This document shows, one piece after another, positions 1 through 64,000 of a stretch of 64,000 nucleotides of DNA. The position numbers and the translations under genes are program-made. Within the stretch, counting starts at the first letter, position 1, and each line of letters begins with the position of its first letter. Origin of the DNA: Bacteroidales bacterium (lineage in GTDB: Bacteria; Bacteroidota; Bacteroidia; Bacteroidales; UBA932); the NCBI GenBank assembly GCA_017962705.1, contig JAGCUV010000141.1, positions 1,894 through 65,893 on the forward strand, written 5' to 3'. The notes under the pieces are model-generated. The model did no database searches, was not told the DNA's origin, and saw only the letters and a list, made by a program, of their open reading frames with translations.

Positions 1-30
1 GCCTTGATAGAAGAGGGCGTATCCTGACTT

Positions 31-600
31 TTAAGGCTCGTCAGATCCATCAGGGACAGGCACAATTTCAATGTTTCCGTCATCAATAATCGGGGTTGGT
101 TTGTATTTGTCATTTTCAAAAATCCAAGGCTTGTCTCCAATGGAATCCACATAAATGGCAATGGAATCCGCCAGATGAAAGATGTCGGGATGGTCCATCG
201 GGCTAAGGGCGAAACGCCATTGCGGCAAATAGACATCCCGCGCCTTGTCCAAATCCTTCAAGGCTTCCTGCCGCTGGATTTCTTTTTTCAAGTCCTTCTC
301 GCGCTGTTCGAGGATTTTCATCGTCTTTTTGATGATTTTGGCATAACGCTCGGGGTCTTTCAGGTATTCTTGGGCCGTAACGCGATAGTCTTCCACCGTA
401 TAGCCATAGCGTTCAAGGACAGCCCCATAGAGCGAAGCGGTATCCAACGCACTGCGGAGATGCTTGTCTGCCACCCATTGATCCGCCACGAACATATCCG
501 CATAAATCTCCGCCAATTTCTCCTTCGGGATGACGCGCCCCCGTGGCGCACACGAGAGCAGGGCACCCAGCAACAAGAGGAAGAGAAAAATGCGTTTCAT
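31..600 (-). CDS. DUF4296-family lipoprotein
   Basis: Lipobox LLSC; motif IPKEKLAEIYADMFVAD...VLERYG...Y..DPERY typical of Bacteroidota DUF4296; directly downstream of pheT. Confidence 0.7.
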   Translation of the reverse strand: MKRIFLFLLLLGALLSCAPRGRVIPKEKLAEIYADMFVADQWVADKHLRSALDTASLYGAVLERYGYTVEDYRVTAQEYLKDPERYAKIIKKTMKILEQREKDLKKEIQRQEALKDLDKARDVYLPQWRFALSPMDHPDIFHLADSIAIYVDSIGDKPWIFENDKYKPTPIIDDGNIEIVPVPDGSDEP

Positions 601-612
601 CAGCAGTCGGGC

Positions 613-3078
613 TTATCGCAAGGTCGCTCCCCATTCTCCGGTCAGGCTGGCGAGAATCCGGTCCATCGTCTTCTCCACATCCTGGTCGGTCAGGGTCTTT
701 TCTTCATCCTGCAGCACGAAACTCATCGCATATTGCTTCTTGCCGGCGGGAATCTTATCGCCCTGATACACATCGAAGAGGGTGACATTCTTGAGTATCT
801 TCTTCCCGGCACGGATGGCGGTGCGACGCAAATCGGAATAACGCACATTGTCGTCCACCAGCAGGGCCAGGTCGCGGCGCACCTCGGGATAACGGGGCAG
901 TTCCTTGAACAAGACTTTGATGCGTTTGACCAGTTCAAACAGGGCCGGCCAGTTGATTTCCACGGCAAAGACGGGTTGTTTGATATCGAAATTGCGCAGG
1001 ATGGAGCGCTTGATTTCTCCCAATACGGCCAGCGGGGCCTGGCTTCCGGGCAACTGATAGCACACGCCTTCGGCATAAATGTCTTCAGGCGCGGCATCCG
1101 TGGGCAGGGTATTCAAATCAGCGCCCAAGCGTTTGAGCAAGAGTTCGAGATAGCCCTTAAGTTGGAAGAAACTCCCCTTCTGCGCGTCCAGACGCCACAT
1201 TTTTTCTTTGGTCCCGGTCATCATCAGGCAGAAGCAGCTGTGCTCTTCGTAACTGGCGAGAGTCCGGCCGTCCCCTTCGGGGTTCAGGGCGTAAACGCTT
1301 CCGTATTCGAACGTGCGGAGGTTGAGAATCTGGTGGTTGATGTTGCGGGCGATGACTTCCAATCCGCCGAACAGCAGGGTCTGGCGCATCACATTGAGGT
1401 CGGAAGACAAGGGATTGAGAATCCGCACGCAGGCCTCTTCGGGGAAGGTGGTCAGTCCGCTGTAATAGGAGGATTTGGTCAAGGAGTTGTTCATCGTCTC
1501 GACAAATCCGTTGGCGGCCAGGAAGTCGGAAATCTTGTTGCGGACGGCCTCAGCCTCCGGACGGATGGTCGGATTGACCGAAGTCTGCATCCGCTGGGGC
1601 AGTTCGATATGGTTGTAGCCGTAGATACGGAGGATTTCTTCCACCACGTCGCATTCGCGCTCCACGTCAATCATATAGGAAGGAATGTCCACCACAGCCC
1701 CGCAGACCGCTCCTTCGGCATCCTTGCGGCGCTCGACGAAGCGATAGTCCAGGCATTCGAGTATCTTTTCAATGGCCTCAACGCCAATCTGTTTGCCAAT
1801 AAAGCGCTGGATACGATTGTAGTCGAGTTCTATGCGTTTGCGGGTGATGTCCTCGCTATAGACTTTCTGCATCGTGCCGCACACCTTACCGCCGGCCACC
1901 TGCTGCATCAGGGTAATGGCACGGGCGGCGGCCCATTCGAGCACGAGCGGGTCGCAACCCCTTTCATAGCGGAAAGCCGCGTCGGTCTTGAGCCCGTGAC
2001 GTTTGGAGGATTTGCGGATGAAAGTGGGTTTGAAATAAGCGCCTTCGAGCACCACATCCACCGTGCTGTCGCTCACGCCCGATTTTTCTCCGCCGAAAAT
2101 ACCGGCCAGACACATCGGCTTGCAGGTATCGGCAATCATCAGGTCGCTCTCATCAAGGGTTCTTTCCACGCCGTCAAGGGTGACGAACTTCTCTCCCGCC
2201 TTCGCCTGACGGACCACGATGCGACCGCCTTCGATCATAGCCTTGTCAAAGGCGTGCAAGGGCTGTCCCACTTCCATCAACACGAAATTGGTCACGTCCA
2301 CGATGTTGTTGATGGGACGCAGGCCGATGCTCAGCAGGCGTTCCTGCAGCCACTGGGGTGAAGGACCGACTTTCACGCCCAGGAGCGTGGTGGCCGTATA
2401 TTTGGGAGCGCCGAGGGGAGAATCCACCTGGACACCGACGGCTTCGCCGGGCACCTGTTTTTCCTGGAAGGCATCTACGGACGGAATGTGCAGGGCACAG
2501 GGAAGGCCCTGATATTTGAGGTAGGCGTACAAGTCGCGGGCGACGCCGATATGGGAAGCGGCATCCACGCGGTTGGCGGTCAGTCCGATTTCAATGACAG
2601 CATCCGTCTTGAGGTGCAGGTAGTCTTTGGCGGGGGTTCCAGGCACGGCATCCGGCTCCAGCACCATAATTCCGCTGTGGTCTTCTCCGATGCCCAGTTC
2701 ATCCTCGGCGCAAATCATGCCCAAGGACTCCACGCCCCGGATTTTGGACTTCTTGATTTTGAAATCTTCTCCCAGAACGGTTCCCACGGTCGCCAGCAGC
2801 ACTTTCTGCCCGGCCGCCACATTGGGGGCGCCGCACACCACCTGCAGGAGTTCCCCTTCGCCGGTGTTGAGTTTCGTCACGTGCAGGTGGTCGGAATCGG
2901 GGTGCTCCACACATTCCACCACTTCGGCGACAATCACGCCTTTGAGCCCGCCGGGGATCTGTTCCACTTCTTCGAGGGAATCCACTTCGAGCCCGATGGA
3001 AGTCAAGGCGTCCGCAATCTGTTGGGGGCCGAGTTCACAGCTAAGATACTCTTTCAGCCAATTGTACGAGATTTTCAT
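613..3078 (-). CDS. pheT: Phenylalanine--tRNA ligase beta subunit
   Basis: MKISYNWLKEY start, VVCGAPNV, GQPLHAFD, RYERGCDP, C-terminal YPEVRRDLALLV anticodon-binding domain. Confidence 0.98.
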   Translation of the reverse strand: MKISYNWLKEYLSCELGPQQIADALTSIGLEVDSLEEVEQIPGGLKGVIVAEVVECVEHPDSDHLHVTKLNTGEGELLQVVCGAPNVAAGQKVLLATVGTVLGEDFKIKKSKIRGVESLGMICAEDELGIGEDHSGIMVLEPDAVPGTPAKDYLHLKTDAVIEIGLTANRVDAASHIGVARDLYAYLKYQGLPCALHIPSVDAFQEKQVPGEAVGVQVDSPLGAPKYTATTLLGVKVGPSPQWLQERLLSIGLRPINNIVDVTNFVLMEVGQPLHAFDKAMIEGGRIVVRQAKAGEKFVTLDGVERTLDESDLMIADTCKPMCLAGIFGGEKSGVSDSTVDVVLEGAYFKPTFIRKSSKRHGLKTDAAFRYERGCDPLVLEWAAARAITLMQQVAGGKVCGTMQKVYSEDITRKRIELDYNRIQRFIGKQIGVEAIEKILECLDYRFVERRKDAEGAVCGAVVDIPSYMIDVERECDVVEEILRIYGYNHIELPQRMQTSVNPTIRPEAEAVRNKISDFLAANGFVETMNNSLTKSSYYSGLTTFPEEACVRILNPLSSDLNVMRQTLLFGGLEVIARNINHQILNLRTFEYGSVYALNPEGDGRTLASYEEHSCFCLMMTGTKEKMWRLDAQKGSFFQLKGYLELLLKRLGADLNTLPTDAAPEDIYAEGVCYQLPGSQAPLAVLGEIKRSILRNFDIKQPVFAVEINWPALFELVKRIKVLFKELPRYPEVRRDLALLVDDNVRYSDLRRTAIRAGKKILKNVTLFDVYQGDKIPAGKKQYAMSFVLQDEEKTLTDQDVEKTMDRILASLTGEWGATLR

Positions 3079-3133
3079 ATGTTTAATTTCTTAATTCTTC
3101 AATCATTTTCTGCGTTTGCTTGCACACGCTCAA

Positions 3134-4096
3134 TCATTTTTTGATGTCCTCCTCGGAGAAAAGGTTCTCGACATAGGCACGTTTGTCAAAGACTTTGAGA
3201 TCCTCGACGCCCTCGCCGATACCGATGAATTTGATGGGAATCCGGTATTTGTCCACAATACCGATGACTACGCCGCCCTTGGCGCTGCCGTCCAGTTTGG
3301 TGACCGCCAGAGAGGAAATGTCCGTCGCTTTGGCAAACTCGCCCGCCTGCTGGAAGGCATTCTGTCCGGTCGAACCATCCAGCACCAGCATCACATCGGA
3401 GGCACCTTCGGGAATGACTTTCTTGATGACATTCTTGATTTTGGTAAGCTCGTTCATCAGGTCGATGCGGTTGTGCAGACGCCCGGCCGTATCAATCAGC
3501 ACCACGTCCGCCCCTTTGGCGACCGCCGATTTGACGGTGTCGTATGCCACCGAAGCAGGGTCCGAACCCATCTGTTGCTTGACAATATCCACCCCGGCGC
3601 GCTCGGCCCAGATGGTCAGCTGGTCCACGGCCGCCGCCCGAAACGTGTCCGCCGCCCCGATCATCACCTTCTTCCCTTCGGCCCGCAGACGGGAGGCAAT
3701 CTTGCCGATGGTGGTAGTCTTGCCCACGCCGTTCACCCCCACGACAAGAATGACATAGGGTTTCCTGGTAAAATCAAACTGTTCGGAAAAAGTGGGCTCC
3801 ACATAGTCCTCGTCGGATTTCTGCTCGTCCAGATTGACATCCAGCAGGGCGGCAATCTCTTCGCGGAGCATCGTAATGAGTTCGTCCATCGACATATATT
3901 TGTCGCGGCTCACCCTGTCTTCGAGGTTGTCAATGATTTTCAGGGTGGTATCCACGCCCATGTCGGTCGCAATCAACGCATCTTCGATGGCGTCGAGGAT
4001 GTCGTCGCTGACGGTGGACTTCCCGGCAATCGCGCGGGACAGTCTGTCGAAAAGACCGGCCTTTGTTTTCTTTACGCCTTTGTCAAAAATTCCCAT
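3134..4096 (-). CDS. ftsY: Signal recognition particle receptor FtsY
   Basis: GVNGVGKTTT, DTFRAAA, DTAGR, TKLDGSAKGG; start moved to MGIFDKG (4096), just downstream of a -7 box. Confidence 0.97.
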   Translation of the reverse strand: MGIFDKGVKKTKAGLFDRLSRAIAGKSTVSDDILDAIEDALIATDMGVDTTLKIIDNLEDRVSRDKYMSMDELITMLREEIAALLDVNLDEQKSDEDYVEPTFSEQFDFTRKPYVILVVGVNGVGKTTTIGKIASRLRAEGKKVMIGAADTFRAAAVDQLTIWAERAGVDIVKQQMGSDPASVAYDTVKSAVAKGADVVLIDTAGRLHNRIDLMNELTKIKNVIKKVIPEGASDVMLVLDGSTGQNAFQQAGEFAKATDISSLAVTKLDGSAKGGVVIGIVDKYRIPIKFIGIGEGVEDLKVFDKRAYVENLFSEEDIKK

Positions 4097-4102
4097 AACC
4101 TG

Positions 4103-4110
4103 CAAAGTTA
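4103..4110 (-). promoter_or_regulatory. Bacteroidota sigma70 -7 element (TAACTTTG) for ftsY-pheT
   Basis: Exact TAnnTTTG match 6 nt upstream of the ftsY ATG. Confidence 0.7.
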
Positions 4111-4183
4111 ACAATTTCCGCCGATTTTGGGGGATTTTTGGTAAAAAATGACTACTTTCGTGGGCGAAAATCTCCGATGAAGA

Positions 4184-4972
4184 ATGAATAGCGACCGATA
4201 TACGAGCATCGCCGCGCCGACGGAAGGACTGTTCAAGGACAAGGGCAGCCGTTTCATCGCGTTCGCCCTGCCGGTATCGGGCGAGGAGGAGGTCAAAGAG
4301 GCGGTGGACCAGGCGCGCAAGAAATACCACGACGCCCGCCACGTCTGCTACGCCTATCGGCTCGGAGCGAACGGAGGCAGAGAAAACGGGGGTGCGGGAA
4401 CAGGCGGACCGGGACCTGATGCGTTGGGCGGAGATCGGTTAGGTGCTGACGGGATTGGCGGAGCTGGACTTACTGCTGGGATTGGCGGGGCTGGACTGTT
4501 GGCGGGCAAATGGCGGATGAATGACGACGGGGAGCCGTCCGGAAGCGCGGGCCGCCCCATTCTGGGCCAGATCGACTCCTACGGTCTGAGCGACATCCTG
4601 ATTATTGTAGTGCGCTATTTCGGAGGCATCAAGCTCGGCATTCCGGGGCTCATCAACGCGTATCGCAGCGCGGCGGCCGACGCTCTTTCGCAGGCGCAAA
4701 TCATCGAGAAAACGGTCTGCCTGACGCTGACGGCCACCTTCCCCTATGAAAAAATGGGCGAAGTGATGAAACTGACCAAATCCACTCGCGGGCCGGGCGG
4801 CGGGCCGGCAGGCGGATTGGGAGGAAGGCCAAGCGGCGGGTCGGCAGCGGGAAGCGAAGGCATCCGCATACTGAACCTGGAGATGGATACGCCCTGCCGC
4901 ATCACCCTCTCCGTTCCCCTCTCCCAAGTCCCCTCCATCCGACAGAACCCTTGGCTCTCTTTTGAAGAATAG
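4184..4972 (+). CDS. yigZ: YigZ/IMPACT family protein with Gly-rich insertions
   Basis: KDKGSRFIA, ARHVCYAYRLG, DDGEPSGSAGRP, VVRYFGGIKLG. Confidence 0.9.
   Translation: MNSDRYTSIAAPTEGLFKDKGSRFIAFALPVSGEEEVKEAVDQARKKYHDARHVCYAYRLGANGGRENGGAGTGGPGPDALGGDRLGADGIGGAGLTAGIGGAGLLAGKWRMNDDGEPSGSAGRPILGQIDSYGLSDILIIVVRYFGGIKLGIPGLINAYRSAAADALSQAQIIEKTVCLTLTATFPYEKMGEVMKLTKSTRGPGGGPAGGLGGRPSGGSAAGSEGIRILNLEMDTPCRITLSVPLSQVPSIRQNPWLSFEE
4451..4497 (+). repeat. 27-bp-period tandem duplication inside yigZ (GIGGAGL x2)
   Basis: gggattggcggagctggact at 4451 and gggattggcggggctggact at 4478. Confidence 0.8.
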
Positions 4973-5080
4973 CGCTGAGCGAGAGCGTTGAGGGAGCACA
5001 GGTGAAAAGAATTTCAGAATCCCTTTTTTCGGGTTCTGAAAACTTTTTGCCTGTGCGTGAAAAGCTCAAGCGCTATTCTT
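4965..5080. repeat. 116-bp imperfect palindrome between convergent yigZ and uvrB (probable bidirectional terminator or REP/MITE-like element)
   Basis: AAGAATAGCGCT (4965-4976) / AGCGCTATTCTT (5069-5080); inner stems GCACAGG/CCTGTGC and TTTCAGAATCC/GGGTTCTGAAA. Confidence 0.75.
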
Positions 5081-7199
5081 TCCAGACTTTCAGGTATTCT
5101 TGCAGCGCCCACATCTCGTCGCGGAATTTGGCGGCGGCAGGGAAATCGAGGGCGGCCGCCGCCTTCTTCATATTGCGTTCTGCCTCCTTGACGCACTTTT
5201 CGACCTGCTCTCGGCTCATCGCACGGATAACCGGGTCCTGGAGTACGGCGGCCAGGTCGGCCTTCACATAGCCGTCCACGGTCTTGGCGGTACCTTCCCG
5301 GCGGGAATCCAGGCCCAATCCGACCGACACTTTTCCGTGGCCCAGCTCATCGGGCGAAGGAATATAAGCCGGATCGTCGTAGGAAGTCGGAGCGCTGGAA
5401 CGGCCTTTGGAAGCGACCAGCACATTGCTGTGCGAGCGAATCTGCGTGGGTGTGATATGGTGTTCTTCGTTATAGGCCAACTGTTTGTTGCGGCGGCGGG
5501 CCGTCTCTTCCAGTGTCCGGCGCATCGAACCGGTAATCGAGTCCGCATACATGATCACCAGCCCGTTGACATTGCGGGCGGCTCTGCCAGCCGTCTGCGT
5601 CAGGGCCGTATCGGAGCGCAAAAATCCTTCCTTGTCCGCATCCAGAATCGCGACCAGCGACACCAGCGGGATGTCCAGTCCTTCCCGCAGCAGGTTTACG
5701 CCGACCAGCACATCGAAAAGCCCGTTTTTGAAGTCCTCGATGATTTCCACCCGCTCCATCGTATCGACATCGGAGTGGATATAGCGGCAGCGTACGCCCA
5801 TTCGCTGGAAATAACTGTCCAATTCCTCGGCCATCCGCTTGGTCAGCGTGGTCACGAGCACCCGTTCATCGCGTTCCGCCCGCACACGCACCTCTTCCAG
5901 CAAATCGTCCACCTGGTTCTCGGTAGGCCGGATTTCGATGGGCGGATCAAGCAGGCCGGTCGGCCTCACCACCTGTTCGACGATGAGCCCTTCGGATTTT
6001 TCCAATTCATAATCGGCCGGAGTGGCGCTGACAAACACGCGCTGGCCCGTCAGTTCTTCAAATTCTTCAAATTTCAACGGTCGGTTGTCCGCCGCAGCCG
6101 GCAAACGGAAACCATAGTCAATCAACACGGACTTGCGGCTGTGGTCGCCCCCGTACATCGCCCGGATCTGGGGAATCGTCACGTGCGACTCATCAATGAA
6201 TGTGACAAAATCATCGGGGAAATAGTCCAGCAGGCAGAAAGGACGCGTGCCGGCAGCGCGGCCGTCAAAGTACCGGGAGTAGTTCTCGATGCCGGAACAG
6301 TAGCCCATTTCCTTGATCATTTCCAGGTCGTATTCCACCCGCTGTTTCAGGCGCTTGGCCTCGAGAAATTTCCCGATTTCCTCCAGATACTTGCACTGGT
6401 CGAGCAGGTCGGTCTGAATCTGGCTGACGGCCAGGGCGCTTCTCTCCTTGGTCGTCACAAAGTTGTTGGCCGGGTAGATGTTGACCTCCTCGATTTCTTC
6501 CAAACGGGCGCCGGTCGCAGGGTCGATGACGAAAATCGCATCGATCTCATTCCCGAAAAACTCCACGCGAACCGCGTTCTGCCCATATCCCATACAGATA
6601 TCCGTGCTCTCTCCGTTGACCCGGAAACAGCCCATCTTGAACTCCCCTTCCGTACGGTTGTAGAGGGCGTCGACCAACGCATACATCAGCGAAGTCTGAG
6701 TGATGCGCTGGCCTTTCTGAAGATGAATGGTCTGGTTGTGGAAATCTTCCGGATTGCCGACGCCATACAGGCACGACACGCTGGAAATCACAATCACATC
6801 GCGCCGGCCGCTCAGCAGGGAAGATGCCGTAGAAAGGCGCAGACGCTCGATTTCCTCATTGATGGACAGATCTTTTTCTATATAGGTATCGGTGGTCGGC
6901 AAGTAGGCCTCGGGCTGGTAATAGTCGTAGTACGACACAAAATACTCCACCGCATTCTTGGGGAAAAAGGCCTTGAACTCGCCATATAACTGGGCCGCCA
7001 GGGTCTTGTTGTGGCTCAGCACCAGGGCCGGCCGCTGCAACCTTTCGATGACATTGGCCATCGTAAACGTCTTGCCGGAACCCGTCACGCCCAGCAGCGT
7101 CACATTCTCCACGCCGCCCGACAATGCCTTGCAGATTCCGTCGATCGCTGAGGGCTGATCCCCCGCCGGCGCATAAGTAGATACCAACTGAAAATTCAT
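5073..7199 (-). CDS. uvrB: Excinuclease ABC subunit B
   Basis: LGVTGSGKTFT, YFVSYYDYYQPEAY, DESHVT, NLLREGLD, C-terminal UVR domain. Confidence 0.98.
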   Translation of the reverse strand: MNFQLVSTYAPAGDQPSAIDGICKALSGGVENVTLLGVTGSGKTFTMANVIERLQRPALVLSHNKTLAAQLYGEFKAFFPKNAVEYFVSYYDYYQPEAYLPTTDTYIEKDLSINEEIERLRLSTASSLLSGRRDVIVISSVSCLYGVGNPEDFHNQTIHLQKGQRITQTSLMYALVDALYNRTEGEFKMGCFRVNGESTDICMGYGQNAVRVEFFGNEIDAIFVIDPATGARLEEIEEVNIYPANNFVTTKERSALAVSQIQTDLLDQCKYLEEIGKFLEAKRLKQRVEYDLEMIKEMGYCSGIENYSRYFDGRAAGTRPFCLLDYFPDDFVTFIDESHVTIPQIRAMYGGDHSRKSVLIDYGFRLPAAADNRPLKFEEFEELTGQRVFVSATPADYELEKSEGLIVEQVVRPTGLLDPPIEIRPTENQVDDLLEEVRVRAERDERVLVTTLTKRMAEELDSYFQRMGVRCRYIHSDVDTMERVEIIEDFKNGLFDVLVGVNLLREGLDIPLVSLVAILDADKEGFLRSDTALTQTAGRAARNVNGLVIMYADSITGSMRRTLEETARRRNKQLAYNEEHHITPTQIRSHSNVLVASKGRSSAPTSYDDPAYIPSPDELGHGKVSVGLGLDSRREGTAKTVDGYVKADLAAVLQDPVIRAMSREQVEKCVKEAERNMKKAAAALDFPAAAKFRDEMWALQEYLKVWKE

Positions 7200-7200
7200 T

Positions 7201-8208
7201 CTAAACCTCCTTTACCACCCATTTTCCGCCTTTGTCCGGTCCTTCCCGCATAAGAAGTCCATCTGCCTTCAATTTGGATAGATGCTTCTCCACGGCCTTG
7301 TCGGAGATGCCCAGCGAATCTGCCAATTGTTTCGTTGTCATTTGAGGATTGTCTCGCAAAAGGCAGCGTATTTTCTCCCTACTTTTCCCCGTTTTCTCCC
7401 TACCTTTCTGATTTTTCTCCCCACTTTCCTGCATAGACTGAAGATAAGAATCAATGTCTATTTTGAGCGTCTTCACCATTTCCCCAGCCATAAAATCCCG
7501 GAAATAGGACAAATTTTCTTTTTCTCGCGTTGCGATTAACGCCTCGATATAATCCGCCTTATCCTCTTTCAGGACTTTGGAGGGAACGAGTCCGAATTCA
7601 AATTGGAGATGGTTCATCAAAAGCCTCGCCATTCGTCCATTTCCATCCGCCCAGGGATGAATGGTAACCAGTCGATAATGTGCATCGAAACTAAGATAAT
7701 ATTGTTCCTGCACCGTCATCTTCTTCTCGCGCTCTGCATTCAGCCAATGACAAAAATCCTCCAAACACGCAGGAACCTTGGTATAACTCATATAGGAACG
7801 CCCGCCGACGCCGGCTGTCACATTGACGAGTCGAAGGTCTCCGTTGGCGGATGAGAACTCCCCCAAGGCTGTTTTATATACAGAACCGGTATTCTTCATG
7901 ACGAGGCGGGCCAGAGACTTTAGAAAATCCACCGTGATAAGTGTATGCTTCTTTGCCAGTTGAATGCTCTCCTCATATGCCGCTTTCAGATCCAAATTCA
8001 TCAATTGTTCAAGGATGGTTTTCCCTTTTGCGGAAATTCCCTCATCAAACAACATCTGGTTTTCTATTTCCGTGATGGTCGAGCCCTCTATTGCCGTAGA
8101 ATGCGTAATAATTGAGTACAGGTAAAACTTCTCGTAGTCAATCTGCGAGTCTATCTCCAACTCTCTATAACGCCCAAGAAGAGTATTCAATTCATCAATA
8201 GCAGCCAT
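7201..8208 (-). CDS. Fic family protein (class II-like) with C-terminal winged HTH
   Basis: Fic motif HPWADGNGRMAR; N-terminal inhibitory-type STAIEG; C-terminal NPQMTTKQLADSLGISDKAVEKHLSKLK...GGKW; more AT-rich than its neighbours. Confidence 0.92.
   Translation of the reverse strand: MAAIDELNTLLGRYRELEIDSQIDYEKFYLYSIITHSTAIEGSTITEIENQMLFDEGISAKGKTILEQLMNLDLKAAYEESIQLAKKHTLITVDFLKSLARLVMKNTGSVYKTALGEFSSANGDLRLVNVTAGVGGRSYMSYTKVPACLEDFCHWLNAEREKKMTVQEQYYLSFDAHYRLVTIHPWADGNGRMARLLMNHLQFEFGLVPSKVLKEDKADYIEALIATREKENLSYFRDFMAGEMVKTLKIDIDSYLQSMQESGEKNQKGREKTGKSREKIRCLLRDNPQMTTKQLADSLGISDKAVEKHLSKLKADGLLMREGPDKGGKWVVKEV
7371..7427 (-). repeat. Three copies of a 15-bp motif (coding strand AAAGTAGGGAGAAAA) at 21-bp period inside the Fic gene
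   Basis: TTTTCTCCCTACTTT at 7371, TTTTCTCCCTACCTT at 7392, TTTTCTCCCCACTTT at 7413. Confidence 0.9.
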
Positions 8209-8228
8209 AGTCCTTTAAATTTTCGCTG

Positions 8229-8276
8229 CAAAGATAACATTTTCTCCCTACTTTCCTCCTATTTTCTCCCTACTTT
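8229..8276 (-). promoter_or_regulatory. Fic promoter: -7 box plus two direct-repeat putative operators
   Basis: TATCTTTG (8236-8229); TTTTCTCCCTACTTT at 8240-8254 and 8262-8276. Confidence 0.7.
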
Positions 8277-9784
8277 TATTCCGCTTCTTCCGGGGCGGCC
8301 AAGGCGGGGATGTCGTCGATATCGACGAGCGCCTTGATGGGATGTTTTCCGCTGTTCTTCGCACCCAGCTTAATCAGTTTGCCGGAGGTATTAAGGATGC
8401 TCTGGCCCTGGGGTTCGAGTTTCTTCAGACCATCCTCATATTCATCAGAGGCTCTTTTCAAGGCTTTGCCCAGTCCTTCATACTTCTCCATAAAAATCCC
8501 CACGCGGTCAATCATTTCGTTGGCCAGTTCGTACACCTTTTCGTGGTTCTGGGCCTGGGCTACCTGTGTCCAGGTCATGCGCACAATCTTGAGCGCCCCG
8601 TATAGAGTCTGCTCATCCGCCATATAGACATTGGCATCCGCCGCTTTGCGCCAGAGGTCCGGTTCGGCCTGGAGAGCCGCCCACAAGGCGCCCATATTCG
8701 GAACGAACATAATCACGTAGCCCGCCGCGACTTTCGGAGCCTGGATATACGAAGCATAATCCTTGGTCGCCAGTTCCTTTACATGCTTCCTAATGCTTTC
8801 GAGATGCGCCTTGAGGAACGCTTGTCGGTCAACTTCTTTCTCTGCATTAACATAATCCACATACGCTGTCAACGACACCTTGGAGTCGATAATCACCTCG
8901 CGCCGTTCATCCAAATGCAGGATAACATCCGGCCGCATCATCGCGCCGTCCTCATTCTTGACGGGCTTGCCGTCGGTTCCGCGGATGACGGGCTGGGTAT
9001 CGAAATGTACGCCCCTGGTCAGGCCCTGGGAAGAGAGAAGTTCTTCCAAAATGGTCTCTCCCCAATCGCCCTGCAGTTTGCTGCCGTGCTTGAAAGCGGC
9101 GGCCAGTTCATCCGCGCTCTTGCGGGCGGCGTCGCTGTGCTCCATCAAGTTTTTAATCCGTTCGCGCATCTCGCCGTTGCGCTCGGCCTGCTCCTTGCTT
9201 TCTTCCTCCATCACCTTTTTCAGTTCGGCGATGTTTTCCTTCAACGGCGTCACAATCTGTCCGAGGCTCTGGTTGCTGGTCTCGGCAAACTCCTTCTGGC
9301 GGGCCTTCAACATTTCGGAGGTGTCGGTTTTCACCTGGGCGGAAATCTTGGCCATCGTCTCGTCGAAACGGGCCTGCAGGGTCGCCATCGCCTCTTTGTG
9401 CGCGGTGTTGCGGGCTGCAAGGTCTTCCGCGTACCGTTTGCCCATTTCGGCCTTCGTATCTTCCAACGCTTTCGCGGCCTCATCCTTGGAAGCCTGCAGC
9501 GCTTTCGCAGCTTCATCTTTGGCAACTTGCAAAGTTTGGGCAGCTTCATCTTTGCTGGCCTGCAGCGCTTGGGCGGCCTCTTCTTTGGTCACCTGCAACT
9601 GATTCCGGGCGTGTTCCAGGTCCGATTCCAAACGGGCCAGTTCCACCTTCATGGAGGACTCCGCCTGCAAACGGACCGACCGTTCCGTTTCGGCAATACG
9701 GGATTTGACAACGCTTCTGGCGACAAAGAAAGCGATGAGGGCGGACAGCACGATGCCGGCCATAAACGAAAACAAAATTTCCAT
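8276..9784 (-). CDS. rmuC: DNA recombination protein RmuC
   Basis: N-terminal TM plus coiled coil; QGDWGETILE, RPDVILHL, IIDSKVSL, YVIMFVP. Confidence 0.93.
   Translation of the reverse strand: MEILFSFMAGIVLSALIAFFVARSVVKSRIAETERSVRLQAESSMKVELARLESDLEHARNQLQVTKEEAAQALQASKDEAAQTLQVAKDEAAKALQASKDEAAKALEDTKAEMGKRYAEDLAARNTAHKEAMATLQARFDETMAKISAQVKTDTSEMLKARQKEFAETSNQSLGQIVTPLKENIAELKKVMEEESKEQAERNGEMRERIKNLMEHSDAARKSADELAAAFKHGSKLQGDWGETILEELLSSQGLTRGVHFDTQPVIRGTDGKPVKNEDGAMMRPDVILHLDERREVIIDSKVSLTAYVDYVNAEKEVDRQAFLKAHLESIRKHVKELATKDYASYIQAPKVAAGYVIMFVPNMGALWAALQAEPDLWRKAADANVYMADEQTLYGALKIVRMTWTQVAQAQNHEKVYELANEMIDRVGIFMEKYEGLGKALKRASDEYEDGLKKLEPQGQSILNTSGKLIKLGAKNSGKHPIKALVDIDDIPALAAPEEAE
9458..9589 (-). 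repeat. About four degenerate 33-bp (11-aa) tandem repeats in rmuC
   Basis: TKEEAAQALQA-SKDEAAQTLQV-AKDEAAKALQA-SKDEAAKALED. Confidence 0.85.
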
Positions 9785-9789
9785 CGGTA

Positions 9790-11241
9790 TTATCGTTCAA
9801 AAAGTTTCAGAATCTTCATTTTTTTCTCGCCGGCTTTGCCGCTGTAGGGATGTTCGCGCAGCGAAAGATTGAAGAAGGTGCTGCCCCGCAGGACGGTCTG
9901 GGGATGGGTAAATTCGCGGAAGCCCCACTCTCCGTGGTAGGCCCCCATTCCGGAGTGGCCCGTCCCGTTGAACGGCACCCCCTTCACCATCAGATGGATG
10001 CACACTTCATTGATGCAGCCGCCCCCGTACTGCTGCGTTTGCATCACCCGGTTGGCCCAACGGATATTCCGGGTGAAAAGATACATCGCCAGCGGATGTT
10101 CCCGGTCCGCGATGGTCTCCATCAGCGCATCCACCTCCTCATCCTTGAAAGGGACGATGGGCAGCAAGGGACAGAAAAGTTCGTGCTGCACGATGGGCTC
10201 GTCGATGTTCACCGGATAAATCACCGTGGGGGAATAGCGACGGGTGTCAGGATTACCCGTTCCGCCAAATACGATGCGCTCGCGGTACTCGTCCGACAGC
10301 CGGGCGCATTTCTCGTAGGCCTTGTCGGTGATGAGTTTGGGATAATCGGGATTCTCCTCCGCCCTTTCGCCAATCTGTTTGACGAACGCCGCTTTCAATT
10401 CCCGGATAAAATCTTCCGCCACCTCTTCCGCGACGGCCACCTGGTTGATGTTGATGCAGATCTGACCGGCGTTGCACAGTTTGAAAAAGGCGATTTTGCG
10501 GGCCGCATCCTTCAGGTCGGCATCCTTGCGCACCACGCACCAGTTGCCCGTCTCTCCCCCGAGTTCCAGGGCTACGGGCGTGAGGTTCTTGGCAGCTTCG
10601 GTCAGCACGTGCTTGCCCACAGCCGGCGAACCGGTGTAGAAAATCTTGTCGAAACGCTGCGCCAGGCACAAATCGGCGATATCGTGTCCCCCGTCAATGA
10701 GGGTGACATATTCCGGCGGGAACACTTCCGCGAAGAAACGCTTCAGCACGGCGGTACTGGCCGCCGACTTGCTGGAAGACTTGATGACCACCGTATTTCC
10801 GCCTGCCATCGCCGCGGCGACCACCCCGATGGTCAGCAGAATCGGGAAGTTGAACGGGCTGATGACCAAAGAGACGCCGTAGGGCATTTTGTACACCTTG
10901 GTGATGAGGCTGGGGAAACACATCAATCCGCTGAAATGGCATTCCGGACGCGCCCATTTCCGCAGCCCGCCGAGCATCTCATTGATTTCGGTGACGATGG
11001 GAGCGATGTCGCACAGATACGCCTCCACCCGGCTGCGGCCCAAATCTTCGGCCAGCGCCGCCTCAAACTCCGTCGCGTGGGCGAGCACGGCGGCTTTCAA
11101 CTTTTTCAGTTGCTTGATGCGCCAGTCCACGGGAAGCGTCGCTCCCGTCCGGAAGAATTTCCGCTGCGCCGCAACTATCTCACGAATGTCGGCCTCCGTA
11201 TACGCAGGACGTTCCGCAGTTTCAGAATTATACGTATCCAT
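9790..11241 (-). CDS. Aldehyde dehydrogenase (ALDH3/fatty aldehyde-like)
   Basis: PYGVSLVISPFNFP, FYTGSPAVG, LELGG, NAGQIC (catalytic Cys), PFNGTGHSGMGAYHG. Confidence 0.92.
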   Translation of the reverse strand: MDTYNSETAERPAYTEADIREIVAAQRKFFRTGATLPVDWRIKQLKKLKAAVLAHATEFEAALAEDLGRSRVEAYLCDIAPIVTEINEMLGGLRKWARPECHFSGLMCFPSLITKVYKMPYGVSLVISPFNFPILLTIGVVAAAMAGGNTVVIKSSSKSAASTAVLKRFFAEVFPPEYVTLIDGGHDIADLCLAQRFDKIFYTGSPAVGKHVLTEAAKNLTPVALELGGETGNWCVVRKDADLKDAARKIAFFKLCNAGQICININQVAVAEEVAEDFIRELKAAFVKQIGERAEENPDYPKLITDKAYEKCARLSDEYRERIVFGGTGNPDTRRYSPTVIYPVNIDEPIVQHELFCPLLPIVPFKDEEVDALMETIADREHPLAMYLFTRNIRWANRVMQTQQYGGGCINEVCIHLMVKGVPFNGTGHSGMGAYHGEWGFREFTHPQTVLRGSTFFNLSLREHPYSGKAGEKKMKILKLFER

Positions 11242-11262
11242 AAATGTTCTCCTTTTTGATTA

Positions 11263-11270
11263 CAAAGGTA
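11263..11270 (-). promoter_or_regulatory. -7 element (TACCTTTG) for ALDH-rmuC
   Basis: Exact TAnnTTTG match 21 nt upstream of the ATG. Confidence 0.6.
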
Positions 11271-11287
11271 ATCATTTTTCTAGGACA

Positions 11288-12028
11288 TCATTCGCGCCCC
11301 AGAAAATGCTTTCGCTGGGCGTCATCCAATTTTTCAATGGCGTAGCGCAGGGCCGTACGGGGCATGGTGGCCGCGCGAGGTTCGAGGTAGGAGATCAAGG
11401 CGCGTTCATCGCGTTTGCCGGCTTCGCGCAACAGCCAGCCGACAGCCTTTTGAATCAGGTCGTGGGGGTGGTGGAGAAGGATGTCGGCGATGGCAAAGGT
11501 GTCATTCAATTGGCCGTGACGGACGAAAGTCATCGTGCTGACCATCCCTATGCGTTGTTCCCAAATCGTTTTCCCATTGCGGGCCAGTTCGTAAAGCAGG
11601 CTCCTGTCCTTGTCCAGCAGCCATTCGCCCAGCAAAGGATAACAGGACAGGTCCACCAAATCCCAATTATTAATCGCGTCCGTATGGGCCAGATAAAAGT
11701 CGACGCATTGCTGTTGGAGAGACAAGCGCGCCGGAAGGGATTCCGAAGAAGAACGGGAAGCCTTGCAGGCGTGAGAGAAGATTTGAATGAGGGCCAGCAG
11801 CCCGGCCAGACGGATTTCGTGATATTCGCTCTGCAGACATTGGTCCAAATCCGCAAAATCCAATTCTTGCCAAGCGTTTTTTACCACCACACGCGTAACA
11901 GGAACTTTGATGCCGAGGAACTTGTCCCCCTCGCCATACTGCCCCGGCCCCGTTTTAAAAAAGCGGGACAATCCCGCCACCTGCGACGGGTCCGCCACGG
12001 CCATCATATCCTGCATCAAACGATTCAT
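11288..12028 (-). CDS. alkD: DNA alkylation repair protein (AlkD-like)
   Basis: FFKTGPGQYGEGDKFLG, INNWDLVD, IWEQRI, HDLIQKAVGWLLRE, MPRTALRYAIEK. Confidence 0.88.
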   Translation of the reverse strand: MNRLMQDMMAVADPSQVAGLSRFFKTGPGQYGEGDKFLGIKVPVTRVVVKNAWQELDFADLDQCLQSEYHEIRLAGLLALIQIFSHACKASRSSSESLPARLSLQQQCVDFYLAHTDAINNWDLVDLSCYPLLGEWLLDKDRSLLYELARNGKTIWEQRIGMVSTMTFVRHGQLNDTFAIADILLHHPHDLIQKAVGWLLREAGKRDERALISYLEPRAATMPRTALRYAIEKLDDAQRKHFLGRE

Positions 12029-12214
12029 TATCTTAGTTTGCTTTCAGTCTTACAAATGACACCTCTCCATCAACATTCTCCCGTTGCCAACAAAGATACA
12101 CGCAAGCCCGGAGAAAAGCAAATTTTATGCAACTGGCTCTCCTGTGGGTGCTTCAGGTGTCCCGGTTCAAGGACACCTGGCGCGCCCCCCACTATTATTA
12201 GGGTTGTTTTTCCC

Positions 12215-12293
12215 AGAAAATCGGCCAAATTCAACAAAAAAGTGTGATTTTGGCCGATTTTCTAGACGGGTAAAAAATATTTTACTATCTTTG
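12215..12293 (+). promoter_or_regulatory. Inverted-repeat putative operator and -7 box upstream of the AAA ATPase
   Basis: AGAAAATCGGCCAAA (12215-12229) and its perfect reverse complement (12249-12263); TATCTTTG at 12286-12293. Confidence 0.65.
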
Positions 12294-12314
12294 CAGCAAC
12301 CTATTAGGAAAAAT

Positions 12315-13775
12315 ATGAACCCATCATCAGTTATTGGAAGAGAAGAAGAACTTGCCACCATATCAAGACTCTACGAATCAAAGAAATCTGAGTTTTTAGC
12401 CATTTATGGCAGGCGTCGTGTCGGGAAGTCATTCTTGATAGAAGAAGCCTTGGAGGACAAAATGTCATTCATGGCTGTCGGCTTATTCCTGAAAATCGAC
12501 AGCAGCAACCCTGAAAAAGTAGAATCGTATCGCCAAGTACAACTCAAACACTTCTACAATAGCCTGTTGGAATATGGATTGGAAAAAGATGGGAACCCAG
12601 AACCAACCAACTGGCTGGATGCCTTGGGCTTGCTAAAAAAACTCATCCAGTCCAAACACACACGCCGAAAGGTTATTTTCATTGACGAATTACCTTGGCT
12701 CGCCGGCCCCCAATCATCGGAACTACTGAGCGAATTGGGGCACTTTTGGAACTCGTGGGCCAGAAAACGCAAAGACGTCTTCCTCATCGTGTGCGGCTCC
12801 GCCACCAGTTGGATGATTGACAATGTCATGCGAGATTACGGCGGTCTTTATGGAAGAATTACCGAATCTATTTCTCTCAAACCTTTCACCTTGGCAGAAT
12901 GCGAGAGATATTGGGAGAATAGGGGATTTCACCTATCTAGGTACGAAATCGCCCTCACATATATGGTTATCGGCGGTGTCCCGTTCTATATGGATCGATT
13001 CAGACCGGACAGAACGATGGCGGACAACATCAACTCCATCTATTTCAATAAAGACCAAGCGCGACAAGAGTTCAAGGATGTATACACGGGTCTATATTCG
13101 AGCTCTGACGTTTATATCAATGTTATCCGCCTGCTGGGGAAAAAATTCTACGGAATGACGCGGACAGAATTGTTAAAGGCCGTGGAAAAGAAGGGCGGCG
13201 GACGTTTCTCCGATGTCTTGGAAAATTTAATAGATTCCGGCATCATCAGAAGTTACTCCCTCTATGGGGGCGCCCGCAAGCAAACGGTCTACCAACTCGT
13301 TGATTTTTTTACACTTTTCTATCTTCGGTTTGTTGAGAATTCAGACGCCACGTCCTGGCGTTCGGTTCAACGGAGCAAACCCTTCTATTCCTGGGCGGGT
13401 CACTCCTTCGAGTTGCTCGCCTTGGGGCATATTCAACAACTGGCCGATGCCCTCAGAATAAAAGAATACGAGACGCCCTTTAGTTGGAGTGGAGAATCTC
13501 CGGATGGAGAGGGGGCCCAACTTGACCTTATCGTACCGGCAACGGCAGAAAGAGCCGACTATATCTGCGAGATGAAGTTCTCAGAAGGAAAATATACCCT
13601 CAAAGACGAGGATGCTGAAGAATTTGCCAGGCAAATTAACGCTTTGAGAAATTCCTCCGTCCATAAGCCCAGCCATTCCATCTATATCGCCCTTGTCACA
13701 TCCTTTGGCGTAACAGACTCCAAGCACCGGTCACACATTAATGACATCGTTGTCCTGGACGATTTGTTCAAATGA
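12315..13775 (+). CDS. AAA/ATPase_2 (archaeal-type) ATPase with wHTH and C-terminal PD-(D/E)XK-like domain
   Basis: IGREEEL, Walker A YGRRRVGKS, Walker B IFIDELPW, VCGSATSW, GGVPFY, C-terminal QLDL...ICEMKF; start moved to MNPSS (12315). Confidence 0.85.
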   Translation: MNPSSVIGREEELATISRLYESKKSEFLAIYGRRRVGKSFLIEEALEDKMSFMAVGLFLKIDSSNPEKVESYRQVQLKHFYNSLLEYGLEKDGNPEPTNWLDALGLLKKLIQSKHTRRKVIFIDELPWLAGPQSSELLSELGHFWNSWARKRKDVFLIVCGSATSWMIDNVMRDYGGLYGRITESISLKPFTLAECERYWENRGFHLSRYEIALTYMVIGGVPFYMDRFRPDRTMADNINSIYFNKDQARQEFKDVYTGLYSSSDVYINVIRLLGKKFYGMTRTELLKAVEKKGGGRFSDVLENLIDSGIIRSYSLYGGARKQTVYQLVDFFTLFYLRFVENSDATSWRSVQRSKPFYSWAGHSFELLALGHIQQLADALRIKEYETPFSWSGESPDGEGAQLDLIVPATAERADYICEMKFSEGKYTLKDEDAEEFARQINALRNSSVHKPSHSIYIALVTSFGVTDSKHRSHINDIVVLDDLFK

Positions 13776-15289
13776 GAAGAAAAGACATATTTTTAAGCCT
13801 GGCGCTGCTGACAGTCTTGTCGGCGGCGCTGGCTTTGTCGGGATGCCGGGGAAGGCTGGCGGCCGGGAAGAGCGAAACGGCGGAGCAGCACGACACCATC
13901 TACCCCTTGGGTTTCCTGACGGACACGCTGGAAATGAAAAGCGGCCGCGTGCGGGGCGGAGAGAACTTCATGGGGTTGCTGATGCGGCTGGGCCTGTCCG
14001 GGAAGGAGGCTTGGGCGCTCTCTCAATCGTGCCCGGACAGCCTGTTCGATGTGAGGAAAATGCGGGCCGGGAATGAGTACGATGCCTATTATTTAAAGGA
14101 AAAATTCCAGGAAGGGGGAGCAGAAACGGAAACGGAGGCAGCATCCAACCCAGAATCAAATATAGCATCCAATCCGGGGTCAAATACGGGGGCCCATCCA
14201 GGAGGCAAGACCAGTTCAAAGGGCAAGGCCGAAAATGACGGGCGGAAGCACTTACATTATCTGGTCTATCACAACAATCGCTTGGAGAGCACGGTCTTTG
14301 CGTTGAAGGACTCCACGCGCATCTACAAGGTATGCAAAGAAATCCGCTACGAGGACGCCCGGGCGGACGTCACCATCAATTCCTCGCTTTGGAATGACAT
14401 GCAGGCTGCCGGAGCGCCCGTCCAACTCATTCTGGACCTCTCGGACATCTACGCTTGGACGGTAGACTTTTTCGGCTTGCAGAAAGGCGACCGTTTCCGG
14501 GTGCTCTACCGCAAGAAAATCTGCGACGGTGCGGTCATCGGCATCGACACCGTCCGCTACGCGATTTTCACCCATCGGGGAACGGACTATGAATGTATTA
14601 TGTTCAATCCGGCCGAATATGTACGGCAAGCCCGGCATCAACAGCAAACTCAACTGCAAAGCCAGGCCCGGCCGGCGGACAGCCTTGCTGCCGGCAACGG
14701 GGATGCCATCGACTGGGACAAACTGCTCGCGGGCATCGGCAGCAACATCTACTGGAACGAAAAGGGAGAAAGTATGCGCAAAACCTTCCTGAAGGCGCCG
14801 CTGCACTACTCCCGCGTCTCGTCGGGCTTCTCCTACGCCCGCAAGCACCCGGTCACCCGCAAGGTCCAGCCGCATACCGGAGTGGACTATGCCGCTCCCA
14901 CCGGCACGCCCGTGATGAGCATCGGCGACGGCACGGTCCTGAGCGTCAAATACGAAGGAGCCGGTGGAAACACGGTGCGCATCCGACACAACAGCGTCTA
15001 TTCCACAGCCTACCTCCACCTGTCGAAATTCGGGAAAGGCATCACGGCGGGAGCCCGCGTCAGCCAGGGGCAGGTCATCGGTTATGTGGGCGCGACCGGA
15101 CGCTGTACCGGCCCGCATCTGGACTTCCGCGTCTGGAAAAACGGCTCGCCCGTCAATCCCCTGACAATGGACTCTCCCCCGTCCGAGCCCCTGCCCGAAG
15201 CCTTTATTCCCGCCTTTGACGCCCTCCGTGCCAGCCTGCGGGATGCCTGGGGGAAGTCGCGTCAGCGGGTCGAGGAGTCGGGATTGTAG
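13772..15289 (+). CDS. M23 family peptidoglycan DD-metalloendopeptidase (MepM-like), lipoprotein
   Basis: Lipobox LSGC; HTGVDYAAP (HxxxD), YLHLS, GPHLDF (HxH variant HLD). Confidence 0.9.
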   Translation: MRRKDIFLSLALLTVLSAALALSGCRGRLAAGKSETAEQHDTIYPLGFLTDTLEMKSGRVRGGENFMGLLMRLGLSGKEAWALSQSCPDSLFDVRKMRAGNEYDAYYLKEKFQEGGAETETEAASNPESNIASNPGSNTGAHPGGKTSSKGKAENDGRKHLHYLVYHNNRLESTVFALKDSTRIYKVCKEIRYEDARADVTINSSLWNDMQAAGAPVQLILDLSDIYAWTVDFFGLQKGDRFRVLYRKKICDGAVIGIDTVRYAIFTHRGTDYECIMFNPAEYVRQARHQQQTQLQSQARPADSLAAGNGDAIDWDKLLAGIGSNIYWNEKGESMRKTFLKAPLHYSRVSSGFSYARKHPVTRKVQPHTGVDYAAPTGTPVMSIGDGTVLSVKYEGAGGNTVRIRHNSVYSTAYLHLSKFGKGITAGARVSQGQVIGYVGATGRCTGPHLDFRVWKNGSPVNPLTMDSPPSEPLPEAFIPAFDALRASLRDAWGKSRQRVEESGL

Positions 15290-16230
15290 CGTTTGCCGGG
15301 GAAGAAGCGGGAGACCTGACGGCAGTATTGCTGATACTCGGGATATTTGGCGCTGCTGATGTCCTCGGCGAAGGCGGCGCTGCCCTGAAAGAGGACGACG
15401 AGCAGGAGGGCGCCGATGAGACTCCAGTTGAACAGGCCCAGACCGGCTCCGACGGAAAAGAGGTAAAAACACACCCAAGTGCTCTGCTCGGCGAGATAAT
15501 TGGGATGGCGGCTGATGCCCCAAAGACCGACGGTATTGAAGCCCTTGTTGTAGGGAGCCGGCAGGTCCTGCAGCGCGGCGCCCTGCTTGAGCATCTCCCA
15601 TTTTTTGCTCTGGAAAGCCCACTGCTGTTCGTCCGCGACGGTTTCGTAAATGATGCAGGCGCCCATCAGCACGGTGGCCAGGCCGTCCACCCAGCCGAAC
15701 GGAAGGGTAGAATGCATCGACACCAATGCGGGGAAAGTCGTCAGCAGAATCAGGGCATTCTGATAGAAAGAGATGAAAAACAAATTGAAGAGCATCCATT
15801 TCCAATGCGGCTGGAAATCCTTGCTTTCGCGCAGCACCTTCCAGCGGTAATCTTCTTCCCCTTCCCAGAATTTGAGGCGGTAGGCCCCCTTGCGGGCGAA
15901 ATTGAAGGTAAGCCGGCAGCCCCAGGCCGTAGCCAGTACCGCCATCACGACCAGACGGGGTGAAAAACCGGCCTTCGCCGCAATCACCCAGACATAGACG
16001 GGCGGCAGGATGCTCCAGAGTTTGTCCATCTGGCTGTTGTTGCCGGTCAGTTCGCCGACGACAAAACAATAGAGGACGCTGGCGCCCATCAGCAGCAGAA
16101 GGGTTTTCAGGACATCCAACTGCACGGCATCGAGTGCGGGTCCGACATAGAAATACAGGAGCGGGCAGGCAATCAGGGACAGAGCCAGCAAGGTCCCCAT
16201 CAAGGGAACGTTCAATGTTTTCATAGGCAT
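15262..16230 (-). CDS. DUF1295 family membrane protein (steroid 5-alpha reductase-like)
   Basis: NNSQMDKLWSILP, WGCRLT, EDYRW, ETVADEQQ, GLWGISRHPNY. Confidence 0.85.
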   Translation of the reverse strand: MPMKTLNVPLMGTLLALSLIACPLLYFYVGPALDAVQLDVLKTLLLLMGASVLYCFVVGELTGNNSQMDKLWSILPPVYVWVIAAKAGFSPRLVVMAVLATAWGCRLTFNFARKGAYRLKFWEGEEDYRWKVLRESKDFQPHWKWMLFNLFFISFYQNALILLTTFPALVSMHSTLPFGWVDGLATVLMGACIIYETVADEQQWAFQSKKWEMLKQGAALQDLPAPYNKGFNTVGLWGISRHPNYLAEQSTWVCFYLFSVGAGLGLFNWSLIGALLLVVLFQGSAAFAEDISSAKYPEYQQYCRQVSRFFPGKRYNPDSSTR

Positions 16231-16304
16231 AGCCGTCAATTTTTTAATCTTTTGCAAATAAAGGAAATTATTTTCAAAAAATCACTAACTTCGTAGTTGA
16301 AAAG

Positions 16305-16793
16305 ATGAATTATCTGGAAGACATAACCTCCCGCTATGATGCGCAGGGACGGGAGATGATTGAAAAAGCGGCAAGGCTCGCACAAAGCGTACTGGAAGGA
16401 GCGGACCGGGGCGACGGGCATCCGTTTTTCGAGCATCCGCTGGGCGTGGCCCGCATCGCCGCCGTCGAAATCGGCCTGCCCGCCGAGTGCATCGCAGCCG
16501 TCTTCCTGCACGAGGCATCGTCCCACCTCAAGCGCCGGCAAGCCGGACAAGCGACGGACTCGCCCGCGGCAGACAACCTCCAAGGGGCCGGGACATTCGA
16601 AAAAGAACTGGACGCTTTCGGCAATGATATCCGGACGATGGTGGACGGACTGGACAAAATTGCAACCATCAAGCCCAAAGACACACGCCTCGAAGCCGAA
16701 AACTACAAGAAACTAATCGTCTCCTATGCCCGCAAGCAAAAAATAAACAGGCAGACCCGCAAGCTGAAGAAACTTCAAACTAATCATAACTGA
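16305..16793 (+). pseudogene. 5' fragment of a RelA/SpoT homologue (partial, degenerate HD hydrolase domain)
   Basis: GHPFFEHPLGVARI, AAVFLHE, MVDGLDKI, EAENYKKLIVSY then an abrupt unrelated tail; KLADR motif, synthetase and TGS domains are absent. Confidence 0.7.
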
Positions 16794-16794
16794 T

Positions 16795-18105
16795 ATGAAA
16801 ACCCATTGGTTCATTTTCGCAGCGGCCTTGGCCCTCGCGCTGACGCTGTCCGGCTGCAGAAAAGACAGCCCCGCCAATCCCGCCGTCCCCGATACTCCCG
16901 ATACCCCCGGCGCTTCGAGTTATTACGATGAAAACGGAGCGTATTTCGGCCCGACGACCGAAGCGACCCACTATTCCGGCGCCTACTATACCGGAGACTA
17001 CACCAGTCCCTTCAAGACCTATTTGGGCAAGACCGACCAGGAAATCCAACACAAACTGGACGAACTTTGGAACCATTATTTCAAAGGGAACAACAACGAA
17101 AGGGTCTATTTCGACAACGGAAACGAGGCTTATATCAAGGACATCAACAACAACGATGTTCGCTCCGAGGGGATGGCCTACGGAATGATGATTGCCGTGC
17201 AGACCAATCACAAAGCGGAGTTCGACAAGTTGTGGACTTGGACGAAAAACCATATGTGGCACAAGGGCGGGGAATGGGACGGCTATTTCGCCTGGCAACG
17301 CTCTGATAACGGAACCGGCGGGGACGACAACTGCTGCCCCGATGCCGAGATGTACTTTATGGCATCCCTGCTCTTTGCCGCCCACCGCTGGGACGACAAC
17401 GGCTATTGGGACGATGCGCAATACATATTGAAGAGAATGTGGGAAAATCCAAGCCACGTGCTGTTCAACAGAGACCATCACATCATCACCTTCCAGCCAA
17501 CAGGGAACGAACAAACTTTCTCCAACCCTTCTTACGACTTGCCTGCTTTCATCGAGTTGTTCTCCCGCTGGTCCGACACCGACCGGAACGACTGGACTGC
17601 CGCCGTCAGCGCGACGCGGAACCATCTTTACAAAAGTTCAAACTCCACTTCCGGCCTGTTTTCCGACTATAGCAACTTTGACGGAACGCCGCACGCATAC
17701 TCATACAACTCCAACGCGACCAAATATATGTATGACGCGATGCGGTGCGCGATGAATTTCGGGATGGATTACTACCTCTTCGGCGTCGATGCCACGCGGC
17801 AGACGCAAATGGCCAAACGCATCATTGATTTCTTCGAGGCGGACGGCTACAAGCACGCCCGCTTCAACTGGGACGGGACTGGCGCCTCCGAGACCTACAC
17901 CCTGGGCGAAACAGGCGCCAATGCCGTGGCCTGCTACGCCCTGATGGGTACGACCGGCTATGAGGAAATCATCAGGAAGAATCTTCAAATGGCCTGGGAT
18001 GCCACCCTAATGACGGGACAATACCGCTACTACGACGGCATGGTCCACTATCTCTCGATGCTCCATCTCTGCGGAAGTTTCAAAATCTGGAAGCCGAAGC
18101 CGTAA
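16795..18105 (+). CDS. Glycoside hydrolase family 8 lipoprotein (xylanase/Rex-like)
   Basis: Lipobox LSGC; DVRSEGMAYGMMIAVQ (catalytic acid), FDKLW, PDAEMYF, NPSY, YDAMR, YRYYDG. Confidence 0.9.
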   Translation: MKTHWFIFAAALALALTLSGCRKDSPANPAVPDTPDTPGASSYYDENGAYFGPTTEATHYSGAYYTGDYTSPFKTYLGKTDQEIQHKLDELWNHYFKGNNNERVYFDNGNEAYIKDINNNDVRSEGMAYGMMIAVQTNHKAEFDKLWTWTKNHMWHKGGEWDGYFAWQRSDNGTGGDDNCCPDAEMYFMASLLFAAHRWDDNGYWDDAQYILKRMWENPSHVLFNRDHHIITFQPTGNEQTFSNPSYDLPAFIELFSRWSDTDRNDWTAAVSATRNHLYKSSNSTSGLFSDYSNFDGTPHAYSYNSNATKYMYDAMRCAMNFGMDYYLFGVDATRQTQMAKRIIDFFEADGYKHARFNWDGTGASETYTLGETGANAVACYALMGTTGYEEIIRKNLQMAWDATLMTGQYRYYDGMVHYLSMLHLCGSFKIWKPKP

Positions 18106-18116
18106 AAAAGCAAGCA

Positions 18117-18728
18117 ATGAAAACACTGATATTCGCCAGCGGCAACAAGGGGAAAATCCGGGAGGCCGCCGAAATCCTGGAAGGACAATACGAAGTCATT
18201 TCCGCCGCCCAAGCCGGATTCACCGAAGAAGTGGAAGAGACGGGGACGACCTTTCAGGAGAATTCCCTGCTCAAGAGCCGGGCCATCTGGAACGCGCTGG
18301 GCCGCGACTGCTTCTCCGACGACTCCGGACTGGAAGTGGATGCGCTGAACGGCGCCCCGGGCATCTATTCCGCCCGTTACGCCGGACTGGACAAGGATTT
18401 CCAGCACAACATCGACAAAGTCCTTGCGCAGATGGAAGGGGTTACCGACCGCCGGGCCCGCTTCTGCTGCACCGTCACGCTGATGCTCGGCGGCACGCCC
18501 CATTTCTTCGACGGAACGCTCGAAGGAGAAATCGGCTATGCGCGCAAGGGCGCGGGCGGTTTCGGCTACGACCCGATTTTCATCCCCGACATCATTGCGC
18601 CCGGCGTTCCCAACAGTCAGCGGCTCTCCGTTTCGGAAATTTCCGAAGAAGACAAAAATCGCATTTCCCACCGGGGCGTCGCCCTCCGGCTGATGGCCGA
18701 ATATCTTTCCGGCCTCAACGCCGAATAA
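18117..18728 (+). CDS. rdgB: Non-canonical purine NTP pyrophosphatase (RdgB/HAM1)
   Basis: ASGNKGK, EETGTTF, DDSGLEVDALNGAPGIYSARY, GFGYDPIF, KNRISHRG. Confidence 0.96.
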   Translation: MKTLIFASGNKGKIREAAEILEGQYEVISAAQAGFTEEVEETGTTFQENSLLKSRAIWNALGRDCFSDDSGLEVDALNGAPGIYSARYAGLDKDFQHNIDKVLAQMEGVTDRRARFCCTVTLMLGGTPHFFDGTLEGEIGYARKGAGGFGYDPIFIPDIIAPGVPNSQRLSVSEISEEDKNRISHRGVALRLMAEYLSGLNAE

Positions 18729-18762
18729 TCCTGTCCCCTGACGAAAAAGCCTGACATACGCC

Positions 18763-19431
18763 GTGAAACAGCCCTGCGAACTCATTGTACTGCACACCAC
18801 GAAATATGGCGAGAACGCCCTCGTCATCCATACGCTCTGCCGGGAACTGGGCAAGAAAAGTTTCCTCGTCCGCGGGGTGGGCAAAAAGGTCTCGCCCGCC
18901 TGGTTTTTGCAATTCAACATCATCGAAGCCGACATCAGCCACAGCGACAAATCCAGTTTGGATGTTGCCTCCCATTTCTCGCAAAAAGAGCCGCTGACCT
19001 CTCTGCGGGAGTCTCCCGGAAAGAATTGCATCGCCCTTTTCCTCAGTGAAGTGCTGCTCAAGACCCTGCAAGAAGGCGAAGTGGACACCGATTTCTACGC
19101 TTGGTTGCGGGGCCGCATCCTGCTGCTGGACCGCTTGGGAACCGGTGCGAACCAGATTCCTTATGCCAATTTCCACATCGCCCTGCTCAAGGAACTGAGC
19201 GAAAAAGAAGGTTACCGGGCAACGGAACAAGATTTATTGATTTTCAGCGAGGAGGGCCTGAACGATCTGGAAAAGTTGGAGGGAAAATCTTTCGAACAAA
19301 CACTGCTCGTCCCCCTCACCGGCCATCGCCGCGACCGGATTATCCGCAGTTATCTCAAATTCCTGGAATATCACCTCGACACCCCCCTGCACATCCAATC
19401 CCTCGATGTGCTATCTGCGTTGTTCGCGTAA
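18763..19431 (+). CDS. recO: DNA repair protein RecO
   Basis: IVLHTTKYGENALVIHTL N-terminal OB fold, IALFLSEVL, ANFHI, C-terminal YHL...IQSLDVL of Bacteroidota RecO. Confidence 0.85.
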   Translation: MKQPCELIVLHTTKYGENALVIHTLCRELGKKSFLVRGVGKKVSPAWFLQFNIIEADISHSDKSSLDVASHFSQKEPLTSLRESPGKNCIALFLSEVLLKTLQEGEVDTDFYAWLRGRILLLDRLGTGANQIPYANFHIALLKELSEKEGYRATEQDLLIFSEEGLNDLEKLEGKSFEQTLLVPLTGHRRDRIIRSYLKFLEYHLDTPLHIQSLDVLSALFA

Positions 19432-19467
19432 GAGGATGTATTCTAAGACTTTTCCAAGGAATACAGC

Positions 19468-20337
19468 CTATGCTTCCTGCCACCGGATGGATTTGTCGCG
19501 GGCCCACCAGCTGAGCTGACGCTTGGCGTAGTGACGGGTATTGCGCTGTACCAGTTCGATGCCGCGCGCCAGATCGTACTCCCCTTCCAGCACCGGGAAC
19601 AATTCCTTGTACCCGACCGTCTGCAAGGCCGTCAGCGCCCGGTGGGGATAGAGCCGGCGCACCTCATCCATCAGCCCGTCCTCCACCATTTGCAGCACAC
19701 GGGCATCGATGCGGGCATACAACTCGGCCCGGGGACGCGTCAAACCGATTTTTTCAATCTCGAAGGGACGCTCCTTGCGGGTCCCGGTCTTGAAGGAAGA
19801 GAACGGACGGCCCGTCATCAGACAGACCTCCAGCGCCCGGACCACCCGCTGGCCATTGGCAATATCAATCGCCTCATACGAGGCCGGGTCCAAGGACTTG
19901 AGTTCCAAACGCAGCGACTCCACGCCCTCCTCCTTGAGCCGTCGCATCAATTCCTCCCGTAGCGGCAGATCGGCCGGCGGGAAATCATCCAGGCCCTCGC
20001 ACAACGCATCAATATAGAAGCCCGAGCCGCCTACCATCACCAGGGTCTCATGCCCCTGCTTGAACAGAGACTCCAGCAAAGCCAAGGCCTCCACCTCATA
20101 TTTACCGGCGGTGTAAGGCTCGAAAATCGTATGGTCCTGGATAAAATAATGGGGAATCCCGGCACGCAACGCCGCCGACGGGACGGCCGTCCCAATGCTC
20201 ATTTCCCGGTAAATCTGCCGGGAATCACAGGAAATAATGGGAGAGTCATAACGGCGGGCATACGACACGGAGAGGTCGGTCTTGCCCACGGCCGTGGGGC
20301 CTAGCAGAATCAGCAGCTTCTTACGCCCGGCCACCAC
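19468..20337 (-). CDS. miaA: tRNA dimethylallyltransferase
   Basis: GPTAVGKT, DSRQIYREMSIGTA, VGGSGFY, RVVRALEV, TRHYAKRQLSW. Confidence 0.97.
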   Translation of the reverse strand: MVAGRKKLLILLGPTAVGKTDLSVSYARRYDSPIISCDSRQIYREMSIGTAVPSAALRAGIPHYFIQDHTIFEPYTAGKYEVEALALLESLFKQGHETLVMVGGSGFYIDALCEGLDDFPPADLPLREELMRRLKEEGVESLRLELKSLDPASYEAIDIANGQRVVRALEVCLMTGRPFSSFKTGTRKERPFEIEKIGLTRPRAELYARIDARVLQMVEDGLMDEVRRLYPHRALTALQTVGYKELFPVLEGEYDLARGIELVQRNTRHYAKRQLSWWARDKSIRWQEA

Positions 20338-20900
20338 TACATTTCGTCCTCGTCAAACGCCTCTTCGTCTTCGGCGACAATCTCTTCTTCCTCCATCTCT
20401 TCATCATCCACATCCTCTTCGTCCTCATCCTCATTGCCTTTGAGCAAGCGCCGGCGCCGGTCATCGGGCATATCTTCCATCGCCACATACCCGCGCTCGA
20501 ACTCAATGGGGTTCGGCCCTTTGGCCTCCGCCTCCAACTGAATCGGATAATGCACCCCCTCATCGCCGACCGTCTCATCTTCAAAATCCACCAGCACGCT
20601 CTTGCGGTTGATGGTATCGTAAAAGTAGATGAAATGGTCCCAGCCTTCCTTGCGGCAGAGAGCGGCACTGACCTTGTCTATGGTACCCTTCCCCAGATTT
20701 TTGCTGTCGCTGAAACGGGCCATTGCCTCACCCAAGGCATCCACCGCCTTGAACACGACCGTCTGATCCTGCGGAAAATCCATGTCCGCACGCATGAGTT
20801 TGTGGAAACTGTAAAGGGAAGTCGCAGGCTTGAGCAGATAAAAACGGGCAAAGCCTCTGATGCCGGGAAGTGAAACTTTATACTTCAATAATTTCTCCAT
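20337..20900 (-). CDS. Conserved hypothetical protein (pRiA4b ORF-3/TnpR-like) with acidic tail
   Basis: SLYSFHKL..., FIYFYDT...YP pattern; TAGTG overlap with miaA. Confidence 0.55.
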   Translation of the reverse strand: MEKLLKYKVSLPGIRGFARFYLLKPATSLYSFHKLMRADMDFPQDQTVVFKAVDALGEAMARFSDSKNLGKGTIDKVSAALCRKEGWDHFIYFYDTINRKSVLVDFEDETVGDEGVHYPIQLEAEAKGPNPIEFERGYVAMEDMPDDRRRRLLKGNEDEDEEDVDDEEMEEEEIVAEDEEAFDEDEM

Positions 20901-20960
20901 AGACGCTGTTTCTTTTCAAGGGCACGAAGATACACAATATTTCGATTTCTTGGTATAATT

Positions 20961-21713
20961 TTAATAGCAATCCACCTTAAAACCTTCTTCCACAAGCGGA
21001 CGGACGAGTTTTTTCAGTTGTTCAACGGAAATTTTCTCCAAACCCTCCTCGGGAGCAGGACGATCGAGACTATAACACTGAATGGCGCGGGGCTGCAACT
21101 CGCGGACGAGGTCCATCCAGGCGGCGACGCGTTCCGGCGTCGTCGAATCGTAGCCGGGTCCCTTGAGGAACATACTCTGCAAAATGAAATTTCCGTCAAA
21201 GGCTCGCATGTTTTCCAATACCTCATTGACATCGTACGGGAAAGCCGGGCGATTGATGAGGGCGACATCTTCAGACGCGGCGGCATCCAACTTTAAAATG
21301 GGATTGTCCACCTTTTTCAGCGCTGCCACCACGGTTTTGTCTCCCAGCCGGGTACCATTGCTCAGCACGGACACTTTGGCATCCGGGAAATAGGCATCGC
21401 GAAGCAATACCACGTCATCCACGATTTTTGCGAATTCCGGATGAAGGGTCGGTTCTCCGGCCCCGCTGAAGGTGATGGAATCGATGTGCCCCCCGTCCAG
21501 CATCAGTTCCGCCAACTTGTCCTCCAACGCCCGGCGCACCTGCATGGCGGTCGGCAACACGCTGTCCCCCTTTCCATCCTTGTTCAAACCGCATTCGCAG
21601 TAAATGCAGTCAAAGTTGCAGATTTTCCCCTTGCGGGGTAGCAGATTGATGCCCAGAGACGCACCCAGGCGACGGGAGCGAATCGGGCCGAAAACAGTTT
21701 CTTCGCGCATCAT
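20961..21713 (-). CDS. Radical SAM protein
   Basis: VFGPIRSRRLGASLGINL, CNFDCIYC, ITFSGAGEPTLHP; start moved to MMREE (21713). Confidence 0.92.
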   Translation of the reverse strand: MMREETVFGPIRSRRLGASLGINLLPRKGKICNFDCIYCECGLNKDGKGDSVLPTAMQVRRALEDKLAELMLDGGHIDSITFSGAGEPTLHPEFAKIVDDVVLLRDAYFPDAKVSVLSNGTRLGDKTVVAALKKVDNPILKLDAAASEDVALINRPAFPYDVNEVLENMRAFDGNFILQSMFLKGPGYDSTTPERVAAWMDLVRELQPRAIQCYSLDRPAPEEGLEKISVEQLKKLVRPLVEEGFKVDCY

Positions 21714-21738
21714 AAGCCAAGTCTTTTGTTTCAACACA

Positions 21739-21784
21739 CAAAAATAATCAGTTTCTCGGAAAAGCAAAAAATTATGTATCTTTG
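21739..21784. promoter_or_regulatory. Divergent -7 elements
   Basis: TATTTTTG on minus (21746-21739) and TATCTTTG on plus (21777-21784). Confidence 0.6.
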
Positions 21785-21809
21785 CCAACGAAAATAAAAC
21801 TGAATGATT

Positions 21810-22361
21810 ATGAAACGATTCATCCTTATCGCAGCACTGGCCCTTTCCACGGCTTTTGTTGCCGTTGCTGCCGATGGCGAGAGCAACGCATCCGAACCCA
21901 TCAAAGCCCACTTTACCAACAACGGTCCCCGTGCCATCGGTGCCCGTTTCGGCTGGGGCGCCGAAGTCAGTTACCAGCACAACCTTGGCAAGAACTTCGT
22001 AGAGGCTGACCTCGGAACACCCGGTTGGAACGCTTTGGGTGTCCAAGCCACCGCCACCTACAACTTTGTCGTCGCCCAGCCTCAGTGGACGCCCGGCACC
22101 TGGACGGTCTATGCCGGCCCCGGTTTGCAGCTTGGCAGTTCGTTCGGAGTTGGTGTATTTGCCATGAATGTGGGTGTTGTAGGTCAGGCCGGATTGAGCT
22201 ATCGCTTTGAATTCCCGCTGGAACTCTCCGTCGACCTTCGCCCCGCTCTCGGCGGCGCCTTTGGTTCTGCCACAGTGGAGGGCGAGAAAATCCCCTATGG
22301 AGGTTTCTATTTCAACTACCTGGGTTTCATCCCCTGCCTCGGCGTCCGCTACGCTTTCTAA
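21810..22361 (+). CDS. Small outer-membrane beta-barrel protein
   Basis: Signal peptide, AIGARFG, AEVSYQH, alternating strands, C-terminal LGVRYAF. Confidence 0.75.
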   Translation: MKRFILIAALALSTAFVAVAADGESNASEPIKAHFTNNGPRAIGARFGWGAEVSYQHNLGKNFVEADLGTPGWNALGVQATATYNFVVAQPQWTPGTWTVYAGPGLQLGSSFGVGVFAMNVGVVGQAGLSYRFEFPLELSVDLRPALGGAFGSATVEGEKIPYGGFYFNYLGFIPCLGVRYAF

Positions 22362-22447
22362 AGCCTGACGCGCCCGGGCCTTTTGTCCCCGAAAGGGCGC
22401 TCACAAATAGAGTTGCGCCCATCGGCCTATTTATCAGCAGATTACAC

Positions 22448-22481
22448 AAAAGGACCTACCCGATTTTGGGTAGGTCCTTTT
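22448..22481. terminator. Bidirectional intrinsic terminator
   Basis: AAAAGGACCTACCC-loop-GGGTAGGTCCTTTT between convergent genes. Confidence 0.85.
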
Positions 22482-22554
22482 CATTAATCTATTGACAATC
22501 CGCAGATTATCTGCCGTGCATCCGTACGGTTTTTAATCCCGCACGCCGCCCGCC

Positions 22555-23928
22555 TTACAGCGCCTTGATGTACTCGTCGATGGCTTTGGCGGCTTTGCGG
22601 CCGGCACCCATCGCGAGGATGACCGTGGCGGCACCGGAGACGGTGTCACCGCCGGCGAACACGCCGGGACGGGAGGTGGCGCCGACTTCGGAAGCGACGA
22701 TGCAACCCTTGCGGTTGACCTCCAAGCCCTTGGTCGTAGAAGCAATCAGCGGGTTGGGAGAGGTTCCGAGGGCCATGATGACGGTCTCGGCCGGAATCTC
22801 GAACTCGGAACCGGGAATGACCTGCGGGCTGCGGCGGCCGCTCTCATCGGGCTCGCCCAGTTCCATCTTCACGCACTTGACCGCACGGACGCAGCCGTTC
22901 TCGTCGCCGAGGATTTCCACGGGATTGGTCAGCATATTGAAGACGATGCCTTCCTCGATGGCGTGGTGCACTTCCTCGCGACGGGCAGGCAGTTCCTTCT
23001 CGGTACGACGGTATACGATGTGGGTTTCGGCACCCAGACGAAGGGCGGTACGGGCCGCATCCATCGCGACATTGCCGCCGCCCACCACGATGGCCTGCTT
23101 GCCGGCGCGGATGGGGGTGAGGTAATCCTCGCGGAAAGCCTTCATCAGGTTGTTGCGGGTCAGGAACTCATTGGCGGAGAAAACACCGTTGAGGTTCTCA
23201 CCGGGGATGCCCATAAAGCGGGGCAGACCGGCACCCGTTCCCACGAAGACGGCTTTGAAACCTTCCTTGTCGAAGAGCTGGTCGATGGTGACGGTGCGGC
23301 CGATGACCACATCCGTTTCAAACTTGACACCCAGGGCGCGCACGGCCTCTATTTCGCGGGCCAGCACCTTGTCCTTGGGCAGACGGAACTCGGGAATACC
23401 ATACTGGAGCACGCCGCCGAGTTTGTGCAGGGCTTCGAAAATCGTCACGTCGTAGCCCCATTTGGCGAGGTCGCTGGCGCAGGCCAGACCGGCCGGGCCG
23501 CTGCCCACGACGGCGACTTTGACACCGTTAGCCGGAGCGACGACCGCTTCGGCGGTGGAATGGTCAGCCACGAAACGCTCGAGTTGGCCGATGGCCACGC
23601 TCTCGCCCTTGATGCCGAGGATGCAACTCCCCTCGCACTGGCTTTCCTGCGGACAAACACGGCCGCAGACAGCGGGCAGGGAAGAATCCTGCGCAATAAT
23701 GGATGCGGCACCCTTGACATCCCCTTCCAGCACCTTGGCGATGAACTCGGGAATGTTGATGTTCACCGGGCAGGCGCCCACGCAACGGGGATTCTTGCAG
23801 TGCAAGCAACGGGAGGCTTCCAACTGGGCCTCTTCCAGGTTGAAGCCGTAGCAGACTTCGTCAAAATTGGTGGCGCGCACGAGCGGTTCCTGCTCGCGAG
23901 CCTTGGTTCTTGCTATTTTGTTTGCCAT
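22555..23928 (-). CDS. nfnB: NADH-dependent reduced ferredoxin:NADP oxidoreductase large subunit (often annotated gltA/gltD/sudA)
   Basis: CLHCKNPRCVGACP, CGRVCPQESQCEGSC, GSGPAG, YGIPEFRLP, GGGNVAMD; paired with nfnA, no gltB nearby. Confidence 0.88.
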   Translation of the reverse strand: MANKIARTKAREQEPLVRATNFDEVCYGFNLEEAQLEASRCLHCKNPRCVGACPVNINIPEFIAKVLEGDVKGAASIIAQDSSLPAVCGRVCPQESQCEGSCILGIKGESVAIGQLERFVADHSTAEAVVAPANGVKVAVVGSGPAGLACASDLAKWGYDVTIFEALHKLGGVLQYGIPEFRLPKDKVLAREIEAVRALGVKFETDVVIGRTVTIDQLFDKEGFKAVFVGTGAGLPRFMGIPGENLNGVFSANEFLTRNNLMKAFREDYLTPIRAGKQAIVVGGGNVAMDAARTALRLGAETHIVYRRTEKELPARREEVHHAIEEGIVFNMLTNPVEILGDENGCVRAVKCVKMELGEPDESGRRSPQVIPGSEFEIPAETVIMALGTSPNPLIASTTKGLEVNRKGCIVASEVGATSRPGVFAGGDTVSGAATVILAMGAGRKAAKAIDEYIKAL

Positions 23929-23938
23929 AATCTTCTGC

Positions 23939-24799
23939 TTATTTACCTCTGCCGATGCGGCATACGTGATTTTCCTTCGCCTCTTTCTCTTCCGTCAAAT
24001 ACATTCTCTGGCGACGCATCGCCTCGTCGAAATCCACCAGATAACCGTCGAATTCGGGACCTTCCACGCAGGCGAAACGGGTCTTTCCGCCCACGCTCAC
24101 ACGGCAGGCGCCGCACATACCGGTGCCGTCTACCATCAAGGTGTTGAGGCTGACGGTGATGGGAATGTTGAGTTTCTTGGCCGTCAGGGTGGCGAATTTC
24201 ATCATAATCATAGGACCGATGGCCACACAGCGGGTGTACTGCTTGCCTTCTGCGACCAATTTCTCCAGCATCGCGGTACCCACGCCGTGGAATCCGGCAG
24301 AACCGTCGTCCGTGCAGAGATAGAGGTTGTCGCAAGCCGTCTCCATCTTGTCCGTATAGATGAAGAGGTCCTTGTTGCGGGCGCCGATGATCACATCCAC
24401 CTTGACACCGCGCTCGTGCAGCCATTTGGCCTGAGGATAGACGGGAGCCGTTCCCACGCCGCCGGCGATGAACACATAGTGCTGGCGGGAGAGTTCTTCG
24501 GGAGACATTTCCACAAAATCGGAGGGAATGCCCAGCGGGCCCACTACGTCAGCGAAAGCCTCGCCCGGTTCGAAGGAAACGATGTCGTTGGAGGAAGCGC
24601 CAATCATCTGGGTGACGATGGTCACCGTTCCTTTCTCCGCATCATAGTCACTGATGGTGAGCGGGATGCGCTCGCCTTTTTCATCCGCCCGGACAATCAG
24701 GAATTGTCCCGGTTGTGCCGCCTTTGCCAGCCTTTCGGCCTTGACATCCATCTCGCAGATGTTCGAGGTCAGCATCTTTTTTGTTACAATTTCAAACAT
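23939..24799 (-). CDS. nfnA: NfnA / sulfide-dihydroorotate dehydrogenase-like FAD/NAD-binding subunit
   Basis: PGQFLI, GERIPLTI, GPLG, AGGVGTAP, MVDGTGMCGACRV...ACVEGPEFD. Confidence 0.88.
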   Translation of the reverse strand: MFEIVTKKMLTSNICEMDVKAERLAKAAQPGQFLIVRADEKGERIPLTISDYDAEKGTVTIVTQMIGASSNDIVSFEPGEAFADVVGPLGIPSDFVEMSPEELSRQHYVFIAGGVGTAPVYPQAKWLHERGVKVDVIIGARNKDLFIYTDKMETACDNLYLCTDDGSAGFHGVGTAMLEKLVAEGKQYTRCVAIGPMIMMKFATLTAKKLNIPITVSLNTLMVDGTGMCGACRVSVGGKTRFACVEGPEFDGYLVDFDEAMRRQRMYLTEEKEAKENHVCRIGRGK

Positions 24800-24815
24800 A
24801 ATGATATTAGGTTAG

Positions 24816-25064
24816 TTATTTTGTTTCAATCACTTTGTAGCCCAGCTTCTCAATGGCTTTCGTCAGCGTAGAGACATTCGTTTTCGTACTGTCGTACTGA
24901 ATATACACGGTCTTCTCGGGGACATTGACTTTGAGGTCTTTCACGCCCTTTTCAAACGCCACGTTTTCTTCAATTTTTTGGGCGCATTTCTGGCAGTGAA
25001 TATCCGTGACAAAGGTCACATGGGAAAAAGCGGCCAACAAGGCCAGGGTAATCAGCAGTTTCAT
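24816..25064 (-). CDS. Secreted heavy-metal-associated (HMA) domain protein
   Basis: Signal peptide; HCQKC (CxxC); KGVKD...YDSTKT...IEKLGY. Confidence 0.85.
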   Translation of the reverse strand: MKLLITLALLAAFSHVTFVTDIHCQKCAQKIEENVAFEKGVKDLKVNVPEKTVYIQYDSTKTNVSTLTKAIEKLGYKVIETK

Positions 25065-25077
25065 ATCACCAATTAGA

Positions 25078-27207
25078 CTAATTCGTTTTCCATAAAGTAA
25101 TCCGTACGCCCGCATAGACTTTGATGCCCATCAGCGGTCCCCACACGCAACTGGCGTCGAAGTCGGGCAGGGAGGTGTCAACGGAGCCATCCGCCCGCCG
25201 GGTGCCCAGAATCACGTGCTTTTGGGTAAAATTCGTCAAATTTTCGCCGCCCAGATAGACATCGCAGCCCTTGAAGCGGCGCGTCACCTGCAGGTACAGC
25301 ATCGGATAGACCGGGGTGCGGCCGCTGGGATAGAGCAGCCTGCCGTCGGCATCCGTCAATTTCGTCATAAAATCGTACACCCGCGCAGACCCGTTGAGGG
25401 AAGCGGTAAAATCGAAAATCCACTTGCGCAGCTGCGTGGCATACTGGAGGTTCAGTACGGCCTTCGTCCGCGAGACCATCGGCTGCTCGCGCAACTGTCC
25501 CCGCCACACGCCGGAGAGCCCCGGCAAAGCATAGGTGCAGCGGGCATTCGTATAACGGGCGGTCAGGCTTACGGTAAAGCGTTCCACCGGTTCGCAGGAA
25601 AAATCCAGCTGATAATTGTCGGTGAAGGAACGACCGTCCGTCAGGCTCCTCAGTTGATAGAGGGAAATGGTGTTGGCAAAACGCTCGTAATCGACCACCA
25701 CCTGTTGGGTGAACTGCGTACGGAAATAATCGAAACTCACACTCGCTTCCCGGCCGGCCAGCGGGAAATGGACGGTCGCATTGCCCCCGAAAGTCCAGGC
25801 ATCCTCCAACGGATGGCCTGAGAAATTCCACTGAAGCGTCTTCGCTGTAGAGAAAACGCCGATATGGTCGGTCAACGGATGGGAATAGCGTAGGCCCCGG
25901 CCGCCGTTGGCCCGGAGCACCAACCCCTCGACGGGTTCATATTTCAGCGTCACACGAGGCGAAAGCTTGAAGCCTTTGCCCGCATACCAGTCGGCATGCA
26001 AACCGGCGATGGCCGTGAATTTCTCTTCAAAATGGAAAGTATATTCCCCGAAGGCGCCGGCCGTCCCCAGACGGCTGTTCCCGAACGGGACGGTGGCAGA
26101 GCGCAGTTGCGAAAAGCCGTCGTAGAAGCCCGTCAATCCCAGGGTGAAATGGTGCATTTCCGCCATCTGGTTCTGATAGAGCAGATTGACGAAAGCGGAG
26201 CTCTGCATCGGCGCGAAGAAGTTGGTGCCGAACCAGGCGTCCATCCGTTGCCAGGTGCCATCCGCCACTACGGCGATATTCTGGCTGTTGTCTTCATTCA
26301 AAGGAATACCCACTTTCAGATACCCGTTGATATAGGTATTGGTGATATCCGTTCCCCACTTGTCCCCGGGGAGCCGTTCGGCACTCTTCTGATAGGCCGG
26401 CTGACCGTTCGCACCGATTTCCCCGCCCCGGCTGCGGTGATGCAGCGCCTTGACGCCGAAACGCACCTGCATCCCGTCGGGTGCGTAATAAAGCCAGCGG
26501 TTTGAGAGGCTGAACATCGACTGCAAAGGATCGTCCATAAAGAAATCCTTGTTGTGGTCCATGCTATAGAAATTGCCGGAAGCGTGGCCCAGAATCACCG
26601 TGCTCCAATAGTCGTTCAGTTGCAGGGACGAAGCCACATTCAGGTCCGCCTTGGTATCGCTCATCACGGACGCATTGACAAACAGCGGCTTTTCATCGGT
26701 TGGTTTGCGATGCTCCATATTAATCAGACCCGTGATGCCCTCCAAGCCATTGATCACCGAAGAGGCGCCTTTGGCAATCTGTATGCTTTCCAGCCACTGG
26801 CCTGGAATATAGGACAGGCCGAAGGGGGCGCCGATGCCCCGCATAATGGGACGGTTTTCATCCAGCATCTGGGTGTAGATGCCACTCAACCCGAGCAAAC
26901 GGATCTGGCGTGCGCCGGTCACGGCGTCACTGTACCCCACCGTCACGCTGGCCGAATTCTCAAAACTTTCCGCCAGGTTGCAGCAGGCCATTTTGCACAG
27001 GCCGGAAGCAGAAATGACTTCGGTCCGCAAGTCCGAGCGTTTGGAGAGGAAATTCCCGCCCGTAGCGCTAACCGTCAAAGCCTCGGACAAAGAGTCCGTA
27101 CGGTCGCGGTACAGCCCGATGGTATCGGATTGTTCGACGGCCGCCAGCGGGAGCGCCGACAGGACCGTCAGCATCAGCAGCAAACCATATGAGCGGACTT
27201 TCAGCAT
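25078..27207 (-). CDS. TonB-dependent receptor, putative copper/heavy-metal uptake
   Basis: Plug motif KMACCNLAESFE, QIRLLGLSG, IQIAKGASSV; C-terminal VWGPLMG...YAGVR. Confidence 0.85.
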   Translation of the reverse strand: MLKVRSYGLLLMLTVLSALPLAAVEQSDTIGLYRDRTDSLSEALTVSATGGNFLSKRSDLRTEVISASGLCKMACCNLAESFENSASVTVGYSDAVTGARQIRLLGLSGIYTQMLDENRPIMRGIGAPFGLSYIPGQWLESIQIAKGASSVINGLEGITGLINMEHRKPTDEKPLFVNASVMSDTKADLNVASSLQLNDYWSTVILGHASGNFYSMDHNKDFFMDDPLQSMFSLSNRWLYYAPDGMQVRFGVKALHHRSRGGEIGANGQPAYQKSAERLPGDKWGTDITNTYINGYLKVGIPLNEDNSQNIAVVADGTWQRMDAWFGTNFFAPMQSSAFVNLLYQNQMAEMHHFTLGLTGFYDGFSQLRSATVPFGNSRLGTAGAFGEYTFHFEEKFTAIAGLHADWYAGKGFKLSPRVTLKYEPVEGLVLRANGGRGLRYSHPLTDHIGVFSTAKTLQWNFSGHPLEDAWTFGGNATVHFPLAGREASVSFDYFRTQFTQQVVVDYERFANTISLYQLRSLTDGRSFTDNYQLDFSCEPVERFTVSLTARYTNARCTYALPGLSGVWRGQLREQPMVSRTKAVLNLQYATQLRKWIFDFTASLNGSARVYDFMTKLTDADGRLLYPSGRTPVYPMLYLQVTRRFKGCDVYLGGENLTNFTQKHVILGTRRADGSVDTSLPDFDASCVWGPLMGIKVYAGVRITLWKTN

Positions 27208-27215
27208 AGTTATAA

Positions 27216-27247
27216 TTTGCAAAGATAACGAAATTTGCCTACTTTTG
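27216..27247. promoter_or_regulatory. Divergent promoters for the TonB-dependent receptor and sppA
   Basis: Minus TATCTTTG (27227-27220); plus TTTG(27216)-N20-TACTTTTG(27240-27247). Confidence 0.65.
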
Positions 27248-27282
27248 TACTCATAATGCGTATAGACTAACCATTATTGAAT

Positions 27283-29076
27283 ATGAAAAAGTTTTTCAGA
27301 ACGTTTTTTGCCGTCTTTCTCAGCAGTATCCTCTGCCTGTTTTTGTGTTTTTTCATCGTGATGGGGCTCATCGGCTCTTTGAGCAGCCCGTCCGAACCCA
27401 CAATGCCTGAAAAGGCCGTCCTGCATATCAATATGCAAGACATTGTGCTGGCCGAGCAGAGTATGGAGGATCCTTTTGCCCTGCTTCAAGGCAAGGAAGA
27501 TGCCGCCAAGCTTGGTGTCTGGGACGCGGTCCAGGCGATCAACGCCGCCGCCACCGACCCGCAGGTGTCCTTCATTTACCTCAAGCCGGACTTCACAGCA
27601 GCGGGCGCGGCCCACGTCGAAGAGTTGCGCGCGGCGCTGGAGCATTTCAAAAAGTCCTGCGACAAGCCCATCATCGCCTGGATGGAAACGCCGGGCAATG
27701 CGGGTTATTACCTGGGTAGCGTCGCCGATGAGATTTATATGACTTCCGCCAAGGGTGCCGGCTGCCAGATTACGGGCCTTGCCACCCAGCTGTTGTTCTT
27801 CAAGGACTTGCTCGACAAATTGGGCATCAACGTGCAGCTCATCCGTCACGGAAAATACAAATCGGCCGGCGAGCCTTTCATCCGCAACGACATCAGCCCG
27901 GCCAACCGCCAGCAACTGGAAGCGGCTCTCGGAAGCATCTGGAAGGCATGGTGCAAACAAATCTGCGCCAGCCGTTCCATTTCCGTAGACAAATTCAACA
28001 GCCTGATTGACAACCTCAGCCTCAACTTTGCGGAAGATATGTTGCGCGAGGGCCTGGTTGATTCGCTCTTGAGCAAAGAGGAGATGGACGCAAAACTCTG
28101 TGCGCTCTATGGATGCGAGTGTCGCGAAGACATCGAGGCCATCTCTCTCGCGGGCTATGTCAAACTCAAAGTGAAGCCTAATTACAAGGCCAAGGAAAAG
28201 ATTGCCGTCATCTACGCCGACGGGGACATTGTGGAAACGGCCTCCAGGCGCTCCACCGACCCTGAAATTGTGGGTACGGATTTTGCCAAACTGGTCAGTG
28301 CCGTTCGCAAAGACAAGGATGTCAAGGCGGTGGTACTGCGTGTCAACTCTCCCGGCGGCGCCGTGTTGGCCGCGGACAAAGTGCGCGCCGAGGTGGAACT
28401 GCTCTGCCAAGAGAAGCCGGTAGTCGCCTCCTTCGGCAACTACGCCGCTTCGGGCGGATATTGGATTTCCGCCGGTTGCAAGAAAATTTATACCAACAAT
28501 TCCACCCTTACCGGCTCCATCGGCGTATTCAGTATGATTCCCGACCTGAGCAAGACCACCAAAAATCTCGCTCATCTGGGCGTGGCGACCATCTGCACCA
28601 ACAAGCACGGCGATATGTACAGTATGATGCGCCCTTTGGACAGCAGCGAACTGGCTTATATGCAGGCTTCCGTCGAAGACATCTACGAAGGATTCACGGG
28701 CCTCGTAGCCAAGGGCCGCGGCCTGGAGCAGAAATATGTGGACAGCATTGCGCAAGGCCGCGTCTGGTCGGGTGCAGAATCGATGGGTATCCGGCTCACC
28801 GATGAGAACGGCACACTGGAAGACGCACTGCAATACGCCGCCTCCATCGCCGAGGGCGACAACGGCAGCGACTTGAGCCTGTGGCAGGTCGTCTCATATC
28901 CCGAACCGGTAGATGTGCTCACCATGCTCGCCACCACGCTGCAAAGCGTTCCCGCCGAAGAGGAAATTCTCTCCGGAACGCCGTTCCAGGGCGCCTTCCG
29001 CCAGCTGCGTTCGCTCAAAGCAAGCGACTACGGCAAGGCCTACGCCCGCCTCCCCTTCGAAATCGTCATCCGATAA
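27283..29076 (+). CDS. sppA: Signal peptide peptidase SppA (67K type)
   Basis: HGKYKSAGEP, VLRVNSPGG, YAASGGYWIS, TGSIGVF, AQGRVWSG. Confidence 0.95.
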   Translation: MKKFFRTFFAVFLSSILCLFLCFFIVMGLIGSLSSPSEPTMPEKAVLHINMQDIVLAEQSMEDPFALLQGKEDAAKLGVWDAVQAINAAATDPQVSFIYLKPDFTAAGAAHVEELRAALEHFKKSCDKPIIAWMETPGNAGYYLGSVADEIYMTSAKGAGCQITGLATQLLFFKDLLDKLGINVQLIRHGKYKSAGEPFIRNDISPANRQQLEAALGSIWKAWCKQICASRSISVDKFNSLIDNLSLNFAEDMLREGLVDSLLSKEEMDAKLCALYGCECREDIEAISLAGYVKLKVKPNYKAKEKIAVIYADGDIVETASRRSTDPEIVGTDFAKLVSAVRKDKDVKAVVLRVNSPGGAVLAADKVRAEVELLCQEKPVVASFGNYAASGGYWISAGCKKIYTNNSTLTGSIGVFSMIPDLSKTTKNLAHLGVATICTNKHGDMYSMMRPLDSSELAYMQASVEDIYEGFTGLVAKGRGLEQKYVDSIAQGRVWSGAESMGIRLTDENGTLEDALQYAASIAEGDNGSDLSLWQVVSYPEPVDVLTMLATTLQSVPAEEEILSGTPFQGAFRQLRSLKASDYGKAYARLPFEIVIR

Positions 29077-29082
29077 TTCGTA

Positions 29083-30174
29083 ATGAAAGAAAAGAAAACA
29101 CTCTACCCCCTGGTTTTTGCCCCCGAAATCCGGGAAAAAATATGGGGGTCGGAAACTTGCCTGATGGGCGATACGGGCCTGCAGGACAGCACGGCCACGG
29201 AGGGCTGGCTGGCCGGGAACACCCTCTCCGAACTGATGGACACCTACACCGAGCGCATCGCCGGCGACAAGGTAATGAGCTGGTACGGCCGGCAATTCCC
29301 GCTGATGGCCAAAGTGTTGGATATCCGCGGACGCATTTCCCTGCAAGTGCATCCCGATGACGAAATCGCCGCCCAACGCTACGACGCGCTGGGGCGAAAA
29401 GTTTTCTGGTACATTCTGGAAGCCGGAAAGGACGCGCAGGTCTGGATGGGCTTCCGCAAAGACACGGACGCCGGAGAGCTCTATACGGCTTGTGCCGACG
29501 GCAGCGTCAAGAAACTCCTCAACGCCCTCACGCCCCGTCCCGGAGATGCCTGGCTGATTGCCCCGGGCATCGTCCACGCCGCCCAGGATGTCAAGATTCT
29601 GGAAATCAGTGAAGCCTCCGAAATGAATTTCCGCCTCTACGACTGGGGACGGAAGAGCGAAGATCGCATGCTGATGCTCGAAGACGCACTGGACTTCATC
29701 GAGTACCGCCAGTTGTCCGACGAAGCGCTCCAGCCGCTGCGGGGCATCCAAGCCCCCGCGCAAGCCGGCAGCGAGAATTCTCCCGCCGAACAAGCGTCCG
29801 GAACCCACTGGGTGGACGAAGAAGAAATGATCATCCACCGTCTGCCGCTCAGCGATACCCTGCACATCTACACCGAGCGCTTCGAAAGTTTCATCCTCTA
29901 TACTTGTGTCAGCGGAGAAGTCTCCATCCAAACCAACACAGCCACAGACGCTGCCAGCACAGCATCCGCCAAGGGCGGCTTGCCCGCGCCCGTCATCCTG
30001 ACCGCCGGCGCCTGCGCACTGATTCCGGCCGACCACCCCGACTTCTTCCTGGTTCCCCGCCGGAAAGACACGGTGCTGCTCGAGGCCTACATCGCCCGTA
30101 ACGACACCGACGCCTACATCAATCCCGACGTTCCCGCGGAATTGGAAGAAGAAACTGACACCAATTTGAGTTAG
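29083..30174 (+). CDS. manA: Mannose-6-phosphate isomerase, class I (cupin)
   Basis: EKIWG, FPLMAKVLD, SLQVHPDD, WYIL, PGIVHA, EISEAS..FRLYDWGR. Confidence 0.82.
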   Translation: MKEKKTLYPLVFAPEIREKIWGSETCLMGDTGLQDSTATEGWLAGNTLSELMDTYTERIAGDKVMSWYGRQFPLMAKVLDIRGRISLQVHPDDEIAAQRYDALGRKVFWYILEAGKDAQVWMGFRKDTDAGELYTACADGSVKKLLNALTPRPGDAWLIAPGIVHAAQDVKILEISEASEMNFRLYDWGRKSEDRMLMLEDALDFIEYRQLSDEALQPLRGIQAPAQAGSENSPAEQASGTHWVDEEEMIIHRLPLSDTLHIYTERFESFILYTCVSGEVSIQTNTATDAASTASAKGGLPAPVILTAGACALIPADHPDFFLVPRRKDTVLLEAYIARNDTDAYINPDVPAELEEETDTNLS

Positions 30175-30193
30175 CTGACGCTGAATTCCGCGT

Positions 30194-31960
30194 CTACGCC
30201 TTTATATTTACAGAAAGTTGCAATTCGTCCAATTGCGTCTGGTCTATCTGGCTCGGCGAGTCAATCATCACGTCGCGTCCCTGGTTGTTCTTCGGGAAAG
30301 CGATGTAATCGCGGATGGTCTCCTGACCGCCGAAGAGGGCGCAAACCCGGTCAAAACCGAAGGCCAGACCACCGTGCGGGGGTGCACCGAACTTGAAGGC
30401 GTTGATGATGAAGCCGAATTTGTATTCCGCATCTTCCTTGCTGATGCCCAGCACTTCGAACATACGTTCCTGCATCGCTGCCTCATGGATACGGATGGAA
30501 CCGCCGCCGAGTTCGGTGCCGTTGAGCACAAAGTCATAGGCATTGGCGCACACACGCTCCAAATCTTCTTTCTTGTCGGAATAGAACCACTGCTCGTGCT
30601 CGGGTTTGGGCGCGGTGAACGGGTGGTGCATCGCATAGAAACGGTTGTCCTCCTCGCTCCATTCGAGCAGCGGGAAGTCCACAATCCACAAGGGAGCGAA
30701 CACCTTCGGATCGCGCAGGCCCAGGCGGTTGCCCATTTCGATACGCAGCACGCCGAGTTGACCCTGGGTTTTGCGTTTGGAACCGCAGAGCAGCAGCAAC
30801 AAATCGCCCTTGGAGGCTTCCACACGGTCGGCCACAGCCTGCAATTGTTCGGGTGTATAGAATTTGTCGACGGAAGACTTGATGCTTCCATCTTCGTTCA
30901 ACTTGATATAGACCAGCCCCTTGGCGCCCACCTGCGGACGCTTGACCCATTCGGTCAACTGGTCGAGTTCCTTGCGGGTATAAGCAGCGGCGCCGGGCAC
31001 GCTGATGGCGCCGATATATTCCGCCGCGTCAAACACACCGAACCCTTTGTCCTTGACCAGGTCGCTGACCTCGTGGATGGTCATTCCGAAACGGATATCG
31101 GGCTTGTCGCTGCCATATTGGTCCATCGCATCGTACCAACTCATACGAGGCAACGGATTGGGAATATCCACGCCGAGGGCGTTCTTGAACATCTGGCGCA
31201 TCATTCCCTCGAAGGTATTCAGCACATCCTCCTGCTCCACGAAAGACATTTCGCAGTCGATCTGGGTGAATTCCGGCTGACGGTCGGCCCGCAGATCCTC
31301 GTCGCGGAAGCAGCGGACAATCTGGAAATAACGGTCGTAGCCGGCGACCATCAGCAGCTGCTTGAAGGTCTGCGGCGACTGCGGCAGGGCGTAGAACTGA
31401 CCGGGGTTCATCCGGGAGGGCACTACAAAGTCGCGGGCTCCTTCGGGGGTGGACTTGATCAGATAGGGCGTCTCGATTTCCATAAATCCCTCGCCGTCGA
31501 GATAGCTGCGGATTTCCTGGGCCAGGCGATGGCGCAGGGCCAGGGCCCGCTGCAAAGGCTTGCGGCGCAGGTCGAGGTAGCGGTAACGCGCCCGCAAATC
31601 CTCTCCGCCGTCGGTGTTCTCCTCGATGGTGAAAGGCGGGGTCTGGGCTTTGTTCAAGACCTTGATGGCGCTGACGGCGATTTCGATGTCACCGGTCGGC
31701 ATCTTGGGATTCTTGCTCTCGCGCTCAACGACTTTTCCCGTCACCTGCAGGACGAATTCCCGTCCCAGGCTCTCGGCCGTCTGCTGCAACTCTTCCGGCG
31801 CCGAAGCGTCCACTACTAGTTGCGTAATCCCATAACGGTCGCGCAAATCGACGAAGGTCATTCCGCCCAACTTTCTTGATTTCTGCACCCAGCCGGCCAG
31901 CGTCACTTCGCCGCCCACATTTTCCAATCGCAGTTCCCCGCAAGTATGTGTCCTGTACAT
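30194..31960 (-). CDS. aspS: Aspartate--tRNA ligase
   Basis: [51 protein letters not shown]. Confidence 0.98.
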
Positions 31961-32038
31961 ATTCGTTCTATTAAAAATCCTGCGAATTTAGTAAAAAAAA
32001 TCTTTGTAGGACCAATTTTTACTACCTTTGCGCTTGTT

Positions 32039-32869
32039 ATGGAAGTTCGGGCGAAAAAATCTTTGGGACAACATTTCCTGACGGACCAGCGCATCGCGCA
32101 GGGTATTGTGGCTGCGCTGTCGTTCGAGGCAGAGGAGAAGGCCCAAAGCAATGTTACGGACGGGCGCAACGGACGGGCCCAAGTGCTGGAGGTCGGTCCG
32201 GGCATGGGCGTGCTGACGCAATACCTCCTCCAACGCGAGGACATTGACCTGCGGGCCGTGGAAATCGACCGCGAAAGCGTGGATTATCTCTATGTCCACT
32301 ACCCCGCCATCGCCGGCAAACTGCTCCAAGGCGATTTTCTCCGTCTGCCCCTCGACCGGATGTTCCCCAGCCAGACCGACGGCAGCGCCCCCGACAGCCC
32401 CATCCACATCATCGGGAACTTCCCCTACAACATCTCCTCGCAGATTTTCTTCAAGGTAATCGACAATCGCAGCCGCGTCCCGCAAGTGGTTTGCATGATT
32501 CAAAAGGAAGTGGCGGAACGCATCGCCGAGAAGCCTGGCACCAAGACCTACGGCATCCTGTCCGTCCTGCTGCAAGCCTGGTACGACATTGAATACCTGT
32601 TCACCGTCGGCGAGGGCGCCTTCAATCCCCCGCCCAAGGTCAAATCCGCCGTCATCCGCCTCACCCGCAACGGCCGCCAGAGCCTGGACTGCGACGAAGC
32701 CCTTTTCAAAAAGGTGGTCAAGACCGCCTTCGGTCAGCGCAGGAAAACCCTCCGCAATTCCCTCAAGACGCTTCTGCCCGAAGGCTTCGACACCTCTGAT
32801 CCGATTTTCGACCTCCGTCCCGAACGCCTGAGCGTCGAAGACTTCGTCCGCCTCACCCGGATGCTGTAA
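32039..32869 (+). CDS. rsmA: 16S rRNA m6,2A1518/1519 dimethyltransferase (KsgA)
   Basis: AKKSLGQHFL, LEVGPGMG, GNFPYNIS, MIQKEVAER, FNPPPKVKS; -7 box TACCTTTG at 32023-32030. Confidence 0.97.
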   Translation: MEVRAKKSLGQHFLTDQRIAQGIVAALSFEAEEKAQSNVTDGRNGRAQVLEVGPGMGVLTQYLLQREDIDLRAVEIDRESVDYLYVHYPAIAGKLLQGDFLRLPLDRMFPSQTDGSAPDSPIHIIGNFPYNISSQIFFKVIDNRSRVPQVVCMIQKEVAERIAEKPGTKTYGILSVLLQAWYDIEYLFTVGEGAFNPPPKVKSAVIRLTRNGRQSLDCDEALFKKVVKTAFGQRRKTLRNSLKTLLPEGFDTSDPIFDLRPERLSVEDFVRLTRML

Positions 32870-32878
32870 GACCTGCCA

Positions 32879-32899
32879 CACCCTCCGGTGCGGAGGGTG
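32879..32899. terminator. GC hairpin between convergent rsmA and the pilus operon
   Basis: CACCCTCCG-gtg-CGGAGGGTG; no U-tract. Confidence 0.5.
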
Positions 32900-32908
32900 A
32901 CAGCCCAA

Positions 32909-34816
32909 TTATCTTCCCAAATGAAATTCGATGCCGAGGCCGGCGGCGACGGGAATGGCTTCGGGGACGACGGAAGCGCGGCCTTCGAGGAAGAGGGACA
33001 TCCAGGGAATGACGCGGGCCTTGATCTGGGCACCGGCGGAAACACCGCAATAACTGAAAAGGTCTTCGTGTTTGCTGCGGAAGCCCATTTCAGGGCCGGC
33101 AAACAGCGAAAAACTGACCACCTTGCGCTCGGGGGCGATTTTCGCCAGCGACAAGAAATCGTACATCGCTTCAAGACGGGCGCAATAACTGCGGAAAGCG
33201 ACGACAGAGCCCTCGTACGGGAAGCCGCTGAAGGAAATACCCAACTGAGTCCGCCAGGAAAAACCGCCCAACAAGGGCCGTGAGACGCCCAAGGCCCACG
33301 ACGAGCCCAAAGCTCTTCTGAGATCCCGCTGAACCAAATGAGAAGGAATGATCTGCGCGCCCCCGAAAACCGAAATGTTCCAAGGACGGTCCACACGCGG
33401 AGAATGCTCCCGGGCCTCGGCGTAAAAGCCCTCGTAAGTCCGACCGGAGCTGCCCCTTCTTCCTGCCACAGTCGGCAGCCGATATTCGATACCGACATAC
33501 AATGAAGTAACCAAATCGGAATAATTCGAGAAATCCACCTGCAACATATTGGAACGCGTCGTATAAGGTACGGCGCTCACGCGGGGCTCCACAAAAAAGG
33601 CGAAATCACGCCACGGTTCCCAACGGAACTGCAGCCCGCCCGACAAACCCAGATACGGAAACATCTCCAGATTGGCGACATCCGACTTGTGCAACAAGCC
33701 CAACTCGGGGCCCGCCAACACAAAGAAGCGGAACCGCCGTCCATCGGATGACGGCGCCCGGAACATCGCCGGGATGTCAAACATCGCATCCAGGCGCAGA
33801 TACAGAGAGGCTGCACTGCGCAAATCACGGGAATACACATCCTGCCTGTTCTCAAACCACCAATCCGTCGTCTGTCCCAACTGGAAACGCCAATCAAACC
33901 AATCATTATAACTGCGTCCAAAGCCCAACGCCAAGGTGTACCCCATCAACCGGAGGACTTCCTTCGCCGACCGGATATTGGGCGCCACCTGCAAAGCGGG
34001 ACCGGCCGCCAGGCTGACCCGCAAATCTTTCCCGGGGTCGCTCTGCTTGTTCCAATAACTGCGGTCCATCTGGACGTGTACACCTACACTACCCCGGAAA
34101 GCCGGAATAAATGTTTTCCACACATTCTGACGCGGCAAGCGGCGAGGGTCTGCGTGCAACTCGAACAATGGCTCCAACACGACATCCACCCCCGGGAAAC
34201 TATGCACCACCCAATCCAGGCCCATATGCATCGAGAATGCGGCATTTTCATATTTCCGATGCTCTCCATCTACAAAAGAAAGACCGACGCCTACCTGCGG
34301 GACAAACGAGAAAAGACGACGCGGATCATACCCCGAAGCAAAGGCACTCAAATCAAACAAGTAGGTCGCCCTTGCCTCAATCGCATGGATGCGCGAGGCG
34401 TCAAAATTGTCATATGACCAACCCGCACTCATCCCCAGTCGCATACCATGATAGCGATGCAGTCCGTTCGCGTCCGAGAACCATTTCCCATAGCCAATCT
34501 GCCCACACGCGCCGGGACCGTACTGGCTGACAAACTGCTTCAGATAACTGCCGTAAGCGTAAACATACGCATCATTGAGCAACCAGCCCAGCCCGCTCGG
34601 TGCCTTTTCGTCCGCAGGACGCCACCGCTTCTGCATCGCATATTTGGATATATCAATACTGGAAGGGCGCTTCTTCCAGGCCGGGACACTGTCCGCTGCG
34701 GACAGCGAATCCGCGCGGGACAGGCTGTCCAGCGGCTCCGCAAAGACCTGGTTCGCGAGAGAGCCCAGCGGCAGGAGTCCCGCGAGCAAACACAATATGA
34801 TCCGAATGCGTCTCAT
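32909..34816 (-). CDS. Outer-membrane protein with three tandem 8-stranded beta-barrel-like repeats
   Basis: Signal peptide; three units, each with (F/Y)D..., G(P/V).(L/M)G, (V/L)E(P/G) and terminal G(I/V).(Y/F/V). strands. Confidence 0.65.
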   Translation of the reverse strand: MRRIRIILCLLAGLLPLGSLANQVFAEPLDSLSRADSLSAADSVPAWKKRPSSIDISKYAMQKRWRPADEKAPSGLGWLLNDAYVYAYGSYLKQFVSQYGPGACGQIGYGKWFSDANGLHRYHGMRLGMSAGWSYDNFDASRIHAIEARATYLFDLSAFASGYDPRRLFSFVPQVGVGLSFVDGEHRKYENAAFSMHMGLDWVVHSFPGVDVVLEPLFELHADPRRLPRQNVWKTFIPAFRGSVGVHVQMDRSYWNKQSDPGKDLRVSLAAGPALQVAPNIRSAKEVLRLMGYTLALGFGRSYNDWFDWRFQLGQTTDWWFENRQDVYSRDLRSAASLYLRLDAMFDIPAMFRAPSSDGRRFRFFVLAGPELGLLHKSDVANLEMFPYLGLSGGLQFRWEPWRDFAFFVEPRVSAVPYTTRSNMLQVDFSNYSDLVTSLYVGIEYRLPTVAGRRGSSGRTYEGFYAEAREHSPRVDRPWNISVFGGAQIIPSHLVQRDLRRALGSSWALGVSRPLLGGFSWRTQLGISFSGFPYEGSVVAFRSYCARLEAMYDFLSLAKIAPERKVVSFSLFAGPEMGFRSKHEDLFSYCGVSAGAQIKARVIPWMSLFLEGRASVVPEAIPVAAGLGIEFHLGR

Positions 34817-37338
34817 TTCTTAGCTTCGTACACTTCCCCGGTATCCATATTGATGAATTTCCCATCCTTGTATTCGTAAGAACGATACCTTTCATCATAA
34901 TACAAATCGACCGTCTCATCATAGGTCAGACCGGGCGGAACAAGAATCTCTTCTTTCTCCGGCTCTTTGGACTTCTCCACAGCCGCCTTGGCCAAATCCT
35001 CGAAAATATCGAAATCCGTATCCGCAACCGCAATATACTTCGGGTCCTTCCGGAAACAACGCGTCAACGAGAAAAGCGCATCCTGCTGGTCGGTCTCCGA
35101 AGGAATCGTATTCCAGGACTGGTAATTCTTCTGATAGTATTTCTGGCAAATATACTGCGCCCGCAAATAATCGGTCAGCGGGTCTTCCTGCGGCATCTCT
35201 TCCAAATCCGCCTCCACGCTGGAAAAACGCCCCAATGCCAGATCCATCACGCATGCATTGCGCTTCGAGGTCGAACATATCACTCGGTAAATCTCATCCG
35301 AATCCTCTTTGTCATCCTGCCAGAATCCGGCCAGGCAACGCGTGATATAATAGAGCCGGTTGTAGTCCTCATTCGTCTCTCTCGGCAACATCACGACCAA
35401 CTCCGCCGCCCTTTCATAATACCCGGCCTTGAGCATCATCACCACCTGATTGGCGACTATCGGGGACGGATTGATATAATAATTGTCAAACTTGCGGTCG
35501 CACCAGAGCACGGTTCCATCCGCCCGTTGCAGATAATAATTCTCATCGATGTGCCTGGCCAGCAAGGTCGTATCCACCCGTCCTTGGGAGATAAGGAACT
35601 GGGCCAGCAGATTGTCGGGAAGCTGCCAGTTCTTATCGGCGTTGCGGGCCCGCCTGACCGCCCGGCGATAGATGATTTCCTGATCTTTCACATCCGGAAT
35701 ACGCCCCTGCGCAATCAAGTGGAAAAGCGTCCAGAATTCATAAATGGCAAACTCCTTCTTGCCGCTGTGAAAGTCCGGGTCATACCGGTATTTCGCCAGG
35801 ATTTCATCCGGCGTCAATTCGCGGAAGACATCATACTTGTACTCGACTTTGACGGAACGAAGACGGCCCAGGAGCGGCTTGATAACCGTCTGATAGGTGG
35901 GCAGGCGAAGAATCTGCGCTCCCTGCGCATCAGGATTATGTGGAAAACGGCGGGTTATTTTCCGGATGGAAGCCGCCTCAACGATATGGTTCATACTGTC
36001 AAGTACATCCGCCATATCGTCCCAGGAGGCCACTTTTGAGGAGACATAACTCCGGGCCTTGCTGCCCGGAATGACCGTACGGAGACGGGAAAGGATATAA
36101 TCCAGACGCTCCCGGGCCAGCGCCACATTTTTCTGGTACGCCCCTTCGGGCGAAGCCGTACCGGACACCCGGTACTCGTGCAGGGTCTGCCCTTCGGTCG
36201 TATGAATCAGGCGGAAGGTCTCCAGCAAGGAATCCAGTTGGGCGACCGTAGCCGAGTCCTTCAGGTCGAGCGTGGCTTTGCCCACCTGAAATTCAAGAGC
36301 CAGGTCCTGTGCCTCATCCATCCTTTGTTTGGTGGGCAGACGTTTGTATTGCGGAGCCTCCGGATCCAAAGAAAAGGTCCGCACATCATAATCCAGAAAA
36401 CGCATCGGCCGGCTGACGCGACGGGAGTCAGCCAGACGGACCGTATCGCGGAAATAGACTTGGTTGTAGTCTTCGAACCACAGGCTGCAATCAATCAGCA
36501 CACGCTGCTCCGGTGAGTCCATCACATACGCATCATCCCACGAAATGGTGGAAGTGGTATCTGAAAGAAAACCGCCCTGCCCCAGGGATTCACGGTAACG
36601 GCGCGTGGAATCGGCAAAAGAGATGAGCGGATCGCGCGTGAAGTCAAACCCCTTGCGGCGCAGCTGCGTCAAATGATATTCTTCTCCATCCAAGACGATG
36701 GGATAATGATATTCACTCGTATCCTTTTGACGCTGGGGGTTGAGATCCAGCACATAGGTCTGTACGGCAAAACGGGCGGTCGACCGTCCCAGCCGGGGCT
36801 CCTTGAAAGGATAGACCAGGCCGCAATTGAGCGTATTGCCCACGACCGTCGGCTTCTTGGGGACCGGCCGGGTCGTCTTGACCGACACATAGGTTGCTTC
36901 CAGCAAAATGGAAAGGTCGAAAGAATGATTGATTTCACTCTTCCCCTGCACCCGCTTGATAACAGCGCTCACATCAGCACTGGGGTAACAGAACAGCAAG
37001 GCCCCATCGCGCGGAAGCGACATCGCATCATACTGACCGGTCGCCACGTCGACATACGACTCCACACAATAACCGGGATCGAAAGCCTCATCCTTTTTTC
37101 CCTTCTGCACATACTGCTCCCATCTTTTCAGTGCATCCCGTGCCAGCTCGTAAGAACTGTATCCATACACGCGCATCAGGGGTTCTCCGATGACCTTTCC
37201 ATCCTTCCGGTTGGTCACCTTACCCGTAACGCTGATGAATTCCTGCGCCGGGAGCAGGACATATGCACCCTGCCAGAGGACCGTCAGGAAGACCATCCGC
37301 AGCAGAACGGGGAATATGCGCCGGGAGCAGGACATCAT
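34813..37338 (-). CDS. Large exported protein with OmpA-like peptidoglycan-binding domain and helical/TPR-like C-terminus (pilus-associated)
   Basis: Signal peptide, ISVTGKVTN N-domain, LEFQVGKATLD...SGTASPEGAYQKNVALARER; ATGA overlaps on both sides. Confidence 0.6.
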   Translation of the reverse strand: MMSCSRRIFPVLLRMVFLTVLWQGAYVLLPAQEFISVTGKVTNRKDGKVIGEPLMRVYGYSSYELARDALKRWEQYVQKGKKDEAFDPGYCVESYVDVATGQYDAMSLPRDGALLFCYPSADVSAVIKRVQGKSEINHSFDLSILLEATYVSVKTTRPVPKKPTVVGNTLNCGLVYPFKEPRLGRSTARFAVQTYVLDLNPQRQKDTSEYHYPIVLDGEEYHLTQLRRKGFDFTRDPLISFADSTRRYRESLGQGGFLSDTTSTISWDDAYVMDSPEQRVLIDCSLWFEDYNQVYFRDTVRLADSRRVSRPMRFLDYDVRTFSLDPEAPQYKRLPTKQRMDEAQDLALEFQVGKATLDLKDSATVAQLDSLLETFRLIHTTEGQTLHEYRVSGTASPEGAYQKNVALARERLDYILSRLRTVIPGSKARSYVSSKVASWDDMADVLDSMNHIVEAASIRKITRRFPHNPDAQGAQILRLPTYQTVIKPLLGRLRSVKVEYKYDVFRELTPDEILAKYRYDPDFHSGKKEFAIYEFWTLFHLIAQGRIPDVKDQEIIYRRAVRRARNADKNWQLPDNLLAQFLISQGRVDTTLLARHIDENYYLQRADGTVLWCDRKFDNYYINPSPIVANQVVMMLKAGYYERAAELVVMLPRETNEDYNRLYYITRCLAGFWQDDKEDSDEIYRVICSTSKRNACVMDLALGRFSSVEADLEEMPQEDPLTDYLRAQYICQKYYQKNYQSWNTIPSETDQQDALFSLTRCFRKDPKYIAVADTDFDIFEDLAKAAVEKSKEPEKEEILVPPGLTYDETVDLYYDERYRSYEYKDGKFINMDTGEVYEAKK

Positions 37339-37913
37339 CGGATGATATATACAAAAGCTATGGACAATTTCATCGGGAAGAATTTGAAGCCCCAAGTGTT
37401 GGGCTTGGAGACTTCATCCGCATAATAATCCTCGTACCGGTCGCCGGCGTGATAGTATTTCTGACGGAAAGCCATCAGTCCCGTCCCCGCCGTCAGATCC
37501 AGGCTCCACCTTTCTCCCAAAATGAACGAATAACCGCCAATCACGCCCAGGCCGATAGCCGTCCCCGCATACACGCGCGCGGTGAAGTTCATATCGTAAC
37601 TGGCCCCCACAAGGGTGGCACCGATGTATTCACGCGTCAGCGGACGGCCGTTGAACCAATAGCGGAACTCCCCTTGAAGTCCCCACATTTTGGAATTGAC
37701 TCCATAGGGTTTGTAGTGTCCGAAGGCGGAAAAAAGCAGACTGGTTCGCTCACCGGTAATGACATCGACACCCAGTTCCGGTGTCAGCAAAGCCCAGGAG
37801 AGGGCATTCGCGCGAATGGCGACCTGCTGCGCTGCTGCCTTGTGAGAAGGCAGCAGGCATAGCAAGATCACAATCAAATAGACGGCAAGCCGCCTGCGCG
37901 CACCGGAAGCCAT
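37335..37913 (-). CDS. DUF3575 domain outer-membrane protein
   Basis: AIRANALSWALLTPELGVD, QGEFRYWF..YIG, GYSFILGERWSLDL. Confidence 0.85.
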   Translation of the reverse strand: MASGARRRLAVYLIVILLCLLPSHKAAAQQVAIRANALSWALLTPELGVDVITGERTSLLFSAFGHYKPYGVNSKMWGLQGEFRYWFNGRPLTREYIGATLVGASYDMNFTARVYAGTAIGLGVIGGYSFILGERWSLDLTAGTGLMAFRQKYYHAGDRYEDYYADEVSKPNTWGFKFFPMKLSIAFVYIIR

Positions 37914-37915
37914 CG

Positions 37916-39088
37916 TCAACCCAGATTGGCAATCAGCGCTTCCTCTTCGCTGAGATTCTCCGCGGGCTCCCAGGGTTGGAGTTCCACATTGATGATGACA
38001 GATTCCAGCGATTTCACCACAATGCGGAAAGTATAGGACTTCCCGGCGATGAAACCGCCCGTGAGTGAGACTTTGTACGGCTCCGCAGGGGTATAAGTCC
38101 CTACGGGCGTATTCAGGGTAAAACTGACAAAGATATCGTCCGTCGTCGGTACGATGAACAGCCCTTGTCCGTACTCTACACCCGCCACCGTCGGAATCAG
38201 AGAACCACCGTTGATAGTCAGGGTTTCGGCAGATCCTTCCACCGGCGTGAGCGTTCCCGTCAACACGTCCAGCGTGGCCCGGGTGGGCAGGCTGGAGACC
38301 TGCAAGTCAGAAACGGTAACCAGGGTGTCACCGGCGGCGTCCACAAAGGAGGCCTCGGCTTCTGCATCCGCAGCGAACAACTTGAAGTGCAAGGCCGCTG
38401 TCAGGTGATTGAAGCGCAAGGTCGGCATATAACTCATCCACGCGGAAGGATACCATTTACGGGCGGTACGGGAGAAATCGGAGTTGAAGCCCAGCGTCCA
38501 GGCGGTACCCTCCGGATGATAGAGGGTATCGCAATAGGCCGCAGCCCAAAGGATATCCGTCGTATCAATCCGCACCGTTTTCGTAAAACGAGTCCCGTCG
38601 AAGTCCAGGTCAAAGACCGCCGCATCATCCTGCAAGCGCTCATCGCTCGTGCGGTAGCCGAAGAAAGCGTAACGGCGATCCTCGACATCAGGATCATTGT
38701 CCGCAAAGGTCTCCAGCGGATAATAATAGTCGACAGGTACGACATCCGCGCCCGCACGCTCGATGAAAGAGGCCTGTCCGTTATGGGCATACGCCGCCTT
38801 CCCGCGTAGCAATATCTGCCAGTCGTCGTTGTCAGCCCAGCCCTCACGCGCTGCCTCCCCTACATCAACGGCCAAAACACCGAACTGCACATCCTCGATA
38901 TCCTCAATCGCGGCCTTGGTCCCGAAAGACGCGCCGCCCATATTGAACAGGATGGGAACCTTCCTGGTCGGATCAGTCGCCCAGGGTGCGTCCGCAAAAT
39001 CATCCACCCAGGGTTGGAGCGGCGATTTTGCGCATCCCGCCATAAGGACACACAACAAAATGACCGAAAATTTTAAATCTGTTCTCAT
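37916..39088 (-). CDS. Type V pilin (fimbrillin) lipoprotein
   Basis: Lipobox MAGC; propeptide site TK|AA; DILWA; PTLRFNHL; C-terminal AGKSYTF...QPW. Confidence 0.75.
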   Translation of the reverse strand: MRTDLKFSVILLCVLMAGCAKSPLQPWVDDFADAPWATDPTRKVPILFNMGGASFGTKAAIEDIEDVQFGVLAVDVGEAAREGWADNDDWQILLRGKAAYAHNGQASFIERAGADVVPVDYYYPLETFADNDPDVEDRRYAFFGYRTSDERLQDDAAVFDLDFDGTRFTKTVRIDTTDILWAAAYCDTLYHPEGTAWTLGFNSDFSRTARKWYPSAWMSYMPTLRFNHLTAALHFKLFAADAEAEASFVDAAGDTLVTVSDLQVSSLPTRATLDVLTGTLTPVEGSAETLTINGGSLIPTVAGVEYGQGLFIVPTTDDIFVSFTLNTPVGTYTPAEPYKVSLTGGFIAGKSYTFRIVVKSLESVIINVELQPWEPAENLSEEEALIANLG

Positions 39089-39091
39089 CTT

Positions 39092-40204
39092 TTAGTCTTC
39101 ATCTTGTCCGATATCGATAGGATCGGTATCCGTATCCCATTCGGTAAGCGAGACGTTAATCTTGATTTCCTCAATATCATACACTGTGATGGTGATGACA
39201 TAGCTCTTGCCGGCGATGGCACCACCTTCGATGTCGAAGAACATATTGTTGAGCTGCGAGGTCTTGTCGTTGGCCAAATCAACCTTGATATTGTATCGCT
39301 CGCGACCGGGGAACACCATCACGCTTTCGCCAAGGGTCTGCGCATCGAGTCCTTCGACCAAGGTCTGGGAAAGGGCCTGTCCGCGATTGGTCAGGTTGAG
39401 GAACACCAAAGCATCATCGTCGGCAACGGCCAGCCCGCGATCTTCTCCGACTATCGTCAGCAAGCCATTGCTATAGGAATCAACGGCCAGCGAGTTGACA
39501 TAAACGGCCCCCGGCTGCGCCTCGCCGTTCACCGTACCTTTGCGCACTTTGAAGATAAAGCGGGACAGCTGGTGGGCGAATTTGAGGTCGGGAATGATGC
39601 CCTTGCGAACGCCGTAAGCGCTGTAAAGCTTATTGGGGTTGATACTGGTTCCTTCAACGGCGGCAACACGGTCGGCATAAGCCAGCATCACATCCTGGGT
39701 GCCGTTGATTTGCACGGGCAGGGTGATGGTCCCTTCGTCCGTATCCAACTCAGGGTCCTCCTGGCCCTCAACGAAGGCGTCGTCAATATAAAAGCCAAAG
39801 AAATCATAGCAGCCGCTGTTGTCGTAGTAGAAAGGCACTTTCTCCAGTTCCGTGGAAAGAGCCGGGTCCCACACCTCGATTTCACCGCTCTCGACGCCAT
39901 CAGGCGCGGAGGCCACCACATTGTTGATCTGGATACCTTCGACCAGGTCCAGATTATTGTCGGCGTCGCGCTTGATGCCGTAGATATGGAGTCCCATCGT
40001 ATCTGCCCAGGTGTCGATGGAGCCGGAGCCTTTGACCTTGGCTTTGGTCGCAAGCACATTGGAAGAGAAGGTAATCGGGTACAAATCGGTCTCAGCGAAG
40101 ACCTCGTCGGGATCGACGGATTGGGCCTCCGTTACAATGGGAGACTTGCTGCAGGAAGAGAGCGCGATCAGCGCGGCAGCTGCAAGAATAAAATACTTTT
40201 TCAT
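39092..40204 (-). CDS. Type V pilin (fimbrillin) lipoprotein
   Basis: Lipobox LSSC; TK|A; NGTQDVMLAYADR; PDLKFAHQLSRF; AGKSYVI...TEW plus acidic tail. Confidence 0.8.
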   Translation of the reverse strand: MKKYFILAAAALIALSSCSKSPIVTEAQSVDPDEVFAETDLYPITFSSNVLATKAKVKGSGSIDTWADTMGLHIYGIKRDADNNLDLVEGIQINNVVASAPDGVESGEIEVWDPALSTELEKVPFYYDNSGCYDFFGFYIDDAFVEGQEDPELDTDEGTITLPVQINGTQDVMLAYADRVAAVEGTSINPNKLYSAYGVRKGIIPDLKFAHQLSRFIFKVRKGTVNGEAQPGAVYVNSLAVDSYSNGLLTIVGEDRGLAVADDDALVFLNLTNRGQALSQTLVEGLDAQTLGESVMVFPGRERYNIKVDLANDKTSQLNNMFFDIEGGAIAGKSYVITITVYDIEEIKINVSLTEWDTDTDPIDIGQDED

Positions 40205-40238
40205 ATTACTGAATGAATGATTGATTAATTTACTTTAT

Positions 40239-41453
40239 TTAGTTGCCGGAACCTTCGCCGGTTTCTTCGCCGGTTCCTTCACCGCTCTGGATGTCATCCT
40301 CATCGGCATCAGGATCCATCACGATCTGGCCACCCTCTTTCCATTCCTCAAGGGAAACCAGGATTTCCACGCGACGGAACGAGTAAACGACCAGGGTAAT
40401 ATTGTACTTATAGCCGGGCATAGCCTGGGTGTGTTTTTCCTGGGAGCCGGATACTTTCAACTTGGAAAAGTCAATGGTCATCTTCTGGGGCTGTGCGCTG
40501 GGAGCGGAAGCGCCATCCTGGTAAAGGGACAACTCCATCTCATAAGCAGCCTGTCCCGGCATCACCATCAAACTGCCGATAAAGGCAGGATCGCTGTCTT
40601 TTGCAGGAGCGGGAACGGGAGCCGTTCCGGCAATCGGAACCAGAAGGTTTTCCGGGGCGGCGATATTACGCAGGCCATCATAAATGTGCTGTCCTGCCAC
40701 GACGACATCGGCTTCCGTATGGGAGGTAACGGAAACACCGGACACCTTGATAACTCCCTCGGCTCCATCCTCACCGCTGATTACGGAAAAATCAAAGCGG
40801 GAAAGTTTGTGCTTGAAAATCATCTTCGGAGTCGCATTCCATTTACGGATGGCATAGGCACTGTACAGACGGTTTTTGTTGGTAATGGACGGATTCTCGC
40901 TCACGGCAAGGTCCCTGTCAGCATAGCCGACCATAATGTCCTGCGTACCGTCAATCTTGACGGGCAAGATGATGGTGTTGTCAGCAAAATTGACAACCGG
41001 CGTCTCGCTGCCGGCGACGAAAGCATCGTCAACATAGTAGCCAAAGAACTCATAATTGCCGTCACCATAATAATAAGGCTCGGAACCACCGCCCTCAAGC
41101 GTGCGGTACAGGGTAATCGTTCCCTCCGTAACGGGATTGTCCAGATCCGTCGTGCTGGGAGCGTTCGCCATGACATTGTCAATAAACAGATTGTCCAGAT
41201 CAAGGCTGTCACGTCCGTTTTGGTCTTTGAAGCGCTCAATACCATAGAAGTACAAATCTTCGGCAGACCAGAAATTCAGCGCTCCCGCGCCTTTGGTGGC
41301 GACACGGCCAAAGTTGGATGCAAACCGCACGGGGACGGCAGATTCCAGTTCGAAACCGCCTTCCTGAAGGGAAGAGACGGCCTCGGGGGCTTGTTTGCTG
41401 CAGGCGGTCGTCAACACGACGGCGGCAACTGCGGAAAGAAGTAATTTCTTCAT
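40239..41453 (-). CDS. Type V pilin (fimbrillin) lipoprotein
   Basis: Lipobox TTAC; TK|G; DGTQDIMVGYADR; PKMIFKHKLSRF; PGYKYNI...EEW. Confidence 0.8.
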   Translation of the reverse strand: MKKLLLSAVAAVVLTTACSKQAPEAVSSLQEGGFELESAVPVRFASNFGRVATKGAGALNFWSAEDLYFYGIERFKDQNGRDSLDLDNLFIDNVMANAPSTTDLDNPVTEGTITLYRTLEGGGSEPYYYGDGNYEFFGYYVDDAFVAGSETPVVNFADNTIILPVKIDGTQDIMVGYADRDLAVSENPSITNKNRLYSAYAIRKWNATPKMIFKHKLSRFDFSVISGEDGAEGVIKVSGVSVTSHTEADVVVAGQHIYDGLRNIAAPENLLVPIAGTAPVPAPAKDSDPAFIGSLMVMPGQAAYEMELSLYQDGASAPSAQPQKMTIDFSKLKVSGSQEKHTQAMPGYKYNITLVVYSFRRVEILVSLEEWKEGGQIVMDPDADEDDIQSGEGTGEETGEGSGN

Positions 41454-41510
41454 AAAAATGTGTGTTAAATGGTTAATAATATTTAATATTCTATTCATTC
41501 ATAGCTTTGG

Positions 41511-42713
41511 CTACTCAGGCCATTCGTCGGGGTCGATGTTGAACGAACCGTAGTTATCTTCCCATGGAGCCATCGTCGCCTCTATCTCAACGGGCTCGAG
41601 TCCGTACACTTTCATCGTCACATTGTACTTGTGCCCGCCTACCGCCTTATCGTCGGTGGGCAGTCCGTCTGCGGATGGCATTATCTCATTAAACTTGATT
41701 TTCACATACTGGGAGACCACCCCGCCGTTGAGGGAATAGCCGGCCTGCTTGATTTTCAATTCCACCACATAGACGTCTTCTCCGGGCATCACCAGAATCG
41801 AACCGAAATTTCTTCCATCCAACGTGAGCGCGCCGGAAGCACCCTGGACGGTCAGAGCCACCGAATCCTGCGGGGTGTCCGGGAAAATGCCCCGGGGATG
41901 AGCAAGGGTGTCGTTGCTGGCGATTACCAACGTGCCGCTGGTTTTGGAAAAGACTTTCAGCGACTGGACCGTCACACTGGTTGCCGCCAAGGAAGTGCCG
42001 GCTTTCAAGATAAAGTCAAAACACGCGAGCTGATGTTTGAAAATCAGATTGGGTTTGATGCCACGCCGCGCTGCATACGCGCCATACACCCGGCTGGTAT
42101 CCACCCGCTGGGTACCCTTCTCCTCATCAGCCACACGGTTGGTATGCGCCAGCATAATATCCTGCGTGCCGCCTTTCTTATTGATGGCTTCATTGTCGCC
42201 AATGTCCACCTTCAGGGAAATGGTGTTGGAGTTTTCTTCGGGCTGGGGAGTCGTCACCTCCGTATCCGAAGCAAGAAGGTGGGCATTATCCACATAATAG
42301 GCATAAAAACTGTAATAATAAGGAGTCTCCCGGTAATAGAAATACTCACCCGGAATACGATAGACATTGATATCGCCGTGGGTGACATTCCCGGAGGGGG
42401 ACTTCGCCATTACATTATGAATCAGATAGGCGTTGGGGTCGCCATCCGCATAAGGGTCCTCACCCTCAGGAAGCACATACTTCCCATTCAGACGACGGAG
42501 ACCGTAAATATACAGATCCTCATTGCCGCTCCATTTATCCAATGCGGCGCGTGTCCGCGTGGAGACGGAGGACTGCAAGCTCGATCCGAACAACACGGGC
42601 ACGGCCTTGCTTTCATCCACTGTCAGCTGCGAGATGCCCTCGCTTTTTTTGCAAGCGCTCCACGACAGCAGAACCGCGGAGGCCATCAACAAAAATACAA
42701 TCGTTTTCTTCAT
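41511..42713 (-). CDS. Type V pilin (fimbrillin) lipoprotein
   Basis: Lipobox WSAC; TR|A; GTQDIMLA; PNLIFKHQL; GHKYNV...APW. Confidence 0.8.
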   Translation of the reverse strand: MKKTIVFLLMASAVLLSWSACKKSEGISQLTVDESKAVPVLFGSSLQSSVSTRTRAALDKWSGNEDLYIYGLRRLNGKYVLPEGEDPYADGDPNAYLIHNVMAKSPSGNVTHGDINVYRIPGEYFYYRETPYYYSFYAYYVDNAHLLASDTEVTTPQPEENSNTISLKVDIGDNEAINKKGGTQDIMLAHTNRVADEEKGTQRVDTSRVYGAYAARRGIKPNLIFKHQLACFDFILKAGTSLAATSVTVQSLKVFSKTSGTLVIASNDTLAHPRGIFPDTPQDSVALTVQGASGALTLDGRNFGSILVMPGEDVYVVELKIKQAGYSLNGGVVSQYVKIKFNEIMPSADGLPTDDKAVGGHKYNVTMKVYGLEPVEIEATMAPWEDNYGSFNIDPDEWPE

Positions 42714-42728
42714 ATCAAAAAATTTTTA

Positions 42729-43850
42729 TCAAATATCAGAATTAATATCAAACGCCCCATATCCGGACACCCAAGGATACATTTCCGCCGTCACTGGCTC
42801 CACGCTTTGCGGACCGAATATGGAAAGCTTTATGTCATACCACATACCCGGCTTGAAAACCAAGCCATATTTACTCATATCCACCGTCACGTTGGTCGTA
42901 TCCTCACCCTCCTTTCCTTCCTGTTTGAGCGTGAAAAAGACAACGCATTGGGTGTCGCCGGGCACAATCATACAATCTCCCAAATCCCGGAAATCGTCGG
43001 TGGGAAGCGCGGACTGCGCGAACGGGACCGGACTCTCCACCTTCAGGGGGCCGGGCGCATCCTCGGGGTCAATCTCCAAAGAGGGGGTCGAGCCCGGGTT
43101 GGGACGAACGGCCACCAGGCGGGCTGTATTGCGGGCACTGACGCTGACATTCCGCACCCACAATCCGGGTGAAACGGCCTTCGCCTTGATGGACAGACGG
43201 GAAAGCACGTGCGAAAAATGTAAAGTGGGGTAGACGTTCTCGCGGGCTGAATGGGAACTGTATGCCTCATCCGGAGAAATGACCTCACTCCGACGGCTGT
43301 CCGCTTCCCGGTCGGCATAAGCCGCCATAACGTCCTGTGTACCATCCACTGTTATCTTGAAGGCAAGCGTCATGTCCTGCGAATTAATATATTTCTCTGC
43401 AATTCTATGCAGGGAGTGCCCGCTTTCCGAATAGGTCTCATATAAATCAGAAGGATAGGAGGCCCCGGCCAGGCAGCAGGAGAAGAAATCCAGCGTACCT
43501 TGCGAAGGATAGAAATAGGAATTGTCCGTGAGTTCGTTAGTCAAGGAAATATAACCCGCAGACCCGGCGGAGGGCGCCTGTGTCTTCGCCCCGTCAATGA
43601 AACGGCCGCTTCGGCCCAGGTCCAGGACTCCGTTCCGGCGGTAAATGCCGAAAACCATCAATTCCTGACCCGACCAGGTATCAATCACCGATTTGGGAGA
43701 ATCCCGTTCTTCCTGCCGGATGTTCATCGAGGTTTGGAACAAGATGGGCACCGGCTCGTCGGTCACAGCAGACACATCCCCCCCTCTCTCCTTCGCGCAG
43801 GAGAGCAACAGCAGCGACAACGCCATAGATATGAGCAAGCGATATTTCAC
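42729..43850 (-). CDS. Type V pilin (fimbrillin) lipoprotein
   Basis: Lipobox LLSC; DGTQDVMAAYADR; PTLHFSHVLSRL; PGMWYDI...YPW. Confidence 0.78.
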   Translation of the reverse strand: MKYRLLISMALSLLLLSCAKERGGDVSAVTDEPVPILFQTSMNIRQEERDSPKSVIDTWSGQELMVFGIYRRNGVLDLGRSGRFIDGAKTQAPSAGSAGYISLTNELTDNSYFYPSQGTLDFFSCCLAGASYPSDLYETYSESGHSLHRIAEKYINSQDMTLAFKITVDGTQDVMAAYADREADSRRSEVISPDEAYSSHSARENVYPTLHFSHVLSRLSIKAKAVSPGLWVRNVSVSARNTARLVAVRPNPGSTPSLEIDPEDAPGPLKVESPVPFAQSALPTDDFRDLGDCMIVPGDTQCVVFFTLKQEGKEGEDTTNVTVDMSKYGLVFKPGMWYDIKLSIFGPQSVEPVTAEMYPWVSGYGAFDINSDI

Positions 43851-43853
43851 CTC

Positions 43854-44990
43854 CTACCAGTCATTGTCAAAATCAAGGGATTGTCCTACATATTTATCCC
43901 ATTCTTCTATTTCCACATACACAGAAATCTGATTGCGTCCGAAAAGTTCAAAGGTAACCACATACGCATTCCCCGCTTTGAACGGTTCGCCTGAAGAGAA
44001 ACTCAAATGGGATTTCACTTTATCAGTCGGAGGCAAAGTCGTCGTCAGGTCATTCACCTGAAACAAGCATTCATAGCTTTGTGCCGGCGGAACCAGCAAA
44101 TAGGCGTTGTCACCTCCCAGTTTCACGATTTTATCCGGGTTCATCTGGCTCTCGTCCGGAAGAGTCTCCAAAAACTGTTGCTTAAAATAGACATACCGCC
44201 CCTCTTCTTTTCCGGTGATCAGCGGTATGGATAGAGGCGTTCCTGAAGAGAAATCCGCCGTCAACTCTCCATTGCGGGAAGCGACGGTCAAGTATCCCCG
44301 GATAGAGGTCTCCAACTCAAAATCCGAAACCTGAAGGCGCTTCTCCACGCCCGCCGTAATACCGGGCTTGAGTTGGAAGCGCAACTTGACCATCTGGTGC
44401 TGCATTTTGAAAACCGGGTTCACGTCGGTTCGGGCGGCCATATAACTGAAATTGTAACCGGCCGGAGCCTGGGCCCGGCTGGTCATCAGATCCTGCCAGC
44501 CCTCGATGCGCAATTCGTACCGCACCTGGTCCGCCGTCCGCTGGATGCTCAAGGGCACGAGGTCATCAAGGAAGCAAGCGGTAAAATTGTAAGTATGGTA
44601 ATAGTCTTCATTGTTGGGATAATAATACTGGGACACGCTTTCCCAATTCACCTGGCTACCGGACAGAGTGCCCACCGCACCGTTCAGCAAGAAATCGGGG
44701 GCCTCCTTCGTGCCACCCTCCCGGTCATAGCGCACTCCTTCACGGGTATTCATTGCAAACACGCGTATGCTTTTCCCGTTCAACTGCGCCAGCCGGTCCG
44801 CCGTTCCCATTCCAGAACGGACATCGACACCGGCGCTCGGATTGCCCACAAACACATGGATGGGCTGGGGGATGCTCAAATCATAATGCGAATCTTCATA
44901 GCCCAAATAGGGATGGCAGCCCGAAGCCATCGTCAAAACGGCCGCGAGCGCCAGGCTCCTTACCATCGATATGAAGGACCACCTATTCAT
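43854..44990 (-). CDS. Type V pilin (fimbrillin) lipoprotein
   Basis: Lipobox ASGC; GWQDLM; PVFKMQHQM; AGNAYVV...EEW. Confidence 0.72.
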   Translation of the reverse strand: MNRWSFISMVRSLALAAVLTMASGCHPYLGYEDSHYDLSIPQPIHVFVGNPSAGVDVRSGMGTADRLAQLNGKSIRVFAMNTREGVRYDREGGTKEAPDFLLNGAVGTLSGSQVNWESVSQYYYPNNEDYYHTYNFTACFLDDLVPLSIQRTADQVRYELRIEGWQDLMTSRAQAPAGYNFSYMAARTDVNPVFKMQHQMVKLRFQLKPGITAGVEKRLQVSDFELETSIRGYLTVASRNGELTADFSSGTPLSIPLITGKEEGRYVYFKQQFLETLPDESQMNPDKIVKLGGDNAYLLVPPAQSYECLFQVNDLTTTLPPTDKVKSHLSFSSGEPFKAGNAYVVTFELFGRNQISVYVEIEEWDKYVGQSLDFDNDW

Positions 44991-46098
44991 CTTCGGGTCT
45001 CAAGGGCAATTGATGGTCATCGCCCTCCTCAATCCAAACATCCAAAGCGGTCTCATCTTCCAATTCCGAGGAGGGACTGATGGACAGATAGGCATAGGAG
45101 GGCACATTCAGCGTTGCGGAGGAAACGGCAATCCGGTAATCTCCGCTCGAACCCAACTCAGACATCACAGGATGTTCCTTCAGCAGTCGGTATAAATTAA
45201 TCTTACGGCTCTTGACATTCTTGTCTTTCAGTTTGACCGCAATCTCCAATACGCCCCAGCCGCCCATTTCCACTTCACTGGCCGGTGAAAACAGGCCCAG
45301 CGTCAGCACTTTGCAGGAATAATCGTGTTGATGGCCATTCTTTCTGGTCAAGGTAAGGTCTTTCGTCAGGATCGTTCCTATATCGCTCCTGTCGGAAGAA
45401 GAACTCACAGTTTCACCTTGGTGAACGCTGCCGTTGAGCAGATTCAGCCGACGCGGAACACCGTTCAGAGACAGTGCAAGCCCCTGCAGTTCACATTGGC
45501 TTTCATCATAGTCGAGGCGGATGACAATCGTCAATTCTTGAATCATCTTGCGCATTGCGAAGTGGATCGTGTTGATGACTTCTCCAGCCTCCAAGGGACG
45601 ATGGTCGGAGGCCAGCCATACGGGCCGGGCCTGCCGGACGACGGGGAAAGGCGCGCCTTGGCGCAGGTATTCCACACAGAGGGCATGGGGGTCTGAAGGG
45701 TCGTCCGGGGCTTGTTCGTTTTCCGTGGGCAAGAGCAGGGATATATCCGCGAGACCGAACGAAGTCGGGTCCTGGAAGAACTGAATATAATTATCTACGC
45801 GATAAAAGTCGTCGAGCGGGCCACCGAAAGCGATGGCGTGGTAGTCCCCTTTGGCGACGGTGTGGGTATCCCGCTTGGGAAGGAACACGTGGCAGGTGTC
45901 ATGGATGGTCTGCGTGGTGCGGGCCAGGGCGACGAACAAAGGGGAGACCGTATCGGCGGCCGTGGGCCGGACGCCGGCGGGCAGCCCCCAGTCAATCTCA
46001 TTGACATAGCGGGCCATCGGAGCGGGGCCTTCGCTGATGCTGATGCGGACGCAGGCGGACAGGCTCAAAGTTAACAATATGAGCAAGAATCGTTTCAT
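44983..46098 (-). CDS. Pilus-associated lipoprotein (Mfa2/DUF5119-like anchor candidate)
   Basis: Lipobox LSAC; IDWG, GDYHAIAF, MRKMIQELTI, LNGVP...LLNG; lacks the GTQD motif of the six pilins. Confidence 0.55.
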   Translation of the reverse strand: MKRFLLILLTLSLSACVRISISEGPAPMARYVNEIDWGLPAGVRPTAADTVSPLFVALARTTQTIHDTCHVFLPKRDTHTVAKGDYHAIAFGGPLDDFYRVDNYIQFFQDPTSFGLADISLLLPTENEQAPDDPSDPHALCVEYLRQGAPFPVVRQARPVWLASDHRPLEAGEVINTIHFAMRKMIQELTIVIRLDYDESQCELQGLALSLNGVPRRLNLLNGSVHQGETVSSSSDRSDIGTILTKDLTLTRKNGHQHDYSCKVLTLGLFSPASEVEMGGWGVLEIAVKLKDKNVKSRKINLYRLLKEHPVMSELGSSGDYRIAVSSATLNVPSYAYLSISPSSELEDETALDVWIEEGDDHQLPLRPEDE

Positions 46099-47243
46099 TC
46101 CATATCTAACTCCCCGTGGCTGGTTATCCGCTCTTGTTTTTTCTTCCGTTTCTCCTGCCGGACTTCCCGGTCGAACCGGCGCAAATTCTTCGCCTTCTCC
46201 GATTGCAGGTAACGGATCAATTTCCCCTTCATCGAAGAAGTGATTTTCTCATTCTCCTTGATATTTCTCTCGTCGGCTTCGACTGCATCCATCAAGTATT
46301 TTTGATAATCTGCTTTGTATTTCGCTTCGTCTTGCTGATATTTCAGCGAATCTTTGGACGTCGTCATGAAAATGGAGTTAAATTCCTGCCGCGTCGAAGA
46401 GCGCATATCGTCGGAAATTTTCTTCCTGGCCTGCGCATAATAAGCGATGGCCGGGTCGGGTTCCAGGTATTTATAACGGACGGATTTGTGCCGCCAGGAG
46501 AAAGTCGCGCGCACTTCCGTCAGCATGGGAATCACCATAAAAGGTACATCCTTGGCTTTATCAGCCGCCGTCACCGGCACATAACGATAGATATCATCGC
46601 CGTTTTTGAACGCCTGGTTGGTCGTTGCCACCAGGCCGGCGGACAAGCCCAGATCCAAATCAATCGCACCGGTCTTGTATTCATACAAAGGCACCTCAAA
46701 GCCGATGGTGACACCGGCTCCGGCCGCCCAGCCCTGGCGGCCAAATTCACCAAACTTCAGGCTGTAGTTGGTGTATTCTGCGTATGCGCCGATATACCAG
46801 GCCTGCCAGGGTTTGGGGTGTTTGCGCCTGGTGCTCGAAAGGGGTGCATTCTCCCATACGAGGGAATCGCGTCCGTTCACATTCTTTTCCATATGGCTTC
46901 CCAACTGCGTCTGGCGATAATAATGGCGGTATTCCGGACGGATGTTCAGCACATTGAACAATAGATAAGGTGCGTAATTGTGGTAGGTATGGGGACGGTA
47001 TTTTGCCCCCAGCAACAATACCTCCTGATTGTATGGCGAGGCGGACAAATCAAAGCCGACCTGAAGGTTGGGGACAGTAAACAGCCAGTCCACTGCATTG
47101 GTTTTAACGGTAAAGCCATTTGCCCCCGCATTATCGGTCTTCTCCGCCGGTGCTTTTTGCGCCGACCCCTCCAAGCAAGGGAAAAAGAGCAGTGTCAGCA
47201 GCACAAACCCCATCCCGAGCGTTACTGAGACCGAATGAGCCAT
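46095..47243 (-). CDS. DUF3575 domain protein with charged helical C-terminal extension
   Basis: VKTNAVDWLFTVPNLQVGFDL, RPEYRHY, WYIGAY, GAGVTIGF. Confidence 0.78.
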   Translation of the reverse strand: MAHSVSVTLGMGFVLLTLLFFPCLEGSAQKAPAEKTDNAGANGFTVKTNAVDWLFTVPNLQVGFDLSASPYNQEVLLLGAKYRPHTYHNYAPYLLFNVLNIRPEYRHYYRQTQLGSHMEKNVNGRDSLVWENAPLSSTRRKHPKPWQAWYIGAYAEYTNYSLKFGEFGRQGWAAGAGVTIGFEVPLYEYKTGAIDLDLGLSAGLVATTNQAFKNGDDIYRYVPVTAADKAKDVPFMVIPMLTEVRATFSWRHKSVRYKYLEPDPAIAYYAQARKKISDDMRSSTRQEFNSIFMTTSKDSLKYQQDEAKYKADYQKYLMDAVEADERNIKENEKITSSMKGKLIRYLQSEKAKNLRRFDREVRQEKRKKKQERITSHGELDME

Positions 47244-47258
47244 AATACGAAAAACTTT

Positions 47259-47290
47259 CAAAAATAGCGTTTTTTTCGCTAAAAAGCAAA
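47259..47290 (-). promoter_or_regulatory. Promoter of the pilus operon
   Basis: Full consensus TTTG(47290-47287)-N20-TATTTTTG(47266-47259), 15 nt upstream of the ATG. Confidence 0.75.
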
Positions 47291-47319
47291 AAAGGATTCC
47301 CCAGAGACAGGATAGGATA

Positions 47320-47952
47320 TCAAGCAATTACGGTCGCCAGCCAATCCGCATCCACACGCCGAAAGCCCTCCCCGGACTGGAGGGAAGGATTGCGGGAGAG
47401 AATACCGAGGGCGTCCTCATACACATTTTTGCCCAAGGTCAGGCTGGCCATCTGCCCATTGGAGGGATAAGAAAAAACGAGTTGGTCTTGTTCGAGATGA
47501 TGGAAATGCAAGGGAGCGTCCGCATGCCCCTGAGCTTGCTGCGCCCATTCGCCGCGGATCACATATTTGCAGATTTCGATAGCGACATCATTCAGCCCGG
47601 CGTTCAGAATCAGAATCTTTTCAATCAGGCTGCCGAGGTCCGGACAAATGCGCAGGGTATAGCCGCCCAGGGAGCGGGCGTGCCGGGCAATGGCATCCAT
47701 TTCCGCCGTATCGGCCTTGTCGCGGGGAAGCAGCCAGAGCATGCGTTTTCGGGCCGGATCGTGGTACAGGCACTCGTAACTCACCAGATTCTTGCAGCCG
47801 CAGTCCGGACAGGTCCACATAAACAGGGAACCGTTCAGCACGCGGGTCTCCATATCGGCGTCTTCCGCCGTGTTGATGCTTTTATAAATGGTAATCTCGT
47901 GCTCGTGCCTGCAACGGCTGCAACGGGCGAGGGCCTGTTTGACGACGGACAT
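47320..47952 (-). CDS. CpXC domain protein (zinc ribbon)
   Basis: CSRC...SINT...GSLF.WTCPDCG...LYHDP. Confidence 0.82.
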   Translation of the reverse strand: MSVVKQALARCSRCRHEHEITIYKSINTAEDADMETRVLNGSLFMWTCPDCGCKNLVSYECLYHDPARKRMLWLLPRDKADTAEMDAIARHARSLGGYTLRICPDLGSLIEKILILNAGLNDVAIEICKYVIRGEWAQQAQGHADAPLHFHHLEQDQLVFSYPSNGQMASLTLGKNVYEDALGILSRNPSLQSGEGFRRVDADWLATVIA

Positions 47953-47957
47953 AGGTG

Positions 47958-49058
47958 CTACACGTTGAAAAGGAAATGCATGATGTCGCCGTCCTGCACC
48001 ACGTATTCCTTTCCTTCCACGCCCAGTTTGCCGGCGGCACGGCAGGCCGACTCCGACTTGAGCGTGATGAAATCTTCATATTTGATGACCTCCGCACGGA
48101 TAAAGCCTTTTTCAAAATCGCTGTGGATGACGCCGGCCGCTTTGGGGGCTTTGTCTCCCACGCGGATGGTCCAGGCGCGGCATTCGTCCGCCCCGGCTGT
48201 AAAGAAGGTACGCAGGCCCAGCAGGCTGTATGCGCCCTGAATCAGCCTTTCCACACCCGATTCCTTCAAACCGATGTCTTCCAGGAACATTTGCCTTTCC
48301 TCTTCGGAATCCAGTTCGGCGATGTCCGACTCTACCTGGGCGGCAATCACCAGAATCCCGGCATCCTCCCCTTCCACGGCTTTGCGGACGGCCTCAACAT
48401 AGGCATTGCCCGTTGCCGCAGAGGCCTCATCCACATTGCAGACATACAGGACCGGCTTGTTGGTCAGCAGGAAAAGGTCACGGGCGAGTTGCTCCTGCTC
48501 CTCGTTTTCGAGGGCTACGCTGCGGGCGTTTTTGCCTTGCGAGAGCGCTTCTTTGTAGCGGCCCAGCAGCTCCACCAGTTTCTTGGCCGTCTTGTCCCCG
48601 CCCTGTGCCTGTTTGACCGATTTGGCCAGGCGGTTTTCCACCGTCTCCAAGTCCTTGAGCTGGAGTTCCATATCAATCACCTCCTTGTCGCGGACCGGAT
48701 CCACCGAGCCGTCCACATGGACGATGTTGTCGTCGTCGAAGCAGCGGAGCACGTGCAGGATGGCGTCCGTTTCCCGGATATTGGCCAGGAACTGGTTGCC
48801 CAGCCCCTCCCCCTTGCTTGCGCCCTTGACCAGTCCGGCGATGTCCACGATTTCCACCGTGGCGGGGATCACGCGCTGGGGCTTGCAGATATCCGCCAGC
48901 ACCTGCAGGCGGGCATCCGGCACGACGGTCGAGCCCACGTTCGGGTCAATGGTGCAAAACGGGAAATTGGCGCTCTGGGCCTTCCCGGAGCTGATACAGT
49001 TGAACAGGGTGGATTTTCCCACATTGGGCAATCCCACAATTCCGCATTTGAGTGACAT
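47958..49058 (-). CDS. ychF: Redox-regulated ATPase YchF
   Basis: GLPNVGKST, ANFPFCTIDPN, DIAGLVKGAS.GEGLGNQFL, IHSDFEKGFIRAE; -7 box TATCTTTG at 49090-49083. Confidence 0.97.
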   Translation of the reverse strand: MSLKCGIVGLPNVGKSTLFNCISSGKAQSANFPFCTIDPNVGSTVVPDARLQVLADICKPQRVIPATVEIVDIAGLVKGASKGEGLGNQFLANIRETDAILHVLRCFDDDNIVHVDGSVDPVRDKEVIDMELQLKDLETVENRLAKSVKQAQGGDKTAKKLVELLGRYKEALSQGKNARSVALENEEQEQLARDLFLLTNKPVLYVCNVDEASAATGNAYVEAVRKAVEGEDAGILVIAAQVESDIAELDSEEERQMFLEDIGLKESGVERLIQGAYSLLGLRTFFTAGADECRAWTIRVGDKAPKAAGVIHSDFEKGFIRAEVIKYEDFITLKSESACRAAGKLGVEGKEYVVQDGDIMHFLFNV

Positions 49059-49097
49059 AATCTCTGCTTCTAATAAGGCCTGCAAAGATACACAATT

Positions 49098-49123
49098 TTC
49101 CCGGCAGGTAAGAATTTTTCCTT
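49098..49123 (+). repeat. 26-bp repeat, copy 1 (inverted relative to 53024-53049), inside a CCCGGC...GCCGGG hairpin
   Basis: TTCCCGGCAGGTAAGAATTTTTCCTT. Confidence 0.85.
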
Positions 49124-49141
49124 CAGCACCAGAGCCGGGCT

Positions 49142-50512
49142 CTAAATCCCGGCGAAGTAGCCGGCGAAGAAGACGTTGGTGATGCAGTATCCGATGAGAG
49201 TGGATACCGTCACGCAGATGAGTCCCGGTATCATAAAGCTGTGATTGAGCAGATACTTGCCGATAACCGTCGTACGGGAACGGTCAAAGTTAACCGTCGC
49301 AATGTCGGATGGGTAGTTGGGAATGAAAAAGTAGCCATAGACGCTCGGCAGCACGCCCAGCAGCACGGGACCCGCGATACCCAGTTCGAAGGCCAGGGGC
49401 AGCATCGCCACCACTACGGCGCCCTGCGAATTGACCAGCACCGACACCAGGAAGAACACAAACGCGATGGCCCAGGGATAGGCCGATACGAGCCCGGTCA
49501 GCATCGCTTTCATCTCGTCCATATAGTTGCCGAAATAGGTGTCCGCCAGCCAGGCGATGCCATAGATGGCGATGACCGCAATCATACCCGACTGCCAGAC
49601 AGCGCCCATTACGGCCTGGCGGGGAGCCGCCTTGCAGAACATGATGTTGCAGGCGGCCGCCATCAACATAATAATCTGGATGCAGATGTTCATCTTCGGA
49701 AGCCCGATGGCCTTGGCGACCGTCTCTCCATCCGCGGTATGGAAAAGCTGGCAGAAAGCGAAGCCAACGATGATGAGCAGCGAACCGAGGAAGATAAATA
49801 CGGATGCCTTGGCGGTAGTGGTAATCTCCTTGTCCATCGTCGTTGCCGTGCTGCCATACATAAAATGATAGGCGTCAGGGTCGGCTTTGCGGGCGAGGAA
49901 CTTGGGGTCTTTGTCCAGGTTGAGACCACGGCGGTAAGAGAACGCTGACGCACACATCAGACCGCAGACGCAGGAAGGGATGGTCACCATCAGCACCTGC
50001 GGGATGGTCACATTGAATCCGTTGGCATTGGAGATGGTCACAAAGGCGACTACCGCCGCCGCAATGGGCGAACAGGTAATGCCCACCTGCGAGGCGATGG
50101 AGGCGACGGCGCAGGGTCTTTCCGGACGGATGTTCTTCTTGAGGGCAATGTCGCAGATGATGGGCATAATCGTATAGACCACGTGTCCCGTACCTACCAG
50201 CACGGTGAGAAAGAAAGTCACGAGGGGTCCCAGAAAGGTGATGTTGTCCGGATGCTTGCGTAGCATCTTCTCCGCCACCTGTATCATCCAGTCCATACCG
50301 CCCGACGCCTGCAGCGTACCCGCGCAGGTGACGGCCGCGATAATGATGTAAATCACATCGGTGGGAGGCGTGCCGGGCTTGAGCCCGAAACCGAATACCA
50401 GAATGGCCAGTCCGATGCCGGAGATGGCGCCGAGCGCGAGGGAGCCGTATCTGGAACCCACGTACAATGCTGCCAGAACAATCAGCAGCTGGATAATCAT
50501 AGCGAATGTCAT
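49142..50512 (-). CDS. Anaerobic C4-dicarboxylate transporter (DcuA/DcuB family)
   Basis: QASGGMD, GTGHVVY, IRPERP, ITCSPIAAA, LVNSQGA, FFIPNYPSD, LNHSFMIPG. Confidence 0.93.
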   Translation of the reverse strand: MTFAMIIQLLIVLAALYVGSRYGSLALGAISGIGLAILVFGFGLKPGTPPTDVIYIIIAAVTCAGTLQASGGMDWMIQVAEKMLRKHPDNITFLGPLVTFFLTVLVGTGHVVYTIMPIICDIALKKNIRPERPCAVASIASQVGITCSPIAAAVVAFVTISNANGFNVTIPQVLMVTIPSCVCGLMCASAFSYRRGLNLDKDPKFLARKADPDAYHFMYGSTATTMDKEITTTAKASVFIFLGSLLIIVGFAFCQLFHTADGETVAKAIGLPKMNICIQIIMLMAAACNIMFCKAAPRQAVMGAVWQSGMIAVIAIYGIAWLADTYFGNYMDEMKAMLTGLVSAYPWAIAFVFFLVSVLVNSQGAVVVAMLPLAFELGIAGPVLLGVLPSVYGYFFIPNYPSDIATVNFDRSRTTVIGKYLLNHSFMIPGLICVTVSTLIGYCITNVFFAGYFAGI

Positions 50513-50613
50513 AAGTGTTTATCAAAACGAACCTAACAAAGGTACAACTTTTTGTTTGATTATTGGTGACTTTTTGATAACTTCGCGTTTCAAAACTTAG
50601 CGTGATAAAAACT

Positions 50614-51879
50614 ATGGTACGAGTAAAAGCGTTTGCGGCGATCCGCCCCCCGAAAGATCTGGTGACCGAAGTGGCGGCTCCCCCTTACGATGTGATGAAT
50701 TCCGAAGAGGCCCGTCAGATGGCCGGTGAAAAGAGTTTGTTGCACATTACCCGTCCGGAAATTGATTTCGAGCCCATCGCCGATGAGCATTCCCAACCTG
50801 TTTACGACAAGGCCGTCGAGAATTTCAAACTGTGGAAATCGCGCGGCTGGCTGGTTCAGGACGAAAAACCCTGCTACTATGTCTATGCCCAGACGATGGG
50901 GATGCGTACGCAATACGGTTTCGTGCTCTGTGCCCACACCGACGATTATGCTGAAGGCATTATCAAGAAGCACGAGCTCACGCGCAAGGACAAGGAAGAC
51001 GACCGGATGGTGCACGTCCGCATCCAGAATGCCAATATAGAACCGGTCTTTTTCGCCTATAAGGACCATGCGGAATTGGGCGGCATCATCAGCGCGACGA
51101 TAGCGGGAGAACCCGAATACCGCTTTACCGACGAGAATAAATTTGTCCATACCTTCTGGGTCATCCACGATGACGACACCATCGCCCGCATCACCCGTCT
51201 GTTCAACACCCAGGTGGACGCCTTCTATGTGGCGGACGGTCATCACCGCACGGCGGCAGCCGCCCGTGTGGGAGCGGAAAAGCGGGCGGCCAATCCTCAT
51301 CATACCGGTCAGGAAGAATACAACTGGTTTATGGCGGTCTGCTTTCCGCAGAGCCACCTGGCCATCCTGGACTACAACCGGGTTGTCAAGGATTTGAACG
51401 GAATGGATGAAAGGACCTTCCTCCGGGCCTTGGAAGAAGATTTCAAAGTGACGCTCGTCTCCGAACCGATGTACGGACGCGCCGCGAAGCCCTACGAGCC
51501 GGCCGATTTGCACAATTTCTCGATGTATCTCGGCGGCAAATGGTACAGCCTCACCGCCCGGGAAGGCCGTTACGACGACGAAGACCCCATCGGCGTGCTG
51601 GATGTGACCATCCTCTCCCATCTGGTGTTGGACAAATTATTGGGCATCAAAGATTTGCGCACGGACAAACGCATCGATTTCGTGGGCGGCATCCGGGGCT
51701 TGGGCGAACTGTCCCGCCGGGTGGACAGCGGAGAGATGAAAGTCGCTTTCGCGCTTTATCCCGTTTCCATGGACCAACTCATCCGCATTGCGGACACCGG
51801 CAACATCATGCCTCCGAAGACCACCTGGTTCGAGCCCAAACTCCGCTCCGGCCTGGCCATTCACTCCCTGGACGAATAG
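50614..51879 (+). CDS. DUF1015 family protein
   Basis: APPYDV, IKKHELTRKDKEDDR, YVADGHHR, IMPPKTTWFEPKLRSGL. Confidence 0.92.
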   Translation: MVRVKAFAAIRPPKDLVTEVAAPPYDVMNSEEARQMAGEKSLLHITRPEIDFEPIADEHSQPVYDKAVENFKLWKSRGWLVQDEKPCYYVYAQTMGMRTQYGFVLCAHTDDYAEGIIKKHELTRKDKEDDRMVHVRIQNANIEPVFFAYKDHAELGGIISATIAGEPEYRFTDENKFVHTFWVIHDDDTIARITRLFNTQVDAFYVADGHHRTAAAARVGAEKRAANPHHTGQEEYNWFMAVCFPQSHLAILDYNRVVKDLNGMDERTFLRALEEDFKVTLVSEPMYGRAAKPYEPADLHNFSMYLGGKWYSLTAREGRYDDEDPIGVLDVTILSHLVLDKLLGIKDLRTDKRIDFVGGIRGLGELSRRVDSGEMKVAFALYPVSMDQLIRIADTGNIMPPKTTWFEPKLRSGLAIHSLDE

Positions 51880-52991
51880 TCCGTTTCACCCGGCGAATCC
51901 TTTTTGCTCAACCGCAGCACTATCGGAAGGTGGTCGCTGACGCCGCCCAGGTAGCGGGGGCCGGAATAAGTGCGCAGGGGCTTCTCCCCGGCGTGGGCGC
52001 TGTCGCGGGTTAATAGGAAGGGGGCGTAGATGACGGTCGTTTCGCATCGCCAGCGGGGCGTGCCGTCTTCCGAGCCGTTTCTTCGTGCCGTGCTGTCGCT
52101 CGAGTCGGCGGCCGTCTCTCCCGCCAAATCGGGCGAGACCCAGAACTGGTCGATCAACTCCCATTTTCCGTCGTATTTGAGCGATCCTTCGCCGCGTTGG
52201 TAGAGGGTCCGCGACAGGCACACAAGGCAGGAGTCCAGCATTCGGAAGGCCTCTCCGTCTGGCGTGTCGTTAAAGTCGCCGGTAACAACAATCTGCGATT
52301 TCCGGCACGCATCTCGAAGGACGGACATGGCAACCTGGCGGCGGGGTTGAGACCGGGCCGGACCGCCGAGTTTGGAAGGATGATGGACGACAATGACGGT
52401 CAGGGAGTCGACGGGCTGACAGGCAGCAGAACAGGCGTTGTCGGGCTTTGGGTCGGACAGCGGGAAGCGGCATTGAAGCATATCGCGGGTTCGGAAACCC
52501 GGGATAGGCAGGACGTCGGCGATAGGACGAGGTAGCACGTCCTTCCTGTACAGCAGCGCCACATCGATGCCGCGAGGGTCCGGTGAGTCAAAATGTACAT
52601 AGTGGTAGCCCGCCTTTCGCAAGGGCGCGGAATAGACCAGCCGGCGCAGAACCTCCGCGTTTTCCACCTCGGCCAAGCCCACGATATCCGGCAGCCTCCC
52701 CTCCTGTTCCCCTATCCAAAGCAAGGTCTTTCCGATGGCGTTGCATTTGGCGCGCAGCCGTCCCGGCGTCCAATGTTTTTCTCCGGCAGGCGACCATTCT
52801 TCTCCTCCGTTCTCCCCGTCGCAGTCAAACAGGTTTTCCACATTCCAGAACACCACCAATAGGTCTTGCGCCCCGACTTCTCCGCCAGTCATCGCCTCCT
52901 GCGCCCGCCCCGGGAAAAAGAGCGCAGCCGTCAGCCCCGAGAACAGGATCTGCGTCACCAGCGCCGATATGAGAAAACTTCGCGTCATCAT
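51861..52991 (-). CDS. Endonuclease/exonuclease/phosphatase family protein (exported)
   Basis: FWNVENLFD, GLAEVEN, DPRGIDVALLY, GDFND, GGVSDHLP. Confidence 0.9.
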   Translation of the reverse strand: MMTRSFLISALVTQILFSGLTAALFFPGRAQEAMTGGEVGAQDLLVVFWNVENLFDCDGENGGEEWSPAGEKHWTPGRLRAKCNAIGKTLLWIGEQEGRLPDIVGLAEVENAEVLRRLVYSAPLRKAGYHYVHFDSPDPRGIDVALLYRKDVLPRPIADVLPIPGFRTRDMLQCRFPLSDPKPDNACSAACQPVDSLTVIVVHHPSKLGGPARSQPRRQVAMSVLRDACRKSQIVVTGDFNDTPDGEAFRMLDSCLVCLSRTLYQRGEGSLKYDGKWELIDQFWVSPDLAGETAADSSDSTARRNGSEDGTPRWRCETTVIYAPFLLTRDSAHAGEKPLRTYSGPRYLGGVSDHLPIVLRLSKKDSPGETDYSSRE

Positions 52992-53013
52992 ACGCAAAGT
53001 AACATGGAAAAAA

Positions 53014-53049
53014 CCCGGCGGGAAAGGAAGAATTCTTACCTGCCGGGAA
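53014..53049 (-). repeat. 26-bp repeat, copy 2, within a terminator-like hairpin
   Basis: AAGGAAGAATTCTTACCTGCCGGGAA (53024-53049), 25/26 identical to the reverse complement of copy 1; stem CCCGGC(53014)/GCCGGG(53042). Confidence 0.85.
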
Positions 53050-53068
53050 GTTTAATGACTGATGAGTG

Positions 53069-56000
53069 TCAGTTTTTCAGAAAGTCTTCGGTCTGGGACC
53101 ACATATACTCGGCCATAAAGGCCATCCCCGCCGCATTCGGATGGACACCGCTGCCTTTGGGGATCGGGTTGTAAGACGGGTCCAAAGGGGTTTTGTAGTT
53201 GCCGTTGAGCGCAAAGAAGTCCACAACGGCCGCACCATAATGGGCGGCTATCTTGAGGATGGACTGCTCGCAGGTGGCATTCACGCCATCCCCGATGCAC
53301 ACGATGATTTTCAGGCCGCTGCGACAGGTGACTCTGGCCAGTTGCAGAAGTTTGATGTAGGCCAGGATAAAACTGTCATCCGGCAAGGCCGCCACCTGGG
53401 AAGCGGTCGTCGCAGCATCAGCCGAAGCAAACCAGCCGGCAAACTCGCTGTCCGTGGGAACGGAGTCGCCAGTAATCTTGTATCCCGGAGCGAGGCTGCT
53501 GGAGGACTCGGGCTTGACGGTGCTCCCCTGATAGCCATAGTCGTTGGTGCCGCCATTGACAATGAGCACGTCCGCATCGCCGAAACCGTCTGCTGCCGCA
53601 CGGGCGTAGAAATAACGGTTATACCAGTGCGTACCCGAGTAGGCGGAATCCGTGATGCGATGGACCAGCGAACCGCTCCACGCAAGATTCTTGCATAGCT
53701 CGGCATTCGTCATATACTCGTAAATGAACTTGTACCAATAGGTCTGGTCCACGGTCTCTACGCCGGCCGCCGGATAATACTTGCGGTAGCCGCTGACGAT
53801 ATAACCTTCGAAGGTAGAAATGGAATCGCCGATGATGCTGACCTTGGTCTTGCTCACGGAAGGCGTTCCGGGTGTAAAATTCGCGTCGCCGCAAATCTGC
53901 CAGGCATCCGTTGTGGTTCCATTCTTGTTGCCGTGCTCGATGGTCCCGCTGGCGGGATAGGTACAACTGCTGATATAGCTACCTGTCACGGAAGAGCCTG
54001 CTATGGCGCCGCCCTGGGTAAAGTTCGGCGTATTGGTATCCGTCAGGACAGCCCGGATGACATTGACCGCGCTGGAACAGTTGGAAAGGGAACTGCCGCT
54101 GTCCAATTTGGCAACAATGCCGCCACCCTGAACCATCTGGCGTGAGACGAGGGTCGTACCGTACATATGGCAGTTATTGACCGTACAGTCCGACACCCAT
54201 CCGGCGATGCCGCCGATATACCAGGCCGTGGAGCCGTTGGCGTTGGCCCAAGAACGGCAGCCGGCGATATCTGCAAACTCGGCATATCCTACGATGCCGC
54301 CGCTGAAGCCGCGGCTCACCACCAGGTTGTCCGTGGTCACCTCGCAGTCCGTGATGGGAATCCGGGCGATGGGCAAGGCCTTGACATAGCCAGCGATACC
54401 GCCGGTATAGGCCGCGACGGTGCTGCTCACCGTGTTGGTAAACTGCTGGTTGGTCACCGTCCCCGCGTTGGAGCAATTTGCAATGCCGGAAGCCCCGGCC
54501 AGATAGGCTACGATGCCGCCGGCAAAACACGAAGTCGAATTGACCTTGGTGGTATTGCCGCCGTGGACAGTGCCGCTGTTGGAGCAGCCGGAAAGGGAGA
54601 CATTGCTGGTCGCATAGCCCAGGATGCCACCGAAGCAGTTGTCCGTATGGGCAACAGTTGTAGCATCGATATCCAGAAAGACTTCTCCCTCCTTGTTTTC
54701 ACCTCCCTCGTTGACGCAGCCGGAGATTTCCCCGTTACCCGCCATCTGTCCTACTATGCCGCCCAGACGGACATTCTGGGCGACGCGGGCGGTGTTAGAC
54801 CACTGGAAATGGACATACCCTGCGTTGCGTGTATTCTTGACGGAACCCTCCGAGTGCCCGACGATACCGCCCAAGCGATAACCGTCGTCAGGCACGCGAT
54901 TGCTATTGGTATTGAAAAGAACTGTTCCCTCATTGGAAATCGCCTTTGAAGCGCCGCCGTCCAACACCCCGCTGTTCCAACCGATGACGCCGCCCAAACA
55001 AACGCCGAATCCCGTCGTTCCCATCTCCAGCCGGCTCAGCGTGACTGTTCCCTGGTTGTGGACATCGGAGACCGAAGAAGAAAGATTCTCCCCGATGATG
55101 CCGCCTATATAGGGATACCTCGCCCCATAGATGGGATCCACGCCGGCCGTGCCGAAACCGATAGCCGCCGTATTGACGCAATGACCGTCCACCGCACCGA
55201 GGTTCAGCCCCACGATGCCGCCGGCGGACTGCAAGCGCGTATTGGAATAATGCGTGACCGAACCGTTGTTGGTGCAGGCCGTGACGGTCCCGTCCGCTTT
55301 GTTCTTGCCAACGATGCCGCCCGTTTTGAGATAGCGGGCCTGGGCGTCCGTATCCGAGTCGGAAGCCCTGACGACCGTGACCAGGACGCTGGCGTCATTG
55401 GTACAGCCGGACACCGTTCCGCTGAGGTTCTCTCCCACGATACCGCCGACAGCGGAATAATAGGCCACCGTACTCTTGTGGACGATGATGCCCGAGCCGG
55501 ACGTACCGGAGACCGCTTCGTTGCTGGCGAGGGCCCGGCAGGAAGTGATGCTGCCGCCATTGTTATAGCCCACCACGCCGCCGATATCGGTGTAGGGGGT
55601 TTCCTTGGAAGTAGAGCTAATCTGCGCCTCGTTGCTGATGGCTCCGCTGAAAGTCGAGCCGGAAATGCTTCCCGTATTGGTAAAACCGCCCACCAGACCG
55701 CCGACCAGGAGCAATTGATTGGCGGCAAAGCCGGAAGGGGTGGAAACCAGACCGCTGCAGGAGCAATCTTTCACCGTCCCCGTGGTCGCGCGTCCGACCA
55801 GACCGCCCAGCAGGGTCTGCTGGGTAATGCCGGAGACAGGGGCCAGCGAGACGGAAGCGGCGGAACTGACACGTTCCAGCGCGCCTCTGTGGAAGCCCAC
55901 GACAGCGCCGAAACGCCCCTGGGCCGTATTGGCGTGGGTAAAAACAAACGAGCAGTCATCGGACAGGTTCAGGTCCCGGATGACTCCCTGCCCCTCAACC

Positions 56001-57124
56001 GTCTGGAAAAGCGGGACGGTCGCCTGCAAGCCGCTGATGCTGTGTCCCGCTCCGTCCAACAGGCCGGCAAAACCATTGATGCCGCCGGTGGCGTTGAAAG
56101 CCGTCGAAGAGACCTCGTCGAAGCTTATGTCATCGGAGAGGGTGGCGACCAGCGATTTTCCGCTGTAATCCCCCCGGTTGCAGGCCGCCGCGAAATCCAC
56201 GAACTCCCCGGCGTTGGAGATGACGACATCCATCTCCGTACCGGTGGGAACGAAGGCAAATTCGCTCATCGCATATAGATGTCCGGCCTCAAGGTTCACC
56301 GCCTCGGTCTTGCTCTTGACCATATAATGGCCGTTGGCATCCACCACGGTGACATCGTAGCCGCTGGCATACGCGCCGGCGGGAACCACGAGATAATAGA
56401 CGGCCGCCGTTTCGGTGGAAAGCGGCTGCGCCACGCGCAGTTCCTTGTCCTTGGGAGCATCCGAAACGCCCGTAAGCGCGGCATTTTGATAATCCAGCTC
56501 GAAACGGCCGCAGACCTGCTCCCCGCCGCGCCCCTTGAAACGGACGGAAACAATCGGATCCGTGTCGGGCTCGACTGTCGCGCGCGCCACTTGAATCTTC
56601 AGGATGGCGCAGAGGTGGTGGATGGAAAGGTTGGCTTCATCGACGCCATAGCCGGCCATCGGGAAGCTCCCTTCGGCAAAGCCCCCCGTCCTGTAATCCT
56701 GAACGGCCGGGAGGGAGATATGCGTCCCATCTTCGTAAACGGATGCCGGATACAGCATCTTGTACGGGCTGGAAAGCGGCTCCGCAAAGGTGAAAGCGAT
56801 GGTTTGCGTCTTTTCCGGCAGGTCTTCCGGCAAGGGTTGGGACACAAGTCCGTTGACGGCAATCCGATCGCCGGCGGACCAGTACAGTTTGCGTATGTTG
56901 CCGACAGACTCGGCATCCATATGCGTCCGGAGTCCGGAGTCAGACTGCGTCCCGGGGGCCATCTGCGTCACAGGAACCGTCTGCGTTCCGGCGTCCAGCC
57001 GGACCGTCAGACTGGTCGGGGCATCCCCCTGAATCTGCTCAGAAGAATCGCCCTCCAGGGGCTCCTTGCCGCAAGCGGCCAGTAGCGCCAGCGCCGCGAA
57101 AACCGTCAGAAAAGATTTTTTCAT
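53069..57124 (-). CDS. Surface lipoprotein: pilin-like head + GLUG-type beta-helix + C-terminal SGNH/GDSL hydrolase
   Basis: Lipobox LAAC; RT|HMD...YWSAGDRI; many GG(I/L)VG..C.N.G repeats; GDSIS, AWSGS, GGTND, HPN. Confidence 0.8.
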   Translation of the reverse strand: MKKSFLTVFAALALLAACGKEPLEGDSSEQIQGDAPTSLTVRLDAGTQTVPVTQMAPGTQSDSGLRTHMDAESVGNIRKLYWSAGDRIAVNGLVSQPLPEDLPEKTQTIAFTFAEPLSSPYKMLYPASVYEDGTHISLPAVQDYRTGGFAEGSFPMAGYGVDEANLSIHHLCAILKIQVARATVEPDTDPIVSVRFKGRGGEQVCGRFELDYQNAALTGVSDAPKDKELRVAQPLSTETAAVYYLVVPAGAYASGYDVTVVDANGHYMVKSKTEAVNLEAGHLYAMSEFAFVPTGTEMDVVISNAGEFVDFAAACNRGDYSGKSLVATLSDDISFDEVSSTAFNATGGINGFAGLLDGAGHSISGLQATVPLFQTVEGQGVIRDLNLSDDCSFVFTHANTAQGRFGAVVGFHRGALERVSSAASVSLAPVSGITQQTLLGGLVGRATTGTVKDCSCSGLVSTPSGFAANQLLLVGGLVGGFTNTGSISGSTFSGAISNEAQISSTSKETPYTDIGGVVGYNNGGSITSCRALASNEAVSGTSGSGIIVHKSTVAYYSAVGGIVGENLSGTVSGCTNDASVLVTVVRASDSDTDAQARYLKTGGIVGKNKADGTVTACTNNGSVTHYSNTRLQSAGGIVGLNLGAVDGHCVNTAAIGFGTAGVDPIYGARYPYIGGIIGENLSSSVSDVHNQGTVTLSRLEMGTTGFGVCLGGVIGWNSGVLDGGASKAISNEGTVLFNTNSNRVPDDGYRLGGIVGHSEGSVKNTRNAGYVHFQWSNTARVAQNVRLGGIVGQMAGNGEISGCVNEGGENKEGEVFLDIDATTVAHTDNCFGGILGYATSNVSLSGCSNSGTVHGGNTTKVNSTSCFAGGIVAYLAGASGIANCSNAGTVTNQQFTNTVSSTVAAYTGGIAGYVKALPIARIPITDCEVTTDNLVVSRGFSGGIVGYAEFADIAGCRSWANANGSTAWYIGGIAGWVSDCTVNNCHMYGTTLVSRQMVQGGGIVAKLDSGSSLSNCSSAVNVIRAVLTDTNTPNFTQGGAIAGSSVTGSYISSCTYPASGTIEHGNKNGTTTDAWQICGDANFTPGTPSVSKTKVSIIGDSISTFEGYIVSGYRKYYPAAGVETVDQTYWYKFIYEYMTNAELCKNLAWSGSLVHRITDSAYSGTHWYNRYFYARAAADGFGDADVLIVNGGTNDYGYQGSTVKPESSSSLAPGYKITGDSVPTDSEFAGWFASADAATTASQVAALPDDSFILAYIKLLQLARVTCRSGLKIIVCIGDGVNATCEQSILKIAAHYGAAVVDFFALNGNYKTPLDPSYNPIPKGSGVHPNAAGMAFMAEYMWSQTEDFLKN

Positions 57125-57147
57125 TTCTACAAAATTGTCCTCTCAGA

Positions 57148-60100
57148 CTATTCAATCAGATAAGTACCCGAAATCGTCCCGCTGTTACTAGTAACCATTC
57201 TGGAATCAAGCGTGATGGCAGCGCCCTCCAACTTTCCTTTCACGCCACAATCCGCAATCGTAGATCCGCTGGCCGCAGTATATACGAGAACCGCAGGATC
57301 CGTTGCGGCGGCATTGGTTCCTTTTGTAATCGTAGCCCCGTTCACCTTGCACCCGCTGATGGAAGATGTTCCGTCCAACGAATAGCAGATTCCGGCAACA
57401 TTCATAACCGCCCCTACCGAACCGGTAAAAGTACAATCCGAAATAGAAGTACCATTGACTGCCGACCCCAAAATGCCCGCTGCGTCGGTCGCATTATTGT
57501 TGCCTGTAAGCGTTTGGGATGCCGTATTTTGACTGAGAACTGCGTATGCGGCATAAGCGGCAATACCACCTCCATTCCCCCTGTAAATGGTCAAATTGCC
57601 CTTGGAGGATGTGCAGTCGTGGATAGAAGCGTTGTTATCGCCGGTGTTGCCGGCAATCGCCCCCACAATGCCACCCGCAAAAGCACCCGTCTTATTTCCT
57701 GCGGAATTGTTGTAATTCTGCGTCCAGACCGCTCCGGTATTATTGCAATGACCAATTTCCGGCCCATCAAGGGCTCCAAACGATTTGGGCGTTCCATCGG
57801 AATTATAGGTCAGACCAGCCATCACTCCGATAATACCGCCAATGTAGGACACACGTCCATCTTTTTTGTTGGTAGAATAAGTACAATGAATCTGAGCAGA
57901 ATTCTTACAATAACTGACCGTGCTGTTCGCACCGTTTCCAAAACCAATGATACCCCCCAGACTGGTGCGTGCGTAAGCCGTACTTCCGCCATCGCTGACA
58001 TCAATGGTTCCCGAATTTTGGGTATACTGCTGCGTACCTGCGGGTTGGGTTCCTGTGATGGAAATCGTCGCGCTTGCCCAGCCGACAATGCCTCCCAAAT
58101 CAACCGTCGTTTTGGCGCTAGCGCCCACATTGCTGCATAGGATGGCCCCGCTGTTGGAACAATTCTCGATGGAACTGACGGCGGCTGTTTTGCCAACCGT
58201 TCCGCCGATACACATAGGGCCGTAACTGCCAGAAGCATTGTTGTTGCACCAGATTTTTCCTGCGTTGCTGCTGGAAACAACTTGCGTACCGGCGCCTTTG
58301 GTATCAAGATAGCCGACAACGCCGCCCAACGAAGTACGGGCGAAAGCGACGGCGGTCGTTACATCGTTATCAAGAACCACCTCGCCCTCGTTGCTGCAAG
58401 AAGATACAATTACAGGAATGACATCCGTTGCATCCGACGCTCCCGCATAGCCGATAATGCCGCCCATATCAATCATCGCATTCGTCGCGACACCGGGCGT
58501 GTTGTTGAGAATCTTGGCATAATTATGACAGTCCTCAATTTCAGCGGCAGCAACATTGGCACCAACGATTCCGCCCAGATAGTGATACCGGTTGGTTTGG
58601 GCAGAAGTCGCCTCCAACTGATTCGTACGCGAAATAGCCCCGCCTGCATTGTTGTTACAATGGTAAAAATTAACCCCGTCGCCGGCAATACCACCCAGAT
58701 AAATAGACGTGGAATTGCATATGGTAGATATCGCGCCGTTGTTATCACAGGAAGAAACATCCCCCTTTGAACGCCCGGCGATACCGCCGACGCGGCAAGG
58801 CGTCGTGGCGGTGCGGGCCCCGGAGGACTTGAAGGAGAGCGACATGTAATTGTTGCAATGGTTCACGGCGCAGGAAGTCGATTCCACCCATCCTGCGACA
58901 CCTCCGACGCCGGGCACAAAAGTACCGCGGACATCGATGCTTCCAGGAGTCCCGGAAGGAGCGGAATCATTGCAATAGGCGATAGAACCTGTCCCGCTAG
59001 CATAACCGACGATTCCACCCACATAAAAATACAGAGCATTGACAGAAGAAACAATTCCGGTATAATCGGAAGAACCGTCAGAAATAGTAATACTTCCCGT
59101 AAAGTCAGACGAACTGATACTGCTTCCTGTTCCATCCATATAAGCGGAGATGCCTCCTATATAGGCAGCATTCGCCACGGATAGAGATGCACCCGTCTGG
59201 GCACAAACGATATCACCCGTGGCGGAACAGCCACTGACGCTTCCTCCAAACACTCGACCAACCAGCAAACCATAATACTGGGAAGCCGTATTGATGCTTT
59301 CAATATTCTGAATATTCATTGACACGGCGCTGGAACACCCGCTCATCGATCCTTTGTGCCGCCCTACGATAGCGGCATGATAAACATCCGTCGCGGCCGC
59401 AGGAATCGTCAAGGAACAAGTATTATCCAAGTTGACATTTTTAATTTGTCCTGCGCTTCCGGTATAGGCGAAAAGAGGAACAGTGGCATCGAAATGACTG
59501 ATGGAATGATTATTTCCATCGAACACCCCGTGAAAATAGTGGGTATCTTCACCGGTTCCCGGGTCGCCGATGCCGCCCGTGGCGTTGAAGGCCGCCGAGG
59601 TAGCGGCGTCAAAAACGATGTCATCCGTCAAACTGACGACAAGGGCATCGCCCAAACTATCATAAACTCCATTTTTGTAGTCCTGCGAAAAGGCCACCAA
59701 CTGGGAGGCGTTGGAAATCTCGACGCCAAGTTCGGTGGCGGTGGGCACGAACGCGAACTCGGGCATCGCATACAGATGTCCGGCCACAAGCGTCGTCGAC
59801 TCGGTCTTAGACTGGGTCATGATGTGGCCGTTAACGTCTTGGACAATGATATCGAAACCGTTGCTGTACGTCCCGGCCGGCACGACGACATAATAGACGC
59901 AGGCGCTCGCCGTCGAAGTCTCCATCGTCTTGATGACCCGGACTTCCTTGTCGGCGGCAGCCGAAGAGGTGGCCGTCAGCGCGACATTCTCATAATCAAT
60001 CGTGAAAGCGCCGGACACCTGCTCGCCGTTACGGCCTTTGAAGCGCACGGCGATGAGGTTGTCCTCATCCGCGGCAGCCGAAGCGCGCAGGACGGAAATC

Positions 60101-60594
60101 TTCACCAGCGCGCCGAGGTAACCCAGCGTGATGCCTTGGCCACCTGCCGAATAACCGGCCATCGGGTACATTCCTTCCGCGAAACCGCCGGCGCGATAAT
60201 CCTGAATCGCAGGCAAAGCGACGTGCGTCGCATCCGTATAAATGCTCGCAGGATAGACAATGTTATAAGGCGTAGAAAGCACGGCCTCGATATTGAACTC
60301 CGCCGTCTGGCTGTACTCCGGCAATTCGGAAAGAGGGTCGGAAGAAACGCCGTTGACGGCAATTTGGTCGCCGTTGGACCAGTATACTTTGTGCTTGCCA
60401 TCCATCAACACAATATCCATATGGGTCTTGGTGTGCTGGGGCTCGACGGCCTGCGGTTCGGCCAGGCCGACCGTCAGCGTCGTCACGCCGACCGGGGCGG
60501 CAGGGAGAACAGAATCATTGGAAACGACCTGCTCCTTGGCGCAACTTGCCAGCAATCCGATTGCTGCAAGTTCGAAAATGATGCGTGTTTTCAT
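57148..60594 (-). CDS. Surface lipoprotein: pilin-like head + long GLUG-type beta-helix (paralogue of 53069-57124)
   Basis: Lipobox LASC; TKT|HMD...YWSNGDQI; repeated GGI(V/A/I)G..C.N motifs; no catalytic domain seen. Confidence 0.75.
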   Translation of the reverse strand: MKTRIIFELAAIGLLASCAKEQVVSNDSVLPAAPVGVTTLTVGLAEPQAVEPQHTKTHMDIVLMDGKHKVYWSNGDQIAVNGVSSDPLSELPEYSQTAEFNIEAVLSTPYNIVYPASIYTDATHVALPAIQDYRAGGFAEGMYPMAGYSAGGQGITLGYLGALVKISVLRASAAADEDNLIAVRFKGRNGEQVSGAFTIDYENVALTATSSAAADKEVRVIKTMETSTASACVYYVVVPAGTYSNGFDIIVQDVNGHIMTQSKTESTTLVAGHLYAMPEFAFVPTATELGVEISNASQLVAFSQDYKNGVYDSLGDALVVSLTDDIVFDAATSAAFNATGGIGDPGTGEDTHYFHGVFDGNNHSISHFDATVPLFAYTGSAGQIKNVNLDNTCSLTIPAAATDVYHAAIVGRHKGSMSGCSSAVSMNIQNIESINTASQYYGLLVGRVFGGSVSGCSATGDIVCAQTGASLSVANAAYIGGISAYMDGTGSSISSSDFTGSITISDGSSDYTGIVSSVNALYFYVGGIVGYASGTGSIAYCNDSAPSGTPGSIDVRGTFVPGVGGVAGWVESTSCAVNHCNNYMSLSFKSSGARTATTPCRVGGIAGRSKGDVSSCDNNGAISTICNSTSIYLGGIAGDGVNFYHCNNNAGGAISRTNQLEATSAQTNRYHYLGGIVGANVAAAEIEDCHNYAKILNNTPGVATNAMIDMGGIIGYAGASDATDVIPVIVSSCSNEGEVVLDNDVTTAVAFARTSLGGVVGYLDTKGAGTQVVSSSNAGKIWCNNNASGSYGPMCIGGTVGKTAAVSSIENCSNSGAILCSNVGASAKTTVDLGGIVGWASATISITGTQPAGTQQYTQNSGTIDVSDGGSTAYARTSLGGIIGFGNGANSTVSYCKNSAQIHCTYSTNKKDGRVSYIGGIIGVMAGLTYNSDGTPKSFGALDGPEIGHCNNTGAVWTQNYNNSAGNKTGAFAGGIVGAIAGNTGDNNASIHDCTSSKGNLTIYRGNGGGIAAYAAYAVLSQNTASQTLTGNNNATDAAGILGSAVNGTSISDCTFTGSVGAVMNVAGICYSLDGTSSISGCKVNGATITKGTNAAATDPAVLVYTAASGSTIADCGVKGKLEGAAITLDSRMVTSNSGTISGTYLIE

Positions 60595-60596
60595 AG

Positions 60597-60755
60597 TTAC
60601 CAATCCAAATTTTCTTCTGTAATCTCCGGGATGGTCATTCCCGTGTTGCTTCCGGTCATAAAAGACCGCCGGACCTCATAAGGGCCGGACATTCTGGGTG
60701 CCTCGTAGCGTGCTTTGCGCTCCATAGAGCAAGAGGATTTTTTGTTCATGTTCAT
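60597..60755 (-). CDS. Unannotated 52-aa YxxP micropeptide (alternative starts 60749, 60725)
   Basis: Own translation MNMNKKSSCSMERKARYEAPRMSGPYEVRRSFMTGSNTGMTIPEITEENLDW*; fills the intergenic gap and stops 2 nt before the next ATG. Confidence 0.65.
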   Translation of the reverse strand: MNMNKKSSCSMERKARYEAPRMSGPYEVRRSFMTGSNTGMTIPEITEENLDW

Positions 60756-60771
60756 TCTAAAAATAAGATAT

Positions 60772-63630
60772 TTAATTGTTATTCCATTCTACTTTCTGGC
60801 TGTATTCGTTGCCGAACATATCTTTTACGCGAATCTCCCCGGCCGTGCATCCGGCAGACGGCGTCACCGAGAAAATAAGGGCGTCATTCGCGGGCGTACA
60901 AGACTTGCGGTCGCGTTCATTATTAAAACCATCGTACAAGGCGACATAATCGGGGTCGGTGCCGGGCGTAAACGCCATATCCGCCACTTTGGCTCCGTTT
61001 TCGTACCACTCGGGCGCGCTCCAACCCTCGGACCAGTTCCAGATGTTGACCTTGACGGTGCCGTCACCGGTGCGGACGGGAGAATAGGAGCGCATCTGGT
61101 AGTCTTTTCCCTGGCCGACGCTCTTGTAATACCAATCGACCCGGTCTCCCTTGACATTCATCACCATATAGCCTTGGGGGTCGCCGAAAGGGCCGAGGTA
61201 CGCGTTGAAACGAAGGGCGCCGGTAGCGCGGGCCACGCTGATGCACTGGATGTTGGCGGCGCCGTGCTGGGTATCCTTTCCGAAGTGGTTGGCGTAGTTG
61301 TAATAGAAATTCTTGTGATAGTGGCCGTTCCAGGCATACACCTCGCGATAGGAAGACAACAGGTCGAGATACTCCTTGTAGTTGAGATTATACACGCTGT
61401 GCGAGCCGTGGGGAGAAGTGTTCGGGGTCTTGAAGATGTTGTTGTGGGACGCGGTCATAATCACCTTGTCCTTCGGGACATTTTGAAGGTCCGCCTTGAG
61501 CCAGGCGAGGGTCGCATCGTCAATGCCGTAGCCATACTTGTCGGCCGGGGTCTTGCGACCATACATAATGCCGTTGACGGCCACATAATGAATGTCGCCC
61601 AGATCGAAGGAATAATGCTCCGGCCCTACATAGGTTTCAAAATAGATATTGCCCAGATTGGTGTCAAACAGGTTGTTCTGGTCGTAATCGTGGTTGCCGA
61701 TGACATTGAAAGTCGGGCAGTTGATCTTGGCGGCCGCATCCAGATAATCCTCCCAGGCGGACGGCTCATTGTACACGAGGTCGCCCAGATTGATGCTGAA
61801 TACGGGGGTGGAGCAGGAAGCGCGGAAGGCTTCCGCATCGGGAGCCACCGTATCGTGCCAGCGCTCCATCGAGTTGTCCCAGCCAAAGGGCCTCACCTGC
61901 GGGTCGGCAATCATCAGTACGGTATAGTCTTTGACGGGCGCCGCCTTTTCAAGGACGAGGTCGGCGTGCACGGCCTTGGCATAGCGGGGCACGCGGCGGT
62001 AGTGCATCGGAACGCCGTCACGCAAAACGGGACGGGCGTCGGCGGGGATGCTCATATAGATGAAGCGGGTCTTGGCCAGGTCGGAAGTCATCCGGAAGGA
62101 ACCGTCCGCCGCCGTCTTGACATACTGAATGCCGTCAGTCACCCAAATGCCTTCCAGCGGTTGCCCGTCTAGGGTCTTGACGGTACCGCTCACATTGGAA
62201 CCGTCCTGGGCAGGCTGGTTGAGCGTTTGGGCCCAGTCGTCGCAGGGACTGCCGCTGACGCTCACGCCGTTGGCCGCTCCCGCGATAGAACCCTTGCGTC
62301 CGCCGTCACAGGTCACTTTGCCGTCGTTGAAATTGTCCTTGACGGATGCGCGCAGGCCTTCCCGGATTTCCGCGAAAGCGACGACTCCGCCCGCGTGAAT
62401 CGCGTTGCGGTTGGTCTTGTCGTATTTGTTGCCGCCGGACCCGGCGTAGATTTCGCCGTGGTTGATGCAGCGGCTCACATAGGCGCCGGCATCCTGCGAC
62501 TTGGGCGTCATCATACTGCCCACGATACCGCCGGCGGTGCTGCGGGCCCGGGAAGAAATGCCGTCGAAGGAAATCTTGCCAAAGTTGACGCAGCCCCGGA
62601 TATGGACGGGCCGGCTGATGGAGCCCGCGATGCCGGCGGCGTTGGAGGCCTCTTCGCCCAAGGCTTTGACTTCGCCGTAGTTGAAGCAGTCGGCGATGAC
62701 GAGGATTTCGTGGGGAACGCCCGCTATGCCCGCTACGGCGCCGCCGGCTTCACCCTGTGCGGTAATGGCTCCGAAGTTGTCGCAGCGGAGAATATCGGCC
62801 TTGGCCTGGCCGACGATACCGCCTTCCCGAATCATGCCGGGCTTTCCATCTTCGCTCTTGCGCAACTCCACGGTGACTTTGCCCCGGTTGACGCAATACT
62901 TCATCTTGGTCCGGGCGCTATTGCCATAAATGCCGCCGACAACGATGTTGGCCAGGTTGCCGATAGCGGAAATCTCACCGGTATTCTCACAGTTCACCGC
63001 CACGCTGCCCCGGATGGCCTTGGACGTCGCGCCGCCGGCGATGCCGCCGAGGTTCAGGGCGTTTTCCTCCTTAAAATCGCCCGAACTGACGTCCGCCGAG
63101 ATTTTGCCGACATTGCGGCAGTCGCGCAAGACAAAGCGGTTGCTGCCGGCAATGCCGCCCACATAAAGCGGGGCCGCGACATAGCCGCACTTAAAGGTGA
63201 TGGTGCCTTCGTTGACGCAGCCCAGAAGCGTACCGTTGTTCTCATCGGCGATAAAGCCGACGCAGGCGGCCGCGCCCTTGTGGTTGACCTTCATCGCGCA
63301 GGATTTGTCGATGACGAGGTTGCTCACCACGGCATTTTCGCCCACGACCTTGAAAAGGCCGGCCGTCGCATTTTTCCAGTTCTTGATGCGGAATCCCCGT
63401 CCGTCGAAATGGCCGGCGAAAGCCTCGACCTGCGCCAGTTTTTTCACTTTACTGAGGTCGATGTCAGCCGTCAGGACAACCAAGGTGTCGCCCTCGCTGA
63501 AGGGAGATAAGGATTCCCCGTCGTTGCAGGCCTTGATGAAAGCTTCGAAATCCTTGGCATTGCCAATCCCGCCCGCCCACGCGCACACGCACGCGAGCAG
63601 ACAGGCCCATAGTATAATCAGTCTTTTCAT
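60772..63630 (-). CDS. Exported GLUG beta-helix + calcineurin-like metallophosphoesterase (N, catalytic and C domains)
   Basis: Signal peptide VCAWA; GGI.G repeats; VTDG...T.ADG.F; IADPQ, NLGDLV, IGNHD, NGHYH; VNIWNW. Confidence 0.85.
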   Translation of the reverse strand: MKRLIILWACLLACVCAWAGGIGNAKDFEAFIKACNDGESLSPFSEGDTLVVLTADIDLSKVKKLAQVEAFAGHFDGRGFRIKNWKNATAGLFKVVGENAVVSNLVIDKSCAMKVNHKGAAACVGFIADENNGTLLGCVNEGTITFKCGYVAAPLYVGGIAGSNRFVLRDCRNVGKISADVSSGDFKEENALNLGGIAGGATSKAIRGSVAVNCENTGEISAIGNLANIVVGGIYGNSARTKMKYCVNRGKVTVELRKSEDGKPGMIREGGIVGQAKADILRCDNFGAITAQGEAGGAVAGIAGVPHEILVIADCFNYGEVKALGEEASNAAGIAGSISRPVHIRGCVNFGKISFDGISSRARSTAGGIVGSMMTPKSQDAGAYVSRCINHGEIYAGSGGNKYDKTNRNAIHAGGVVAFAEIREGLRASVKDNFNDGKVTCDGGRKGSIAGAANGVSVSGSPCDDWAQTLNQPAQDGSNVSGTVKTLDGQPLEGIWVTDGIQYVKTAADGSFRMTSDLAKTRFIYMSIPADARPVLRDGVPMHYRRVPRYAKAVHADLVLEKAAPVKDYTVLMIADPQVRPFGWDNSMERWHDTVAPDAEAFRASCSTPVFSINLGDLVYNEPSAWEDYLDAAAKINCPTFNVIGNHDYDQNNLFDTNLGNIYFETYVGPEHYSFDLGDIHYVAVNGIMYGRKTPADKYGYGIDDATLAWLKADLQNVPKDKVIMTASHNNIFKTPNTSPHGSHSVYNLNYKEYLDLLSSYREVYAWNGHYHKNFYYNYANHFGKDTQHGAANIQCISVARATGALRFNAYLGPFGDPQGYMVMNVKGDRVDWYYKSVGQGKDYQMRSYSPVRTGDGTVKVNIWNWSEGWSAPEWYENGAKVADMAFTPGTDPDYVALYDGFNNERDRKSCTPANDALIFSVTPSAGCTAGEIRVKDMFGNEYSQKVEWNNN

Positions 63631-63634
63631 TATT

Positions 63635-64000
63635 TTACCAAGTGAGAGATGCAGTATGTTCTACGCCGAAGCGGTCCTTCACTTTCACGACACCGTTACC
63701 GTGGTCTTCCGTCGTATTGATTTTGTACCGAAAAACAGAGGCGCAGTTCCGCATTTTATTGCTGGGGTCTTTCCCGTCATCGTCATACCACTTCTCCTTC
63801 AAGAAGGAATATTTCGCCGCATAGGCAGCCGAAATATCCCAATCGGAATAAGAATAGCGGAGTTGCGGGAAATTGGAAGCGGTCATCCTGGTCATCGTGC
63901 TCCCGCTGCTGGAACCGTTGAAATAGAACATAGGCGTCCCCCACAATTCATCCCAAAGGAAGATGTTGACATAAACTGTCTTGTCGTTGGCTGCATAGGT
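63635..64000 (-). CDS. 3' end of a calcineurin-like phosphoesterase (C-terminal domain); gene runs off the window
   Basis: Open frame from the edge: TYAANDKTVYVNIFLWDELWGTP...VKVKDRFG, matching VNIWNW...IRVKDMFG of the adjacent gene. Confidence 0.72.
   Translation of the reverse strand, partial: TYAANDKTVYVNIFLWDELWGTPMFYFNGSSSGSTMTRMTASNFPQLRYSYSDWDISAAYAAKYSFLKEKWYDDDGKDPSNKMRNCASVFRYKINTTEDHGNGVVKVKDRFGVEHTASLTW

Follow-up and report, generated by a model that had tools for sequence, protein, structure and literature searches.

The window, the whole 64-kb stretch of DNA analysed here, carries a gene for a protein in which a Fic domain (Pfam, residues 91-201, E=1.4e-14) is followed at the C-terminus by a domain of the winged helix-turn-helix (wHTH) type, recognized by HTH_24 over residues 280-319 and by HTH_24, HTH_5 and HTH_11 together over residues 277-320 (Table 1). 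The active-site motif HPWADGNGRMAR possesses a tryptophan instead of the usual phenylalanine of HxFx(D/E)GNGRxxR, and the residues H184, P185, W186, D188, G189, N190 and G191 are invariant in an alignment of 73 sequences, as is the STAIEG motif, a segment of low pLDDT in the AlphaFold2 (AF2) model, for which 73 homologues served as input. As in class II Fic proteins, the catalytic motif and an N-terminal inhibitory motif reside on the same chain. In the model, residues 263-273 stay below a pLDDT of 50, a helix extends over residues 273-286 and the C-terminus adopts a three-helix plus wing fold, with SDKAVEKHLSKLK as the recognition helix and GPDKGG as the wing of the wHTH.

With a GC content of 45%, the fic gene departs from the 56-57% of its neighbours, rmuC upstream and uvrB downstream, the latter of which is, given the 1-nt gap, probably co-transcribed with fic. 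In the nearest genome the fic gene is absent and uvrB has its own promoter; an adjacency of uvrB and rmuC was not found elsewhere in the genus, and no empty site could be aligned. The 67 nt that separate the rmuC stop codon from the fic ATG are filled by two copies of a repeated sequence, the distal of which shares one base with the rmuC stop codon.

Table 1. Features of the Fic-wHTH locus, in positions of the window.
Feature	Position	Strand	Remarks
Fic-wHTH gene	7201..8208	minus	335 aa; ORF with Pfam Fic and HTH_24
STAIEG inhibitory-helix motif	8083..8100	minus	residues 37-42, from the translation; fits [ST]xxxE[GN]
Fic active-site motif HPWADGNGRMAR	7624..7659	minus	residues 184-195
Internal copy 1 AAAGTGGGGAGAAAA	7413..7427	minus	encodes E-S-G-E-K, residues 261-266; disordered linker (predicted)
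Internal copy 2 AAGGTAGGGAGAAAA	7392..7406	minus	encodes K-G-R-E-K, residues 268-273; disordered linker (predicted)
Internal copy 3 AAAAGTAGGGAGAAAA	7371..7386	minus	encodes K-S-R-E-K-I, residues 275-280; start of wHTH helix 1 (predicted)
Winged helix-turn-helix domain	7204..7392	minus	residues 273-335; Pfam HTH_24/HTH_5/HTH_11, AF2 model, alignment
-7 box TATCTTTG, Bacteroidetes type	8229..8236	minus	20 nt 5' of the ATG (8206-8208)
Proximal promoter copy AAAGTAGGGAGAAAA	8240..8254	minus	within the -33/-7 spacer; ends 3 nt upstream of the -7 box
Distal promoter copy AAAGTAGGGAGAAAA	8262..8276	minus	22 nt upstream of the proximal copy; spans the -33 region and farther upstream
rmuC, upstream neighbour	8276..9784	minus	Pfam RmuC, E=3e-81
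uvrB, downstream neighbour	5073..7199	minus	ATG 1 nt past the fic stop codon

The preliminary description had reported that a 15-mer, TTTTCTCCCTACTTT on the plus strand and AAAGTAGGGAGAAAA on the gene strand, occurs twice upstream of the gene, three times within its coding sequence and nowhere else in the window, all of which was confirmed by a mismatch search: the 15-mer is found exactly at 7371, 8240 and 8262 and with one mismatch each at 7392 and 7413, and no further match with up to two mismatches exists in the 64-kb window. By chance, 0.07 matches are expected and 0 of 100 shuffles reached five, so that the observation of five copies is real and far beyond chance. The anticipated objection that the motif might be common genome-wide is excluded, as the rest of the draft genome (2.14 Mb in 146 contigs, 80% complete) holds no extra copy with up to one mismatch; a generic A-rich promoter element is ruled out by the same absence of the motif from the remaining genome. 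The copies are spaced by 21 and 21 nt inside the gene and by 22 nt at the promoter, with the internal copies about 0.85 kb downstream of the promoter pair and read in one common frame as ESGEKN, KGREKT and KSREKI (residues 261-280). According to the AF2 model, copies 1 and 2 are predicted to sit in the disordered linker and copy 3 in the first turn of the wHTH. An internal promoter that would give rise to a short, HTH-only isoform was considered and rejected, as neither a TAnnTTTG box beyond the last internal copy nor a conserved in-frame start is present.

The homologue set comprised 89 full-length loci, 85 of them non-identical, with 46-73% protein identity, drawn from numerous genera of Bacteroidales together with a few Fibrobacter MAGs. 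Phased same-strand arrays of the 16-bp element AAAAGTAGGGAGAAAA surround the -7 box in 50 of the 85 loci and the element is found within the linker codons in 44, with both placements combined in 35 loci, upstream copies only in 15, linker copies only in nine and neither in 26 (odds ratio of co-occurrence 6.7, with a P value inflated by kinship among the loci); since these counts run over phylogenetically related loci, they overstate independence. Allowing one mismatch on the sense strand, the density of GTAGGGAGAAA reaches 9.3 per kb over the 150 nt upstream and 6.9 per kb within the linker window, against a background of 0.12 per kb in the remaining coding sequence and 0.011 per kb in the flanks; antisense occurrences are very rare. 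In 35 of 85 loci, exact 11-mers are shared by the 130 nt upstream of a gene and the coding sequence of that gene, 33 of them in the linker window, compared to 1-2 for control regions.

At the promoters, the homologous copies are oriented with the gene (124 sense versus 2 antisense) and their ends cluster, relative to TAnnTTTG, at -4/-5 (46 sites), at -24 to -27 (35 sites, mostly -25/-26), at -46 to -48 (10 sites) and downstream at +27/28 (14 sites). The -7 box thereby stands at an equal distance from the motif in most homologues, and in some loci the -33 TTTG lies between the two proximal copies. Judged from these positions, the promoter copies have the geometry of an operator array that would occlude the core promoter.

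The codons of the linker copies tell at which level the repeat is conserved. Among 62 instances of SREK, serine is encoded by AGT in 59, arginine by AGG in 62, glutamate by GAG in 61 and lysine by AAA in 60, while elsewhere in those genes the same codons account for 15%, 12%, 37% and 61% of these amino acids, respectively; the invariant peptides DGNGR and STAIEGS use fully mixed codons. All nine lineages mutually less than 75% identical employ AG[TC] AGG GAG AAA, and 583 pairs of SREK genes whose Fic domains are below 75% identity agree in 96% of the codons of the motif versus 18-53% of the codons elsewhere. The alternative held against the earlier proposal, a conserved peptide without conserved DNA, is largely refuted. 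The same DNA is moreover translated in three reading frames, as SREK (103 copies), as VGRK (4) and as a GE[TN]-type peptide such as KKGET or LLGEN (4), and in Fibrobacter genes GGGGAGAAAA is translated as MGGEN/K. Promoter copies and linker copies, taken separately, yield concordant logos even in the flanks that were not used for finding the copies, both with AAAA preceding the core, A behind it and then spacers of low information, and across lineages the motif core is kept while the spacers vary. Where the promoter element departs from the consensus, as in one locus (L071) whose promoter bears three copies of the variant GTAGGGTAAAA, the linker reads AAA AGT AGG GTA AAA and KSREK has become KSRVK. 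Locked codons, three frames and matching logos together show that selection acts on the DNA. The linker copies are thus the promoter element itself under DNA-level selection, with a linker peptide that appears to be largely dictated by regulatory DNA; the suggestion that promoter and linker copies are one element at the level of the DNA has held up on all three counts.

The element is also tied to its locus. In five other genomes, 15 of 19 exact 11-mers were located at the fic locus, which in three of the five held every copy, and a metagenome search by the two-copy pattern retrieved 120 loci with 164 arrays, 131 of them at Fic-wHTH promoters (67) or linkers (64) and the other 33 mostly contig-end truncations or unrelated simple repeats. 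Matches on viral contigs fell in 7 of 7 cases at fic genes or fic remnants. As expected of a self-repressing Fic-HTH gene of the CccR type, locus-specific repeated sites overlap the gene's own core promoter.

Fic domains are about 65% identical across all loci, whereas the wHTH domains of groups that differ in the linker repeat share only about 23% identity. A type A/F linker (GTAGGGAGAAAA or GGGGGGAGAAAA) goes together with the recognition helix KAVEKH, a type B linker (GGTGGACAGAAAA) with RSAVSKH and a type C linker (GTCnnTGTAAAT, period 12) with RTI(K/R)RD; within type A, a group with the helix KGIQRH has A-richer promoter sites and a group with a GSNKTG wing is associated with GTAGGGAATAAA. 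The type B 13-mer is read in two frames in every gene, as GGQKT (14 copies) and VDRK (7). The array and the HTH move as a unit, although co-inheritance of adjacent DNA is no proof that the one reads the other. This is consistent with the portable cassette of operator and HTH envisaged in the preliminary description, as the linker type tracks the wHTH type while the Fic domain stays alike. The expected match of linker and promoter repeats was borne out for type A, in the 35 of 85 loci with both placements and in L071, but not for types B, C and F; covariation of the promoter motif with the wHTH is seen in the KGIQRH and GSNKTG groups.

Genes of types B, C and F as well as those of Fibrobacter showed no copies in their own promoters, and at one type B locus three copies are present in the 5' UTR of a neighbouring DUF262 gene. 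At 15 of 85 Fic loci the promoter array is kept and the linker copies have decayed, which indicates that the internal copies are dispensable. A second Fic-wHTH subfamily (20 loci of the L035 type) was discarded as a replicate, as the conserved peptide WWY dictates its linker sequence TGGTGGTA; the promoters of this subfamily contain the palindromic operators GGTGGTA-N4/5-TACCACC or GGTTGTA-N5-TACAACC, and the linker TGGTGGTA fails to follow the GGTTGTA variant. An origin from a split gene, with fic, array and a small HTH gene in a row, was not found in 14 Fic-only relatives, an apparent new N-terminal domain (L034) was recognized as a truncated remnant of fic and a search with the C-terminal 80 residues gave only Fic proteins among the top matches.

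The reading that we favour, with a probability of roughly 0.6, is that of a SoFic/CccR-type class II Fic-wHTH autorepressor whose operator array is duplicated in its own coding sequence. The protein would be a class II AMPylase/deAMPylase followed by a disordered linker and the C-terminal wHTH, with the 16-bp element AAAAGTAGGGAGAAAA as the site most likely read by the adjacent wHTH. For this SoFic/CccR-type gene, which its deviating GC content marks as horizontally acquired, the promoter array very probably serves as the self-operator. Occupation of the two promoter copies, 22 bp apart, would shut the promoter and establish negative autoregulation, as inferred from the position of the sites and from the homologues. 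The three internal copies are kept by selection on the DNA, with the peptide mostly a by-product of the frame, and could stall RNA polymerase before the HTH-coding part and/or loop to the promoter array, thereby tightening the feedback on a potentially toxic enzyme. The gene thus most likely carries its own off-switch sites within itself, and because these sites sit inside and directly before the gene, the switch would travel with it on horizontal transfer. The dual-use autorepression proposed in the preliminary description is partly supported by the shared DNA-level element, its locus specificity and the precedent of CccR and SoFic; as a general rule it finds no support in types B, C and F or in the ATPase-wHTH genes discussed below. 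Counting against the favoured reading are the direct orientation of the repeats, unlike the inverted repeat of CccR, the loci with copies at the promoter or in the linker only and the exchange of sequence between the two arrays in L013 and L015.

An alternative that is compatible with autorepression, unlikely in itself but to be taken seriously, regards the five sites as a docking platform, a 'DNA antitoxin' in cis, to which freshly made Fic-wHTH protein would bind and on which it would dimerise into a harmless deAMPylating state. On this reading, the linker copies would add local capacity and move with the gene, and loss of the host DNA or titration by a phage would free the active monomer. 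Binding of the HTH to DNA indeed leads to dimerisation of the Coxiella Fic-wHTH protein CbFic2 and to its switch from AMPylase to deAMPylase (PMC10628234), the protein described here fits the PADLOC defence model for SoFic and wild-type Sofic is toxic when leaky (PMC12249575). In addition, types F, B and C keep DNA-level linker arrays without promoter copies, which argues that internal arrays can stand alone. However, five sites could hold only a handful of molecules, AMPylation by SoFic needs the dimer, a polarity opposite to that of CbFic2, and the strict placement around the -7 box favours promoter control for at least the upstream copies.

Improbable, more so than docking, is that only the promoter array is functional and that unequal recombination or gene conversion with it, or slippage, maintains the likeness of the linker copies, which would matter mainly as direct repeats for the deletion or swap of the Fic module. 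The promoter and linker arrays of L013 and L015 share stretches of 15-17 nt including spacer sequence, which points to a contribution of physical exchange to the likeness of the arrays, and another locus (L014) with four identical 21-nt units suggests recent slippage. Relative to the Fic domain, the wHTH has been exchanged along with the linker type, and two viral contigs (L192, L193) carry an orphan 'array + wHTH' without Fic domain, promoter and start codon that looks as expected after deletion between repeats. Nevertheless, 16-nt cores between unrelated spacers fall short of the length at which RecA-dependent conversion is efficient, the core is kept and the spacers vary even between lineages less than 75% identical, Fibrobacter and the nine linker-only loci keep the motif without a promoter donor and the type B 13-mer persists in its two frames in every gene with no copy in the promoter.

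Very unlikely is an RNA-level element, a purine-rich motif acting in the mRNA, for example by pausing or enhancing translation or by serving as a protein-RNA site. The sense-strand orientation of the upstream copies and the occurrence of 5' UTR copies at +27/28 and +49/50 in some loci, such as L114, would be in line with it, but most promoter copies lie at fixed positions upstream of the -7 box and thus outside their own transcript, and the phasing by 21-22 bp fits the helical repeat of DNA. Hardly credible, finally, is a repeat at the level of the peptide, with K-S-R-E-K heptads selected to form a flexible, charged linker or an arm that contacts DNA, and a coincidental match to the promoter: although the peptide K-[ST]-R-[ED]-K-I, with which helix 1 begins, is kept despite codon change, as in KTRDK with ACC CGC GAC, this explanation is largely refuted by the locked codons and by the same DNA yielding different peptides in three frames, by a peptide that in L071 follows the promoter variant, by logos that match into the flanks and by promoter copies at fixed positions in untranslated DNA.

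The preliminary description had suggested that such dual-use DNA could account for the short peptide repeats that often precede C-terminal wHTH domains. Among 30 loci of AlbA_2-type ATPase-wHTH proteins, 19 possess clear linker DNA repeats of 11/12 nt; one linker repeat in this set has an 11-nt period and is consequently read in three frames. Contrary to the expectation that such genes mirror the linker repeat in the promoter, 0 of 19 had a copy in their own upstream 250 nt and nothing systematic was detected within about 1.5 kb on either side. Of the general account, the DNA-level nature of the repeats therefore stands, but the promoter mirror fails outside type A. We consider it possible, yet doubtful, that the short in-frame tandem repeats before C-terminal winged helices in many prokaryotic enzyme-HTH fusions (Fic types A, B, C and F and AlbA_2-type ATPases) are, instead of peptide features, translated, self-addressed binding arrays read by the neighbouring winged helix. 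Similarly tentative is the more general notion that such arrays might be placed where any reading frame is tolerated and that 'array + HTH' might form a portable self-limiting module working as roadblock, loop or docking site. The use of two or three frames, 11-nt-period repeats and locked codons in several families speak for this general reading; the absence of copies from promoters outside type A speaks against the promoter-mirror part of it.

Gut and rumen bacteria abound in Fic-wHTH proteins, single-gene toxin or defence modules the restraint of which is only beginning to be understood (CccR, SoFic, CbFic2). For this restraint, the locus and its relatives yield a defined 16-bp candidate operator with conserved promoter geometry, and they provide a clean natural case of dual-use DNA, in which putative regulatory sites set the sequence of a protein linker. 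If this idea is borne out, it would account for a common and unexplained class of low-complexity protein repeats, caution against treating such repeats as protein features and offer a compact design of self-regulating cassettes for Bacteroides engineering.

The protein shares the architecture of SoFic and is no SoFic orthologue: the PADLOC SoFic profile PDLC03963 matches with E=5.4e-31 (residues 4-322 versus profile positions 29-339 of 361), and the NCBIfam equivalog ProtAdlyltaseSoFic gives 26.2 bits against a cut-off of 550. The full-length fold resembles FICD, BT_2513, SoFic, CbFic2 and 7xux (Foldseek; 7xux, 3eqx, 8cil). A search for the motif string returned no relevant literature match, and PMC5651007 contains nothing about DNA binding.

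Auxiliary intragenic operators such as lac O2 in lacZ, gal OI in galE and purR O2 strengthen repression by looping or roadblock and, as proposed for the locus described here, represent a second copy of a promoter operator inside transcribed or coding DNA. To our knowledge, intragenic operators other than that of purR sit in target genes, and none is a translated tandem array next to the domain that reads it. Same-strand direct repeats with a phase of about 22 bp are known from plasmid iterons, which are read by winged-helix Rep proteins, also for autorepression; the locus differs from these by having no replication origin and in motif length, family and function.

Closest in the location of a site is C.Kpn2I, which binds within its own coding region and stalls RNA polymerase as a roadblock (PMC6237814). 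The coding region of the Fic-wHTH gene likewise holds the promoter element, under DNA-level constraint, as a candidate site of its putative HTH regulator. C.Kpn2I, however, acts on its own as a small regulator in a restriction-modification system and has a single palindromic site, whereas the Fic-wHTH genes harbour 1-4 tandem candidate sites in the disordered linker between enzyme and HTH, with a mirror in the promoter and three frames across relatives.

Closest in the type of protein are CccR and SoFic. CccR of Yersinia pseudotuberculosis, like the protein described here a class II Fic protein whose inhibitory motif lies N-terminally and whose HTH lies C-terminally, represses its own promoter via an inverted repeat at -35/-10 (PMC9755527), so that in both cases sites lie at both promoter elements. 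CccR, the sequence similarity of which to the present protein is low, uses two inverted 10-bp half-sites 26 bp apart, bound by a symmetric dimer, whereas the copies found here are same-strand direct repeats spaced by 21-22 bp and thus do not constitute an inverted operator for a symmetric dimer; copies inside the cccR coding sequence are unreported. The authors of the CbFic2 study propose an effect of DNA binding on CccR at its promoter like that on CbFic2 (PMC10628234). SoFic (Shewanella oneidensis SO_4266; PDB 3EQX), with a domain order as here and EF-Tu as its target, binds the 100-bp stretch preceding its start codon (bioRxiv 10.64898/2026.07.09.737422), for which neither an operator sequence nor intragenic sites are reported. 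Published precedents thus exist both for Fic-HTH proteins that repress themselves (CccR, SoFic) and for a regulator gene that contains its own operator (C.Kpn2I); to these, the locus adds a translated, frame-independent candidate operator array as a so far unpublished design.

Because the stop codon of fic and the start of uvrB are almost contiguous (see the table), and because no -7 box (the Bacteroidetes-type promoter element TAnnTTTG) for uvrB is visible in the final 100 nt of fic, transcription of uvrB is here probably driven by the fic promoter, so that self-repression of fic, if any, would act on uvrB as well. In the nearest genome (locus L117), the fic gene is absent, and uvrB has its own promoter with a divergent ATPase gene upstream.

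Location of the genes, junction and repeat arrays discussed
Feature	Location	Strand	Remark
fic stop / uvrB ATG junction	window 7197-7203	-	1 nt apart
uvrB	window 5073-7199	-	downstream neighbour of fic
AlbA_2-type ATPase-wHTH gene	L126:798-2255 (C59)		12-nt DNA repeats in linker
AlbA_2-type ATPase-wHTH gene	L127 (C143)		12-nt DNA repeats in linker
TTCRTTGAAAAAAATGTA array	L030, ~10-110 nt past end of Fic-only gene		direct repeats
Type B motif array	L114:2770-2880		three copies
Orphan unit	L192:2200-2430		motif copies and wHTH
Motif array	L260:1246-1340		three copies

Downstream of a type B fic gene, which carries a different linker repeat, three type B motif copies (GGTAGACAGAAAA, AGTGGACAGGAAA and AGTGGACAGAAAA) are located between a -7 box and the start codon of a DUF262 (GmrSD-like) gene, and the fic and DUF262 promoters of this locus are similar to each other. 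The orphan unit of two IMG/VR contigs (L192 and L193) consists of two copies of the motif of the window's fic gene and a wHTH, with neither Fic domain, -7 box nor start codon, and has the form expected if the segment from the promoter array to the linker array of fic were deleted. On a metagenome contig (L260), the motif array is directly followed by an ORF starting IGVDISKDTLDA, like the N-terminus of an IS110-family transposase, and may mark an insertion into a fic promoter.

Fic-wHTH genes in Fibrobacter or Fibrobacterales MAGs (L054, L079, L080 and L088) are ~60% identical to those of Bacteroidales, which implies that these genes have crossed from one phylum to another in the rumen; they retain the motif, in a different reading frame, and are without a Bacteroidetes-type promoter.

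Linker repeats also occur in two ATPase-wHTH genes of the draft genome that contains the window, with AATGGAGGAGTA in four copies (NGGV) and AATGTCATAGAA in three (NVIE) as units. The C59 gene has in its 5' UTR, directly after its -7 box, the sequence AATGTCGTAGAA, which differs by one mismatch from the unit repeated in the other gene's linker and could point to cross-regulation. In two further ATPase-wHTH loci (L131 and L132), the linker repeats, with the units GACAAGTACCA (~4.7 copies) and AGTTAYCCCAC, have a period of 11 nt, so that successive units are read in each of the three frames (TSTRQVPDKYQTSTRQV); a slip by one unit would put the wHTH out of frame.

An AAA-ATPase gene has three copies of TTCRTTGAAAAAAATGTA around its promoter and start, a further phased direct-repeat promoter array, from another gene family. 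In a second Fic-wHTH subfamily (L158-L176 and L035), the -7 box is adjoined by palindromes, GGTGGTA-N4/5-TACCACC or GGTTGTA-N5-TACAACC, frequently in two or three copies, which are likely the self-operators of these genes.
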